Origin: Selaginella moellendorffii
Lineage: Eukaryota > Plantae > Lycopodiophyta
DNA length: 64,000 nucleotides
Direction of reading: 5' to 3'
Assembly (NCBI RefSeq): GCF_000143415.4
Contig: NW_003314264.1
Coordinates: forward strand, 3,585,229-3,649,228
Shown: piece by piece, positions 1-64,000 of the stretch
Layout of the letters: each line of letters starts with the position of its first letter
Position numbering within the stretch: the first letter of the stretch is position 1
Position numbers and translations under genes: made by a program
Notes under the pieces: generated by a model
The model's database searches: none
What the model was told of the DNA's origin: nothing
Seen by the model: only the letters and a program-made list of their open reading frames with translations

Positions 1-124
1 TTATACTTTCTTACAAGTTCACGCCATTGTGAAAAAAAGCTGAAGTTATAACTCTTCTGAGAGCCCTGCTCTCTTGACACCCTACCCTTTGAGTTGAGCC
101 CAACCAAAGCAAATTAAACTTGCC

Positions 125-610
125 AAATATCACTTAATATGTAATGCAATTCCCCCAACCAACCAATAGAGTTAGATCTAAGACCCCCTTTGATAACAAA
201 TGTAATCTTCTGAGTTTAGACTTCCTAGGAAGTCCAAATTCATTAGCTTATACCACTATACCAATTTTTCTAATAGAACCACTAGATATCAATTTCAATA
301 TATAATGTGATTCTTTTAACCAATAAAGTTGAATCTAAAACTTTTTTAATATAACTACTAGATATTAAACCTTTGTAAGTAACCAAAGAAAACAACTTGA
401 GAATTAATTTATATGGGTTTAAATATAGAGGGAAATTACTCATGAATAAAGATGTACATTTTTTTCTAATTAATTAATGCTTATTGGTGGGTTTGAATAG
501 TACTGGGCTGGGTGAGTGGTCTTAGGATATATTTAGTATTAGAGTGGTTTTGGGTTTAACTCTGTTAGTTAACTGAAGGAATCATGTCACTTGTTGAGAT
601 TGATATATTA
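125..610. repeat. Degenerate AT-rich direct/inverted repeat (possible foldback/TE remnant)
   Basis: Motif aaccaata(g/a)agtt..atctaa at ~161-185 and ~318-341; an imperfect reverse-complement copy at ~545-610; no ORF. Confidence 0.35.
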
Positions 611-1660
611 CTATTAATTTACTATTGTTGTATTATGATATCTAGGGTTAAGTGTCCTTGAGTTTAAGTAATAGTGTGGTCACTACAATTAATCTGATAA
701 GTATAATTACTTAGCAAGGTTTTAAGATATTTAAGGTTAAGTGTCATTGGTTTTGAGTAGTACTAGAGTCATTACACTTAGAAGGAGGAGCTTACCAACT
801 TCTTTAATATTAAAGATAAGTTTCTGAATTTGAACTTCTTAAAATGTTATATATAATATTATTCAAACCCAAGTATTCTAAGACCAAAAAATTATACTTT
901 TATTAATGAACCCTTCTCTAAAATTATTGTTTTTGATTGCTTATAGATTAAAATATAATATACTTATTTTGATATGCTTTGAATTACAAAAATAAAAAAT
1001 TGTATTGATCATCCAAAAATACCCTACAACAACTTTATATTTTATAGGTTTTTTTTTTATCAAAGAGTTATCTATGTATATAAAAAATTGCACAATTTAC
1101 AAATTTAACTTATGGTTTCCTCCATCAACATCCATATATATATATAAAAACTTATACATCAAGCAGCCAATCATAGTTATGCAATTTACAAATTGCACAC
1201 TCTAGGTAGAAGGAGCTACCCAGGGCAAGTGAGGAGGAGCACAAAGATGGCAAGAAGTGGAACACTGTAAGATAATCCAAATTGCATTCTTGCATCCATC
1301 AGACTCATGTTTCAAGATGACCACCACAAGATTATCAAAGATAGATAGAGAGAGATTTTATGGTAGTGATTTCAGTTCTGGTGGCAGCACATCATTCCCT
1401 GCTCCAGTCAACTTTTACTTTTATCTCACTCTGCCATTGTCAATACCATACAGAGAGCCGTGAGAGTTTTGTCTGAAGATGACACACTCCCGAACGTATG
1501 CGTCACGTCAATAGCTTTTGCTACCTGTGATTTCTGTCGAAACTACAGTGAAGACAATCTGAATTGCTGAGCAAGAGAAAAAATTGTCCGGAAGCCGTAT
1601 GAGTTTTCCTTGCAGGAATGGTCTTCATTTTGGAAGGGCTTCTACACGGAACTTTCCTGA

Positions 1661-1707
1661 GGGAGCGAGCGAGCACGCTGAGAGGGAGGGAGCGAGCACG
1701 CTGAGAG
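1661..1707 (+). repeat. Short imperfect tandem duplication (gggagcgagcacgctgagag x2)
   Basis: Directly visible. Confidence 0.6.
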
Positions 1708-1837
1708 CAAAGCTTAAAAAAGAAACCAAAAAAAAAAAAGAGGAAAAACTGCGCGTGCTTTATATTTACGAACCGCTGCGTGAGTGAGTGAAGGCCCACG
1801 AAAGAATAACGAGGAACGAACGAGCGGCGCACGATCA

Positions 1838-2695
1838 CTACCTCCGCCTCTTTTGCAGCTCACTCTCCCAGCTCGCCAAAGCTCGCCGCATCCCAGACAC
1901 AAAGTCGTCAACTATAGCACGGATCTCGGCACTGTCACAGTGAAGGCGACATAGATTGAGCTCTCAAACAAAGAGAAAAGAGAAGTTTGATAAACTTACC
2001 CGCTAGAAGCAGCTTTTTTTGCTGAATATCTACCCATGTTGCTGTAGCTTCCATTCTCATCGTACGCACGTCCCTTGCCAAGCCCGTATCCAAAACCGAC
2101 ACCAATGCCGCATCCGGCACCTAAGCCCACTCCGAATTGAAATCCCGGGAAACCAAATCCCAAGCCGGCACCTGAGAATCAGACACGGATCGCACAAATG
2201 AGTATTGAATGGAGTAAACAAAGGAGATATAATAGAGAATGACACGACCCAGAGCGAGACAATCTCCAAAAGAAAAAAAAGAAAAAGATAGGCTGACTTT
2301 GAAGAAGCTCATTCAATTCACCGAGCCCATACGAAACAAGAAAACAAAAGATTTCTCTCCAAGCAGTCGACAAATCCAGAAAAATTAAGCTCAGATATGC
2401 AGCATAATCGATTGGCCTTCGACTCAAACCATAGAAAACTAAAGGAGTCATCCAGCCAACACTGCAAGCTGGATCCGGAGAATAAAAAACATGAAACACG
2501 CTATGCTACATGAATGCGAGCAAAAAAATACCACGATGAAACAATCGCGAGCTTACCTCCGATAATGCCAGCGCCGACACCGACACCGCAGCCCACACCA
2601 GCGCCGAAAGCTGGGCCGAGCTTACCCCACTCGGACGATTTCACCAGCGGTAGCTTCCACAGCAGCCCGCGCTCCATCTCCTCCCGGCGCTTCAT
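1838..2695 (-). CDS. Glycine-rich small membrane protein (GxGxGCG repeats; TGD5/AS8-like family); exons 2695-2557, 2171-2000, 1931-1838
   Basis: Spliced frame MKRREEMERGLLWKLPLVKSSEWGKLGPAFGAGVGCGVGVGAGIIGG|AGLGFGFPGFQFGVGLGAGCGIGVGFGYGLGKG...ELQKRRR*; GT-AG introns keep frame. Confidence 0.8.
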
Positions 2696-5294
2696 CGCCC
2701 TAGGAAGCCACCCACGAGCCCTAAATTTTTGTGCCGAGCTCCCGTTGCACTGGGGAAAATCCGAGCCGTCTATCTGTTCGCCGCATTCCGGGATGGAATG
2801 TGTGGCCGGAGTGTGACTACACGAGCACGGAATCCTCGGAAACATTGGAAGAAAGAATCATGTTGTTTGTTCCTGTGTGTGTCGTGACAAAAATCCTTGC
2901 CCGTGAATTCCTTGACGAGCAAGGCGAAAATTTTCTCCTGTCCATTGTGAATTGGATCACGGGGCTCGTGTCATAAAACGAGAGAAACTTTACCGCGCCC
3001 AGCGGTAAAAACACCAAGATTTCTACCCCTAGGGCTCGTCGACGAAACGAACAAAACAAGAGCCACCATTGCTATCCGGTACGATGCCCACCCCTCTCTT
3101 GTTGTCTTGCGCAGGCCGTTAATCACCGACGGTGACGTCTACGGGGGGCATACGTATTGGCGTACGGGCGAGGTGGCCAGGGAGGAAGCTCGATCGAGTC
3201 GTGTTTTGGGAAGTTTTTAAGGGAAGGGCAACTTGAGCAGTGAATGCCTGCCCCTGGCAGAAATCCAGACATTCTTATTCCAGCCAGGAGGTCAGCCCTA
3301 ATTTCGTTTGGCCCTATTGTCCAGGGGATTCAACGAACGAGAACCACCGCTCTACTTCTAATCCATCTATCCATCCATCACGAAACCGCGACCGCCCGTC
3401 AAAGGCCTGGACAAGAATATCCCACGCGGTGAATATACCACGAATCCGACAGGCACCAGCTGCTACTGTCTGCTACGACGTTGAATACTCATGTGTGGCG
3501 ATCGTAATCGCGAGGTCTCGTCAACCTTGGCACCTTTGAATCCCGATTTTTATACGACAAGTTTGTATTATTTGTTGGCCTGCCCGGCATACGGCACAGG
3601 CGTATACAAGGAATTCTACGCTGCATTGCATTGTAAACAAGAATGATGGCTCCCAGGAGGGGGATGCCGTATTTTTATGTTGTATAGACGGGAAGCTTTT
3701 TGTATAGACGGTCAGGGACGCCATACTCGCCGCAGCACCTGGCACTGTCCGCCAGTATACAAAAATACAAAGAAAAACTCACCTACTTTTACTTACCCGG
3801 TGGGGGGTAAGAGAATATCCCGCGTCCTGCGGTAGCGCCGCCCCGAGATAGATACTTTGGGACGGTGTAAAAAATGGATTTACCATGTGCTCTGTATGCT
3901 CCGGTCCGCTAGATATTTATTTCCGGCCTTGTCTTGGCGGGAAAAAGCCGGTCTTCACAGCTGGCAACAGCAAATAAAGCATGGACACGTGGGATCTGCG
4001 GCATGGCGGGAAAATCGCAATCCTTTTGACCCGATGCTGCTAGGGTTAGGGTTTTAATCCGCAGGAGAGTTTGAGGCGTTGAGAACACGTCTCCCCACTC
4101 TATCTTGGTTGTGGGCCTACATTTGATTCGTTTGTCTCGGCGAGTTGGAGACAAGAGAATGGGGTTCAAAGCTAAACCGATTTGGTGTCTTAAGCGTTGA
4201 CCGGGTCTTGAATCTTATTTTTTCGACGGCCGAATCATTTGTTCATTTTCTAACCGGTAATTAATCCGGCTTGTCCAGGGGTATCGCTCAATCGCGCGCC
4301 ACTTTAGGATACTTAAGAATGGACAAAGTTGGCGACAACGAAACGGGCGTGGTAAATTAAAAGCCCCTCCAAGGCGCGCCCTAAAATAGCAGCGGACAAC
4401 TGGATGCCCGCCACGTGGCAGATGGCTTGAGACCCAAGCAAGTAAGAATCGCGGTCCAGCCTGGTGAAAACGTGGCGCCGCCCCGCCGGTACGGAAATGA
4501 ATATTCGAGTACGGTGGCTGGCTAATAAGGATCATACACGTCGGATAGGCGCCTCTCCATGTTTCTTTACGGCGCACACCAAAAGCCTTTGAGCAAAGAA
4601 AGAGGCGAGAGGAGCGGGTGAGAGAGGAGGAGAGAGGAGGAGGAAGGAGAGAGAGAGGAGGAGGACGCTGGCCGCCATAGCCGGAGCTCGCGCGAGTTTC
4701 TTCTACCCAGCGGGCGCTCGAGAGTGAAAAGATCGCGAATCGCACAGCGGGGCATTTCTGTGCGTCCTCCATAGCTGAAGTAGCGAGCTCTGTCGCGCGA
4801 GGAGCGCGGGGCCTGGACATCGAATCGCACAGAGAATCCCACCTCTCGGCTCTCCATGCCTCTTCTTTCCTTCGCATCTTCGTCCGCAGTAGTGCTCACA
4901 GGCCGCTGCTCTGGTTCTTCCTCCTCCTCCCGTTCTTCCTTCTTGTGTTCTTCGTGCCCGCCCTCCTCGCAGCAAGGATTTGGGGCCTCTTTCTCGAGCA
5001 CGAACACGAATCGCCAAAGGGATCTGGTGCTCCTGTCGCCGCAGCTCCTCAAGACCAAGCGCCTCTCCTTCCGGGACTTTAGATCGACGCCCATATTCAA
5101 CAGCCGGCCATTCACGAGGTATGAATCGCTCGAATCTCTCGCAGCGGTGCATGGATCTTTTTCGGTCTTTTCGCTGTTCTTGGTTTCTCATGCTCTATTT
5201 TTTTGTCAAACAGTGAAGGCACGCCCCCCGATCGACCCACCAGCGGCGGCGGCGTGCCAGCGGCAATCTAGCACGGGGCATCGCGCGGAGCACA

Positions 5295-7142
5295 ATGCCG
5301 GGGCCGCAGATGCGCTCATCGAGGCCACTGAGCGTCATGCTCAAGGCGGGCGTGGTCGCGCCCGCAGCCATAGCCAGCAAGAAGGGGAAGAGAGCCGCCA
5401 AGAACGCGTGGGAGGAGGTAGAGGTAGAGGTAGCCGCAGCTCAGTGCGCGATCGCGAAGAAGAAGCCCAGGGGCGGCGGCGGCGGCGGCGATGACGAACT
5501 GATAGTGGTGGAGGAGAATCTCATCCAAGTTGGAGTGGAGGAAACAGTGGAGAGCGAGGATGAGCACGAGAGCCTGTGGAGGAACAGCCGGATGTATCGA
5601 CCCAGAAAGCTGCGCGTCGTGTGCTTGGATCCGGAAGCCACCGAGTCGTCGAGCGACGATGACGAGCTCAAGAGACCCGGCATGAAAGCTCGCGGCGGCG
5701 GCGGCGGCTGCTCGTCGGACGAGAGCGAGAGCGAGGAGATTGGCGGCGCGTACCGCAGTAGCAGCTACGTCAAGGCGTTGATGGCTCCAATGGCGAGCAG
5801 CCGGGAAGAGGACGAGGACGAGGAGGATGACGCGGGCGGCATACCGCCGTGCAAGACCAACGAGTCCGAGGTGGTGTCCGAGGTGGCGAATAGAAAGCCC
5901 CGGAAGCTCGTCCCCAGCGCCAAGCCCGGCAAGGGACGCAGCCAGCAGTCCAAGTACCGCGGCGTCCGCCAGAGGCCGTGGGGGAAGTGGGCCGCGGAGA
6001 TTAGAGATCCTTTCAAAGGCACCCGGCTGTGGCTGGGCACGTATGACACCGCCGAGGAGGCCGCCATAGCCTACGACAAGAAGGCCCGGGACTTGAGGGG
6101 CGATAACGCGCAGACCAACTTCGCCCCCGGCGAGTTGGTGGTGTTCAAGAACAGCGACAACGAGATCACGACGTATCGATCGGAGAGAGTTAGCGGCACG
6201 CCGCGAAAAGTTGGTGGTGGTGGTGCTGCTACCACTACTACGACTGCCACTGCTGCTAGCGCTGCTGCTACTGCGCCTCCTCCTCCCAGAAAGGACGTTT
6301 GCGTGATGAACTTCTCGACGCCGTATGCTGGCGGGACTTGCGAGGAAGTAGGCGAGGAAGATGACGAGGATGGCGGAGATAACGACGAGGATGAACAGCA
6401 GCAACAGGAGATCGAGGAGGAGGTGGAAGAAGAAGAAGAGGATGGGGATGACGAGCAAGATTTGTTGCTCAAGCCCGGGCCCCCAAGCTCGTCAAAAGCG
6501 CAATCGCCGTTCAAGGCTCGTGCTGCGTCTCCGTGCGGTACGACGGTGGGATCTTGCAGTACTTCCTCGCATCTCACTGTTGCGGATGAGGACGAGGCGA
6601 GCCGGCAACAGTTGCCGACGACGGTGGCGAGATCTGGAGCCAAGAAGAAAAGTCGGGCGGTGGTGTCGTCGAGGATGGTGGTGGCCGAGAGCTCGGACAA
6701 AACGGGCGGTGGGCGCGAGAGGTCGCCGGCTGCGGCTACTCGGAAGAGGTGCTTGAGCCGGAGCAGCAGTAGCATGGTGGCGAACTCGCCGAGCTCCGTT
6801 TTGGTCCGCTCGCTCTCGCGGAGAGCGGCTGCTACCACGACCACTACCACGACCACGACCACGACCACGAGTAGTACCACGGACAGTGAGTCGTACATGA
6901 CTGAGGACTCGGGCTCCACTTTCAAGCTCGAGGTGGAGGTGTCCAAGAACAGCAGCAAGGACTCTATGTTTGACGACGATTTCCTGCAAATGCTGGGGGT
7001 GGCTTTCAATGGGGACGATGATGGTGGCCGGGGTGGCTGCGTTGGTGGTATGGATCTCGACTTGGATATGCTCGGGGATGGTTTCGGTGAGGACGAGATG
7101 GACTTGGAGTACTTCGCCGATTTGTCGACGATACAAGTGTGA
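5295..7142 (+). CDS. CRF: AP2/ERF transcription factor, cytokinin response factor (CRF) type, intronless CDS
   Basis: CRF domain [21 protein letters not shown]; AP2 domain [34 protein letters not shown]; SPSSVL motif. Confidence 0.92.
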
Positions 7143-7555
7143 TGGGTGTGAGCGAAGCGAGCGATCAAAAGGGATCGGTGCGTGTGACTAGAGAAGCAAG
7201 AATTTTGGGAGCCAGTTTTGTTTGGAGGTCTTGAGAACTCTCGGAGGAACTCGGCTTTTCAGTTTCAGTCAGGTACATAAGTTTTCTTCCTTCGTTTTTT
7301 TTTTTGGTCTTAAGCTATACATATCAGATGATGAGAGAGTGACGCTACTGAGAAAGTTTTGTAGCGAGCTGTTGAGAGAGTTTTGGGCCCAGGTTTGTAG
7401 CGAGGGGCCCTGCGAGAGGGTGTGATCCAGAAAAGTTTTGTGAATGTAGATGTTTGCCTGAGTATTTAAATGAGATCGGTCTTCGATCGAAGTTTACATA
7501 TTGACAAGTGTGAGAAAGACAACGAAGAAGAATCGAATCGAGAAGTTAGCTGAGC

Positions 7556-8041
7556 TTACTTCTTAGCTTTAGAGAAGCGGAGGCACCTATACTTCTCGCC
7601 GCTGACAGTGATCTCGAGAGCGCCATCCTGATTATCCGATGACGAGGCAGTCCCCATGAGGACGCTCTTCTCCTTCTCGAGATTGTCTCTTTCCATCCGG
7701 AGCCTGGCCTCCTGTTTGGCGATCTCGGCCTGCCAAATCCACAAGACACAGGTGTCAGCGAACAGAAAATTCGCTGCAACAAACCAAGGAGAGGGGCCGG
7801 AGCTGACCAACGATTAGAGAGAAGAAGCGAGAGAGATAGAAAGGTGAGGTGCGAGGCCTACCTCTCGTCGGGACAGTTCAGCTTTCCACGCGGCCTCTCG
7901 CTCCGCCACCTCGCGCTCTCTCTCCTCCAAGTAGCTCTGCATCTCTCTCTCCTTCATGATCCGGTCTCGCATGTCAGCCTCGAGTGCCTCCTTGAGCTGT
8001 CTCACAAAGTTTTCGACCACGGCCTTGATTCGAAGGGACAT
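7556..8041 (-). CDS. Conserved plant small coiled-coil protein; exons 8041-7862, 7729-7556
   Basis: MSLRIKAVVENFVRQLKEALEADMRDRIMKEREMQSYLEERERE...|AEIAKQEARL...GALEITVSGEKYRCLRFSKAKK*. Confidence 0.85.
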
Positions 8042-8882
8042 CTGCCGCTGCTGGTGCTGGCCCGCGTGTGCTTGAGTGCATCCTGCCAAACAGAGCACAG
8101 CGTTTCTAGGTGGTGGACGGACACCTTTGCAAAGAGTAAAAGCGTAGCAGGAAGAAATCCCGACTCCAGATTTACGATGAGAAGAAATGTACGGAAAAGA
8201 AAACAAGAGAGAAGATCGTCGCTGAGCATAAACAAAACGAGTTTTGTTGGAAGAACAAGTAAAAATGCGGTACACTAGCAATGGAAGGAGAGAAACAAGG
8301 AAAGATCATCACGCGCAATCGGGCTTTTGCTTCTAAATGATTGTCTCAAACGCGAGGAGGCAAAACGATCAGCAAAGGACGGGCAAACAATCACGAAATA
8401 GACAGAGTGGCGAGAAATGACGACTCACGAGTGGGGTAGCAGAAGATTTCGCACCTCGAAGCTGTGACGATGACGCGCAGCAGCAAAATCCCTACCTAGC
8501 AGAGCTCAGCAAGCATCGCCCCTGGACCGCCGCTCGTCGGCCTCGCCCTCCAACCCTAAATTCGCAACTCGTGGCAACACAGTCAGTGACACAAGGCAGA
8601 AGCACGGCATATTCCGGAAGCGTATGCCATGAAATGTTCTTCGGCATATTCGTTGATAGGGGTTCGATTCCGATCTCGCTGCGTGGGTTGACTTCCAGTG
8701 GCTGTGTGCGCTTCGTTGTTTTGCGATGCTTTTGCGATTCGGCTTTTGGATCGAGGTAAGGAGAGACCCTGGGAGATTGATTCGGCAAAATGGGCTTGGA
8801 GAGAAATCGAAGTAGGGAGTAGCGAGTAGTTTCTAGGAGAGCTAAGAACAGGGGGAGATTTCGCAGAGAAGTGAGAGCTTCC

Positions 8883-9786
8883 ATGTCGAGCCAGTCCGCG
8901 TGTGGCATTAGCTGCAACGCGGGGACGAGCTCGCAGCTCAAGCTCTACCAGACTTTCATCTTCGCGACGCCCATTCTCTTCACGCTCGTGTTGCTGCTGC
9001 TCTTTTGCCTGCTCTACTACAAGCGCCGGAGGAACGCCAGGGCCGTGTCCCAGATTCGTGCGCAGTTCTTCGCCAGGGGTCTCTTCGCCGCGGTAAAAAT
9101 CTCGATTTCTTCCTTTTCTTTTGTTTTCCGGATTGAAAATGCGATCATCTCACGCAGCCGCTAGACCATGGATTGAACAAATCCTTCCGGGACAACATTC
9201 CCACCATCGTGTTCGATGCCAAGTTCGCGGAGACCCGTGGCGGAGATACACAGTTAAGCTCTTTTTCTTTTCTCACGCTCTCTCTCTCTCTCTCTCTCTC
9301 TTTTATCTGGAACTTATAAAGTAAGGTTCCCGGAGTTCACGGAAGAACTTTTGTGTTAAGAACTCTTTCCTTTGACCCAGATGCGCGGTCTGTCTCGGCG
9401 AGTACCAAATCGGCGAGAAGCTCCAGCAGCTCCCAACGTGTCGGCACACATTCCACGTCGAGTGCATCGACGAGTGGCTGGCGGGCAATTCGACGTGTCC
9501 AATCTGTAGAACATCGCTGCTCCAGAGCGGGCGAATCGTCCCTGTAGCATTCGCCGACGATGACGACGCCGACGATCCCACCCAATCCGCCTCTCCTCCA
9601 GCCGAATCTCAGCCATCGCAGCAGCCCAGCATCGAGGAAGATCCGCGCGGCGGTGGCGACGGCTCCATCAAAGACGAAGAAACCAATCGCGATCGCCGAC
9701 ACAAGCGAGGATCCAGCAGGTCCTCCCGGTCGTCATCGATCGGCGAAGCGATCGAGCAGCAGCATGTAATCCAGATTGAGCGGTAG
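8883..9786 (+). CDS. ATL-family RING-H2 E3 ubiquitin ligase (3 exons)
   Basis: N-terminal TM segment, GLNKSFR GLD-like motif, [32 protein letters not shown]. Confidence 0.9.
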
Positions 9787-10144
9787 AATGCGATTTCTCT
9801 TAGAGTGGATCAAAGAGTGGAGGATCGAAATCCATGGACCATCACGAGTTTTTCTTGAGTGAAGGTTTCTGGACCGTTAGATTTGCATGTAACATTTTAC
9901 TCCAGATCAAAGGTAGATCTCTTCGGATCTAGAGGAGTGGAAGTTCTCCATTCTCCAAGCTGGAATATAAGTTTGATCGCTGTGATCTTGGTTTGGTTCA
10001 CAAAGGATCGCCATCGCCGACCCTGCGCTCAACCAGCATAAAGAAAGGACCCTACCCTAGCCTATCTAGAAAGTTCTTGCGTGCCCTTGTTAGGGTTTTG
10101 TGGGGGAGCGACTAGGGTATTGCGATTTGCTTGCTGCCGCGGCC

Positions 10145-10899
<755 letters not shown>

Positions 10900-11123
10900 G
10901 CTCGGGAGGAGCGGCGATTTGTGGACGCATTGGCTCGCTATGATGTTTGTGATACCTTTTGGTTGCTTATATAAGTTGAAGTATTTGTTTTATGCTTTGC
11001 AATTCTTTCATTGCTGTACAAAGAAGTTCTATCACGTCTATAATTACCCCAAAGTATCAAACAAAGTGTGCGCAGAGTAGTTTTCCAATGTGAAGTGGTT
11101 TCTCATAGTGAAGATCAATTGAG

Positions 11124-11195
11124 GTGGCTGTAGTTTAGTGGTAAGAATTCCACGTTGTGGCCGTGGAGACCTGGGCTCGAATCCCAGCAGCCACA
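11124..11195 (+). tRNA. trnH-GUG: tRNA-His (anticodon GTG)
   Basis: Acceptor stem GTGGCTG/CAGCCAC+A, anticodon stem CCACG-TTGTGGC-CGTGG, T-loop GCTCGAATC, T-run terminator ~11206. Confidence 0.95.
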
Positions 11196-11277
11196 GTCTT
11201 GTTACTTTTATTTAACCTAAAACACGTATCATTAAGGTTTACTTTCATTTTTATGTGAGGAAAGAGAAGCGTTGGAA

Positions 11278-12586
11278 ATGGCGCTCTGGAGAATAGGGTT
11301 TTTGTGCTTGGCCTGGTGCGCGGCAGCGGCGGCTGGGGCGGAGCCGCAGTTGGGGTCCACTCGAGTCGTCTTCCAGGTAATGTGTAGATCTTCTTCTCAT
11401 CCCTCAGATCTCAAGGCCTTTTTTCTCTCGGATTTGGCAGACAAAGTATGGCGACATTGAATTTGGATTCTATCCCGATGTTGCTCCCATCACCGTGGAG
11501 CACATTTTCAAGCTTGTCAGGCTCGGAGCGTACAACACGAACCATTTCTTCAGGGTATATAGATTTTCGAGAATATGGATTTTGGAGAATGTCACCGATT
11601 TCTTCGCTTTTTTCTTTCTTTTTTCTTTGGCGAGAAGGTCGACAAAGGATTTGTTGCACAAGTCGCTGATGTTGTTGGAGGAAGAAAGGCTCCTCTAAAT
11701 GAAGCTCAGATGGAGGAGGGGAAGAAAACGATCAAGGGGGAGTTTTCGGACGTGAAACATGTTCGTGGGATTTTATCCATGGGCAGGTGAGGTGAGCTCT
11801 CTCTGTGTTTATGGTCTTTTCGTTTTATGGAGAATTTCAAGTGATTTGTGGCTTTTCTTTTCAGGTATAGTGATCCAAACAGCGCTCAATCGTCGTTTTC
11901 AATCTTACTTGGTTCTGCACCACACCTTGATCGGGAGGTAAGTCTCATTCTTTTTTCTTTTTATGCAGTTTTCCCGTTGCATTCTTCTGTAACACAAAGC
12001 AGCTGCTACTGTTGTACGCATGTAAACAGCTGCGCTAGAAAAGAAGAATGCTAGAGTAAACTTGCAGAGAATTTGTTCGCATCAGAATAATGGTGCTGAC
12101 TTCAGACACTGCAAAACAAGTTTCATCTTACTCGCTTGTACAAGGTTGACCTTTCCTTGTTTTCCTGTTTTGTTTTCCAGTACGCTGTGTTTGGGAAGGT
12201 GACCAAAGGATTTGAAACATTAGAACTCCTCCAAGAGCTGCCTACAAAGCGCGAAGGGATTTTTGTGATGGTACGAGGCTGTTTTTTTTTTTTTTTTCTT
12301 GTTTATATCTCTGTTTTAAATTTCAGCCCCAGGAACGAGTAACCATTCTTTCGACGTACTACTATGGTAATTCCTTCGCTGTATGTAGTCCTTTACTCAC
12401 CTAAAGTAATTGTAATTTCAGATGTAGATCCTGTTCCTTTAAAGTGCGAGGACGAAGTGTCCATTTTGAGGAGAAGATTGATTCAAGCATCAAATGAGCT
12501 GGAGGAACAGGTTTGGTCTTCTTCAACACAACAATGTCTTACTCATGGATTTTGTGCTTCTGCAGAGAATGAGATGTCTTCCTTGA
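11278..12586 (+). CDS. CYP23: Cyclophilin-type peptidyl-prolyl isomerase with signal peptide (CYP23-like), multi-exon
   Basis: EPQLGSTRVVFQ|TKYGDIEFGFYPDVAP..HFFR|VDKGFVAQVADV..HVRGILSMGR|YSDPNSAQSSFSILLG..RMRCLP*. Confidence 0.9.
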
Positions 12587-12624
12587 GCCGGATTGGATTT
12601 TGTTTCAAGAGTGGTATTTGATTT

Positions 12625-14937
12625 TTACAGACTGCTTGCTGCTAACTTGGTAATGTTAGAGAGCAGCACATAAGGAACAGTAAAAGTGGAATCAACCTTA
12701 CAGATTATATGCTTCGCAGTAGCCGTAGCGCGTCGAACATCATTGTGGATCTTACACCCACTGAGTAAGGCTCCCCATGCAGAAAAGCTAGGCAGGTATG
12801 GCATTGCATTCATAAGTTCTTCTGCCTTTTGGAGCTCTCCAGCCCGCCCGAGAACATCGATCAACGAACAGTAGTGCTCCGACGAAGGAGCAATGCCGAA
12901 GTCGTCCCTCATCCTGAGAAAGTGGGAGCTGCCAGCGTGGAGCAGGCCTTTGTGGCTGCAAGCGTTGAGCAGCAGCACCAAGGAGACCGAGTTTGGCTCG
13001 AGGCCTTGGAGGGTCATCTCTCGAAAGAGCTCTACAGTGACTCCGCCATACCCAGCTCGAGCTTGTGCCGCCATCAGTGTGTTCCACGAAGCTACGTCTT
13101 GCTCTGGCATCGCTCTGAAAACAGCCGCCACTCTCCTCACTGCTGGAACGGTCTGTGCGTAAATCTCCAGCATCGAGTTCCAGGTGATGAGGTTTCGATC
13201 GAGCATTGTGACAAAGATGGCGAGTGACTCGCTAAGCAGGGCTGGATATGCAGAGATCATTGCATTGCAAGTGACAACGCTCCACACAGGCATCCTCTCG
13301 AACAGCACTCTAGCTTCCTCAATGTACCCTCTTTGGGCGTATGCTGCAACCATGGCTGTCCACGAAACCACGTCCTTTACAGGCAGGGCATCAAGCAATT
13401 GTCTTCCACTCTCCAGGTCTCCCTCTTGAATGTAACCTTGTATTACCGTGTTCCAAGTCACCACACTCCACTCTGGCATTGTCTTAAACAATGCTAATGC
13501 TTCACACAGATGCCCAAGCTGGGTATACGCTTGGAGAAGTACGTTAAATGAAACGACGTTGTGACTCTCCATTTGATCAAAGGCTAGTTTGGCATCGTCA
13601 AGGTTCTCGGCTTGAGCAAATGCTTGGATCATGCCCGTACAAGCAACTACGTCCCGGAAGGGCATAGAGCTAAACAAGTTGGCAGCTAGATCGATATGCC
13701 CGTTTAAGGCATAAGCTTGGAGCATTGTGTTCCAAGAAACCATGTTGTGCTCCGGCATTGCATCAAAAGAGTTCTTCGCGTCATCCACCTGAGAAGCTTG
13801 CGCAAAGGCTGATAGAAGTGTGGTCCAAGTGACAATGTCCCTCTTGGGCATTGTTTGGAAGATCTTGCTGGCTTGATTGTGATGACCATCCTCCGCGTAT
13901 CCTGCGATCAGTGCGTTCCAAGTCACAATGTTGTGTACTGGCATGGAATCAAACATCTTCTTCGCATCCTCTAAACGATCGTTTTGAGCGTAGCCCTGGA
14001 TCATTGCGTTCCAAGACACGATGTTTCTCAGCGGCATCTGGTCAAGTATTTGCTTTGCTATGCCAGGATGGCCGCTCTGTGCATATGCCGCCAAAAGCGC
14101 AGTCCACGAAACCACGGTTGGATTCGGCATTCTATCAAAGAACTCCCTGGCGAGATCCAGTTCCCCGTTCTGCGCAAAACCTGTGATCATCGTGTTCCAT
14201 GAGATTTCGTCTGGAAGAGGCATGGTTTGGAAAATCCTGGCCGCATTGTTGAGGTTTCCTTCATGCGCGTAGCCTTGGATCATTAGATTATAAGAGACCG
14301 TGTCCTTGATAGGCATGGAGTAGAAAGTCCTTTCCGCTTTGAACATATGCCCATGTTGGGCATACGCATTAATCATAGCGTTCCAAGTTACTAGGTTCTT
14401 TTCTGGCATGCAATTAAACAGACGCTCTGCATATGCAAGGCTCCCAAATTGTGACAACGCACAGATCATTGTCGTCCAGGCAACGACGTTGCGATCTGGC
14501 ATTCGATCAAACATGGCTTGGGCCTCTTGCAGATGCCCGTTTTGGGCATATGCTGTAAAGATGATGTTCCACGAGAAAAGGTTGGGCCGGGGAATCGAAT
14601 CAAACACCGCCCGTGCCTCGACCAGGCTCCCGCATCTTCCATACATCTGTATAAGCAAATTAGAGAGGAACTTGTTGCTGCTTGTGCTGCTGATCAGGGC
14701 GTGGATCTGTCTCCCTTTCTTCAAGTCCCCAGAATTCCCACACTCCCTCAAAAGTAGCGCAAGCTTCTCAATCCTCTCCTCTTCCCCGTGGAGCATGGCT
14801 TTGGGCTGGGCCACCAAGGTGAGGCAAGGCAAAATGCCCATCCTTCCATTTGTGTTAAGAAAATAGTTATTGCCGTATAAACTATAAAGTGCTCCTACTT
14901 TTGCATTACATAAACCATACTTAACATGAGCCAGCAT
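12625..14937 (-). CDS. PLS-class PPR protein with E domain, no DYW (true start may be downstream)
   Basis: 770-aa intronless ORF; ~31-aa S-type repeats (NVVSWNxMxxxYAQxG); E region HYCSLIDVLGRAG...WGALLSGCKIH. Confidence 0.92.
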   Translation of the reverse strand: MLAHVKYGLCNAKVGALYSLYGNNYFLNTNGRMGILPCLTLVAQPKAMLHGEEERIEKLALLLRECGNSGDLKKGRQIHALISSTSSNKFLSNLLIQMYGRCGSLVEARAVFDSIPRPNLFSWNIIFTAYAQNGHLQEAQAMFDRMPDRNVVAWTTMICALSQFGSLAYAERLFNCMPEKNLVTWNAMINAYAQHGHMFKAERTFYSMPIKDTVSYNLMIQGYAHEGNLNNAARIFQTMPLPDEISWNTMITGFAQNGELDLAREFFDRMPNPTVVSWTALLAAYAQSGHPGIAKQILDQMPLRNIVSWNAMIQGYAQNDRLEDAKKMFDSMPVHNIVTWNALIAGYAEDGHHNQASKIFQTMPKRDIVTWTTLLSAFAQASQVDDAKNSFDAMPEHNMVSWNTMLQAYALNGHIDLAANLFSSMPFRDVVACTGMIQAFAQAENLDDAKLAFDQMESHNVVSFNVLLQAYTQLGHLCEALALFKTMPEWSVVTWNTVIQGYIQEGDLESGRQLLDALPVKDVVSWTAMVAAYAQRGYIEEARVLFERMPVWSVVTCNAMISAYPALLSESLAIFVTMLDRNLITWNSMLEIYAQTVPAVRRVAAVFRAMPEQDVASWNTLMAAQARAGYGGVTVELFREMTLQGLEPNSVSLVLLLNACSHKGLLHAGSSHFLRMRDDFGIAPSSEHYCSLIDVLGRAGELQKAEELMNAMPYLPSFSAWGALLSGCKIHNDVRRATATAKHIICKVDSTFTVPYVLLSNITKLAASSL

Positions 14938-16630
14938 GCATCCTCGGAGAAGGCTGGGAGATGGCTCCTCGTCATCTTCGTGTTACAGTGATATGTAAGA
15001 TTGCTATTGTCTTGGTTTCCCTCACTTGGTTTTGTAGCTCTCTCATGTATAGAGAAACAATATATAAGTACAGACGTACATATATGAGTCCATTTTTCAC
15101 GCCTGACTTACGTGGTGAAGTTATGAGGAATGCTTAGAGTTACACTGCACCTCACGCCTCACTCTCTCTAAGTATCTATGCAAGTTTAATCTAAACTACT
15201 CTTGCATAATTGATTCACTGGTATCACTGGAAATGGAAATAGGATATCTTCCCTAAGAACTCGGGCAACATCCTCTTGTGTGTATAATGCTGCTGGGCAC
15301 TTGCCTCAGCTTCTTCAAAGGCTAGGAACACAATGGACTTGGAGAAGATAGAGCCATGGTCCCATTACGATCCATTGGCTGCCCATGTTGCAAAGAACTA
15401 AGATAAGGTGCTAAGCATCCAATAAATAAGAAATTGAAGAAAGAACTTGGAAAAAGCTGATCATGGTGAAGAGTAGTGAATTCATGATCACCACTTGTGA
15501 TCATGGAGGAGATTTATGTTGAGCTCGAAATAGCCTACAGCCTAAATCTCTAGAGGATGATAATGTGGGCAAAAGGGATGGCATTTTAGGTGTTGATATA
15601 TTTATGTTACTATATAAGCTAATTTAAGATATGTAGAATTCACTTATTTAACTTCCCTAAATCTAATTTTCGTTTATTGTGTGCGCAAAGTCGCAAACAT
15701 ATTAATATAGGGCAAAACACAGATTATATATTTTTAAAAAGAAGATTTAGGTGTTATATAGCAATATAGTTTGAAAGATATAAAAATTCTCCTAAATTAT
15801 GAAAACATAATCTCTAAAATTAATATTATTATTTTTCCAATTAACTAAAACCTTTACTCGGTTTTCTGCCATAAAAGAAAATTAAAAATAAAAATCAATC
15901 CTCGAAAATTCAAGAACTCCCTTTCTTCCCTTTCAATTGATCTTTTTATGGATTAATGTGTGATAATGATCATTCTAAGACACCTTACCTTCTTTGGAAG
16001 AAAAAAAAAGAAATGAAAGCTCTCTTCTCTAGAAACAAAGAAAATAACATTTCTCATCTTCTTTATTTAAGATTCACCCAAGTGAAACCCAAGCATACAG
16101 GAAAGCATTAACAACAATTATGAAAGTAAATGGGGCCATCTATATTGCCAAAAAAAAATTCTAACAATAATCATAAATAGCTCACTTTGCCCTGTCAAAA
16201 ACCTAATGCTAAATGCTGTGACAATGAAAAGTAGATAACTCAGTGTATACATTGGAATAAAATGGATTCTAAAATTGCAAAAAACCCTAAATTCATTATC
16301 CCATTCGGAAGACATTTTTACCTTTGAGAGATTTTCTTATGGGGAAAATTTGTCTGCCTAATTCATCTCTATTGGGAAGTTTATCCATTAGGGTATTTAC
16401 ATGATCCCCAATATATACTAAAATCATCAAAAGTAATCAATCCATATCAAGACTTCAAATTTTACTATAAATGGTGTCCCAAAACGAATAGTAGAACTTA
16501 ACATGAAATTTTTCCCAAACCACTGGTTCGAGCTATTTTGACCGTTAATTGACTAGAAGATACTCTTCACAAGTCCAAAAGAAAGAACAAAAGAAACTTA
16601 AATTAATAAAGGTAGGTAGATGGGCGAGCT

Positions 16631-17975
16631 ATGGAAGCCATGGTGATCAGGAAATTGGTAATAGCTCTTGTGATGGCGGTGTATAGGATTCTTGCGGTTC
16701 GATCGGGCCAGTCCAGCAGCGGCAGCATTGTCAGCCCCGATTCCATGTTTGCATTTGGGGATTCTTTGAGCGACACCGGAAACGATGCCTCGGCGTTCCC
16801 TGGATCAAAGCCCTCGCTCCATTACGGCCAGACTTTCTTCCGCAAGTTTGCTGGCCGGGCCTCGGATGGGAGGCTTCTCATTGATTTCTTGGGTCAGTTC
16901 TTTCGATCTTCCTTTCCGAGTGAATTTCTTTTCAAGTTCTTGTTCTTTCTCCGAAACTTTTAGCGCAAGCATTTGGTCTTCCATTCCTTAGCCCCTACTT
17001 GCAAGGTTTCAATGCGGACTATCGGCATGGAGTCAACTTCGCGGCTAGAGGAGCCACTGCTCGCAGCACCTCGATCGTGACACCGTTTTTTCTTAGTGTT
17101 CAAGTCAGCCAGATGATCCACTTTCGCGAAGCTGTTCTTGCTGCTCCACAAGGTTCCAGTGGTAAGCTTTTGTTTGGCTCTTGCTAAGCTTTTGCTCGCA
17201 GCCACTCCACTCCTCCCAAACTCGACTGTGTTCTCCACGGCGCTCTACGTGATCTACATTGGGATCAACGATTTCTGGCAAAATCTAAACAACAATCGCA
17301 TGACCATCCAGCAGATAAACTCGACCGTGGTTCCTCAGTTGATACAAACAGTACCCAAAGCTTTGGAGGTAGCAATTCTTCTTCTTCTTCTTCTTCTTCT
17401 TTACATGTAACAATGAGATGATCTTTCTCACGTCTTTCTCTTAAGGCACAAGCAGAGGCTCTACCACGACGTTGGCGCGAGAAAGTTTCTTATTGTCACT
17501 GTTCCTGCCGTGGGATGCCTTCCAGTCGTCTTGAGTGAGTTTGGATCCTCCAGTTCGGAAGATTACGATGCCAGTGGCTGCTTGCGAGCTTTCGACGATG
17601 TCGTGGGGTCGTACAACGCACGGCTGCGCGCTCTGGCTCTCGGTTTCGCGGGGAAGTTTGCTCAAGCTCGAGTCTTCTTTGGAGATATCTTCGCGGTTCA
17701 CAAGGATGTGATTGCCAATCCCGAGCTTCACGGTACGTTGTGCTGATCGAGCTTTGTTGATCTTTCTCGCGGCAGGATTTGCGCCAAGCTCGAAGTTGAG
17801 TGCTTGCTGCGGTGGCGGCGGCAAACTCCATGAAGCCGTGAAGCAGTGCGGGGTGATTGCCACGCCGGTTTGCGAGTCCCCGTCCTCCTACATCAGCTGG
17901 GACGGGATCCATTTCACTGACGCGTTCAATCGCGTTGCCGCTGCCAGTATCCTTGGATCGATTCCATCAATTTAG
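16631..17975 (+). CDS. GDSL esterase/lipase (5 exons)
   Basis: FAFGDSLSDTGN, GRASDGRLLIDFL, GVNFAARGA, IGINDF, SWDGIHFTD. Confidence 0.93.
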
Positions 17976-18063
17976 ATAGAGCATTCTTGTTGGAAGAACA
18001 TGAGCGTTTGCGTAAAGCTGTTTGTATCAGTTGTCTGGCGACAGAAACACGCATGGATCAGAG

Positions 18064-19154
18064 CTAGGTTGAAAGGAAAGAAAGAACTTTGCAAGAGTAA
18101 GTACCAAGAATGCCACACTGCGAAATGACAATCTTTGCATATGGTCGATTGAATCCCCTCTCAGCGACCACTGCTCGGGTATCGCCTATAAGCTTGGCAG
18201 TACTGTGGGGATCCGCGATGAGATTTTTCCCAAGGAACGAAGAGAAGAAAATACGTACCGGAAGTAAAGATTGCTCGTGTTATCTTTGACCACCCTGGTA
18301 CTCGCGATCTTCCGGACAACGTCCAGGCCTTCTACCACCCGGCCTACCACCGAATTCGTTGGATCAAGCTCCGGAGCATCCTCAAAGGCAATGCAAAACT
18401 CAGTCCCGTTTGGATCCGGCCGTGACTCTTCGTATACGACTTCAAACTTCCCGTCGCGAGCTATAAGTTTCGGCTTTGCTGGAGGCTTTGTGGCATCTAT
18501 GGCCATGATCGAAACCGCACCTTTCACGTTCTTCGGCCGTTTCCCCGTCTCGTCTAGCGTTTTCATCTCGCTGGCTAGAGCTTTAGCGTCTAGACCACCT
18601 GCGAATTGAGCTGTATCCTTGGCTCTACCGCTCAGGCTGAAGGTCCTGAGGCCTCCATTCTGTATGTAGTTCCCTGTTATCTTGTAAAAATCTCGCTTCC
18701 TATAACTCACTCCCTTCTGACCAGCCGCAATCTCTCCAAAGCGTCTGGCGCCCACTGGTACGTCGTCTTCGTAGAGTCCAACGACGACGCGGCCTGCCGG
18801 TTCTCCATCGATGCTGATGTCCAGAAAAACTTTGCGTGTCACAGTTGGACACGGCTCTTCGTCAGCGAAAGCAAAATTGTCATAAGTACCGTGCAATGCC
18901 CCTAGTGTATACACTGCTTGAGCAACAAAGCTGCGTTTTCCAGTTGAGAAACTTAAGAAAGGGTTTTCATTCTCTTTTGCTCCAGCGGATTTCCTATATA
19001 CAATGTCAGTATTATATATATCAAGAAACTACACACCCGCGTTCTTTCGTTTTTCTCTAGCATGCAATGTAAATAGCATACCTTCTGCGACACTAATAAC
19101 CCTTTCTAATGTGTTTATACCGACCACATAACTATGAACGGGTTGCTGAATCAT
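18064..19154 (-). CDS. CYP26-2: Thylakoid-lumen cyclophilin CYP26-2-like; main exon 18993-18259; 5' exons and stop uncertain
   Basis: KVFLDISIDGEPAGRVVVGLY...PNGTEFCI...VVGRVVEGLDVV...|TAKLIGDTRAVVAERGFNRPYAKI; KRSF..AFA lumenal-signal-like segment. Confidence 0.8.
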
Positions 19155-19581
19155 GCTCTATCGAAAGCAGAATTCATCTGCCAAAACCGAAAAGGTACTT
19201 AGTACCTGTTGAAATGTATGCATATGCATGGTAACTTCAGCACCTAGAGATGGAATAATTCTTACCCTCGAGAAAATGGAAGCGAGAGAATCGCTAGAAC
19301 AACCTTGATAACCTTTTCAGGAATTCCACTGAAATTAAACATGTCAATAAGGGAAGCAACAAGCAATTTAGCTCAATACCTTTTTTTCTCATCTAGCGCT
19401 TTCACTTCGGATTTCTTCGTGGCGTCCGATTCAACCCTGAGGAAGAGGCTATTTAGTAGCTGTTGAAATATGCGTTTACATTTTGACCACTGCCCATACG
19501 CGCAAAACAAACTTACCGGACTTTGCTTTTGCTACAAATATACGAACAAGCAACCACAACATGGAGTTTAAGTTTCGCGCA

Positions 19582-21995
19582 TTACTTCTCGTCAAAATCA
19601 TAAATGCAAGATCCATTGTCACTCCTTGCGGTTGGGTCATAGTTCGCTGCATTGGGGTCTGCGCACCCTTCAGGCACTGGAATGTTAACCTGTTGTGCGG
19701 CCTTTCCTGAATCAATAATATACAGAGGTCCAGCAGAGGATAAGAAAAAACAAGTAGTTACCGTAAATGTTGGATTTATCGGCGACGGAAATTTTGGGTT
19801 TAGAAGCTTCAGCAGAAAAGTCATATTCGCAAGTTCCATCATCGCTTCTTGCAGTCGGATCGAAATTAGCAGCATTGGGATCGGTACAACCCTCAGGAAC
19901 TGGAAGATTGATTTGCTGTGCAGCTTTTCCTGAAAAAACAATGGTTAACAATCTCTCAGGTGTTTTAGAGAACGTACCATATAAATTATTTTTTTCAGCT
20001 TTTTGACCTTTGGAAAAATCATAAACACAAGTTCCATCATCGCTTCTTGCCGTTGGATCGAAGTTTATAGCATTGGAATCGGTACATCCCTCCGGCACTG
20101 GAAGATTAATCTGTTGTGCAGCCTTGCCTGGTAGAAATGTTCAAGCAAGCAAATAAAAGAAAAACGCACGAGCTTAAATGCTTACCATACAAATTGTCTT
20201 GTTTCAAAGAACTCGTTGCGGGAGTTTTCTCAGCAAAATCATATTCACAAGTTCCGTCATCACTTCTGGCCGTAGGATCGAAGTTTCTTGCGAAGGGATC
20301 AGCGCAGCCTTCTGGAACTGGAAGCTTGACCGCTTGGGCAGCTTTGCCTGCAGTTAAAATGTTCCTCTAAGAAAAGAGAAAGAACGGCGAGTTTTTCTTT
20401 TTTACCGTAGAAGGTATCCTTCTCCCTTTCATCCTCATTTGCATCACCCAAGGAACTCCCCTTCATATACTTATCAGCCAGATGATATCGCTTCACATTC
20501 TCCTGCTCTTTAACAAGCATATTTCCATATTCGAGTAGCTTGTCAATCGTCATGGGAGGCTTTGGAAAAGTCGGGGGACCATCCTTAGAGTTGACCAGCT
20601 TCGGGCCTATATTTTCCACCCCAACCTGGGTAATCCACTTTCTAACCTCGTCATCGTAGACTCGGGCCCTCAGAGCACCAAAGAAGTCTGTTTCACTTCA
20701 CGTTAGTCACAAAAGAATGCCTATAACAATACTCTTCTTACCTATAGATTGTCCTGGAAAGGTGTCCACAAGTTTAACGATGTCCTCATCAGGTACCTCG
20801 TCACTTCTGAAAATGCCTTTACAAACGCCAATCCTGTCCTCCCTTGTAGGCGCCCAGTAGAACTTCTCCATGCGACCGTCACGGATCAAAGGTGCATACA
20901 AAGTCGAGAAATCGTTTCCAGTCACAATGATCGGAACTCGGGGTAACTCCTCCTTGGTGTAAATTCCAGGCAGTTGGACGTTGGTTGGATTGTCCGCGAT
21001 GTTCATCAGTGTTGCATTTACCATCTGGTTGTTGACGGTGTACTGCGTAGTCCCTCCCATTCTTCCAGCACCGGCATCCAGGTCGTTGATAAACAAGACG
21101 CACATTTGGCCTTTCTTCTTGATAATATCAGCTGCTTCCCGATATCTCTGTCGGATTAGCTTTGCAGGTTCTCCAGCATTGCCGCTCTCGAGCTCTCCAG
21201 CGCTCATTGCAATGGGACTGGGGTATAGTCACAGAAAACCCAATCAGTTACAGAGTCATCTCGCTTTTACCACCTTACTTGATTCCTAGTTTGGAAAACA
21301 CCAATTCGCACTGAAATGATTTTCCTTGTCCTTTGCCTCCCCAAACACCGAGAATAAGAGGAACCTGGAAATGGTTTTCCAATTAGCAAGCAAGCCAGCA
21401 GACCATTGGAAGCCACTCCCACCTTAATATTCGGAAGAGCCATGAAATTCTTGGAAATGTGAATGACGAGCTTGTCCATGAACGCTGGAGCGATGTATAA
21501 CCCATCGATGGTGTTATCCATAGAGTAGCTGAAAATTCCAGTCTAAGATGGAAAAATCCGAGCGAAAGAGAAGAACAAAGAAAGAAACTTACACGCGCTG
21601 AGCGGTGTTGAGGTACTCGAGACTCGACATAACGGCAGTCTGCGTTCCTCCTCCTTGAGGGCCTTGATACAGCGAATCCACCATCCCCTTTCCTCTCGTA
21701 ATATCCTGCTGATCATCCGACGTATCGGTCCCCAGGCCTTGCCATCGATCGGTTTTGCTCTGGGAGGATTCATCCACTTGGCAGACTACACGACCTTTGG
21801 CCCGGAAATTCCCCGCGCGAGCACTGAAATCATGCTGATGCACGACGCTGCCGTGAAATGCCGATGAGAGTGGCGATCTTGCGCCAATTGGATGCGCGGA
21901 TGCCTGAATTCCATGGAAATTTCATCAGTGCGTAGATATCTCTAGAGAATGATAGCGCGAGTTACCTGCACTAGGAGCTGCATTGACGCTGCCAT
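19582..21995 (-). CDS. RCA: Rubisco activase (AAA+) with four tandem redox C-terminal extension exons; may extend to 19199 via extra exons
   Basis: [22 protein letters not shown]; Walker A GGKGQGKS; Walker [10 protein letters not shown]; [16 protein letters not shown]; repeat exons 20347-20186, 20127-19978, 19929-19762, 19706-19582. Confidence 0.96.
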
Positions 21996-22186
21996 TGCTT
22001 GATCGAGGAGCCCAGCTCGGCTTACAAACAGAGTGTTGCCCTAGGGATTATTCGTTCTCAACGGCTACAGTCGTGCCACGTTTGAGGGGCTTATCCCAAG
22101 GGAAAGCACTAGAATGCGCCACGTGGACGGATTTTTATCCCATATTTTCCCTCCAAAATTTCAAGGCTTAGGGTTCTAATGTTTTA
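21996..22186. promoter_or_regulatory. Bidirectional RCA/LPA3 promoter with G-box and I-box light-response elements
   Basis: GCCACGTGG at 22118-22126, GCCACGTT at 22075-22082, CTTATCC (GGATAAG) at 22090-22096 within 191 bp between divergent ATGs. Confidence 0.65.
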
Positions 22187-23989
22187 ATGGCGATGGCTTT
22201 GGCCTGCCGCTTTCCTTCTTGGCTCGTAGCTCCGCGCTCTTGCTCGCCATGGAATCGATCTGGATTCTCCTCTTTTTCGCTTTCGCTGCATCCTTCCATT
22301 GGCAGCGATTCCATTTCCAGAATTTTGCGCTTGAACAGGAACTGTGAGCGGTGGAGGAATCGCGCAGCTGTGGACGCAGCGAGCGGATATGATCCACGGG
22401 ACGGGGTCGCGGTGTACAAGCCGGCGTCCTATGACGTTCTTGTGAATGGTGAGTTGTTTCGATGAAGAAGAAATTGTTTTACCAAGCTCTGAATTTACAG
22501 ATGTCGTGGATGCGACATTTTTCGCTCTCGATGAGGGAAACAATAGACTGGAGATTGAATTTCCGTAAGTGTTTTGTTCTTCCAATCATACGATTGAGAG
22601 ATAGATTTTTCCATCCAGGCCGCTGCCAAACGAAATTTCCAGCTACAAGGTATGTTGGATCATTTAAAGGGGTTTCCAAAGAAGAAAAAAAGAGGCAGAC
22701 AAAGAGAAGAAGAAAAAGATTTCTGGCTAACAACAATGTTTCGCAGGGATCATCAGATGACTTTATCGACGCAAATATACAGCTAGCTTTGGCTTTTGCG
22801 AACAAGCTAAACGCAGCGAGAGGCATCGTTACCAAGATAGTAAGGTCGCGTTCTGTGCTCGTGCGTTTTCTAAAGTGGAGTCTATTTATCTAGGTGTTTC
22901 CAGATAACGTGGAGAAGAGAAGAGCTTCCAGGGTTTTTCGATCAGCTTTTGACCTCGTAAGCAACTTTTATATGTTGCCAGATTAGAGCTCATAGTTTTG
23001 TGTGCTACTCAGAGTAAAGGGATAAGCCTCGGCTGCCTGGATGATGTTCCAGGAGGCAATGGCTTTCTAAAAGCATTAAGAGGCGCGTTCGAGCTGGACT
23101 TTCAAGAAGATGTGTCGGGAAAATGGCAAACTTCTTCTCCTCCGTCTATGTATGTCGTGGTGAATTGTAGCGGCAATGAGCTCCCGGATCTTCAGAAGTA
23201 TATGGTGAGGGCTGTGCTTCTGGTTTTATGCGCAACTTCCTTCACGGTTTTCTATGCAATGCAGGATGCCGTCGTGGGAAGTGCTTCTATAGTTTTGTTC
23301 AACTTACAGCTAGATAAGTTAAGGTACGAGAAATGTTTAAAACGTTGAGAACTTCCGTGCTAAGGACCGCGACAGGTCAGATCTTGGCCTGTTTGGATTT
23401 CCAGGCAAGGACTTGCAGTACGAGTTTCTGTCGCAGTTCCTCCCTGCCTTCTACATTCGCACCAGGGATTACTCCAAGGTAAAGTAATGTTCTCTCGAAA
23501 ATCTAATGATGGTAAGAAGATAACGCTCACAGAACGTGCCTTTTGCACCTTTCATCGTTAATTACAGTGGAGCACTACTGAGACGTTATCCTGGTATGCC
23601 ATCGCTCTTAATCTTGTGTTTGCCACATTAAGGCTTGGTTTTGTTTGACTCAGGACCATGGCAAGTCATGATTAAACAAGCGAATGGTGTATATGCTTGC
23701 GTAGCTGAGAACAGACAGCGGTTTACGCTAGGACAAGTATTGTCTCTATAACGTACATAGCATTCGTCTGATCTGGATAAATCGTGCAGGCCAAAGAAGA
23801 ACTTTTGCGATCTCTTGGACTGCAAGAAAAAGAAGGCAGCAACCTAGAGTTCTTGCGTAGAGGTTACAAGGTAAGCCTAGTAGTTGCTTTAACGAAACAC
23901 TTGAAAAGCTTTCCTTTCGTGTCAATTAGACGTCGACATGGTGGGAGGATGATGCAGCTCTCGAGAAATCATCGGCATGGAGAAGCTAG
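22187..23989 (+). CDS. LPA3: DUF1995 chloroplast protein, LOW PSII ACCUMULATION 3-like (multi-exon)
   Basis: [12 protein letters not shown]|[22 protein letters not shown]|PLP..|[17 protein letters not shown]...EFLRRGYK|[13 protein letters not shown]. Confidence 0.88.
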
Positions 23990-24104
23990 TTTCCTTCTTG
24001 TGGACGGAAGCATGTAAATTAAGGTAACATGTTGACTCATTTTGATCTCATCTCTTGCCTCTTTTATCCTGAGTTTCTTCGGTGCTACATAGCTTCGTCA
24101 GACT

Positions 24105-24790
24105 TGGTGCGTTGGAATTAGGACGTTCCAGCTTTTAAGAAGTTGAGGTATGTACTTTCTTCCAATAGTCAATCACCAGAGAAAGACTATGACAGGTCAG
24201 CCTTGGGATTATTTGTAACTGTAGCGGCCTACCAAGGAATTCCAATGTTTCTTTCGCCGCTAGATTAGATTCTAGGCGACTGGACCACCATTTACGCTTC
24301 AAAAACGTAGCTTTTCTTCCTCTCGCACGCTGGCTAATCTCCAGTGTTTGTTTTGCAAAAGGATGGACAGAGCTCTCGCTGCGATTCTATTTGCCGCCGT
24401 TGAGTGGCAAGTCATGATCAAAGGAAACGAATGGTGAGGACAGACAGCGTTTTACACTAGAACAGGTATCTCGCTATAAAAATTACCCACATCCTGTCTA
24501 ATCCGTGCTAAACGAGCAGACAAAAGAGGCACTGCGCGCGTGGACTGCTGCGAGACAAGGAAGGAAGCATTTTGAAAATCTCCGCAGATGGTAATGGCTT
24601 ACAAGGTAGGCCACGATCGCTAGTAACTTGTCTTGTCATCGGTCCCGGGAAATATAGAAAACGCGAAAGAGACTAATTTTCTGTGCTTGGTTTTGTAGGC
24701 ACGAACGTGGTGGGATCTGGATGAATGGATGGGAGCTGTGTGCTGTTGCCTGCCCAAGATCTTTGATTGATTGATCGTTCGTACCCTGTT
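24105..24790 (+). pseudogene. Decayed tandem copy of LPA3 3' exons
   Basis: gtggcaagtcatgatcaaa..acagacagcgttttacactagaacag (24404-24464) matches 23658-23737; ttacaaggtag (24599) matches 23864; indels and stops. Confidence 0.75.
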
Positions 24791-24859
24791 GCGCTCTCCG
24801 GCAATCAAGTCTGGATCAATGAAGCTCGATCGAGAGGCCCAGAAAAAGCTTGCTCCAAT

Positions 24860-25327
24860 GGATGGATGTACTTACCATGGGTAAGTGTAAACAAGCTCTT
24901 CTTTTCTATGCTTTTCTCGTCGGGAGACTAAAACTCTTTGCTTTTGGCGCTATAAATGCAGGTACTTGCTCTTGCGGGACGTCACAAACTCGGGGAGCCT
25001 TGGATCTCGATGACAATGCCAGTGCGCGAGTGACTCGATCGATCGGTGTCTCTCTCGTGCTAATGTACCTTGGATCTAAATCCTCGCGAGAGGCAGGCAC
25101 CACAAACATACATTTTCTTGCAATTTTCAAAGCGGGCTTGGCATGTGGTGGCGAGGATTGCTCCCATATTCTATTCGTCAATGCTGGGCGGATTGTTTAC
25201 TTGTTTTAATCGATCAAGGGGAGAGTATGACAGGGACGCACTAGAAAAAAAATTTGCGGTGCTGGTACCACCTTTGTTGCTAATCCTGTGTTACCTGGAT
25301 GTTGACTTCTTGGTTTCCTTTGAATGA
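24860..25327 (+). pseudogene. Possible relic of an ERD2/KDEL-receptor-like membrane protein gene
   Basis: Fragments SIGVSLVLMYL and IVYLF*SIKGEYDRDALEKKFAVLVPPLLLILC loosely resemble ERD2; interrupted frame. Confidence 0.25.
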
Positions 25328-26134
25328 ATCTCATAGCCCACAAGCAACTGAGGTCACTGCTAGTAATTGTGGTGGTGGTAAGCGGTAGCGTTTCGTTTGG
25401 GGGCGGCATATTCCAAATCCAAAACCCAAGTGTGCACTCATTCAAGTTTCTTAACTGGTTAAAGTCAACTAATGCCAACAAAAGGATGTAACGTAAGGGC
25501 GAGAGACTAAATTAATCAAACCATGGAAAAATCATCCATGGTAAAAATCGATCGCATTTTGGTATAAAGGGATTTATAAAAGCGCATCCAGTCGCTGTCG
25601 ATCATCGTTCCCACAGCCACCATTTGGACAAAGCCAACAACAATCATCATGCTTCCAAACAAGTAGCTACATTGGTTAGTCCTTTGCGAGATCCTGTCCG
25701 TCGGCGCCGCCGTGGCGCGCCCGGCGCCGTCCACCTGGCACCATCCCCGCCGTTGGGAGCGCACGGGCCCCGATAGCACCACGACCGCATGTGAACTGCC
25801 ACCACTACCGCGCGCAGTGTGGCTCTTACACGGTCCGCCATAGCCACAGAGCTTGGCTTGCCTTGGCTCCCCCCGGGAGCGAGAGGGAATTGGGGGAGTT
25901 AGGGTTAGGGTTAGCGAGTAAGCGATCGATCAGCGCAGCGTCGTCCCGGCGTACTGATGATTTGGTGGATACATTCGCGAGCCGAGCCTAGATTTGTAGA
26001 ATCTGGTCCTTTTTGCGCCACCGATTCCTCCATGGGCAATCAGTCCTTTACTACATTTGTGGCAGCGATTTGTGGAGATGTCGCATTCTCCTGTTCCAGC
26101 CCCTTGGCGAGAGTTTTGATATGTGAGGCGCGCG

Positions 26135-26210
26135 AGCGAGAGTGAAAGCGAGAGAGAGAGAGAGGTCGAAAGAGAGAGCGAAAGAGAGAGCGAGAGGGAA
26201 AGAGAAAGAG
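26135..26210 (+). repeat. Imperfect (AG)n microsatellite in the F-box/kelch 5' leader
   Basis: Directly visible. Confidence 0.8.
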
Positions 26211-26307
26211 ATTTTTGCTCTTTGCTCTCCCTTCCGCTAGATCCTTGATGAGGAGCTCCTAGGCATCGATCGCGCAGTCCTCGCGAATTCCGCCCCCTCC
26301 CCTGGCC

Positions 26308-27783
26308 ATGGACGAGGAGAAATCCAAATCGGGGCCGCCTGGCGCGGCGCTGTGCGGGAGATGCCACGTCTCGGAGGAGCTGGAGCTGCAGGCCAGGAGC
26401 ATGATCCTTGGTGGCTCTGGTGGCGGCGGCGACGCCGTGCCTCCTCCTCTGTGCAATAGCCACAACAAGCATTGCTGCTGCAAGCTAGGCCGGCACACCC
26501 CAACGCACACGCTCACGTATGACGCGGAGCTCATCGCCCTCGACCCCTTCAGCAGATCCAAGAAGATCCGGCGCGGCGCCAATGGCCGATTCGTGCCCAG
26601 CGACGCGAAGATCCAGCACGGCGGCGGCGGCACCAATTCGGAGCTTACGTCAACGGTTGTTGCCATGGAAGTTGACAGCGGCGGGAATTGGCTCGAGAGC
26701 GACGACGGCGCTGGTGGCGGAGGAGAATTGGCGGACAGCTCGCTCATCCCGGGGCTCGGGGACGACGTGGCGCGCCTCTGCCTCGCCCGGCTGCCCAGAT
26801 CCTGCTACGGCCAGTTCTACACGGTAAGCAAGAGATTTTGCTCGCTACTTAGGAGCGGGGAGCTGTATAGCACGCGCCGCGGCCTGGGCATCTCAGAGCA
26901 ATGGGTCTATCTTCTCAACAGCGGCCAATCCGTGTGGCGGGCCTTCTGCCTGGTCGATGGCGGGCGATGGCGGCCGCTCCCGCCCACGCCCTCGGATCCA
27001 TGCTTCAATATGTGCGACAAGGAGTCGCTCACCGCAGGGACGCAGCTGCTCGTGGTCGGGCGCGAGATCAATGGCCACTGCATCTGGGGCTACGATCTCC
27101 TCACCGATCGCTGGTTCCGAGCTCCACAGATGAACACCCGGCGCTGCCTCTACGCCTCGGCCAGCTGCGGCACCCACGCGTTTGTCGCGGGGGGGATCGA
27201 CTCCGCCACCCAGCTCGAGCTCCGCGCCGCCGAGCGCTACGACTCGTCGTCCGGGCGGTGGGAGGCGCTGCCGGACATGATCAAGCCGCGGAAGATGTGC
27301 TCGGGGTTTTACATGGATGGCAAGTTCTACGTGATCGGTGGCGCCAACGCCGCCAGCGCGGAGCTCACTTGCGGCGAGGAGTTTGATCCCGACGCCGGGA
27401 CGTGGAGGGAGATCCCCGGGATGTGTCCTGCCAGGAGCGATACGACGAGCAACTCGCCGCCGCTGGTGGCGGTGGTGGACAACCAGCTCTTCAGCTTGGA
27501 TGCGTCGTCCAGGAAGCTCAAGCGGTACTGCAAGCGATCGAACTCGTGGAGGGTGATCGGCGATGTTCCTGTCAAGGCGGACTCGAGCAGTGGGTGGGGG
27601 ATGGCGTTCAAGGCCGTGGATGGGCAGCTGCTCTTGATAGGCGGCGATCGGAGGGACGGAGACGCGATCTATGCGTGGAAGCCGTGCGAGGAGGAGGGCG
27701 GCGCCGCTGTAAATTGGAAGTTCATTGCCGGATTGGTACCACCGGGGACGTTCGTCTTCAACTGCGCGGTCATGTCCGCGTGA
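26308..27783 (+). CDS. F-box/kelch-repeat protein (SKIP11-like), intronless
   Basis: LIPGLGDDVARLCLARLPRS F-box; DKESLTAGTQLLVVG; RKMCSGFYMDGKFYVIGG; GWGMAFKA; FVFNCAVM. Confidence 0.93.
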   Translation: MDEEKSKSGPPGAALCGRCHVSEELELQARSMILGGSGGGGDAVPPPLCNSHNKHCCCKLGRHTPTHTLTYDAELIALDPFSRSKKIRRGANGRFVPSDAKIQHGGGGTNSELTSTVVAMEVDSGGNWLESDDGAGGGGELADSSLIPGLGDDVARLCLARLPRSCYGQFYTVSKRFCSLLRSGELYSTRRGLGISEQWVYLLNSGQSVWRAFCLVDGGRWRPLPPTPSDPCFNMCDKESLTAGTQLLVVGREINGHCIWGYDLLTDRWFRAPQMNTRRCLYASASCGTHAFVAGGIDSATQLELRAAERYDSSSGRWEALPDMIKPRKMCSGFYMDGKFYVIGGANAASAELTCGEEFDPDAGTWREIPGMCPARSDTTSNSPPLVAVVDNQLFSLDASSRKLKRYCKRSNSWRVIGDVPVKADSSSGWGMAFKAVDGQLLLIGGDRRDGDAIYAWKPCEEEGGAAVNWKFIAGLVPPGTFVFNCAVMSA

Positions 27784-28295
27784 GCTAGGCTCCGACCATT
27801 AGAAAAAGGAGTTCTTCGGTCGATCGATCGCGAGGTTCCATCTTTTTTGGTGGCGGAGTGGCGGTGGTGGAGCAGAGTTAAGTTCTTCCGCTTTTCTTTT
27901 TTCTCTTTTTCTCTTTTTTATTCTTCGCTCAAAGTTTTCCAGGGGATAGCTTATAGGATCAATGACAGCACCATTGGCTGCGCTGCTCATCTATATAAAA
28001 CCTCCATCAAAGTGGAATCCACTTTTTTTTAGTTTTCTCTTCTTTCCTGCTTGAGCTCGATCGATCGCGCGACTGTAGACTAAATTCGCGAATCGAGCCA
28101 GCCACCACTGCGAGGGTTCCCGTCCGTATGCTGGCCACCAACCGTACGGCTGGCTGACCAAAACACCAAAACCAAAAGAAAAAACTTAGCGCGGTAAAAT
28201 CCACTTTTAAAGACCCAAAGACCTTTTAACATCGCCTCCACTCTCGGGCAAAATGGGTAAGTTTTTAGGAGGGTCTCGCTCACACGCAGGAGACG

Positions 28296-29022
28296 ATGAA
28301 GGACGAGCTCGAGGAATCGAGGAGTAGTAGCAGCGGCCATGGCGGATCCGGGAGCCCTAATCCTGCTCGAAGATCCATGGAATCTAGTAACAGTGCCCAC
28401 GGAGCGAGATCTCCCTTGCATCCCAGAGCAGGAGCAGCGGGCAGTGGAGCTAGAAAGCCTCCGGGCGAGGCCACTCCCACCAGGAAATCCCACAGTCGAT
28501 TCGTGGATCCAGTTGAGTTTTTCTGTAGAGTTAGGCCTAGCTAGGTAGAGTGTGATCTTCGATTTTTGTTTCTCTTGGTGCGTGCGTGCATTGGTGGACT
28601 GGTCAATTCTTAAAGACCGAGCGTGACTTTTTTTGACTTTTTCTCTCTTTGTCTTCTTGGGCTAGTTTCTTCCGCGATCTAATCCGCAAACTTGTTCTTT
28701 GTTTTTGGCGACTTCCAGCCGGAGCGCGTGGCGGCGCCGCTGCCCAAGTTCGGGCAATGGGACGTGAACAATCCCTCCTCGGCCGACGAGTTCTCGGCGA
28801 TCTTCGAGGACGCTGTGGTGGAGAAGAGGGGCGATTCCAGAGGGGGAGGGATTGCGTATGGCTACTCCGACCGCGATCGCTCGTCGTCTTCGTTTGACAG
28901 GAAGAAGCCCAAATCGATCACGGTAACGATGCTGCTAAAAATCTCTCTTTTGCCCTCAAAATCGATTGGATTGATCCTCGCAGGAACGATTGTGCTGCTG
29001 CTTCACGCCGAGAATTGGCTAG
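28296..29022 (+). CDS. RIN4/NOI-domain protein; exons ~28296-28511, 28719-28922, 28984-29022 (boundaries approximate)
   Basis: PLPKFGQWDVNNPSSADEFSAIFE NOI/AvrRpt2-cleavage motif; C-terminal LCCCF acylation motif. Confidence 0.82.
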
Positions 29023-29206
29023 GTTGGAGAAAGTTTGTGGAGTTTTCTCGGTTTTTAGGATAATTACAAAAAAAAATGTAGCAACGGTCAAGTGACACGT
29101 CATCTGCCACGTGGGATTCCCCCCATTCCCATTTTGAATGCTCCTCCTGTGTAATTGCTCCATCCAGCCGCTAGAACCCTAATCGCGGGGGAGCTCGACC
29201 GCATCC

Positions 29207-29752
29207 ATGCCGAACAAGGCGTCCTCCTCGTCCTCCAGCGGCCGCCACAACAAGGTATTCGTGCTGCAGAGGAGTCTAGGGAGCTCACCGGTGCTGGAGG
29301 GCAGCTATGGCGAGCAAATCGGGATCCCTGGGCACCAGAGCGGCCTCGTCGGGGTCTATGTCTCGGAAGAACAGGCCTACGCCGCCGTGATCCAGCGCCA
29401 GGTCGCCGGGATGGAGCAGATCGCCGGGAGCATGCTCACGGATCTGCGCAAAGTGGTGTCGGTCAAGGGGCTGTCGTTCAAGGAGCGCTACAAGAAGATG
29501 CTCGAGTGGGTTCGCGACTGCGATTGGTACAGGGTCGCCGACGCCGTGAGCTTCCAGATCAAGGAGTGCCCGCTGGTGCCGTTTGAGAAGGTGAACGAGT
29601 CCAAGCTCTTCGATGGCGTCCAGGATCTCCAGTCGGCGGTGTCTGACAATGGGTCTTTCGTGGACGACGAGGAGGACGATGAGCTCTACGACGAGGCTGG
29701 TGTTGGCGGCAAGGGAGGAGGAGCCAAGAAGAGGAGATATGCGCACTACTAG
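29207..29752 (+). CDS. Unknown 181-aa protein with acidic tail and C-terminal KKRR NLS
   Basis: Intronless ATG ORF with strong G/C third-position bias, upstream G-box and aaccctaa motif, AT-rich 3' flank. Confidence 0.7.
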   Translation: MPNKASSSSSSGRHNKVFVLQRSLGSSPVLEGSYGEQIGIPGHQSGLVGVYVSEEQAYAAVIQRQVAGMEQIAGSMLTDLRKVVSVKGLSFKERYKKMLEWVRDCDWYRVADAVSFQIKECPLVPFEKVNESKLFDGVQDLQSAVSDNGSFVDDEEDDELYDEAGVGGKGGGAKKRRYAHY

Positions 29753-30328
29753 CTCAAGGTGCTGTATTGCATTTCTTCTTGGATTGTTTATCTAGTTTTT
29801 TAGCTTCCTTTCCTCTGTTTTCTCTCATGCTTTGCTGCTTGCAAAGGTCATGACTCATTCATAGCTAGCTAGAATTGTTTGTCTCGCTCAGTTGGAGCCA
29901 GCGTCCACAGTTGAGTGAGGCATTCCAGTGTTCTTTCTAAGATGCAATGCAAGTTGTGCTCTTAATTTATTTGCAACGGTGTGGAACGTCACTGACTGTT
30001 TTGGCATCTTTTAACTAATTTCTAGTTCTCCAAGTTGGTCCTCTGGATGGAATTGAGTCATAGTTTTCTGCAAGTTACAGGCAGGCGTGATTCCTGGAGA
30101 ACTATGGCATAGGCAATCGGTACGTACCATTTTTTATCTATCGTATGCTGTTTTGAGTTTTGAGGTGCCCATCAAGAAGCATGGACTACTGACATCAACT
30201 TGTTTGCAGGATTTCTGTCCTTTACGATAACGCGGCCACAGTGAACTGTGGCAAAATCGCTCTCGAGCGTCACGTGGGTGAATTCCGTAGTCAATACAGC
30301 TACTAGGCTTCTTGTTTCTCATTTTGCC

Positions 30329-31064
30329 ATGGCTGCTTGGGCTGAACGACTGTGGGATTTTGAGTCCTCTAGTGCTCTGATTGATCATTATTTCGATGCC
30401 CCCAGTTTTTGTAAGGATGCAGCTGCTGCTCAGGCTCCACAAACTCCGGATTATCGTAAGAAGCTCCGCGTCGTGGGGTCCAAACGAGAAAGCCACGTCT
30501 TGGGCGAGCGAGAGAGGAGGAAGGAAATGAATCAGCTGTTTGCACGGATGGAAGCTGTGTTGCCTGAGCCACCTCCAAAGGTAAACGCATCCACTCAGTG
30601 CCACTAATGAGGGCCAAACTTCTTGTCTCTCACAGATGACCAAGCCAGCTTTGGTGGACGAGGTTCTAAAGTACATTCAAGAACTACAAGTCGAGCTCGA
30701 AGATCTTTCCGAGAAACGAAAGGCCGCACAGAAGGCAGCGCAGATGCGACGTGCTCTCCATCCAACACCAGCGCCAAATGTGGCTGTGACTATGTGCGGA
30801 AGCAGTGCACTCGTGACTGTGATCAGCAAACGGCAGCAAGACCTCTTCAGCAAGATTCTTCATTTGGTAACCAGGTTTCAAGTGGAACTGGTCGGCGCGA
30901 GCGTCTCTACTGCTAGTTCATCCATGTTTCATCACATTCATATCAAGGTAAACATCCCCCTTTGTTCCTCGGTTTTCTCCTCACATTGCGTCTGGCAGGC
31001 TTGTAAGCAGGATTTCTCTTCCGAGGCTCTTGAAGAGGCTCTCCGGCAGCTGGTTAGTAGATGA
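30329..31064 (+). CDS. bHLH transcription factor with C-terminal ACT-like domain (3 exons)
   Basis: SHVLGERERRKEMNQLFARMEAVLPEPPPK|MTKPALVDEVLKYIQELQ; introns 30581-30635, 30948-30998. Confidence 0.88.
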
Positions 31065-31215
31065 TACATCACTACCTATTGAGTGTCCCTTCCGGAAGAA
31101 TCACACAATTAAATTACAGGCAGTTTGTCATCACATAGAATAAGTTTGCAATCTCACAAGGTATATATATTAGTACCACCATGAAACAAAGCTTGAACAG
31201 AGTAATGTGTGATTT

Positions 31216-31974
31216 TCAAGTGAGATTTCGGAGGAACTCGGCCGCGGTCGCAATCGCTCCGCCAGTAATCGCGCTTGAAATGACGCGCTCGTGGGTCACG
31301 TTTGAATCGGTCAGCGACAGTGCCGCTCCCGTCAATGCTCCACCCAGCAATGCGTTCTTCTGCGCACCCAAGAACAATTGTTTTTAGAAAAAATCGTCAT
31401 AAAAAAACTAGAAAAATCGAGAACCCAGTCATGGACTCCGCGAGCTTCCTGCATCGTGTAGGTCATTCCCGAGTAAATCCCAGCCACCATTCCTGGAGAG
31501 CGAGCAAGCATTTGATCAAAAGCGTGTAAGAAACGCTTTAGAGGAGACGAGTTGTTTACCCCACTGCAAGCACTCCTTCCCCATTTGATTCACCTGGAGA
31601 CCAGCAAAAGAAAATTGAGATTTTGGTAAAGTTTTCAATAGTGAATAAAGAATCCTTACCGATTTCTCGAGAGACCTCTTGTCAGCACTCTCTGCCGCAA
31701 GCACAAAGCCCTGTTAGCACAATGCTGAGGAGTATATCCAATCCACATACCTTGAGAAACGTAGCGCATGGACTCTTGGGCTGCCGCATGGAGGGCGCCG
31801 GTCTGTGGATGGAAGATTAGAGAGAGAAGATTGGAACTATCAAGCTATTCCATGGCTCACCCCTCCGACTTTGATGAATCCATCCACAATCCGGTTGAGA
31901 AGAGGATGCCCCATGTCGATCAAAACATCCACATTGGGTCCATCGAAGCTAGTGTTGACGCGTGCTTGCGGCAT
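31216..31974 (-). CDS. OEP16: Chloroplast outer envelope pore protein OEP16 (Tim17/22/23 family), 6 exons; not seen as one ORF in the track
   Basis: MPQARVNTSFDGPNVDVLIDMGHPLLNRIVDGFIKVGG|..QWG|MVAGIYSGMTY..RGVHDW|KNALLGGALTGAALS..TAAEFLRNLT*. Confidence 0.9.
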
Positions 31975-32261
31975 TTTTCCCTCTCCTGGATTGATCGATT
32001 CTAGCAGTTACTGCGCAATCTTAAAAATTTCTCTAGAACAGTGAAGGACAGGGGCTAGAAGGGCAACGCTGGGTTTTGATCTACGAGATATCTTCTTCGG
32101 TGCAACACGTGTTCGCTCCTTAGCGGTGCTGGAGCATGCAAGTGTGACGCGTGCCCTATGACATTGCTAGCCAGCGTGGCGTAGGATATTCGTATACTTT
32201 AGGGATTTACCTTTAGGGTTTAAGCGCAAGGGCAAAAGTGTCATTCTCTAAAGCCCTAGCT

Positions 32262-35200
32262 ATGGCGGGAGCTTCGAAGCGATCGCCTCCTCCGCCTCCT
32301 CCTCCTCCTCCGGCATCGGCCCCAGCGCCCGCGGCGTGCCAGGTACAATGTGCCGGATGCCGATGCGTGCTCAATGTGCCTCCCGGAGTGATCGAGTTCC
32401 GCTGCCCCAAATGCAAGCTCGCGCAAATGCTGCCCCCGCAGCTCCATCCCCAGGTGATGCTGCCTCCGCCGCCGCCGCTGCCTCATCTTCCGCCGCCGCC
32501 GCGGCCATCGTCGGCTCCTCCGCGTGCTCCCGCGGATTCTTCCAAGATACAGCTTCCCTGTGCGAATTGCCGGGCCGTGCTGAGCGTCCCGCCCGATCTG
32601 TCCAGGTTTGTGTGCCCGCAGTGTAGGGTGGAGCTCGCAGTGGATCCCGCGAAGCTCGCGGGGTACATGAACTCGCTGGCTCACCTTTCCTACTTGAGCG
32701 CGGGCAACAAGGACGTGGATGAGCCTCTTTTGTGGAACAAGTTTGGCGATGCTTCTTTGGAAGAAATTAACGAGGTAAGATCGTTTGCATGGGAAGGAAA
32801 TGCTTATATCTTTGTTCTTTTGATGAGCTTTCCAGGTAGCTCTAGAAGTGGAGAAAGAAGAGGATGAGAATGGAACGGTTGGAAATACTTTCATGGACTA
32901 CGTGAGTAATGCCTGTTTCTTCTCTAGTGGTTCTGACTAGTACTACTTTGTGTAGAGGCCATCGAAGTTGTCGATCGGTCCACCACATCCCGATCCGATC
33001 GTGGAAACTTCATCACTTTCGTCAATCCAGCCTCCAGAGCCTACATATGGCCTCAGAATTGCCAAAGAAATGGAGGATTTGGGAGCACTATCATGCCTGC
33101 AGTTGGAGACATTAGTATATGCATGCCAGGTAGGCTTTGTTGCCTTCGAACTATCTTATCAAAATGTTTTATAGAGGCATCTTCAACATCTGGCCGATGG
33201 AACTCGAGCAGGATTTTTTGTAGGAGATGGTGCTGGGGTTGGGAAGGGTAGAACAGTAGCTGGACTTATCTGGGAGAACTGGAAGCATGACAGGCACAAA
33301 GCCTTGTAAGGTTTGCTTCGACATGCCTCACTTGGAAACCTGGTCTTCATGTTGTTCGCAGGTGGATCTCTGTCGGATCAGATCTTAAATTTGATGCTCG
33401 GAGGGATCTGGACGATATCGGCGCTACTAGCGTAGAAGGTTTCTTGTATACGAATATCATTACAGCTGATGTGTCTCGTGTATGCAGTGCACGCTTTGAA
33501 TAAGCTTCCATACGGAAAACTTGATTCCAAGGCGATAGGGGTGAAAGAAGGCGTCATATTCCTGACATACAACAGCTTAATCGCTTCGTCTGAGAAAGGC
33601 CGTTCCAGGCTACAGCAGCTTATACAGTGGTGTGGACCAGACTTCGATGGACTGATTACTTTTGACGAGGTTCGTCCCTTGTGTTAGTTGCATTCTGTTT
33701 TCATATTTTTATATTCTAGTGTCATAAAGCCAAGAACTTGATCCCCGACAGTGGAACTCACGCTACTCGAACGGGTGAAGCAGTTGTCGAGATTCAAGTG
33801 GGAATTGATCTTCTTTGTGGTTTATAATTGATTAATCTATGTATCTCGCAGAAAAGGCTTCCTGAAGCACGAATAGTATATTGCTCGGCGACGGGAGCAT
33901 CAGAACCTCGAAACCTGGGCTACATGTGTCGCCTGGGGTTATGGGGAAAAGGAACAGACTTCCCTCATTTTCACGCTTTTCTTGGTATGCTTTCGCTATG
34001 TTTTTCTCCTTAGAACCCGGGTTTTGCAGCGGCTTTAGAAAAAAGAGGAGTCGGCGCACTGGAGTTGGTAGCAATGGACATGAAAGCCAGGTCAGTGTTA
34101 AGCTACTTAGCTACAATGAGAAAATGGTTTTTCTGCGTTCCGCAGGGGAATGTATGTGTGTCGGACCTTGAGCTTTCAAGGCGCAGAATTTGAAGTTGTT
34201 GAGGTTCCGCTAGAAGCTGCAATGAAGGTAAAACAACATTGTGTTTCATCATAACTGGTGAAACGTTTTGATTTAACAGGACATGTACGCAAAAGCCACG
34301 CGCATTTGGGGTGATTTACGTGTTGAATTTATGCAAGCTTCTGAGCTCCTTCAAGATAAGAAGCCTTTAAATCAATTATGGAGAGTGTTCTGGGCAAACC
34401 ATCAGGTACTCCATCAATACTCTCTACCTTAACTGAATCATTGTTCATTGTTTCCAGCGGTTTTTTCGACATATGTGTATGTCCGCGAAGGTCCCAGCTG
34501 TTGTACGATTGGCAAAGCAAGCCTTGTCTGAAGGAAACTGTGTTGTCATTGGATTGCAGAGCACGGGAGAAGCCCGCACAGAAGAAGCAATAAGCAAATA
34601 CGTAGGCATTAGTCCTCTTGCCATATAAAACACTGACTGTGAACAAATCTCAGGGTGCTGAACTCGACGATTTTGTTTCGGGTCCCAAAGAGCTTCTTCT
34701 GAAGCTGGTTGAAGACTATTATCCACTTCCACAGCAATGTAAAGGTAATATTTTATATTCGTAAGCCTCCCGAGGTTGTATTTTTTTTTTCTCTCTCTCT
34801 CTTTTTTCGCTTGGAAGATGGCAGCGACAATGACGCTTTGGACGAAAACGATATGGAAGCGAGAAAAGCTAAGCCCAAAGATGGTTTAAGTGGCGATGAG
34901 GAAGAAGAATTTGAAAGTAAACCTTTTCTTCTTCTTCTTTTATTGATTTGTAAGTTCCTATGTCAGCGGAATGTGAGACCGATTCTAGCGGAAGTGAAGA
35001 AGAGACCAAAACTTGCAATGTTTGCGCCGTGGAGAACGTAAGAATCTTTATGAACTTACGATGTATATCTAATTTTGTGCGCATGCGTTTTAGAGAACGC
35101 TCAAACTCCTGGATTGTGCACTCTGTGGTATGACGGTTCATTATCAGTGTCTTCCAACTTCAATTGCGGAAACTGCTGAACCAAAATGGTTATGCCCTCC

Positions 35201-37647
35201 TTGCGCTGACGAGTTGCGTGAAATACGGCAGGCGCGGAAACTCTACTTCTCTGAACTTCGGCGCAGGTACATCTCGGTGATGATCTCGAAACGAACTAAC
35301 TACATTACAGACACGCAGAAGCGAAGTCAAGAAAAATGGCAGCTTTGGAGGTCATCCGTTCCCTGGATTTTCCAAACAATCCTTTAGATGATATTATTGA
35401 TCAGGTGCTCCCGTCCGAAGCGTCTTAACGGAAGTCACTCTTTGTTTATTGTCTCAGCTCGGAGGTCCCGATTGCGTAGCCGAGATGACTGGACGTAGGG
35501 GAATGTTAGTCCGTGCCTCAAATGGCAAAGGTGTCGTCTATCAAGCTCGAAATACGTAAGTCTGCTTAGCACTTTTGTATTTTGAACATAGTTTGTTTTA
35601 GGAAGGATGTTCCGATTGAGATGATAAACATGCACGAGAAGCAGCAGTTTATGGATGGGAAGAAACATATTGCCGTTATTTCTGAAGCTGCTTCTGCTGG
35701 TATATCTCTGCAAGCTGACCGTCGAGCAATCAATCAGGTTGGATTTTTGGACCGTGTCATTTCGTATAATCATCTGTTCCTGTAGCGTCGAAGAGTACAC
35801 GTTACGCTAGAACTGCCATGGAGTGCCGATCGGGCGATTCAGCAGTTTGGCAGGACACATCGGTCGAATCAAGCTTCTGCTCCACAATACAGGTGTTTGA
35901 AATAATAGCTAACACGATTCTCACATTGCGTTTTTCACAGGCTGCTCTTTACAAACCTTGGTGGAGAACGTCGATTTGCGTCCGTAGTGGCCAAGCGCTT
36001 GGAAACACTTGGCGCACTCACTCAGGGGGATCGTCGGTGTGTACATTTTTGAAATTGAAACAGTTCTCTATTAACAGTGCTTTTCACATCAGAGCTGGTC
36101 CGTCACTGAGTGCGTTTAATTATGACAGTGCTTATGGGAAGAAAGCGTTATCTATGATGTACAAATCTGTCATGGAACAGGTATGAGTTTCTTTCAACTA
36201 TTCAGTATTTTACTACTTTCTTTCAGGTTGATTTACCCGTGCTTCCACCTGGTTGCACTTCTGGTAACAAGGAGGTGGTGAGAAATTTTCTCATGGAAGC
36301 AAGGGCTGTGTTGCTAGCTGTGGGGATAATTCGTGACGCATTTCCAAGTGAGACTTTGTTATTTTAGATCTTGTTTTCTATAATTGCATCTATGGCAGTG
36401 GACTCCGAGGATAGGCGGCCATCTGGAAGAATCGCCGAGGGTGATATGCACGATGTAGCGCGCTTTCTGAACCGACTTCTAGGTGTTCCACCGGATGTGC
36501 AAAATTGGTACGACTGTTTCGTATAATCACAGTTTTGAGGTTGGATATGCAGGCTATTTGAGTACTTCGTTACTATTTTTGACGAGCTCATTCACGATGC
36601 TCGCAAGGAGGGACAATTTGATTCCGGAATTGTCGATATCAAAGCAAGAGTTATCGAACTACAGGGCCTACCAAAGGTAAACTGTTCGCCGTGGTCATCG
36701 CACTTAGTATCTTTGGTGGTATTTATGCAGACAGTTCATGTTGACCGGATGTCAGGAGCTCCTACTACACATTCTGTGCTTTTGATTGATCGGGGTTTAA
36801 CATTTGAGGTAAGCTTCTTTAATTGCTGCATATACTTAACCCTTTCTGATAGGCCGCATGTCTAGAGTTGGAACGTGCGAGCGGCAAAGATAAATTTGTA
36901 GATAATGGATTTTACAAATCCAAGCGAGAATGGCTTGGTCGGATACACTTTCTGCTAGCAATTGAAAGGTAATTTGACTTTGGGGAGCTTGCATTGTTTC
37001 TGAAACACATGTCTAGGACGGTCTACTGCCCCGTGCTTTTAAAATTCTTCGTCCTTCTACCGGGGAAGCCTTAAGGTAATTGCTGGTTTTGTTAAAGCTG
37101 CTGAAGAGTTTATTGTAATGCAGAGAAATGCCATCTACAGAACTCTTTGCTAAGTATGAGAAAGTGAACCTCAACGATCAAGTAAAAGAAGGATGGATAC
37201 AGGATTACACATTGTCTGCTCAACAGGTAACTATTAAGAACGATACTCATAATTCTCAATGCTGTTATTTGGTTAGTGTACCCACGGACCACAATGCAAG
37301 CTTGGAGCTGCATGCACTGTCGGGAAACGCGTACAGGAAGTCCATATTCTCGGGGGTTTGATACTTCCCGTTTGGGGCAGCGTGGAAAACTCCCTTGCAA
37401 AGCAGGTATGTTGACACAATATTCAGAAGACCTTGAGACTCACTTGAGCTGCAGGACCGGGCTGCTCACCGGAGATTGAGAGTCGCCCGGTTAGAAACAA
37501 CATCCTCTGACAGGACGAGGGTCGTGGGCCTCCATATTCCAACTATTGCAATTAACGCCGTCTTAGAAGGTGTCTAACATTGTTTCAATGTTTAACGTAT
37601 TGATTTTGTGCTTGTATTTTGCAGGCCTGGGATGGCTGCAAAACTAA
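32262..37647 (+). CDS. FGT1: FORGETTER1 / Strawberry notch homolog (N-terminal Zn ribbons, helicase-like domains, PHD finger), many exons
   Basis: [75 protein letters not shown]. Confidence 0.92.
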
Positions 37648-38384
37648 TCTTAAGGTATACAGGTCAAAGTTTTTACTCTGACAGGAACATAGTTTTTGGA
37701 CTCATTTGCCATAGAGCGCCTTATTTGGTGGAGACATCGTACAGTGAAGTGCTAGAGTCAAATTCCTCGTCTCATATCCCATATGCCCTGCAAACCTAAC
37801 AACGTCTTTCTCCACACCACCATTCCCTTTGAGCGCCAAGTGAACAGTAACATAACCTGGTGAAATTAACTTACAGATAATCCTCATCTTTTTCTCCTTT
37901 AAAACTCAGGACATCTTCAGCTTCTCATCAGTGCCTTGGTTCATCATCCAGGAGCACTCAATCACAGCATCAGTTCAACTTTTGGTACTGTGGTCACTAA
38001 ACGAATAATAGTTGCAGATCCTTTTCCTCCCTTTGCTTGCCTCCACAAACTGTGATGTAATTGGCTTCCACCTTTCACATTCAGTTCTTGCGGGATGCGT
38101 GACACTCATGGGGATTGGGCATTACAGGGTTGACATGCTTGAGAAGTGTGTGGACATGAGCATAATGCTTCCAGACATCACTGGTTGTGGAGAAACTCGC
38201 CAAGACCGCAGTTTAGCCTTTTCGTTAACAGATCAAGGTGTATGTTCTTTTGGTGAGATGGCTGCGAGGAGCTCTGTGATTGGTTATGATCGCTGAACCA
38301 TGCCTAAACCCTAATCTTTTTTCCAAATAACCGAATAAGAATGTTCTTTGGATAAGTGAAAGCGTAACTAGGGTTTAGCAGGCC

Positions 38385-39075
38385 ATGGCGATCTTGTACT
38401 TTGATGGCGCATGCTCGGGCAACGGTACCGGAAACACGGTGGCTGGCTATGGTTTCGTGCTGGTGAGTAAAAAAGGTAACGTGATCTTCGAGGGCTCCGA
38501 CTTCTTTGCATTCGGCACCACAAGCAACCAAGCCGAGTACAGAGGCCTGATTGCGGGTTTGCAAAAGGCACAGGACCTGGGTATTCGCAACATCCACATT
38601 CGAGGGGATTCAGAGCTCGTTGTGAATCAGGTTCTTTGTTTTCGTTTTCCCTGTTCTTTGGACCCGTTGGTTTTCGTTGTAGGTGTTGCAACGTTGGAGG
38701 ACCAGAAACCCATTACTCCAGACGTGCTTAAACTACGTTCACCAGCTTTTGGAAGGAACAAGATGGGAAATTGAACATGTTCCTCGTGAAAGTAATCGAC
38801 ACGCAGATTCGCTTGCACGCCAGGGCCTGTGCAAGACCCAGGAAGATTACTCGTATGGAAGAGAAGAAATCGTACTGAATTGCCAGGAAGAGGACAGTGC
38901 CTGGCTGTACGTGTTGAGCCAACGTGTGCACGGATACTGGAGAATACGCTACATTCTGGATGTTCTTCAAGAGGAGGTCCCACACGTTTTCAATCAAGTT
39001 CTGGATCGAGCCGATGAACTACAGAACGAGGAGGATCCTGAATGTTGTACAACATGTCTTCTGGTTATGTCCTAA
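38385..39075 (+). CDS. Ribonuclease HI-like protein (archaeal/RVT_3 type); exons 38385-38630, 38683-39075
   Basis: YFDGA, TSNQAEYRGLI, IRGDSELVVNQ|V, HVPRESNRHADSLA: all four acidic catalytic residues present. Confidence 0.88.
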
Positions 39076-39216
39076 AGCACATAAAGCTTGGTCGCTTTGC
39101 TGTAGTTTCTGGTACAAGGTTGATCATCAAAGTTCAATTGACAACGAAGGGCCTGCAAGACATTGCGCAAGGAACTCAGTTATGTAAGATTCCTATATAA
39201 GCACGCCCGAATATGA

Positions 39217-40010
39217 TCATCCAAAACTTAACAATAAAGGAAACATCGCTTCAGACTGCGAGAGTTTTCTTCTTTTCTTCAGTGGATTTCGGGGAATTTG
39301 TCGCAATCGTGGGCGTGCTTGCTGGAGCTCCACCTCCCGACGTCGCCGTCCCAAAGGGTGTGCTAATCGGCGGCGCCGTAAAGGAAGTGCTTGCTCCTCC
39401 GCCCAAAATCGGCGCCGCCGTGGCTCCTCCGCCAAAAATGGACGACGGCGCTCCTCCTCTGCCAAAAATTGTCCGCATGGGGTGCTTGCTTGCACCGCTG
39501 GAGCTCCGGAAGTATTCGGTGTGAAGAGCAAGGGCGGGAAGGCTGACGACGTTTTCTTGCTCTTGAGATGCGCCGCCACCTTTTCGAGCACCGGATTGGA
39601 GCCACTGTTCGTCCCCAGCACCAGTGTCAGGAGCTCGCCGACGTTGCTCTCCTTCTCCCGATCCATCATCAGCCCCTTAATCTCGCCCAAGAGCCTGTGA
39701 TCCTCCACGCCCAAGTGGAGCTTCAGAGTCCTCTTGAGCATCTGGAAGCCGCTCGCGTCCATGGCCGCGTAGAAATCGATCCGGCCTGGCAGCCCGGGAA
39801 GACGGTGTCCGGCTTGGATTTGCTGGCAATTGATCCCATGAACACAGATCACTGCCCTCCTAGATTGCCATGAGCTCGCCACCAAGCCAGTGTAAACATT
39901 GTAGCTGAGCTTGTTGGCTATGGCGGCCATAAGCTGCTCGTTGCCACTTGCCTGGCAGCCGAAGACAAGGTAGCTCCTCTTTTATGCCTTCCTAATGTTC
40001 CCAAAGTCTA
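39217..40010 (-). pseudogene. Degenerate BCS1-like AAA-ATPase fragment
   Basis: A*KRSYLVFGCQASGNEQLMAAIANKLSYNVY (decayed WKRGYLLYGPPGTGKSS..AAMAN), no Walker B, PGRIDF..HLGVEDHRLLGEI. Confidence 0.7.
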
Positions 40011-40495
40011 AATATTAATAGAGATCATAAGGTGAAAGCTCCACCAAAAGTATAATAAAGATAAATTATACAATTTCATTAGATACTAACTTGTTTTATA
40101 TAATTGAAAGAACTCTTGATTATAATTTTTGTTCTCAAGATTGGCCTTGTTAATAGTGCTAATGTTACTCACATCATCCACTTGCTTTTTACTTCTCATC
40201 AAAACCTTCCCACAAACACCTTGGCTAGCTTCTGCTTCCATGGAGCAATTCAGGAATTAACACGTGGCAGCTTTTACCTGTTGACACTTAGCTAACACGT
40301 GGCAGAAAATAGAATATATGTCGTACAGTTAATTCGTTTCTTTTGCACAGAAAAAAGAATGGAGAGCGCCTGCATTGTCCTTTGCTACTTTGGAGATTGA
40401 CAAAGCATCCAGGTAGTGGAAGGATGACTTCAACAAGGACTTGAATCTTAACGTAATACTCAAGCTTGAGGCCATACTTTGGCTTCCCTTGTAGA

Positions 40496-42496
40496 TTATG
40501 GTAAGTTTGCTAGCTGCAAGTTCGATTGATCCTGTTTGGAATGCCGAATTCTTCGTTTGCCGAGCACAGAATAGGCATTTGCGAGCAAGACGTAGGCAGC
40601 TGCATTCTTGGGATCCAAATCTAGCAGGCTTCTCGCGGCGCCTTGTCCAAGCCGGAGATCATTGTAGCTTCTGCAAGCTCCCAGCAAGCACGTCCACTCC
40701 AAGGCGTCGGGAACGAAGGGCATGCTGTGGAGAAGATCTCTAGCTTCCGAAAGATATCCTGCCCTGCTCAGGAGATCGACCATGCAACAGTAGTGCTGCT
40801 TGGACGCCGCCAATCCATAGTCGAGCCTCATGGAGATGAACCAGCAGCGACCAAGATAAACTTTCCCCCCGTGGCTGCAAGCCACGAACGCCGCCAGGAA
40901 GCAAACGTCGTCCGAGAAGTCGATCGAGTCGAAGAGCTCCAGAGCTGCGGCGTAGTGCCCCTTTTGGACGTAGACCACTAGCAGAATCGTCCACGAGACA
41001 AGGCTCCGTTCCGGCATCTCATCAAACACTTTCTTCGTGGATTCCACTAATCCGGCATGGGCATATGCCGAGAGCATCACGTTCCACGACACTGAGCTCC
41101 TCAGTGGCATCTCGTTGAACGTTCTCACGGCCTCCTCAAGATGCCCATTCTCGGCATATGCCGCGAGCATTGCCGTCCAGGATACCAAGCTGTGTTGTGG
41201 CATCTGGTCAAAAGCGTGCTTGGATTCCTCGAGCCTTCCTCTGCGGGCATACGCGACGGTCAACGCAGTCAGCGAGACGAGATCGACACGCGGCATGCGG
41301 TCGAAGAGATCCTCGGCTTCCCGCAGATGCCCGTTTTTGGCATACACTGCGAGCATAGCGTTCCACGAAACTACGTCTTTCTCGGGCATTTCGGAAAAGA
41401 TGCGTTTAGCAAATTTCACATTCTCTTCATGGGCGTAGGCAGTCAGCATTGTACTCCACGAGACGAGGTTGTGCTCGGGCATGACGTCGAAAAGCCTCTT
41501 GGCCTGCAGTACATGCCCGCTCGAGGCATATGCCGACAGCATAGAGTTCCAAGAGAAGAGATTCCCGTTTGGCATGGATTCGAATATCCGCCTGGCCTGT
41601 ACGACAGCGCCGCATTGTCCGTAAGCGTGAAGCATTGCCGTCATGGCAACGAGATTATGCTGTGGCATCGAATCGAAGGTTCTCTTTGCTGCCTCCAAAT
41701 GCCCAGTAGTGGCATATGCTGATAGCATCGAAGTCCAGGTTACAATGTCTCTCTCCGACATTTCGTCAAACATTCTCTTGGCCGATTCGAGATCTCCACG
41801 CTGCGTGAAAACGTCCAAGATCGCCGTGGAGGAGACCCTCTCGTGTTCCGGCATCTGGTCAAAGATAAGCTCGGCTTGATCCAGATGCCCATGACGAACA
41901 TACACTGCGAGCATCTCGTTCCACGCAACCAGATCTCTCTGGGGCATTGAATCGAAGAAAATTCCAGATTCTAGCAGCAAATCCTTGCATGAGTACGCTG
42001 TGAGCATCGCGCTCCAGGACACTAGCGTTTTCTGCGGCATTGATTCGAAGACTCTCTTGGCCTCTTCCAGATGCCCCATGGCGGCATACGCCGACAGCAT
42101 CGCGTTCCAGGCGACGAGATCCCTCTGTGGCATTCCGTCAAAGAGCTCCCTGGCATGGATCCATCGCCCGTGCCTGGAGTTTGCCGCCAGCATCGTCGTC
42201 CAGGAGATCAAGCTCTTCCTCGGCATGGCATGGAAGATCGCCTCCGCCTCGGCTAGGCTCCCGTTCCTCGCGTAAGCGCACAGCATCAGGTCCCAGCTCA
42301 TCGAGTTCTTGGCGACGATCCTCTCGAACACCGCCCTCGCGTTCTTGGCGCTCCCACACTTGCCGTGCATCTCGATCAGCTTGTTGGAGACGAAGGGATC
42401 GAGCCGGAGCGAGAAGGGGATGCGATCTTCGATGCTCCTGGCGGCGGGGGCTGTCCGGCAAGACCGGATGAGCGCAAGGCATTGCTCGCGATCCAT
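40496..42496 (-). CDS. PLS-class PPR protein with E domain, no DYW
   Basis: 666-aa intronless ORF; S-type repeats; HYCCMVDLLSRAG...WTCLLGACRSY. Confidence 0.93.
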   Translation of the reverse strand: MDREQCLALIRSCRTAPAARSIEDRIPFSLRLDPFVSNKLIEMHGKCGSAKNARAVFERIVAKNSMSWDLMLCAYARNGSLAEAEAIFHAMPRKSLISWTTMLAANSRHGRWIHARELFDGMPQRDLVAWNAMLSAYAAMGHLEEAKRVFESMPQKTLVSWSAMLTAYSCKDLLLESGIFFDSMPQRDLVAWNEMLAVYVRHGHLDQAELIFDQMPEHERVSSTAILDVFTQRGDLESAKRMFDEMSERDIVTWTSMLSAYATTGHLEAAKRTFDSMPQHNLVAMTAMLHAYGQCGAVVQARRIFESMPNGNLFSWNSMLSAYASSGHVLQAKRLFDVMPEHNLVSWSTMLTAYAHEENVKFAKRIFSEMPEKDVVSWNAMLAVYAKNGHLREAEDLFDRMPRVDLVSLTALTVAYARRGRLEESKHAFDQMPQHSLVSWTAMLAAYAENGHLEEAVRTFNEMPLRSSVSWNVMLSAYAHAGLVESTKKVFDEMPERSLVSWTILLVVYVQKGHYAAALELFDSIDFSDDVCFLAAFVACSHGGKVYLGRCWFISMRLDYGLAASKQHYCCMVDLLSRAGYLSEARDLLHSMPFVPDALEWTCLLGACRSYNDLRLGQGAARSLLDLDPKNAAAYVLLANAYSVLGKRRIRHSKQDQSNLQLANLP

Positions 42497-42573
42497 CCAT
42501 CGAGAACAAGGATGATCCTAAATCTCAGCCATTGGAAAAGAATATCCGATCCCTTTGAATCTCAGCCGTGGAT

Positions 42574-44105
42574 CTACACCCAGAAGGCGAGTAATGACAT
42601 TAAGGTAGCTCCAGTGAAGAGCGAGAGCAACGACAGCGTTTGCAGCCTGTGGTCACACCTCATTCTTTTGCTGAGAAAATCCGCTGCGATGAGATTTACA
42701 AGCGCCATGTACACTAGAATCCCCGCTGACACCGAGTAGAACACCCCCTCCACCACCAAAGCTTTTACGCTTTTTGGATTGTACACTTCCGAGATCCCAA
42801 TTCCAATGGCTATTCCACCCGGAGTCGTGATCGCGAAGAACACTGCCATGATTACCACGGACAGCGGCTTGAAACCGGCCTGTGGAGTTCTGGAATTTGA
42901 GAAAGAATTGAGGGAAGAAAGGGAGATTTTACCTGAGAGATACATCCTCCAAGCGCAAATCCCTCGAAGAACTGGTGAAACGAGAGTGCCCCTAGGAGTG
43001 GCCTGATCGTGCATGGGCTTTGCGAAACACCCAGGGACAAGCCGATGATGATCGAGTGTGTTATGATACCGAGCTCCAGCACCTAGAAACTCTTCGAATC
43101 AATCTCAAGGAAACGGAAGGAAGCGAACGCAAACTTACTTGCGAGATGATGATATGCCGGATGCGAGCAAACTCGTCGTCCTCGTCACTGAAACTGGCAG
43201 AATGCGCGTGCCCGAGGTGCTCGAAACCGAGTTCCTTGCCGTGTAGTCCCTGAGGATGGCTGTGACTGTGAGAGGCAGCGTGAGCGTGCATCCCAACAAT
43301 GTGAAGCTTGGGTTGGGAGCCATTACTCTCGGCCCCTGCTTCCACGTCCAAGTCTTGGTCCTCCAGCGAGCTTGAACTTGCGTGCTTATGGTGCCTTCTC
43401 TCGAAAAACCCCGTGCTGAGAAGATCCACCACCAAAGTTGCCATGGCTGAGAACATCGCTATGAAGCCTCCAAACGGGAACCTCTTCCACGGTATCTCGG
43501 GCAGGCACTCGCTCTGGAGGACCAGCATCGCGTCGGGGAGGATGTGCACGAAGGCCGTCGCTAGAATCACTCCCGCCGCCAGAGCCTTGGCAATGAGGAA
43601 GAACCCACGGTCCGTCCTCAAGCACGTCAACCTCTTGCCGAGAAGTGGCAGAGCTACGCCCATAACGCCGGTTACCAGGATCGTCACCATCGCCAAGATC
43701 TTAAGGAACAGTGCCTCCCCTTCGTTCCGACAACCACCATCGCCGTCACTCTCGCACATAGCCGCGGCTGCTGTTCTCACTGTACCTGGTTGGAATCGAA
43801 GAAAAAAGAAAGAAAAAGAAGTGAGTCCACGCACGGGTTTTCAAAGGCTAGTCTAAGGAACGCTCAGCGGGAATCCTAAAGCTTCGCGAGAGCGGCATAG
43901 CATAGCGTTAAGCAATTTCAGTACCTGCAGCGTCGAGAATTCTCTCCGGGAGGTTTAGCAGGCAAGGCCCGAGCACTCGCAGCAAGATATTTGACGGAAG
44001 ACTTATCATTTTCTCCTCCCCTAAGTTAAATTTGTTCCTTGGAGAGCGACGCACACCTCTAAGCAGTCGCTACCAAAAAGACGTGAAAGTCTCACCTGAT
44101 GTCAT
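42574..44105 (-). CDS. ZIP: ZIP family Zn/Fe transporter (ZIP4/IRT3-like); 5' exons approximate
   Basis: [20 protein letters not shown], His-rich loop [51 protein letters not shown]. Confidence 0.92.
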
Positions 44106-44520
44106 CACGCACCAAAGCGATCGGCCAATTCCTACCTGAGGAAGGGGAGAGACAAAGGAAAAAGGATAAGGGATAAGGGAGGTGTGAGAAAGAGCTTCCG
44201 CAATGGAGTCATTCTTCCTACCAGCGATCATCCCATCGTCGCCACGATCCCTTCCTTCTTTCCCACTTCAATAATCCGCGCGCTGCACAGCATTCCTGGA
44301 CTCGCAGCCCCCGGCGGCGTGAAAATTTCAAGAAGGAAGGCGCCGATTCTCCAAAGATTTACCTCGTTTGATCAAGCGCTGGCGCGCTCCAGCTGCGCAG
44401 CGAATCGCTCCGCTCTCTCTGGCGACGAGCGCATTGTAGCACACTTGGTTGCGTGCCCTCATTGTAGCGCGGCTTTAAACTTTTAGAGCTCGGAAGGCCG
44501 CACGTCCACGCGCCGGCAGA

Positions 44521-44530
44521 ATGTCGACAC
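44521..44530. promoter_or_regulatory. Zinc deficiency response element (ZDRE, RTGTCGACAY)
   Basis: Exact ATGTCGACAC about 0.4-0.5 kb upstream of the ZIP start. Confidence 0.75.
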
Positions 44531-44793
44531 TCTCTCTTTTATTTTTGGCTTGTACGGAATCACACTTATCCACTAATCGAACCCTCACTATACACAGTAG
44601 CAGCCTATCGCTTGGATTGGATTGTTCGCATCATCCTGTATGGAAAAAGGAGGAGCAAAACAAACAACTTAGCTCAGCCATGCGTTTGGAATCGATCGTA
44701 CCTCGAAAGAAGGCCAAAGTTTTTGGAGGATGGATGGTACTACAAGCCTGTTCTTTCAGTGCCGGCCCGTGATCGCAGGAGAAAGGAGATCAC

Positions 44794-46507
44794 TCACTCG
44801 TGATGGCAGTCCTCGACGCTGAAGTCCTCGTACAGGAGCACTCCCTCTGACGAGTAGTGGAGGGAATAGTAGCAGCTGTCGCAGAAGAAGCAGGGATTTG
44901 ACGGGGCGAGCTTGTCGTCGCGGACGATCTTCCTGGCCCGGTACACGGAGCAAATGCTGCACTTGCGGTAGCGGAGGCGAGGGAGGAATCTGAGCACCGG
45001 ATAAGTTGACGGACTCCGAGCATCGTCTTCATGGATCAATCTCATGTCTCGAATCACGAACACATGCTTGCAATCGCCCTGTGAAGACAGACATCCATTA
45101 AGTCAGGTGAAAGAAGAAAGAAAGTACTTGCCTGATGGCAGTAGAGGTACTTGGACCCCAGCTTAAAGTTGAGATCGCGAAAGTGCGTTTCTGCCATGTT
45201 CGCCTTTTTAAATGAGGGAAGCTTTGAAAGCTTGCTCCTCGAGCGCCTCGTCTGTCGAGCATCGTCTTGTTTCGCTATCCAGCTGATTATGTTTTCACTG
45301 TAATCGACGGCGTCTGGGTGTCGCATGTCATTGTAGAATACATCCTGTGCAGCAATGTCAGCTCGACAGACACCAAAAAAGAGTTTTAAACCATCGAACC
45401 TCTATAAGTAAGTATCCCGACGGAGATGCCACCCTCTTTTTTCTCGCCAGCTCGTCCGTCAGACAGTGGAGTTGATCCCTGAATTCACAAAGCGACTGTC
45501 TACCAAGAACAACCAGCTCTTGAATCTGTATTTTTCTCCGATGTTAGAAGGACCAGAAAAGAGAGATGGCGACATACCTTCAAATTTGTCCCATTGTGGA
45601 AATCTATCGAGATTAAAACTTCACCACCAGGGGCTATTTCGTTGCCCTCAGTCAAAGATAACGGCGAGGTTGGCTGCAGGAAAAGCTTAAGTACTTCGTT
45701 TACGTTTTAGAACTCTGATTTACCTCTTCTATCAGTGAAGTCACAAACCTCAATGGACCAGCAGTTCGAAGCCTTCTGCCGAAGCGTCTGGTATCACCTT
45801 GCGCTTGAGTTTCAGTCACACTGGAGAGAAAGAAGAAAGAGCAATCAGTACTTGCGCTGGAACACCCAGAGAAATATTACCGGAGCGAATGCAGGGTGGC
45901 AGCCGCATTTGCCTTCGCTGTGTTTCGCTCTTCGATCAGCCTGTGAAGCATGCTTTCGACTTGAGGATCCTGAATACAATTCATACCAAAGCATGAGAAT
46001 ACAAAAGAGAAGAAAACGAAAACGGTTACCGTTTGCAAGGTCGCTCTAGAGAGTCCATCGCAAGGTCTCCCAGTTCTTGCACCTCTTCGTCTCCTCTCCG
46101 ATTGTGCAAGTATACTGGCGTGGTTCGTGAGACAGATTTCTCGCTACGAAAAGAGGTGTAAAGGGGGAAGAAATCAAAACAAGTGACTTACCGTAGACGT
46201 GTTCTCAACAGCTATGTTGATGAGATCGTCGGGGCTAAGAAACTTGAGATCGTCCACCCTTCAGGAAAACAAAACACTCTGAGCACACGAGATTTCTTTC
46301 ATCCTACCTTATTTGTTCATCCATTTCCATACATTCGTCGCCAATCTCTGCTTCCAAAGCCTGGTAAGCGCCAGTCATAAGAAAAAAAAAATTAACACAA
46401 AGCGATCGCACCTCGAGCAGCGCTTTGCACGAGCTATGGTACTCGGCCACTGAGACCAGCGGCGATTCGTAGCCTAAGACGTCGAGAGGGCCTCCGCGGG
46501 CACCCAT
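44794..46507 (-). CDS. SRD2: snRNA-activating protein complex subunit 3 (SNAP50/SRD2-like), multi-exon
   Basis: RGGPL N-terminus; YLYCHQ|GDCKHVFVIRDMRL; CSICSVY..PSNPCFFCDSCYYSLHY. Confidence 0.88.
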
Positions 46508-46565
46508 TGCTCGCCAAAACCCTAATGACTGACTCAAGAACCCTAAAAACAGAGAATTCTCTTTT

Positions 46566-47690
46566 TCATTTATTTATTGGCTGCCTTTGGTTTTGGTTTC
46601 CATTTTCTATGTCGGTTTGGGCCTGATTCGGGACGCCAAGCTCTTCCTCAGTGATCAAGCCGCGTTCCTGATCTATCGGGAATTGCTGCCTGTAGCACAA
46701 CGCCCCAACGACCAAACCTGTGAAAGAGCCACGGCCGTGAGAAACTTTGGCAAAATGGAAGAACATAGATTGGTACCAATGACTGCTCCAGCGACGACAT
46801 CACTCCAGTGGTGCCAGTAGTCATTCATAATCGAAATGGCAACCAAGGTGGCTCCAACGAGAGGAAGCGCGGCGATCACAAACTTGATAATGCGACCCCT
46901 GTGACCAGCAAACTTGATTCTACCTGCGAGGTACCATGACAAGTATCCCAACCCCGCGAAAGACCCTGTGAAGAACAAATGATCGTTTTGAGCTCCCTTG
47001 CGACGTAGGGAAAAGAAAAAGGAAAACTTACAGGAAGCGTGACCACTTGGGAAGCTCTTGTAGCCTTGACGAACTTCGCCTGCCGAGCCAGTGCAAGCGA
47101 CGTCTCCAGAGATTGGCTTGAAATGCTAGAAGCAAGAACCAACAAGGATTTACCTCGAGACTCTAGAAATTCCAGGAAACAATACCGGAACGCCGTCTGG
47201 AAAGCATCTCCAAAAGAAGTCTGGCCGGGGTCGGCCCGTCAAGTTCTTCAAGGAATCGGTGATCACGGAGGTGATGATAACCGTGAAGAACAAGCCTGGA
47301 TCGATAGGAGAGAGATATGAGAACTTAAAAGCTAGAAAAAGCTCTTACCAAGAATCGCATGATGCAAATCACGGGTGTTCCTCTTGAAGACATAGTAGCC
47401 AAGAATGAATAGAAGAGGAATCGCGAACGATATCACCTGATCAGAATGGAACTTAGCGAGAAAGCAAGTAAAGATCCCTCTTTTCTTACCACAAGCGCCG
47501 CGATTGGGACCGTGAAGCTCTTCACCGGGAACCTGAGATCATTGATCATGTACTCGTTCATGTACCTCCTGAAGGGATGGATCACTTTGAGCAAAAGCAA
47601 CTCGAAGATGGCCAGAGCAATGAGAATCGCCCAGTCGTGAGCATGGTGTCTCAACAAGCAATGTCTCCATCTCAGGGTGCGATCGCTCAT
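46566..47690 (-). CDS. LPP: Lipid phosphate phosphatase (PAP2/LPP), multi-exon
   Basis: HAHDWAIL, KNLTGRPRPDFF, KSFPSGH, DYWHHWSDV. Confidence 0.88.
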
Positions 47691-48044
47691 TGCGCTTCCT
47701 GGTCACAGTTAGCAAAAAGCACCACTTTTGAGCAAGGGCTCCTCACCTGTTATCGCGTTTTTGCTATGCAATCCCTTCCTCTCTCACGAAACTCTTGTTG
47801 CCACGATCGAGGCCCAAGCTCACCACCGTGTGTAGATCTTTCCCGTTGAAGCTCCGTGATCACCGCTTGCAAGAGAGTAACGCCATCTGTCCATCAAACT
47901 AAGCATGACACCTGTAGAAATAGAAAAATACCTCGAGATTCCTTTGTCCGAATGGCAATCAAGGTATATTCGACAGTCTGCGAATCACTGTCGAAAGTTC
48001 CACACGCCAAGTTAAAAAAAAATGGAGCTTTTGCTATATGTACC

Positions 48045-49797
48045 TCATAGTTCTTCTGGCTCCTTGGACTCCCCAGCGTATATGTTTGAGACGAGGACGT
48101 ATGGAACACCGCTCTCTGGTTGCAACTCGGACATTTTCTTCCCGGCTCGCGAGCCGATCTCCAGATTTCCATGAACCCGGCACGAGTTTAAGAGCGTCGT
48201 CCACACCACGGCGTCAGCTTTGAACGGCATTGTCTCGATCAGTTCCGCGGCCTCCTCGAGCATGCCAGCTCTCCCAAGAGCATCGATGACGCAGCAGTAG
48301 TGATCCAGCGAAGGATCCAATCCAAAGTCGCCGGACATGGACACGAAGTATTGGGTCCCGCGATCGACGAGGCCGATATGGATGCACGCCGTCAGAGCAC
48401 CGACAAAGCTGCTACCAGTCGGCGTCACCCCCTCCAAGAACATGAGCTCCACAAGTCCGAGAGCCTCGCGAGCGTGGCCGTTCTCGGCGTAGCGCTGGAT
48501 CATCGAGTTCCAGAAGACAACGTCGCGGTGCGGGATGGACTCAAACATCTCCCTCGCCACCTCCAGCCTCGCGTTTTGAGCGTAGAGCATCAGCACGCAG
48601 CTGCACGAGAGAAGGCTCCACTGCGGCATCCTGTCGAAGAACTCTTTCGCTCCCTGGATGCTACCATTCTGAGCGTGGCCGGCGATCATCACCGCCCACG
48701 AGACCACGTCCCTGTGAGGCATACCATCGAACAATCCCCGGGCTTCCACCAAAAGATCCTTTTGAGCGTAGGCCGAGACGATGGTGTTCCATGACACCAT
48801 GCTCCACTGCGGCATTCTCTGGGAGGTTGTTCCAGCTTGCTCCAGATCGTTGCCTTGTGATGCATACGCCTGGATCATCGAGTTCCACGACACAACATCC
48901 TTGTGAGGCGTATCATCAAAGATTTGCTTTGTGGAATCCAGGTCTCCAGCTCCTGCGAATGCCTGCGAGATCGCGTTCCACGATATGGTGTTCCGCTCAG
49001 GAATCCTGGCAAACAAATCCCTTGCCTCCTCCAAGTGCCCACTCTCGGCATATGCTGATATCAAGCAGTTCCAGCAGATCACACTCCACTCCGGCGTTCG
49101 ATCGAACACTTCCTTCGCTTCTCTCACAAGTCCAGCTTGTGTATAGCTCGCGAGTACATCCGTCCACGAGATAACATCTCTTTGCGGCATCAAATCAAAC
49201 AAGAGCTTCGACTGGGAGTAATGCCCGTTCTCGGCATATGCGTGAATCATGGCGTTCCAGGACACAAGATCCCACTGGGGCATTTTCTGGAAGATCCGGG
49301 CAGCCTCGATCGTATGCCCATTCTCCGCGCAAGCGCCCAGCATCGCCGTCCACGACACCACATTCCTCTGGAGCATCCCCTGGAAGAAGAACCGGCTGGC
49401 CTCGGCGGAGCAGCCACTGCGCGTGTAGGCCTTGGCCATGGCGTTCCAGCACGCCACGTCCCGCTCGGGAGCGCTGATCCCATCGAAGATCATTCGCGCC
49501 TCCGCGACGCGCCCGCTGTGCCCATACGCCGCGATCATGATCGTCGCGGAGAAGATGTTGGGGCGATCGATGTCGTCGTAGACCATCCGTGCCTCCTCCA
49601 CGCTGCCGCATTTGCCATACATCTCCACCAGGAGATTCGCCAGGAAGCGATTGCCGTGCCAGGCGCTGCCCAGGATCCGGGCGTGGATCGATCGCCCGCG
49701 CAGCAGATCCCTGGCGCCGCCGCACTCGCGGACGATCCGCGCGAGCGCATCGACGCTGCTCTCCTCGCGAGGAGGAGCCCTAGGGCAGAGCCGCATA
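48045..49797 (-). CDS. PLS-class PPR protein with E domain, no DYW (ORF open to 50024; ATG at ~49797 preferred)
   Basis: S-type repeats; HYCCVIDALGRAG...WTTLLNSCRVHG. Confidence 0.9.
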
Positions 49798-49851
49798 TTC
49801 CACGAATCTTCGAATTTATTTGAAAGCATTTGGGGGCAAAGTTCTCGCAGT

Positions 49852-50542
49852 CCGTACAGCAACTTACAGTGGAAATTTCGCGGGTATAAAAAGGGATTCC
49901 AATGAGCTAAGTGCGCGTACGTCAGTGCTGGGATTGAATGCAATGGATTGGCCAACACATTGTCGTGAGTGTCCGGAAAAGAGAAAGAGCGCACCACGCA
50001 ATTTGTGATCGCCCCAAATTCCATGTCAATCCCTTCGACTCTATGTTGGTGTGCATACGGACGATACGGAAAAGAAGAAGCAAAAAACTATGGAAGCCTT
50101 GTAGTGCCATGCGCATCGCAAATTGCTCGCTTTGCCCTCTCAGTGACGTACGTAGTCCGGCCATGTGCCCCATTGCGAGATTTCTTAACAAGAATTTATA
50201 GTTTCCCAGTGCTATCCGTACACAGGGCGCTGGATGGATGGAACCCTAATCTCGGAACAACGCAAAAGCAAAGTGGAAATGGCCAAGTGTCGCATTTATG
50301 CCATGGCCGTGTCGCATGTGACAGCCGTACGAAACGGCACCTCTCGGGCCTGGCCCAAAACCCAGCCCCACGGGAACCAGTCCGTACCGGCCCCCCAATT
50401 GTACGGCGCACGCGGACATGAGGGCTTGCACCGGCCGTACAAGACCCACCGCCCCTCCCTGCGGTGTTCGTACAGCATTTAAAAGGGTGTGGCCGTACAG
50501 AATACGGAAGTGGCCACGTTAGGGTTGAGCGGGAGCGTACGG
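49852..50542. promoter_or_regulatory. Cluster of 11 GTAC (CGTAC) SBP-domain binding cores
   Basis: GTAC at 49854, 49917, 50148, 50218, 50327, 50384, 50401, 50437, 50470, 50495, 50537. Confidence 0.7.
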
Positions 50543-50888
50543 ACGAGCGCTCACCACATAGAGCCTGTTTGTTTGTTTTGGTATATTGGTATTTTATTCT
50601 CCCTCTCTCTCTCTCGCGCTGGTTGTGCCCTTCCTCTCTCTCTCTGTTCTTCCCAGGCTAGGGCTACCAGGAGAATCCATTCTTCTTCCTCTTCCTCTCG
50701 CCAATTCCTTCGATCGCTGAGATTAGGGTTCTTCGCTTCTTCCTCTTTGTCCGTCTCGCCAAGAAAACCACGCCAATTTCTTCTCCCTCTCCTTTTCTCT
50801 TTTTAGGTCGCGAGCGCCTCGGCTTCCTCATGGCTTGATTGATTGGCAGATTGATTGATCCCGCGGCGCGCGCGCGCTCCACAGCAGG

Positions 50889-53082
50889 ATGATGGGTCAG
50901 CAGCCGCAGCAAATGGTGGGGATTCACCACCATCACCACCTCCACCACCACGAATCCGAGCAGCAGCCGATTGTCGTGGACCAGCAGCACAAGCAGCAGC
51001 ACCACCATCACCACCAACACCACCACCACCACCAGCAGCTCATGGAGGAGGAATCCGGCCAGGCAGGAGGAGGAGGAGAGGGCCTCCCGGAAGACGAGGA
51101 AGACGTGGAGGAGGATCCCGAGGACGACGATCCCGCCGAGCTCGCCGCGGCAGTGCCATCCTCGGGCGCCATCGGCGAGGGGATGGCTCCCGGCAATGCT
51201 GACGCCGCCAATCTTGTCCCGGTTCTGGGAGTGGATTCCTCGCGGAGGCAGCACCAGCGACCAAGAGGAGGAGGAGGTAGCGGTGGTGGTGGTGGTGGTG
51301 GAGGAGGAGGAATCTCGAGTTCTTCGTCGGGGTCTGGCGGAGCTGCTACAGCGGTGGTGGTGGCCGCCGCCGCCGCCGCGGCGGGGCTCCAGATGCCTGT
51401 TCTTCCAGTTCCTTGCTGCCGAGTGGATGGTTGTGGCGAGGATCTGTCCACTGCCGGGGATTACCACCGGCGGCACAAGGTTTGCAAGCTGCATGCTACG
51501 TTGCCCAAGGTCATGAATCACGGCCAGGAGCAAAGATTCTGCCAACAATGCAGCAGGTTGGATCTCTCCTCCATATTTTTTCTCTCTTGCGTTTCATTTC
51601 TTCTTTGTTCTTCTTTCCAATCTTTGATAGCGAGAGTGGAATGATTTTTTTTGGCGTGTGTTTCTTTGCATGCTTGTGCTTGCTTGATCCAGTGATCACT
51701 GACAGAAAGATTTTTCTCTCGGTTGAGTTGGCTGATTTTTTTTCTGGTGGCTACTTTCAGATTTCATTCCTTGTCGGAGTTTGACGAAGGCAAGCGGAGC
51801 TGCCGGAAGCGCCTGGCGGGGCACAACGAGCGGAGGCGGAGGCACCAACCGGATTCGCTCGCCACAACTTCCAGTGAAAGTCCTCCATTAACTCAGGGTA
51901 GGCTTTCTCCGCTCTCTTGCATATTCATGAGTTCAAGTCTCTTCTCTCTTTTTTTCTGCGTGTACGGAAGTTCCTTTTTTTTTTGTGATCGTCTTTGGTC
52001 CCTTTTCCTCATCTATTTTTGGTTTTCAGGCCGGGAGAGCAATAAAAAGCCGCGAGAGTGGAAAGGGCGTGGAAGGGGAGGGAGGAGAGGACGAAGTGGG
52101 CTATCCTTCTCCGCACGGGGACCCGGAGACGACCCGAGCAGCCCCCTCGTCTTGCGAGACGAAATCCAGAGTATGTCCTCTAAGCGAAGAGCGGTGAAGT
52201 CAGGTGAAGAGTCATTCTCCATCATTTTCAATGATGCATTCCCAGAGCGTGACAGTGTCAAGGGTAAAATGAGCCTTCGAGTAGCAGACATGATGGAGAA
52301 GAGAGTTGCCGGAGAGTATAAGGAGATTGACGAGCTTGATATTGATATAGCAGACATGGAGCAAGTCAAGGAGGGGCTCGACCTGGGTGAAGGCGTCGTC
52401 ATACCTCCGCTGCCGCTCAAAAGGGACGGGAAGCTGTCGGTGCTCAAAGGCTGGCCACCCCAGGAAGGCGCAGTGCTCAACCCGGACGAGATGCAAATCG
52501 AGACGAGCCTGACACCAAAAGACGAGCTTGAGAACAAGCGAGCATGGCAGAGAGGTACGCTCTTTTTCCTTCGATGTTGTTCTAAACCGCCAACTCGTTC
52601 GTTGCACAGATGACAAAGAGACGCTGCTCCACTGCTTCTGGGAGTGCTCCAAAGTCCAGCCGGTGTGGAGATGGGCCGCGAGGCAGCTGAGCAAGCTCCG
52701 GGGCAGTAAGGTGAAGCTGGAGCTCCGGCAGGCGGTGTTCGGCGGGAAGCTGGATAGCTGGGCCTCGCAGGAGAACGTTTCGGTGTGGAAGCTGTTGCGG
52801 GGGATCATCCTCTGGCAGATATGGTTGGCAAGGAAGGGGAAGGCCTTGTCCGGGATCCAGTGGACTTCGAACAAGGTGATCCGGGCGGCGTGGGTGGACC
52901 TGATGATGTACGCCATGCAGGATTGGCTGGAAGTTTACAAGAAGAAGGAGACCGGCAAGATGGAAGACGCTCACGAGCTGCGCGGGAAGTTCGATTCCAA
53001 GTGGCTGGTGAACCAGTTTGCTGGGAAACGGGCCGAGTGGAGCATGGTTTGGAAGGATCCCGACGACGTTTTGCTTGATTGA
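50889..53082 (+). CDS. SPL: SBP-box (SPL) transcription factor, predicted fused to a LINE-derived C-terminus; exons 50889-51556, 51761-51897, 52030-52554, 52610-53082
   Basis: [31 protein letters not shown]|[27 protein letters not shown]; downstream exons join in frame at GT-AG sites. Confidence 0.8.
52610..53082 (+). mobile_element. LINE (L1-type) ORF2 C-terminal remnant (zf-RVT and downstream W-rich region)
   Basis: [17 protein letters not shown]; [10 protein letters not shown] resembles the ET..HLF..C and W.IW..RN motifs. Confidence 0.75.
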
Positions 53083-53377
53083 CAGGGACGCTCGCTGGTG
53101 TCACTGCAAGAACAGTAATAGAGAAGCAAGAACCGATTAAAATCTCACCAGGAACTTACAGCGTCAGCAGCTTTGGCCTATTAATCTGGACGAGAAAGGA
53201 CTGAAGCAGCTCCTCGTCTGCTTCGCTCTTTATAACACTTTGTACACACGACGGACAACGATTGTTATACTTACAAAAGGCTTTTAAGATGGTGGTGGTG
53301 GTGATGGAACGATCAAAGTCGACAGCTAGCTGGTAGAAAATAATCTCCTTTTCTTCTTCTTCCTTTCTTCTTTTCAT

Positions 53378-53401
53378 TTGGTCTGGTCTGGTCTGGTCTG
53401 G
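53378..53401 (+). repeat. (TGGTC)n pentanucleotide microsatellite
   Basis: About 5 copies visible. Confidence 0.8.
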
Positions 53402-53524
53402 AAAGAACGTTTAATCCCTTGTACGAGGGCTGTAACCATAGTTGAAGTGATTGATCCTAAAAATACGGCTTGGGATATAGCAAACATGATTGACCCTCCC
53501 AAGAACGATAGGAAACTTTAGCTT

Positions 53525-54190
53525 CGTCCACTGGAGTTCGCTGCTTTTACAGTCGCCGGGGACTCTTGAAAGTCGAGCCATGGCGGAAGGGAACAACCAA
53601 CACCATCGACGGAGCCGGATCAAGCGAAGCTCTGCAAGGATGGGTGCCGGGCGGATATCAACACGTACGCGTCGTAGTCGACTCTCCCCCGGGCCTGCTG
53701 CTCCACTCTCCAGCTGCTGTTAAGTTTGAAAGCGAGCTCTTAAACCTTCACACACTGAGTCTCCGATAAACCGAAGAGCGCCAGCGCCTCTTGGCAGCTC
53801 TTGTAGCTGCTGTAGGCCGAGAACATCACGTTCCAGGACACCACGCTCCAGCAGTGCGGCAAAGCGGGCGCTCTGGCCGACGCCCGGATCTTCTACCTCG
53901 GCCTCGAGGCCAACAAGCTCGTCGCCAACTTCCTCATCCTCATGTACGGCAAGTGCGAGAGCATCGACCACCCAGGTGTTCGAGCGGATGGAACGACTAC
54001 TCGTACAGCATCATGCTCCAATGCAGGAAAATGCTCTTGCGCACCAGTCACCCGAAGACGGTCAGGCTGATGAGGTCCGAGTTGGAAGGTCCGGAAGCTT
54101 GCCCATTCTACGGCCTCTTCGCGAAGCTCGCTCGCTCTTCGACGAGCGCAACGTTGTCTCCTGGACCACCATGGTCGAGAACGGCCCATC
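53525..54190 (+). pseudogene. Deleted, frameshifted copy of the PPR gene at 56034
   Basis: Blocks such as aagtcgagccatggcggaaggga and aagctcgtcgccaacttcctcatcctcatgtacggcaagtgc are shared with 56128-56390. Confidence 0.85.
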
Positions 54191-54224
54191 TTCGTGTCCT
54201 ACGCTAGGCTGCACCACAGTCATG

Positions 54225-54335
54225 ACGTACACGCGCTCGCTCTCGGCCTCCTCCGCTCCCCCGCTCTGCTCGAACCGGCGAAGCGAGCGGCAGTGAAGCA
54301 GCATGCTGCGACAGTCTCGAGCATCATGGCTCGAG
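54225..54335 (-). pseudogene. Inverted fragment of AOX exon 3
   Basis: RAMMLETVA / [16 protein letters not shown] / AEEAESER match 58900-59040. Confidence 0.85.
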
Positions 54336-54442
54336 TAGCTTGGTAATGGTTTACTGTACTGAACCTTCTTTTGTTTTCCACTCTAGAATAACTCTTGGCT
54401 ATTGGAACTAAACACTTCTCAAGCACTACAAACCCTTGGTCA

Positions 54443-55039
54443 TCACACCTGAATAACATCACGATCTGGATAGTTCACGAACAAATCGTACTCGTCCGGC
54501 GGGATCATCCTGGTGTCGACTCCAGCCTTGAGCACCTTGAGATTGTTCTCAGCGTCGGTGCGAACTTCCATCAGCATTCCGCGGATGGTCGGCCCGATCA
54601 CGTCGCGAACCTCGTACGAAATGTTGAAATTGAAGGCGGTATCGCACACGTCCTTGCGCACCTCCTCGCCGTAGTCAGGCCGCTCCCACCTGTAAAAGGT
54701 GACGCGGAACCCCCTGGACAGGAGCACGCCAAAGAGGAGGTAAGGCCCGTCGTTCTTGTCCATCTCCCTGTCCAGGCACTCGTACATGTCATAAGGGGTG
54801 CGGCCACAGAGAAAGATGACATCGCCATCCCGCTTGCCCTCGAGCTCGCCACTGCGCAGTGATCAGGAGGACTATGGAAGTTCTTCTTACCTGTAGACAA
54901 TCACTCTTGATACATAGCCAGTCAGGAAGCCCACGGGATCTTTCCAGTAATCAGGAAGACCCAGTTCCTTGATCTTCCAGCTCTTATCGCCCAGCACATT
55001 ATCCGGAGTTACCAGATCCTTGAGACTCACGAACCCCAT
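54443..55039 (-). CDS. Unknown 185-aa protein; exons 55039-54891, 54851-54443
   Basis: ATG, a 39-nt GT-AG intron containing a stop, in-frame join and GC3-biased codons: MGFVSLKDLVTPDNVLGDKSWKIKELGLPDYWKDP...GPYLLFGVLLSRGFRVTFYRWERP...DRDVIQV*. Confidence 0.7.
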
Positions 55040-55059
55040 CCCCAGCCCTAGAATGTACA

Positions 55060-55335
55060 ATCATTGCTGTTATAAGTCTAGTCTACTCTCGTGAATTTAT
55101 CAAAGAACTGATTTGGTCCCTCTCATCACAGGAAAATCACTTCGTCCTCGTCCATCGCAAGTGATAGACGCTACATTGGGATTGAGCTTGCGAGCTTTCA
55201 CTCCAGCACAGGCAGCTCGCGGCATATCCTTCTGGACCTTGGCAGCGGCGAGCCAGGGCATTCAAGATGGCGCGGCATGGTATCTGCAAGGTCCTCGGCC
55301 TAGCATCCCGGCTCGGGTGACTCGGAGGTGATGGA
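55060..55335 (-). pseudogene. Inverted fragment of the 3' end of the PPR gene at 56034-57839
   Basis: Reverse complement matches ctcgccgctgccaaggtccag..gatatgccgcgagctgcc..aagctcgcaagctcaatcc (57657-57731). Confidence 0.85.
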
Positions 55336-55420
55336 AAGAAGATGCCGAACGCTGACCTCGTCCGGTAGCAGGACGAGATGCTCAAAGGCGATGGAGTGTT
55401 TGGAGTATTTCCCTTGTCAG

Positions 55421-55750
55421 CTAGAGCTCCGGCAGGCGGTCTTCGGTGGGAAGCTGGATAGCTGGGCCTCTCAGGAGAATGTTTCGGTGTGGAAGCTCTT
55501 GCGCCCTCGGGCAGATATGGTTGGCGGGGAAAGACCTTGTCCGGGATCCAATGGACTTCAAACAAGGTGATCCGGGCGGCGTGGGCGGACCTGATGATGT
55601 ACGAGATGCAGAACTGGCTGAAAGTTTACAAGAAGAAGGAGACCAGCAAGATGGAAGACTGCACGGCAAGTTCGACTCCAAGTGGCTGGTGAACCAGTTT
55701 GACGGCCCGAGTACAGCATGGTTTGACAGGGTCCCGACGACAATTGACAG
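55421..55750 (+). mobile_element. Second, frameshifted copy of the LINE remnant
   Basis: Near-identical to 52717-53090 but with small deletions breaking the frame. Confidence 0.85.
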
Positions 55751-56033
55751 GGACGCTCACTCCAAGAACAGTATGAGCAGAGAAGCAGGAGCTTACAGCG
55801 TTAGCAGCAATCCGGACGAGAAAGGACTCGCCTGCTTCGCTCTTTATAACACTTTGTACACACGACGGACAACGATTGTTATACTTACAAAAGATGGTGG
55901 AACGATCAAAGTCGACAGCTAACTGGTAAAAAAATTTCTCCTTCTTCTACAGCTTGGGATCTATAGTTGAAGTGATTGATCCTCCAAAAACAAAGCCTGG
56001 GATATAGGCAAACGTTGCAGAGGAGGATGTAGA

Positions 56034-57839
56034 ATGCGCTATAGATTACTTGCGTCCACTAGAGTTCGCTGCTTCCACCGCCACCACCGACGATCTTACA
56101 GTAGCCTCAGCCGCCGGGGACTCGTGAAAGTCGAGCCATGGCGGAAGGGAAAGACCAACAAGTTCACCATCGACGAGGAGCAGTGTAGGAGCCGGATCAG
56201 GCAGGCGGTGGAGGAGCTCTGCACCGATGGCTGCCGGGCGGACATCAACACGTACGCGTCGCTGCTCCAGCAGTGCGGCAACGCGGGCGCTCTGGCAGAA
56301 GGCAAGCGCGTCCACGCCCGGATCCTCCACCTCGGCCTCGAGGCCGACAAGCTCGTCGCCAACTTCCTCATCCTCATGTACGGCAAGTGCAAGAGCGTCG
56401 ACCTCGCCACCCAGGTGTTCGAGCGGATGCCCAGGCGGAACGACTACTCGTACAGCATCATGCTCCAGGCATTTGCCGACTGCGGGCAAATGCGGCTGGC
56501 GCGGGAAGTCTTTGACAAGATGCCGCTCCAGGCCGATATCTCGTGGACCGCACTCATCTCCGGCTACGCCAAGAACGGCTTCCTGGAGGAGGCCGAGGCG
56601 ATCTTCCGGAAACTCCCCCGCCGCCACTTCGTCGCCTGGACCGCCCTCGTCACAGCGTATGCCCAGAACGGGCAAGCTTCAAAGGCGTTCCGGACCTTCC
56701 AACTCATGGACCTGGACGGCTCCCAGCCCGACTCCATCGCTTTCATCAGCGTCTTGGATGCCTGTGCGACCGTCTTCGCACTCGACGCCGGGAGATTGGT
56801 CCACAGGACAGTGGCGGATGCCGCAGTGAGCCTGGATGCCCGAGTTGTCAACATGCTCATCCACCTTTATGGACGCTGCGGCGCTCTTCGTGAAGCTCGA
56901 TCCCTCTTCGACAAGCTGGACGAGCGCAACGTTGTCTCGTGGACCACCATGGTCGCCGCCTATGCCCAGAACGGCTACCCGGACGAGGCCCGAGCCATCT
57001 TCAATGAGATGCCTCGCCGCAACCTTGTGTCCTGGAACGCCATGGTGACGGCCTACGCCGAGAATGGCCGCGGGAAGAAGGCGCTCGAGATCTTCCGGCT
57101 CATGGACCTGGAAGGCACCCAGGCTGATGGATTCACTTACTTGGGATCGCTGGATGCCTGCTCCACGATCCCAGACCTGGCCTACGGGAGACTCATCCAC
57201 GCCGAGATCCGCGAGAGTCGCAGCTCCGGCGATCCCAAAGTTGGCAACGCGCTGCTCAATCTCTATGCCAAGTGTGGCCACCTCCGGGACGCGGTGGCGC
57301 TGTTCGCAACGATGCCGATGAAGATCCTTGCGGCCTGGAACACCATGATCGGGGCCTTCGCTCAAACCGGCCACGGCAAAGAAGCCATCGAAGTCTTCGA
57401 GCATCTGGCGCTGGAAGGCCTGCTACCGGACGAGATTAGCTTCATCAGTGTTCTCTCCGGCTGTGCCTACGCCGGGATCTTCAAGGACGGGCTCCGGATC
57501 TTCGTTTCCATCACGTCCGACTATGGAGTGACCCGAGTCTACGACCACTTCGTGTGCGCTGTGAACATCCTGTGCCAGGCCGGGATGCTGGAGGAGGCCG
57601 AGGAGCTTGCCGATACCATGCCGTTTGTGACCGACGCCATCCCGTGGATGACTTTGCTCGCCGCTGCCAAGGTCCAGAACGATATGCCGCGAGCTGCCCG
57701 TGCTGGAGAGAAAGCTCGCAAGCTCAATCCTAATGTATCGGCGCCTTACGTGATGCTGTCCAGCGTCTATCACATGCGGCGCCAGCAAGCCGGCGAGAGC
57801 GAAGACGAGGACGAAGAGGTGATCTTGTCCGAAAGGTGA
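56034..57839 (+). CDS. PLS-class PPR protein with E domain and mitochondrial-type presequence, no DYW
   Basis: 601-aa intronless ORF; P/L/S repeats; HFVCAVNILCQAG...WMTLLAAAKVQ. Confidence 0.92.
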   Translation: MRYRLLASTRVRCFHRHHRRSYSSLSRRGLVKVEPWRKGKTNKFTIDEEQCRSRIRQAVEELCTDGCRADINTYASLLQQCGNAGALAEGKRVHARILHLGLEADKLVANFLILMYGKCKSVDLATQVFERMPRRNDYSYSIMLQAFADCGQMRLAREVFDKMPLQADISWTALISGYAKNGFLEEAEAIFRKLPRRHFVAWTALVTAYAQNGQASKAFRTFQLMDLDGSQPDSIAFISVLDACATVFALDAGRLVHRTVADAAVSLDARVVNMLIHLYGRCGALREARSLFDKLDERNVVSWTTMVAAYAQNGYPDEARAIFNEMPRRNLVSWNAMVTAYAENGRGKKALEIFRLMDLEGTQADGFTYLGSLDACSTIPDLAYGRLIHAEIRESRSSGDPKVGNALLNLYAKCGHLRDAVALFATMPMKILAAWNTMIGAFAQTGHGKEAIEVFEHLALEGLLPDEISFISVLSGCAYAGIFKDGLRIFVSITSDYGVTRVYDHFVCAVNILCQAGMLEEAEELADTMPFVTDAIPWMTLLAAAKVQNDMPRAARAGEKARKLNPNVSAPYVMLSSVYHMRRQQAGESEDEDEEVILSER

Positions 57840-58219
57840 TCATCCTCGGTGAGACAAGCGATCGATCACTAGATTTCTTCTGACTGTATTAACAGCAATG
57901 CTCGAGGGAATAAAACCAAGCAAGACCAGTTCTTAGCGCGTTGCCAACTTTGCTGTCGAGTCAATTTTTCGCGATCCAAGAGAAAGGGTGCCGGAAGAAT
58001 TTCCCAGACAATGATTCAAGAAAGAAGGAGACTAGATTTCTAACCAGGATCGTTGTCTGGAAAATTTCCCTCTTGTTTCGCTTGATTCCAGCACTTAGCT
58101 AAGATCGCTAGCATGGATAGAACGAGCTTAAGAGTTTGAAAGTGGACACAATTAAATTTGCTGAGCATACCCCTTTAAGCCTAAATATTTGGGTCCTTTT
58201 TCTTTCTCCCAGCAAGCGA

Positions 58220-59494
58220 ATGAAAAAAGGCGTGACAGGGATCTTCTACGCGATCAGCGAGCAGCAGGAGCGATCGATCCTCCTCCGCCACTACTCCGTC
58301 GCGCCTGCGCTCCTTCGCTACTTCAGCTCTAAGGGATCGGCCTCCTCCACCGGCGAGACGCACACGCCGCCGCCATCGGTGAAACCCAGTAACAGCGGCA
58401 GCGCTGGCGGCGATGGCACTGCCAAGCCTGTGCTCTCACATTACTGGGGGATCGTCACCAAGAGGCCGGTTCGCGAGGATGGCAAGGCTTGGCCTTGGAA
58501 TTCGTTCAGGGTAAACTAAGCTCTTCTTTTTGGGTTTTGGTTTTCTTTGCTTTGTGCTAGCTCGTCACCATCTTCATTGATGAATGGATGGATTTTTTGT
58601 TTTGTTTTTTTTTTTCTTGCAGCCTACCGATGCTTACACTCCAGATGTGAGCATTGATCTCAAAAAGCACCACACTCCACTGTCGTTCGTGGACAAGTTC
58701 GCCTACTGGACCGTGAAAGCGATGCGTTTGCCCACAGACATTTTCTTCCAGGCAAGATATCTTTCTCTCTTTCTATCCTTTGAATATGAATGAGCATGTT
58801 TATGTTGAATCCTTGCGAAGCTCCTGGGGATCAAACGAGTTTTTAGTTTGCTAGTCTTATAAACTTGGACTGGTTTTATTTTTGCAGCGACGATACGGCT
58901 GCCGAGCGATGATGCTCGAGACTGTCGCTGCGGTCCCGGGGATGGTCGGGGGGATGCTGCTGCACTGCCGCTCGCTTCGCCGGTTCGAGCACAGCGGGGG
59001 ATGGATCAAAGCGCTGCTGGAGGAGGCCGAGAACGAGCGCATGCACCTCATGACTTTCATGGAGGTGGTGCAACCAAAGTGGTACGAGCGAGCGCTGGTG
59101 TTTGCGGTCCAGGGCGTCTTCTTCAACGCCTACATGGTGTGCTACATCGCCTTCCCCCGCCTCGCGCACCGCATCGTCGGCTACCTCGAGGAGGAGGCAA
59201 TCCACTCGTACACCGAGTACATCAAAGAGATCGACAAGGGAAACATCCCAAACACGCCGGCGCCCGCCATCGCCATCGACTACTGGAGGCTGCCAAAGGA
59301 CGCCAAGATCCGCGACGTTGTCCAAGTTGTCCGCGCCGACGAGGCTCACCACCGGGACGTGAACCACTTCGCAGCGGTAAGCCTCGGATGCAAAAAGAAG
59401 GGATGGGAGTTCTAACGAGTTTGCTCACGCGCAGGATATTCATCTCAAAGGCAAGCAGCTGCGAGAGGCCCCCGCTCCACTAGGATACCACTGA
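58220..59494 (+). CDS. AOX: Mitochondrial alternative oxidase; exons 58220-58510, 58623-58751, 58888-59376, 59436-59494
   Basis: [53 protein letters not shown]. Confidence 0.95.
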
Positions 59495-59599
59495 GGATCA
59501 CTGGAGATCGCCATAGCCAAGTAAAACAAGGTCAGGACTTTGCTATCTTCTGCAAGCTCGTTTCATTTACTAGAAGTTTCGATTTGCTTTCAAGAGTGT

Positions 59600-60662
59600 T
59601 GCTTTCTCTGGAAACCATTTGCTCAAACGTTTTCTTCTTGACAGCGTTTGAGCAGAAAGGCTTCCACTGTCATGCCCGGTCCAAATGCCACAAGAGCTCC
59701 CCACCGGCATGGATCTTCGCCACCTTTCACTGCTCGTCGTCAATCACAAAGAGGCACGCCGCGCAGGACATGTTTCCACAATCGGCAAGAACGTGTCTGC
59801 TCGCAGCAAGCTTGTGGCGATAGAGCTCCAAAGCTTGCTCAACAGCATCCAGGATCGCTGGTCCGCCCGGATGAACAGCCCAAAACAAATCGTGGTAGCT
59901 CGGGAAGCCCGGAAGAACTCGAGACATAACTTGGGCGATGTTGGTGGATATGGCTCGAGGCACCTCCCGCGAGAGATCTACGTGCAAGCCGCTGGGCCGG
60001 AGTTTGATCGTGATGTGCTCGCTGGTGTCAGGGACTAGAACTTGAGCCGCGGAGGAGATTTCAAAGAGTGGTTTTTCCTGGAGCTCGAGAGAGGAGCTGG
60101 AGCCGACGATGACGGAGCTGGCTCCATCGCCGAAAAGAACCGTGCTGATCATCATCGACACGTCGCGGAGGTCTGCGGCGATGTGATATCACAGCATGCG
60201 ACGAGGACACGCGCTCCGGGAGAGCTGTCCGCGATGGTTTTGGCGATCCGGAGTGCCGTTCCTAGACGAGGTGAGTGATGCTCGAGGCTGGTCGTCCCCA
60301 CTCATCCAGAGCGTTTCGTGCAGCTCTGGCCGCTAGCTCTGGGACTCGCTCGTTCGCCACCGCAAAGCTCTTCTCCAGGGACCGGGAAGATGTTTCGTCT
60401 GGGTCGAAGCGCGGGAGCACGGAGAAGTGCCGCCTTTTGATGCCCGACTTCTCACCTTCGGGAAGAGACAGTGAGCTGGGATGAGCGAAACGAGCAGAAG
60501 AGTGAGTGGCAACTTACAAAGTTTTCGCATTTTCGGCTTGATGAGAGTGCTCCTCCGCCTCGCTGAAGTAGGAGTCGACGAAGTCTCTCTGCGAGCAAGC
60601 ATCTGGTGGGAGAGCGGTGCCGATGGCGAGGATGGTTGCCATGCTCGGAAGGGTGTCAACAT
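59600..60662 (-). pseudogene. Type III polyketide synthase (chalcone synthase-like) pseudogene
   Basis: EKSGIKRRH, EWGRPASSITHLV*, LFGDGAS, HPGGPAIL, GNMS, FGPGMTVE; catalytic-Cys segment deleted, stops and frameshifts. Confidence 0.85.
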
Positions 60663-61217
60663 TCTTTACGAGAACTTCGCATTATATTCTGTGAGAGAAC
60701 TTTGTCCAGTGTGCTTGGGCTGACTTGCTATAGCCGTGTTGATCTCACTGTGATGTCACTGATACAAACACTTCCAACGTAGTTATAACGGAAACTTGAT
60801 CCTCGCCCAAGTTGCGATTGTGATGATCAAATGCGAGTACAACGTTTCAAGGTTATCACGAGATAAGCTAGGAAAGCTTTGCTAAAACCCAATTGAAAAC
60901 TCTCCACTCACTTTTGATACCAGATCGCCATGTCTGCTCGTCACTCTTCACTTGATCATCACATTGTGAGAATCTTTGATCACGGTCGAGACGAATCCAT
61001 TCTTCTGGAGCTATATCTTGTCGCATGGATTCTCAGGCACCGGCCACCATCTTTCTCCTACTTTAAACACCAAACTTGAGCATGGAAGTCAAAAGTGGCA
61101 GCAAGGGAGCTTCCAATTTCCCTGTGACGCGGATGGACGGACTTTACACTCTCCAATCGAACTCCTTTTTCACTGCCACTCGGAGCTCGAGAGAAGCTCG
61201 AGGACCAACTGATCAGT

Positions 61218-61682
61218 TCATGGGACAAGCTCGTCTTCTGTTGCAAAGACGTACGCGTTCCCTGTATGGCTCGGGCCCGACGGCGGGACTGGAGTGTTCT
61301 TGGGCAGCATCTGCGAGAAGAATGAGCCACCGCGATCGTCCCTGGGAGAGTCGAAAGAGAAGCGTTCGCCACCGCTGTGAAAATCCAGCTCCGAGCTTGG
61401 AGAAGCAGCAGCAGCAGCTTCTTCTCGGCGCGATCGATGAGAGTAGCTTGCAGAAGGAACTGTTGCTGTGTCGCTTGATTTTGGAGCACCAGGAGTGAAA
61501 GAACTCGCTAGACTTCTCGAATCTGTGTCACTGCTGCCTAAGTGCCTCCACTGCAAGCCAAATCTCCTCGCAGCACACTGTGAAGTCTTCCACTGGAATC
61601 CCATCAGTATCCACAAGCTCAAGACCACCAACACCGGCCGAAAGCTTCCTCTTGTCCTCCTGCTGCTAAATCCAAAAGCCAT
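61218..61682 (-). CDS. IDL: Secreted peptide precursor, IDA/IDA-LIKE type
   Basis: N-terminal hydrophobic signal (PVLVVLSLWILMGF..SQCA), variable middle, C-terminal FFSQMLPKNTPVPPSGPSHTGN. Confidence 0.72.
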   Translation of the reverse strand: MAFGFSSRRTRGSFRPVLVVLSLWILMGFQWKTSQCAARRFGLQWRHLGSSDTDSRSLASSFTPGAPKSSDTATVPSASYSHRSRREEAAAAASPSSELDFHSGGERFSFDSPRDDRGGSFFSQMLPKNTPVPPSGPSHTGNAYVFATEDELVP

Positions 61683-62465
61683 GCTCGCCGACGCCGACGA
61701 TGATTTGAGCTGACAAGCGAGCATGGAAGTGGAGGGAGTTGCCGCTGCTGCTTGTCTCGAGAGCCTTGTCGTCATCTCTGGAGCCGGACCACAGGAATAG
61801 ATTCGATGACGAAGTGCGCGAATCGTGAGACTAGATAGTGGCTGCCCAGCATCGCGCATGGATTGAGGAGCACGCTGTTCTTCCAAGAGATAGTGAGAGA
61901 GCATTAACTCCTCCGTGTTTCCCTCCAGTCCAGCATGGAAACAAACCGAAGCAAGGCTCCAACAACACGTCAAGAAGAAAGGAAAAAGAAATGCGAGAAA
62001 GAGTAAGTTACCGCGGCAATGCTGACTCCGTGAGAAAATGCGAGGACAACAGTTGGTTTACCACTGTTTTGCGAAGACTTTCGAGCACGGGGCCAATGGG
62101 GAGGCCTCCACAATCCATCGTGGGAAGGAAGAAGGCAGCGTTTCAAGCGAGAGTGGATCGAAAAAACCTGCGAGTCAATGGTGGCAGCAGCAGCAGCCAC
62201 ACAGACGCTAGATTCAAGGCCCGGAATTATTACAATAGTGCCACCTTTTGGAAGAAAAAAAGAAAAGAAAAACACGAGACAAGCTTTAGCTTCTCATCAA
62301 CGAAACGCATCTCATCACTCACAGCGTTAAAAAGGAGTTTTTTGCGCGCTTTCTATCCATCGCTGTAAAAGTTTGAATGCACTGGGCAAAGATCAATGAG
62401 TAGAATAAGCAAGGAAGCGAAAGTTTTCTTACCGTGAAGAAGAAGAACAAGGGAAAACTTTGGTT

Positions 62466-63630
62466 TCACGAGAGCCTGGCGAGCATCTTAACTTGCTCGC
62501 TCACAGCTGCTAGTTCCGCTTCTTTGTTGTCAAGTCGAGCTTGGAGCTTGTCATTCTCGAGCATGAGCTTTTGGACCTCGGCCTCTTTGTTTCGTTTTCC
62601 AGCTTCCAGGCCGCCAACACGAGCTGTTAGCCTGAAAAGAAAGATAGAAAACACTATTACAAAAAGAGAGGATTTTTTTCTAGATATCCTTCACGCAAAG
62701 CTTCCTGTGAAAATCGATATGAAAAGAGGAACAAAAGGAGATGAGCTTTACCGCTCGGAGATTCTCTCCACTTCTTCGATGCGTCTCTCCATCGATCTTA
62801 TGGTCTCGCGAGCTTTTACCAGGCTATCCACGCTCGATCTTAGAATCCCAAAGTCACGCCGGACTTTGGAGAGCTCCTGCTCGTTCTCGTTGGCACGGTG
62901 CCGCTGCCGCGACGTCTCCATCTCCATGTCCTCGAGCTTGACTTGCATCTCCTTTAGAATCCCGCTGGTTCCCATCGCCACCCTCTCCATCTCCTCCACG
63001 CGACACCACATCTCCTCGATCTGTATAGACTTCCTCGTCACCTCCTCCTCGCTCATCCTCGCCCGGACTCGCTCCACGTCCACCTCCGCCTCGGCTACGA
63101 TCGCCCTCTTGAGCAAAGCTTCCATGGCATCCGCGACCTGTGCCACCGCCACCGTCGTCCGCTGGACGTACTCCACCTCCCCTCGCTCGGACAAGCTTCG
63201 CAAGACGTTACTCTCGATGGCGGCCACGAGTTCGTCGCTCAATCCCCGCGCTCCTCCGGCACAATCGTTCTCGTCTGGATTCGTCGCTGCCCCTTTGAGC
63301 CAATCCGCCATTGGGACGCCCCTCTTGTCGACATAGCCCACGCCTTCTTTCTTCCGGATGCCGCACGAGGCGAAGGCGTACCTTGGAACAGCCATGACTC
63401 TGGCCTTGGATTTGAGGTACGCGAGGAGCGTCTCCACTGTGGTGGCTCGATCCTGCAGCACTTGGAGTCCCTCCATTCCCGTGGCTTTGTTTTTCACCAC
63501 TCCACCGATTCAACCGCTTACATTCTGTGGAATAAGTGTCTTTCTGCCCTAAAAATGACTTGACCAATACCTGAAGCGAGAAAGGTGGCAGCTTCCCATT
63601 TGTAAGGATTTCGTGTGTACTTATCCTGAA
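62466..63630 (-). CDS. Coiled-coil protein, CDPK-adaptor CAP2 / kinectin-related family; 5' end disrupted or uncertain
   Basis: LLAYLKSKARVMAVP..SCGIRKKEGVGYVDKRGVP; ENEQELSKVRRDF; KEAEVQKLMLENDKL. Confidence 0.7.
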
Positions 63631-64000
63631 AGCCTGGAGAAACATTGACACATCGGTGGATTAGGCACTATTGTAAAGCATCCTTCACTCTAAACCAAAA
63701 ACAAAAATTTGTATATTAATATAAGTTATATAATTATATTATTCTGCTTAAGCAAACCTGTAGAATTTTCTTGGATATTCTAAAATATTCTAACTCATTT
63801 AGATTAATTATAATTTATAAATTTTCCTAAACACTTCCTAGTATATTCTAGTTTATTCTACCAGCTAATGGTTAATATTCAAAGATTAATCTTGTATTTG
63901 TAAATTATAAAAATATTTATAATTATAAACCTTCATTTGATCAATTAGATTAATAAATAGAAATAACACTATTATTAAGCAAACCAAAAAACTAAATTAA

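What the first reader, a model, noticed from the sequence alone, without database searches (positions are those of the whole stretch)
19582..20347. Rubisco activase with four tandem redox-switch modules, one per exon
Seen: after the AAA+ core ends (..KDTFYG), four exons follow: 20347-20186 (162 nt), 20127-19978 (150 nt), 19929-19762 (168 nt) and 19706-19582. Each encodes GKAAQxxxLPVPEGC-x18-C-xYDF (first copy: [21 protein letters not shown]). All 8 cysteines are kept despite many synonymous differences. The first three exons are phase 1-1 and multiples of 3. Retaining the 58-nt intron before repeat 1 shifts the frame and stops at 20299. Established: angiosperm alpha-RCA has one such extension, whose thioredoxin-f-controlled disulfide sets ADP sensitivity, and beta-RCA lacks it. 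Inference: one gene could produce isoforms with 0-4 disulfide modules by exon skipping or intron retention, giving a graded or cooperative redox control of carbon fixation. I do not know of this architecture being described.
Basis: partly seen in the sequence, partly recalled or inferred. Interest (0 to 1): 0.9.

Follow-up and report, generated by a model that had tools for sequence, protein, structure and literature searches.

The report
Rubisco activase with four redox tails
This plant's Rubisco activase, the helper that keeps the carbon-fixing enzyme Rubisco working, ends in four copies of the cysteine-pair tail that other plants carry once; all four are in the mature mRNA, and what the extra copies do is untested.

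Summary
Observation confirmed. A 10-exon minus-strand gene (21995-19582, all GT-AG) encodes a 631-aa Rubisco activase (RCA). After the AAA+ core come four exons that each encode one alpha-type C-x18-C tail module.

Spliced contigs from four independent studies carry all four module exons in series on single contigs. No exon-skipping or intron-retention joint was seen. The modules are old and constrained: dS is 1.2 to saturated, dN/dS is 0.05-0.10, and 9 of 9 differences between the contigs and the genome are synonymous.

The alternative splicing that was seen lies at the 3' end. A donor at 19585 removes the stop codon and adds a 41-aa partly hydrophobic tail, giving 671 aa.

New here: the module belongs to a large unnamed repeat family, present in 9-55 copies in secreted Flavobacteriales proteins and once in MPEG1/perforin-2. 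A profile built only from the non-plant copies hits all four RCA modules.

Best reading: a multivalent, redox-gated autoinhibitory tail. The mechanism is inferred. The scan noted the same four-fold architecture on two other pieces of this genome. I found no published description. Distribution among other lycophytes could not be tested.

The parts
20406..21995 (-). Exons 1-6 of the RCA gene: transit peptide, N-domain, AAA+ core and helical subdomain. Exons are 21995-21966, 21903-21593, 21528-21423, 21364-21279, 21217-20742 and 20687-20406.
   Evidence: All introns are GT-AG and the ORF is continuous. Every junction is present in spliced contigs of 4 runs. Pfam AAA (PF00004) and RuBisCO_activase_AAA_helical (PF21228) both hit. 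Exon 5 matches solved plant RCA structures 4W5W and 3T15 at E about 1e-91.
20186..20347 (-). Module exon 1 (162 nt, phase 1-1): [14 protein letters not shown]-x18-C-EYDF plus a 17-aa linker.
   Evidence: The non-plant module profile scores it 35.5 bits.
19978..20127 (-). Module exon 2 (150 nt, phase 1-1).
   Evidence: Profile score 41.5 bits.
19762..19929 (-). Module exon 3 (168 nt, phase 1-1).
   Evidence: Profile score 41.5 bits. In the AF2 model the module core has pLDDT of about 89.
19582..19706 (-). Module exon 4, ending ..CIYDFDEK with stop TAA at 19584-19582. In the 631-aa form this exon runs on to 19517 as 3' UTR.
   Evidence: Profile score 29.5 bits.
19437..19585 (-). Alternative intron. 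Its GT donor at 19585-19584 lies inside the last sense codon and the stop, so using it removes the stop. The other form uses the donor at 19516-19515, making this a 3' UTR intron. Both share the acceptor, and the exon resumes at 19436.
   Evidence: The 149-nt skip is seen in contigs of X4 and X14. The 80-nt skip is seen in X1, X4 and X7. Splice sites were checked.
19082..19436 (-). Downstream exons 19436-19380, 19328-19266 and 19177 to about 19082. In the alternative form they encode a 41-aa tail (VESDATKK..VIKVVLAILSLPFSRG) with stop TGA at 19176-19174, giving 671 aa. In the 631-aa form they are 3' UTR.
   Evidence: Joints 19380/19328 and 19266/19177 are present in the contigs. Translation.

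Best explanation
This is a functional, expressed Rubisco activase gene. Its record is GCA_000143415.2, scaffold GL377568.1, which I recall to be the Selaginella moellendorffii assembly.

The single alpha-type redox tail has been multiplied by old exon duplications into an array of four C-x18-C modules. All four are kept in the main mRNA.

The proposed mechanism is inferred. It is extrapolated from what I recall of the Arabidopsis alpha isoform (Zhang & Portis 1999; Wang & Portis 2006). In the dark, each module closes its disulfide and becomes a small folded loop. That loop can dock at a nucleotide pocket of the AAA+ ring, which raises ADP inhibition. In the light, thioredoxin f reduces the modules and they let go.

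The modules sit on linkers with about 33 residues between the second Cys of one module and the first Cys of the next. One subunit could therefore reach several pockets, giving multivalent and therefore stronger or steeper dark inactivation. Four separate reductions would be needed for full release.

The sequence, splicing, expression and selection are shown here. Redox behaviour, docking and multivalency are inferred.
For: The gene model is complete and every junction is present in spliced contigs from 4 studies. Single contigs of 1203-2073 nt carry all four module exons in series.

RCA identity rests on Pfam AAA plus the RCA helical domain and on E about 1e-91 to solved RCA structures.

Each module keeps both cysteines, the 18-residue spacing and the flanking residues seen in seed-plant tails, at 64-89% identity to repeat 3.

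Pairwise dN/dS between modules is 0.05-0.10 where it could be computed (4 of 6 pairs), and dS runs from 1.2 to saturated. All 9 differences between the contigs and the genome are synonymous.

The module looks like an autonomous folding unit. It forms arrays of 9-55 copies in other proteins. AF2 gives pLDDT of about 89 for the loop. Its one relative in the PDB is described as a small folded region of MPEG1.
Against: There are no biochemical data for this protein. No test shows that any of the four disulfides forms in the stroma or is a thioredoxin target.

The module family is otherwise extracellular, where the disulfide is presumably structural, so arrays elsewhere say nothing about redox switching.

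Contig data cannot rank isoforms. A second product with a hydrophobic tail exists, which hints at another role.
Confidence: 0.55

Rival explanations
1. Isoform ladder. The symmetric phase-1 exons are cassette exons. Skipping or intron retention yields RCAs with 0-4 modules, which tunes redox control.
For: Module exons 1-3 are multiples of 3 and phase 1-1, so any skip stays in frame. Retaining intron 6 gives a beta-like 465-aa product, and intron 8 is in frame and free of stops. The review PMC9951593, Table 1, lists isoforms numbered up to X5 for S. moellendorffii 'activase 1'. I did not inspect those isoforms.
Against: The contigs of four runs from four studies show only constitutive joints in the repeat region, and depth falls to zero in the introns. 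The only alternative joints lie 3' of repeat 4.
Confidence: 0.15
2. The extra modules are not redox regulators. They serve as a folded or spacer array for another purpose: binding a partner or a metal, or presenting the alternative hydrophobic tail to the thylakoid membrane. In the family's other proteins the module looks like a structural bead.
For: The family is typically a repeated bead in secreted multidomain proteins. An alternative 3' splice adds a tail with a 13-residue hydrophobic stretch after module 4.
Against: All four copies keep the RCA-specific flanks ([21 protein letters not shown]) that are conserved in seed-plant tails. This argues for the same interaction as the canonical tail. 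The stroma is reducing in the light, so a purely structural disulfide is unlikely there.
Confidence: 0.2
3. Neutral expansion. The tail is disordered and tolerant, and the extra copies have no function.
For: The linkers between modules differ in length (12-18 aa) and in sequence.
Against: dN/dS is 0.05-0.10 although synonymous sites are saturated. All 8 cysteines are kept and there are no frameshifts or stops.
Confidence: 0.05
4. The repeat count is an artefact of assembly or gene prediction.
For: None was found. The GenBank model at this locus is itself doubtful, since it fuses RCA with a cyclophilin into a 961-aa product.
Against: The copies are 68-80% identical in DNA with different introns. 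Independent transcript contigs reproduce the order and every junction. The scan noted the same architecture on two other pieces of the genome.
Confidence: 0.01

Closest known systems
Alpha (large) isoform of plant Rubisco activase, for example Arabidopsis RCA-alpha with the thioredoxin-f-regulated Cys392/Cys411 tail
   Same: The AAA+ core and helical subdomain are the same. The tail begins at the same point (..FYGKAAQQ) with the same PEGC-x18-C-xY motif. The tail lies in its own exon(s) after a phase-1 intron.
   Different: There are four modules in series instead of one, each in its own symmetric exon. No beta form made by splicing at the core/tail boundary was seen in contigs. Alternative splicing instead removes the stop after module 4 and adds a 41-aa tail.
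GapB C-terminal extension and CP12 (cysteine-pair tails that put Calvin-cycle enzymes under thioredoxin control)
   Same: The logic is the same: a short, probably conditionally folded cysteine-pair peptide appended to an enzyme to gate it by light. This comparison rests on my own knowledge.
   Different: I know of no sequence relationship. Those tails occur once per chain, and no array of them has been described.
Unnamed G-C-T-D-P-x-A-x-N-[YF]-[DN]-P-x-A-x-x-D-D-G-[ST]-C-x-Y repeat of secreted Flavobacteriales (T9SS) and marine metagenomic proteins
   Same: The consensus is identical at every position conserved at 80% or more, and the C-x18-C spacing is the same (1500 of 1588 modules). Both occur as tandem arrays.
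   Different: Those proteins are extracellular, carry 9-55 copies, and lack the GKAAQQ..PVPE lead-in. Their copies are contiguous in one ORF, not one per exon. Neither Pfam nor NCBIfam has a model for the repeat.
[quoted passage not shown]
   Same: It has the same motif and spacing. It is the only PDB sequence hit, and MPEG1 entries are the only three Foldseek rows for the AF2 model (rmsd 0.9-2.3 A over 25-30 columns).
   Different: It is a single copy in an animal pore-forming protein of the secretory pathway. The statistics are weak (E = 0.038 by sequence, E = 0.7-3.3 by fold, and no VIA-align Z of 2 or more).

Membership tests
Green-type Rubisco activase (AAA+) | AAA+ ATPase core with Walker A and Walker B motifs | tested here: met
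   Pfam PF00004 hits at E = 4e-12. GGKGQGKS and LFINDLDAG are visible in the spliced translation.
Green-type Rubisco activase (AAA+) | RCA-specific helical subdomain | tested here: met
   PF21228 is covered from end to end by exons 5 and 6, at E = 3e-9 and 1e-23.
Green-type Rubisco activase (AAA+) | Close sequence relationship to solved plant RCAs | tested here: met
   Exon 5 matches 4W5W and 3T15 at E about 1e-91 over its whole length.
Green-type Rubisco activase (AAA+) | ATP-dependent reactivation of inhibited Rubisco | not testable with these tools
   This needs a biochemical assay.
Alpha-isoform redox tail | Two cysteines 18 residues apart in an extension after the AAA+ core, within the conserved [22 protein letters not shown] context | tested here: met
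   The feature is met four times. The other repeats and seed-plant tails are 64-89% identical to repeat 3.
Alpha-isoform redox tail | Disulfide reduced by thioredoxin f and controlling ADP sensitivity | not testable with these tools
   Inferred from Arabidopsis only.
Alpha-isoform redox tail | Partner beta form made from the same gene by splicing at the core/tail boundary (true of many plants, not all) | tested here: inconclusive
   No such joint appears in the contigs of 4 runs, but contigs drop rare forms. Retention of intron 6 would give a beta-like 465-aa product.
C-x18-C repeat family (Flavobacteriales arrays, MPEG1 linker) | Consensus G-C-T-D-P-x-A-x-N-[YF]-[DN]-P-x-A-x-x-D-D-G-[ST]-C-x-Y with exact 18-residue spacing | tested here: met
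   A profile of 1420 non-plant modules scores the four RCA modules at 35.5, 41.5, 41.5 and 29.5 bits. The per-module E-values are 5e-4, 7e-6, 7e-6 and 0.04 at Z = 1.8e9. The profile is specific within the window. Caveat: the modules were collected because they resembled the RCA repeat.
C-x18-C repeat family (Flavobacteriales arrays, MPEG1 linker) | Same three-dimensional fold as the solved MPEG1 copy | tested here: inconclusive
   MPEG1 entries are the only Foldseek rows, but E is 0.7-3.3. VIA-align gives no Z of 2 or more. The unit is too small for these statistics.
C-x18-C repeat family (Flavobacteriales arrays, MPEG1 linker) | Secreted or extracytoplasmic location | tested here: not met
   RCA is a stromal enzyme (established knowledge). 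The bacterial carriers have T9SS sorting domains.

The most novel reading that the evidence does not exclude
The redox tail of plant Rubisco activase is not a plant invention. It is a captured copy of an ancient, mobile, self-folding disulfide-loop module that elsewhere builds long arrays in secreted bacterial proteins and sits in animal perforin-2. In this lycophyte the captured module went back to its array habit. The four oxidised loops of one subunit then act multivalently on several nucleotide pockets of the hexamer. The solved MPEG1 copy would be the first structural template for the never-resolved RCA tail.
Probability: 0.25. Interest if true: 0.8.

Novelty: new variant of a known kind. 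Interest (0 to 1): 0.62.

Why it matters
The alpha tail links Rubisco activity to light through thioredoxin, but how it inhibits the AAA+ ring is still only modelled, and to my knowledge the tail is not resolved in any solved RCA structure.

A natural RCA with four conserved tails is a ready-made dose series for that question. It allows a direct test of whether tails act on their own pocket or on neighbouring pockets, and whether they add or cooperate.

Placing the tail in a large repeat family that has one solved member gives a testable structural template and a lead on where the switch came from.

For engineering, it shows that the tail tolerates tandem stacking.

Tried and rejected
1. Assembly artefact or unexpressed pseudo-exons: rejected by the spliced contigs from four studies and by the divergence of the copies.

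2. Exon skipping or intron retention in the repeat region: looked for in the joint table and intron depth, and not seen.

3. Multi-module RCAs in other plants.
- The full spliced protein has no reference, so I did not type it. A full-length search was left out for that reason.
- A two-module genomic stretch used as query and a conifer tail used as region query returned only single-module fragments. These were mostly terminal exons of seed plants.
- Two metagenomic plant contigs (L003, L004) each show one module followed by a stop.
- A degenerate DNA pattern for 'module end, 95-125 nt, next KAAQQ' in JGI metagenomes gave 5 hits. None is an RCA, and one is a bacterial-type array.

4. The one representative-library job returned only non-RCA array proteins in its top 150, so it could not count RCA relatives.

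5. Pfam and NCBIfam have no model for the module.

6. VIA-align found no Z of 2 or more against MPEG1.

7. Literature. There is no mention of a repeated tail in the papers found. Motif strings gave nothing relevant. Nagarajan & Gill 2018, the main survey of RCA gene structure, is not held, so prior description there cannot be excluded.

8. A Selaginella bryopteris proteome reports an RCA spot at 44 kDa. This is uninformative for the long form.

9. The last homologous-protein search was not spent, because no query of suitable length could be referenced.

Full report
**Anatomy**

On the minus strand, ten exons join into one 1896-nt ORF of 631 codons. Every intron (48-64 nt) is GT-AG. The exons are 21995-21966, 21903-21593, 21528-21423, 21364-21279, 21217-20742, 20687-20406, 20347-20186, 20127-19978, 19929-19762 and 19706-19582.

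Exons 1-6 encode a standard green-type Rubisco activase:
- Pfam AAA and the RCA-specific helical domain both hit.
- Exon 5 matches the solved Arabidopsis and tobacco RCAs at E about 1e-91.
- Walker A (GGKGQGKS) and Walker B (LFINDLDAG) can be read in the translation.

The core ends ..KDTFY. Four exons of 162, 150, 168 and 125 nt follow, all entered in phase 1. Each encodes (G)KAAQ..PVPEGC, 18 residues, C-x-YDF. The only slip is that repeat 4 reads IPVPEGC.

**Expression**

Runs that hold this stretch carry about 0.6 of its sampled words, which is about its exon share. I laid the contigs of four runs from four different studies on 19100-22100.
- Every predicted junction is present, with GT-AG ends.
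- Depth in the introns is zero.
- Single contigs of 2027, 1758, 2073 and 1203 nt run through exon 6 and all four module exons in order.
- No joint skips a module exon or retains an intron there.

The contigs are spliced, so they come from RNA. The four-module message is the assembled major form. Contigs drop rare variants, so minor isoforms cannot be excluded.

**Selection and age**

The module cores are 68-80% identical in DNA. Pairwise dS runs from 1.2 to saturated. dN is 0.10-0.19, so dN/dS is 0.05-0.10 for the four pairs where it could be computed. The introns between the modules show no evident likeness. All nine differences between the transcript contigs and the genome are synonymous, two of them in module 4. 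The duplications are therefore old, and each copy has been kept by purifying selection.

**Real alternative splicing lies at the 3' end**

- In X1, X4 and X7, exon 10 runs through the stop (19584-19582) to 19517 and is followed by three 3' UTR introns.
- In X4 and X14, a donor at 19585-19584 is used instead. This donor overlaps the last sense codon and the stop.
- The ORF then continues through 19436-19380 and 19328-19266 into 19177, stopping at 19176-19174. This gives 671 aa with a 41-residue tail containing VIKVVLAILSLPF.

This confirms the micro-exons of scan note s1-388292. In the 631-aa form the stop lies 66 nt before the first of three downstream junctions. By general knowledge that layout can attract nonsense-mediated decay. 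I could not measure the proportions of the two forms.

**Where the window comes from**

Two single-exon neighbour genes place the window on GCA_000143415.2, scaffold GL377568.1. I recall this as the Selaginella moellendorffii v1.0 assembly; the tool prints only the accession. The GenBank model at this locus is a 961-aa fusion of RCA with the downstream cyclophilin. The X14 contig ends near 19082, so I saw no support for that fusion.

A review table lists S. moellendorffii 'activase 1' isoforms numbered up to X5, plus an 'activase 2'. Shorter RCAs from other genes may therefore be available as partners. I did not inspect those isoforms.

The scan noted the same four-fold tail on two other pieces of this genome.

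**Other plants**

Fragment searches returned only single modules, mostly the last exon of seed-plant alpha RCAs. Two metagenomic plant contigs also show one module and then a stop. One of them ends ..YDFKEEK, much like module 4. A pattern scan of JGI metagenomes for two linked modules found no RCA.

I could not search with the full spliced protein because no reference exists for it, so the distribution among lycophytes is untested.

**An unexpected relative**

A search of 1.84 billion representative proteins with repeat 3 gave 8587 hits at E of 0.001 or better. The top 150 are not RCAs. They are proteins of 409-6618 aa with 9-55 matched stretches each.

They carry a repeat with the consensus G-C-T-D-P-x-A-x-N-[YF]-[DN]-P-x-A-x-x-D-D-G-[ST]-C-x-Y. 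The spacing is C-x18-C in 1500 of 1588 modules. The RCA tail agrees with every position that is 80% or more conserved.

The carriers that have names are Flavobacteriales MAG proteins with T9SS sorting domains, plus Tara Oceans genes. Pfam and NCBIfam have no model for the repeat.

A profile built only from 1420 of these non-plant modules scores the four RCA modules at 35.5, 41.5, 41.5 and 29.5 bits. The full-sequence E-value is 2e-33 at Z = 1.8e9. In a six-frame scan of the window nothing else exceeds 13.5 bits. One caveat applies: the modules were gathered through their likeness to the RCA repeat.

**Structure**

The only PDB sequence match is MPEG1/perforin-2, residues 331-354, with the same motif and spacing (E = 0.038). 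[quoted passage not shown]

An AF2 model of repeat 3, made with a 105-row module alignment, gives pLDDT of about 89 over the loop and 55-65 for the flanks. Foldseek against the PDB returns three rows. All three are MPEG1, with rmsd 0.9-2.3 A over 25-30 columns, but at non-significant E-values. VIA-align reports nothing.

The sequence link is solid. The fold link is suggestive only.

**How it most likely works**

Shown here: four intact, conserved and co-expressed tail modules.

Established for Arabidopsis, from my own knowledge: the oxidised tail raises ADP inhibition by interacting with the nucleotide pocket, thioredoxin f reverses this, and alpha subunits impose the control on mixed oligomers.

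Inferred here: each module is a redox-gated folding unit. With about 33 residues between the second Cys of one module and the first Cys of the next, one chain could occupy several pockets of the ring. That would make dark inactivation stronger or steeper and would require several reductions for release.

Rivals are an isoform ladder (not seen in contigs), a non-redox scaffold role perhaps tied to the hydrophobic tail, and neutral expansion (contradicted by dN/dS).

**Novelty**

The protein is implicit in public annotation. I found no description of a repeated RCA tail, nor of the tail's kinship to the bacterial and MPEG1 module, in the open literature I could search.

I class it as a new variant of a known kind.

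Noticed in passing
window 19082-19586 (minus strand): An alternative donor at 19585 removes the RCA stop codon. Three small exons then add a 41-aa tail with a 13-residue hydrophobic stretch, giving 671 aa. The 149-nt skip is in contigs of X4 and X14. The stop-retaining form, with three 3' UTR introns, is in X1, X4 and X7.
   Followed up: partly
window 18186-21995; L001:1720-5688: The GenBank gene model on GL377568.1 fuses RCA with the downstream cyclophilin ORF (18186-18914) into a 961-aa product. A transcript contig ends near 19082, so I saw no support for the fusion.
   Followed up: partly
window 19930-19977: Intron 8 (48 nt) is in frame and free of stops. Retaining it would insert 16 residues between modules 2 and 3, giving 647 aa. 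It was not seen in contigs.
   Followed up: partly
proteins P0001-P0150: A large unnamed repeat family matches the RCA tail. It has C-x18-C spacing and occurs in 9-55 copies in Flavobacteriales T9SS and marine proteins. In about 37% and 17% of modules a further Cys sits at loop positions 6 and 14. Pfam and NCBIfam have no model for it.
   Followed up: partly
PDB 6U2J/6U23, residues 331-354: The small folded 'EGF-like' linker of MPEG1/perforin-2 carries the same motif. It is the only solved copy found and a possible template for the RCA tail.
   Followed up: partly
P0017:1043-1070; P0096:40-130: Positions 72-101 of the Pfam PsaN model (PF05479) hit bacterial copies of the module above that model's own cutoff (38 bits). 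They do not hit the RCA modules. This is unexplained.
   Followed up: no
L004:7-490: A metagenomic plant contig has an exon-6-like stretch, an intron, one module ending ..YDFKEEK and then a stop. This is a single-module relative whose end resembles module 4 here.
   Followed up: partly

What the first reader, a model, noticed from the sequence alone, without database searches (positions are those of the whole stretch)
50889..53082. SBP-box transcription factor spliced in frame to a LINE-derived domain
Seen: after a complete SBP domain, donor 51898 joins acceptor 52029 in frame to a 175-codon exon. A 55-nt GT-AG intron (52555-52609) then joins in frame to [20 protein letters not shown]...[10 protein letters not shown]...*. 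The duplicate of this LINE segment at 55421 has frame-breaking deletions, while this copy stays open. I found no miR156-type site (GTGCTCTCTCTCTTCTGTCA). Established: LINE ORFs are intronless, and ET..H..WxC is the end of the zf-RVT motif. Inference: a retroelement fragment has been exonised, giving a chimeric SPL with a new C-terminus under selection.
Basis: partly seen in the sequence, partly recalled or inferred. Interest (0 to 1): 0.75.

Follow-up and report, generated by a model that had tools for sequence, protein, structure and literature searches.

The report
SPL gene with domesticated LINE tail
A spikemoss SBP-box (SPL) transcription factor gene ends in an exon that descends from the C-terminal nucleic-acid-gripping domain of a LINE retrotransposon's ORF2 protein, and the same fusion is kept under strong selection in a distant clubmoss, so it is an old captured transposon domain and not a chance neighbour.

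Summary
The window is Selaginella moellendorffii scaffold GL377568.1.

- **Exons 1-2:** a complete SBP domain.
- **Exon 3:** lycophyte-specific and predicted to be disordered.
- **Exon 4 (156 aa):** no Pfam hit, but homologous to LINE ORF2 tails. Its model (pLDDT 94) superposes on the human L1 ORF2p C-terminal domain (Z about 10).

Its only close relatives among 1.84 billion representatives are SBP proteins of Diphasiastrum complanatum, at 66-70% identity without gaps. They share the four-exon build, the three intron phases and the junction AWQ[K/R]|D. Between two Diphasiastrum paralogues exon 4 has dN/dS 0.07, the lowest of the four exons.

It is a decaying partial tandem duplicate of this gene's own 3' end. 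The capture is ancient (before the Selaginella/clubmoss split), not recent.

Not shown here:
- Transcript junction reads in Selaginella.
- What the domain does.

The scan found the same fusion before on another piece of this genome (s1-418130); I re-derived its main claims independently.

The parts
50889..51556 (+). Exon 1: His/Gln-rich and Gly-rich N-terminus, then the first 46 positions of the SBP domain. It ends in phase 2 after ...CQQCS.
   Evidence: Pfam SBP E 1.1e-16, profile positions 1-46; sequence; the phase-2 intron sits at the same place in Diphasiastrum.
51557..51760 (+). Intron 1 (204 nt, GT-AG, phase 2), inside the SBP domain.
   Evidence: same position and phase in L001 and L002.
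51761..51897 (+). Exon 2: second half of the SBP domain, including the basic KRSCRKRL...RRRR stretch.
   Evidence: Pfam SBP E 2.7e-9, profile positions 48-74.
51898..52029 (+). Intron 2 (132 nt, GT-AG, phase 1). It is in frame and free of stops, so retaining it would add 44 residues without breaking the frame.
   Evidence: ORF 51723-52613 runs straight through it. The 600-aa annotated product implies that it is spliced out. Diphasiastrum has a phase-1 intron at the matching place.
52030..52554 (+). Exon 3 (175 codons): lycophyte-specific linker. It has an R/G-rich start (EWKG.GR.G), a conserved short motif GL[DE]LG[ED]G..[IL]PPL..KRDG...L..WP, and ends in AWQ[KR]. It contains no Cys or His.
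   Evidence: No Pfam hit; no PDB sequence hit; no LINE similarity. It aligns only with the three Diphasiastrum proteins, at 41-43% identity. The corresponding region of the Diphasiastrum protein is predicted disordered (pLDDT below 50).
52555..52609 (+). Intron 3 (55 nt, GT-AG, phase 1), at the boundary between the host-derived and LINE-derived parts. It shifts the frame if retained.
   Evidence: Diphasiastrum has a phase-1 intron of 6829 nt (L001) and 5032 nt (L002) at the same residue, after AWQK.
52610..53082 (+). Exon 4: 156-residue helical domain derived from the C-terminal domain of an L1-type LINE ORF2 protein. It starts between the CxxC half and the H-x4-C half of the zinc knuckle. Stop codon at 53080-53082.
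   Evidence: HMMER against 1.84e9 representatives: 2 Diphasiastrum SBP proteins at 66-70% identity, and 135 further hits at 20-40% identity where most of the domain aligns; the sampled long ones carry Exo_endo_phos, RVT_1 and zf-RVT. Weak phmmer hit to human ORF2p 1139-1162. AF2 pLDDT 94.4. VIA-align Z 8.9-10.1, rmsd 2.9-3.0 A over 122-123 residues to human ORF2p 1136-1259; the next unrelated chain scores Z 5.1.
55419..55948 (+). Decaying partial tandem duplicate of exon 4 (from 52715 onwards) plus the gene's 3' flank. It is not part of the functional gene and serves as an internal neutral control.
   Evidence: Polarised with Diphasiastrum as outgroup: about 9 amino-acid changes, 5 deletions and 2 stops on copy B, against 1 change on copy A.

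Best explanation
Window 50889-53082 is an intact four-exon SBP-box (SPL) gene of Selaginella moellendorffii. It encodes a 600-aa protein with three parts: an N-terminal SBP zinc-finger DNA-binding domain, a disordered lycophyte-specific linker of about 175 residues, and a C-terminal 156-residue helical domain.

The C-terminal domain descends from the C-terminal domain (CTD) of an L1-type LINE ORF2 protein. The most likely history (inferred) is this. A 5'-truncated LINE copy landed in sense orientation at the 3' end of an ancestral SPL gene, before Selaginellales and Lycopodiales split. A splice acceptor inside the LINE zinc knuckle then joined its tail to the host reading frame through a phase-1 intron. 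The LINE tail also supplied the new stop codon.

Since then the domain has been kept by purifying selection as a host protein domain.

How it works (inferred, not shown): the SBP domain takes the protein to GTAC-core promoter sites. The LINE-derived domain has lost the CxxC half of its zinc knuckle but keeps the whole helical body, a net positive charge and its conserved Trp core. It most likely acts as an accessory module that binds single-stranded nucleic acid or docks a partner protein.
For: **Gene model**
- Exon bounds, GT-AG sites and frames.
- NCBI's annotation has a 600-aa product at the same bounds.
- SBP domain.

**LINE origin of exon 4**
- Of the 137 HMMER hits, 135 are not SBP proteins and match at 20-40% identity where most of the domain aligns. 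The seven longer than 600 aa include P0040 with Exo_endo_phos + RVT_1 + zf-RVT, where the match (1279-1389 of 1442) begins at the end of zf-RVT.
- Fold match to the human L1 ORF2p CTD, Z about 10, rmsd 2.9 A, standing well clear of the next hit at Z 5.1.

**Ancient fusion**
- Three Diphasiastrum complanatum loci (chr 23, 5 and 12) encode SBP proteins with the same C-terminal domain, at 66-70% identity without gaps and ending at the same residue.
- Genomic loci L001 and L002 show the same four exons and intron phases 2, 1, 1, with intron 3 after AWQK.

**Selection**
- Between the chr 23 and chr 5 paralogues dS is about 0.5. Omega is 0.073 for exon 4, against 0.18, 0.13 and 0.24 for exons 1-3.
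- Inside this window, the partial duplicate decayed while the gene's own copy took one amino-acid change.

**Architecture**
- The full-length Diphasiastrum model has two confident domains joined by a disordered linker.

**Function of the parent domain**
- In human L1 the CTD melts target DNA and binds the single strand (PMC7617806). An earlier paper calls its role unclear but notes it is required for retrotransposition (PMC10830420).
Against: - No transcript or junction read from Selaginella was available, so splicing there rests on comparative evidence and on the public gene model.
- No Selaginella protein carrying this domain turned up in the protein searches, though the genome record has the gene.
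- Pfam does not see zf-RVT in exon 4.
- The first two Cys of the CCHC knuckle are absent, and exon 3 has no Cys or His to replace them. The parent domain's DNA-wedging activity is therefore probably lost.
- Nothing here tests binding or function.
- The fusion was found in only two lycophyte genera. Other lycophytes are poorly represented in the databases.
Confidence: 0.88

Rival explanations
1. Annotation artefact. The SPL gene ends after the SBP exons (or after exon 3), and the open LINE tail downstream is an unrelated relic that gene predictors and the reader joined by chance GT-AG sites.
For: The exon-3 and exon-4 frames overlap for only about 85 nt (52528-52613), so one usable GT...AG pair could arise by chance. 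No Selaginella transcript evidence was obtained. Pfam sees nothing in exons 3-4.
Against: A relic would not stay 70% identical without gaps to a clubmoss protein, when its nearest LINE relatives match at 20-40% identity where most of the domain aligns. It would not keep the junction residues AWQ[K/R]|D or the intron phase. It would not show omega 0.07. The truly unselected copy 2.7 kb away has already broken up.
Confidence: 0.03
2. Conserved neighbour, not a fusion. Exons 3-4 form a separate, conserved gene that sits next to an SPL gene in both lycophytes and has its own start.
For: Exon 3 contains internal Met codons. One Diphasiastrum model (P0002, chr 12) lacks the first half of the SBP domain. 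This shows that SBP integrity is not kept in every annotated model.
Against: - Only 132 nt separate exons 2 and 3 in Selaginella, and that stretch is open in frame.
- Intron 2 is phase 1 in both species, which keeps the frames compatible.
- No Met position is conserved between the Selaginella and Diphasiastrum exon 3.
- The chr 23 locus has three annotated products (489, 490 and 482 aa) of one locus tag, and the two inspected join SBP to the tail. The 489- and 490-aa products differ by a NAGNAG acceptor at intron 3.
- All four loci in two species keep the SBP exons upstream.
Confidence: 0.05
3. Recent exonisation in Selaginella. A young LINE fragment, with a sister copy at 55421, was recruited lately, and the match to Diphasiastrum reflects parallel capture or horizontal transfer.
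For: There is a second, similar copy nearby. LINE tails are abundant raw material.
Against: - The second copy is a segmental duplicate of the gene's own 3' end with its flank and the PPR gene start, not a LINE insertion.
- No LINE-like hit exceeds about 40% identity to exon 4 where most of the domain aligns.
- Exon 3, the junction, and all intron positions and phases are shared with Diphasiastrum.
- Synonymous sites between the two species are saturated.
Confidence: 0.02

Closest known systems
SBP-box / SPL transcription factors (Pfam PF03110)
   Same: Complete SBP domain with both zinc sites (C-x4-C-x16-C-x2-H and C-x2-C-x3-H-x11-C), the basic nuclear-localisation stretch, and the family's intron inside the domain.
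   Different: The C-terminus is a LINE ORF2 CTD-derived domain, found in no SPL outside Selaginella and Diphasiastrum in the searches run. There is no miR156/miR529 site. The SPL clade was not placed, because that needs the joined SBP domain.
C-terminal domain (CTD, 'C-terminal segment') of L1-type LINE ORF2p, e.g. human ORF2p residues about 1136-1259 (PDB 9HDR, 9K6G, 8UW3)
   Same: Same fold (Z 8.9-10.1, rmsd 2.9-3.0 A over 122-123 residues). Sequence homology to plant and algal LINE tails along the whole domain, with the invariant His, Cys and Trp positions kept.
   Different: It is detached from the endonuclease, RT and wrist domains. It lacks the CxxC half of the CCHC knuckle. It sits in a spliced host gene and evolves under host-type purifying selection.
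L1TD1, the mammalian gene domesticated from LINE-1 ORF1
   Same: A host protein-coding gene built from a LINE protein domain and kept by selection. The literature calls it the only known L1-derived domesticated protein-coding gene (PMC4161310, PMC11014241).
   Different: L1TD1 comes from ORF1p and stands alone as an RNA-binding protein in mammals. Here the donor is the ORF2p CTD, the host is a plant, and the domain is fused to a DNA-binding transcription factor.
Plant transcription factors derived from DNA transposases (FHY3/FAR1 from Mutator, DAYSLEEPER from hAT)
   Same: Transposon-derived protein domains serving in plant transcription regulators (from my own knowledge of the field; not tested here).
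   Different: In those cases the transposase supplies the DNA-binding domain, and the whole protein is transposon-derived. Here the DNA-binding domain is a host SBP domain, and a retrotransposon supplies only an accessory C-terminal exon.

Membership tests
SBP-box (SPL) transcription factors | SBP domain above the Pfam gathering score | tested here: met
   61.4 bits (exon 1) and 37.6 bits (exon 2) against a cut-off of 27.
SBP-box (SPL) transcription factors | Two zinc sites (Cys3His and Cys2HisCys) and a bipartite basic NLS at the domain's end | tested here: met
   Read directly from the exon 1 and exon 2 translations. All eight ligands and the KRSCRKRL...RRRR stretch are present.
SBP-box (SPL) transcription factors | Conserved intron splitting the SBP domain | tested here: met
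   Phase-2 intron after CQQCS in the window and in both Diphasiastrum loci.
miR156/miR529-regulated SPL genes | A site complementary to miR156 or miR529 in the CDS or 3' UTR | tested here: not met
   0 matches within 3 mismatches in the whole window for either site.
L1-type LINE ORF2p C-terminal domain | Sequence homology to the tails of proteins carrying APE endonuclease and RT domains | tested here: met
   135 non-SBP hits with E <= 1e-3. P0040 has Exo_endo_phos, RVT_1 and zf-RVT, and P0030 and P0081 have RVT_1. The matches lie at the C-termini.
L1-type LINE ORF2p C-terminal domain | Same fold as a solved ORF2p CTD | tested here: met
   Z 8.9-10.1 and rmsd 2.9-3.0 A to human ORF2p 1136-1259. 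Foldseek's top hit is also ORF2p (probability 0.97, TM 0.51).
L1-type LINE ORF2p C-terminal domain | Complete CCHC zinc knuckle | tested here: not met
   Exon 4 starts after the CxxC pair, so only His7 and Cys12 (plus a lineage-specific Cys8) remain. Exon 3 has no Cys or His.
Autonomous LINE element | Endonuclease and reverse transcriptase coding sequence adjoining the tail | tested here: not met
   No RT or EN match in exons 1-3. The tail is the last exon of a host gene.
Pfam zf-RVT (PF13966) | Match at or above the gathering score | tested here: not met
   No hit at E <= 0.1 for exon 4. Only about the last 17 profile positions could be present.
Domesticated transposon-derived gene | Orthologues at a fixed gene position in distant species | tested here: met
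   Same exon order, intron positions and phases in Selaginella and Diphasiastrum. Flanking-gene synteny was not tested.
Domesticated transposon-derived gene | Purifying selection on the transposon-derived part | tested here: met
   Omega 0.073 between Diphasiastrum paralogues. The decay of copy B is lopsided against copy A.
Domesticated transposon-derived gene | Expression as part of the host mRNA | not testable with these tools
   No RNA data for Selaginella. Indirect support comes from three annotated products of one Diphasiastrum locus, two of which differ by a NAGNAG acceptor at intron 3.

The most novel reading that the evidence does not exclude
The captured ORF2p CTD still grips single-stranded nucleic acid. 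This would give a lycophyte SPL factor a second, non-SBP contact with melted DNA, R-loops or RNA. Alternatively, it lets the host protein compete with LINE ORF2p for its substrates, so a developmental transcription factor doubles as a brake on retrotransposition. Either way it would be the first domesticated LINE ORF2 domain with a defined host role, kept since the Devonian split of the lycophyte orders.
Probability: 0.2. Interest if true: 0.85.

Novelty: new variant of a known kind. Interest (0 to 1): 0.7.

Why it matters
Captures of transposon proteins by host genes are known, but they come almost entirely from DNA transposases and from retroviral or LTR gag and env genes. For LINEs, the papers I found name a single case, L1TD1, which comes from ORF1 (PMC4161310, PMC11014241).

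Here the ORF2 C-terminal domain has been a conserved exon of a plant developmental transcription factor since before the deepest split of living lycophytes. The role of that domain in the transposon itself was clarified only recently by cryo-EM. It is the most strongly constrained of the four exons.

The domain escapes Pfam, which may be why surveys of SBP genes have not reported it. I found no paper linking SBP genes to zf-RVT.

It offers:
- A natural experiment on what the ORF2p CTD can do away from its reverse transcriptase.
- A new, lineage-specific class of SPL protein.

Tried and rejected
- **Word-index search with exon 4 alone:** found nothing. The cause is the tool's length limit, not a lack of relatives.
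- **Exact look-ups of P0001 and P0002:** failed because only the longest product of a gene is on record. The look-ups worked with P0139 and P0142.
- **Exon 3 as a possible LINE wrist or RT remnant:** rejected. No match to 135 LINE-like proteins even at E 1, and no Pfam or PDB hit.
- **Copy at 55419 as an independent LINE copy:** rejected.
- **Other haplotype:** I tried to fetch it through the two flanking intronless PPR proteins. Both returned only this scaffold.
- That covers the exact look-up of the annotated product and its name, and a tree to place the SPL clade.
- I re-ran it reading the same sequence by reference.
- **Selaginella-Diphasiastrum dN/dS:** unusable because synonymous sites are saturated.
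- **Human material:** no human contig was handled. Human L1 ORF2p appears only as PDB entries returned by the structure tools.
Full report
**Where we are.** Two intronless PPR proteins encoded in the window are found, residue for residue, on scaffold GL377568.1 of GCA_000143415.2, the Selaginella moellendorffii assembly. The stretch returned is identical to the window. In that record a gene with a 600-residue product is called at exactly window 50889-53082. No Pfam hit is on record for it.

**The observation.**
- Exon 1 (50889-51556) opens with His/Gln-rich and Gly-rich runs and ends with the first half of an SBP domain.
- Exon 2 (51761-51897) holds the second half. Pfam SBP matches at E 1e-16 and 3e-9, profile positions 1-46 and 48-74. 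All eight zinc ligands and the basic nuclear-localisation stretch are present.
- Donor GT at 51898 and acceptor AG at 52028-52029 bound a 132-nt intron. It is itself in frame and free of stops (ORF 51723-52613).
- Exon 3 (52030-52554) has 175 codons.
- The 55-nt intron (52555-52609, GT-AG) shifts the frame. Unspliced, the exon-3 frame stops at 52611-52613.
- Exon 4 (52610-53082) then runs for 156 whole codons to TGA.
- The four exons add up to 1803 nt, or 600 aa, the length of the annotated product.
- No miR156-type or miR529-type site lies within three mismatches anywhere in the window.

**What exon 4 is.** Pfam sees nothing in exon 4 at E <= 0.1. A word-index search limited to similar lengths also found nothing. 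A sequence search of the PDB gave four weak hits (E 0.02-0.05), all to human LINE-1 ORF2p residues 1139-1162.

A full HMMER scan of 1.84 billion cluster representatives gave 137 hits.
- Two stand apart at E 1e-61 to 1e-63 with 66-70% identity.
- The other 135 match at 20-40% identity where most of the domain aligns; four short partial matches of 20-85 residues score 42-63%.
- The long ones among these 135 are LINE ORF2 proteins. P0040 (1442 aa) has Exo_endo_phos at 6-239, RVT_1 at 550-794 and zf-RVT at 1222-1295. Exon 4 matches its residues 1279-1389. P0030 and P0081 carry RVT_1, and five others carry zf-RVT.
- Named sources include Haematococcus and the liverwort Riccia.

In the alignment the LINE tails show C-x2-C-x(6-7)-H-x4-C. 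Exon 4 begins between the CxxC pair and the His. It keeps the invariant His7, Cys12 and a series of Trp positions along the whole domain.

An AlphaFold2 model built on 68 sequences is confident (pLDDT 94.4, pTM 0.88). It is mostly helical and ends in a short hairpin. Foldseek's top PDB hit is human ORF2p (probability 0.97, TM 0.51). VIA-align gives Z 8.9-10.1 at rmsd 2.9-3.0 A over 122-123 residues against ORF2p residues 1136-1259 in four entries. The next, unrelated chain scores Z 5.1. The tool warns that helical models often reach middling Z scores. Here the match stands clear of the background, covers the whole domain and agrees with the sequence evidence. Exon 4 is therefore a homologue of the L1 ORF2p C-terminal domain.

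**What exon 3 is.** Exon 3 has no Pfam hit, no PDB hit, and no similarity to the 135 LINE-like proteins even at E 1. Its only relatives are the Diphasiastrum proteins described below. It has no Cys and no His. Three features are conserved:
- an R/G-rich start (EWKG.GR.G);
- a short motif around PPL..KRDG;
- the final AWQ[K/R].

In a full-length model of the Diphasiastrum protein, only the SBP domain (about 55-135) and the C-terminal domain (about 325-490) are confident. Residues 149-322 fall below pLDDT 50. I read exon 3 as a disordered linker carrying short motifs.

**The same fusion in a clubmoss.** The two strong hits are proteins of Diphasiastrum complanatum from loci O6H91_23G037600 and O6H91_12G083900. 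A third locus, O6H91_05G070000, came from a search with the non-SBP part of the first. All carry Pfam SBP and end at the same residue as the Selaginella protein.

The residues across the predicted Selaginella junction, AWQR|DD, align without gaps with AWQK(E)DD and EWQKGD in Diphasiastrum.

I fetched two of the genomic loci (L001 and L002) and mapped the proteins onto them.
- Both have four exons.
- Intron 1 is phase 2, after CQQCS.
- Intron 2 is phase 1, shortly before EWKG.
- Intron 3 is phase 1, after AWQK.

These are the same phases, at the matching places, as in the window. Intron 3 is 6829 and 5032 nt in Diphasiastrum against 55 nt in Selaginella. The 489- and 490-aa products of the chr 23 locus differ by a NAGNAG acceptor at that intron.

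Lycopodiales are sister to Isoetales plus Selaginellales (established phylogeny, from my own knowledge). The fusion therefore goes back at least to the last common ancestor of living lycophytes.

**Selection.** Between the chr 23 and chr 5 paralogues of Diphasiastrum, dS is about 0.5 (Nei-Gojobori).

| Exon | Omega (Diphasiastrum chr 23 vs chr 5) | Selaginella-Diphasiastrum identity |
|---|---|---|
| 1 | 0.18 | 48-49% |
| 2 | 0.13 | 76-84% |
| 3 | 0.24 | 41-43% |
| 4 | 0.073 | 70% |

Between Selaginella and Diphasiastrum, synonymous sites are saturated.

**The nearby copy.** The copy at 55419-55948 starts at 52715, inside exon 4. It runs through the stop and about 270 nt of 3' flank. Beyond it, the start of the PPR gene at 56034 is matched by broken PPR pieces at 53438-54177. 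It is therefore a partial tandem duplicate of the gene's 3' end plus its neighbour, not another LINE insertion.

It serves as an internal control. In exon 4's frame, copy B has five deletions and two stops. With Diphasiastrum as outgroup, about nine amino-acid differences are changes on B and one (Gly to Trp at codon 68) is a change on A.

**Mechanism.**
- *Shown:* the architecture, the LINE ancestry of exon 4, its age and its constraint.
- *Inferred (origin):* LINE insertions are commonly 5'-truncated. A sense-oriented tail at the 3' end of an SPL gene would bring an open frame and a stop codon. An acceptor inside the zinc knuckle would then join it to the host frame.
- *Inferred (function):* in human L1 the CTD wedges its zinc finger into target DNA and holds the melted strand along its surface (PMC7617806). 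An earlier structural paper calls its role unclear but notes it is required for retrotransposition (PMC10830420).

The host domain has lost the CxxC half of the knuckle. It keeps His7 and Cys12 and adds a lycophyte-conserved Cys8. It has a net charge of +5 to +8 and 13-14 Trp. I think an accessory role in binding single-stranded nucleic acid or docking a partner is most likely, at roughly 40% for nucleic-acid binding. This is untested.

**Comparison with what is known.** The gene passes every SBP test I could run. It fails the test for a miR156/529 site. Exon 4 passes the homology and fold tests for the ORF2p CTD. It fails the tests for a complete CCHC knuckle and for linkage to RT and EN. It is thus derived from a LINE but is not one.

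The papers I found call L1TD1 (from ORF1) the only known L1-derived domesticated protein-coding gene (PMC4161310, PMC11014241). No paper in the library links SBP genes with zf-RVT.

**Limits.**
- No Selaginella RNA evidence could be reached.
- The annotated product's name and the SPL clade were therefore not obtained.
- The other haplotype could not be fetched.
- The scan had already reported this fusion on another piece of the genome (s1-418130). I re-derived the Diphasiastrum match, the selection and the LINE ancestry independently. I did not confirm its statement that splicing is directly observed.

Noticed in passing
window 50216-50542: Seven of the window's 19 CCGTAC sites (SBP-type GTAC core) lie in 327 bp just upstream of this SPL gene's start codon. 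About 11 are expected in the whole 64 kb.
   Followed up: partly
window 53438-54177 versus 55963-56955; 55169-55312 versus 57740-57579: The tandem duplication that copied the SPL 3' end also copied the 5' part of the PPR gene at 56034-57839. The first PPR copy is broken into short frames. An inverted piece of the PPR C-terminus lies at 55169-55312. Decay is reciprocal: the SPL tail is intact in unit 1 and the PPR gene is intact in unit 2.
   Followed up: partly
window 54062-55039 (- strand): The public annotation calls a 290-residue gene with no Pfam hit here, between the two duplicate units. An open frame at 54443-54787 (-) lies inside it.
   Followed up: no
window 51898-52029: Intron 2 of the SPL gene is 132 nt, in frame and free of stops. 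Retaining it would give a 644-aa protein with both domains intact. It also holds one CCGTAC site (51962-51967).
   Followed up: no
L001 21255-21260 (Diphasiastrum chr 23): A NAGNAG tandem acceptor at the intron before the LINE-derived exon explains the 489- and 490-aa annotated isoforms (AWQKDD versus AWQKEDD).
   Followed up: yes
P0002 (Diphasiastrum O6H91_12G083900): The chr 12 paralogue's model has an unrelated 56-residue N-terminus and only the second half of the SBP domain, but a fully conserved LINE-derived domain. Either the model is wrong or this copy has lost DNA binding while keeping the tail.
   Followed up: no
window about 38108-39075 (+ strand): The public annotation has a 257-residue gene here with RNase_H and RVT_3 hits (seen in L004 at 20950-21917). 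It is another retroelement-type domain called as a gene in the same window.
   Followed up: no
window 50925-51048 and 51270-51310: Exon 1 encodes long His/Gln runs and a run of about 13 Gly, which are absent from the Diphasiastrum proteins. Most of exon 1 before the SBP domain does not align between the two species.
   Followed up: no
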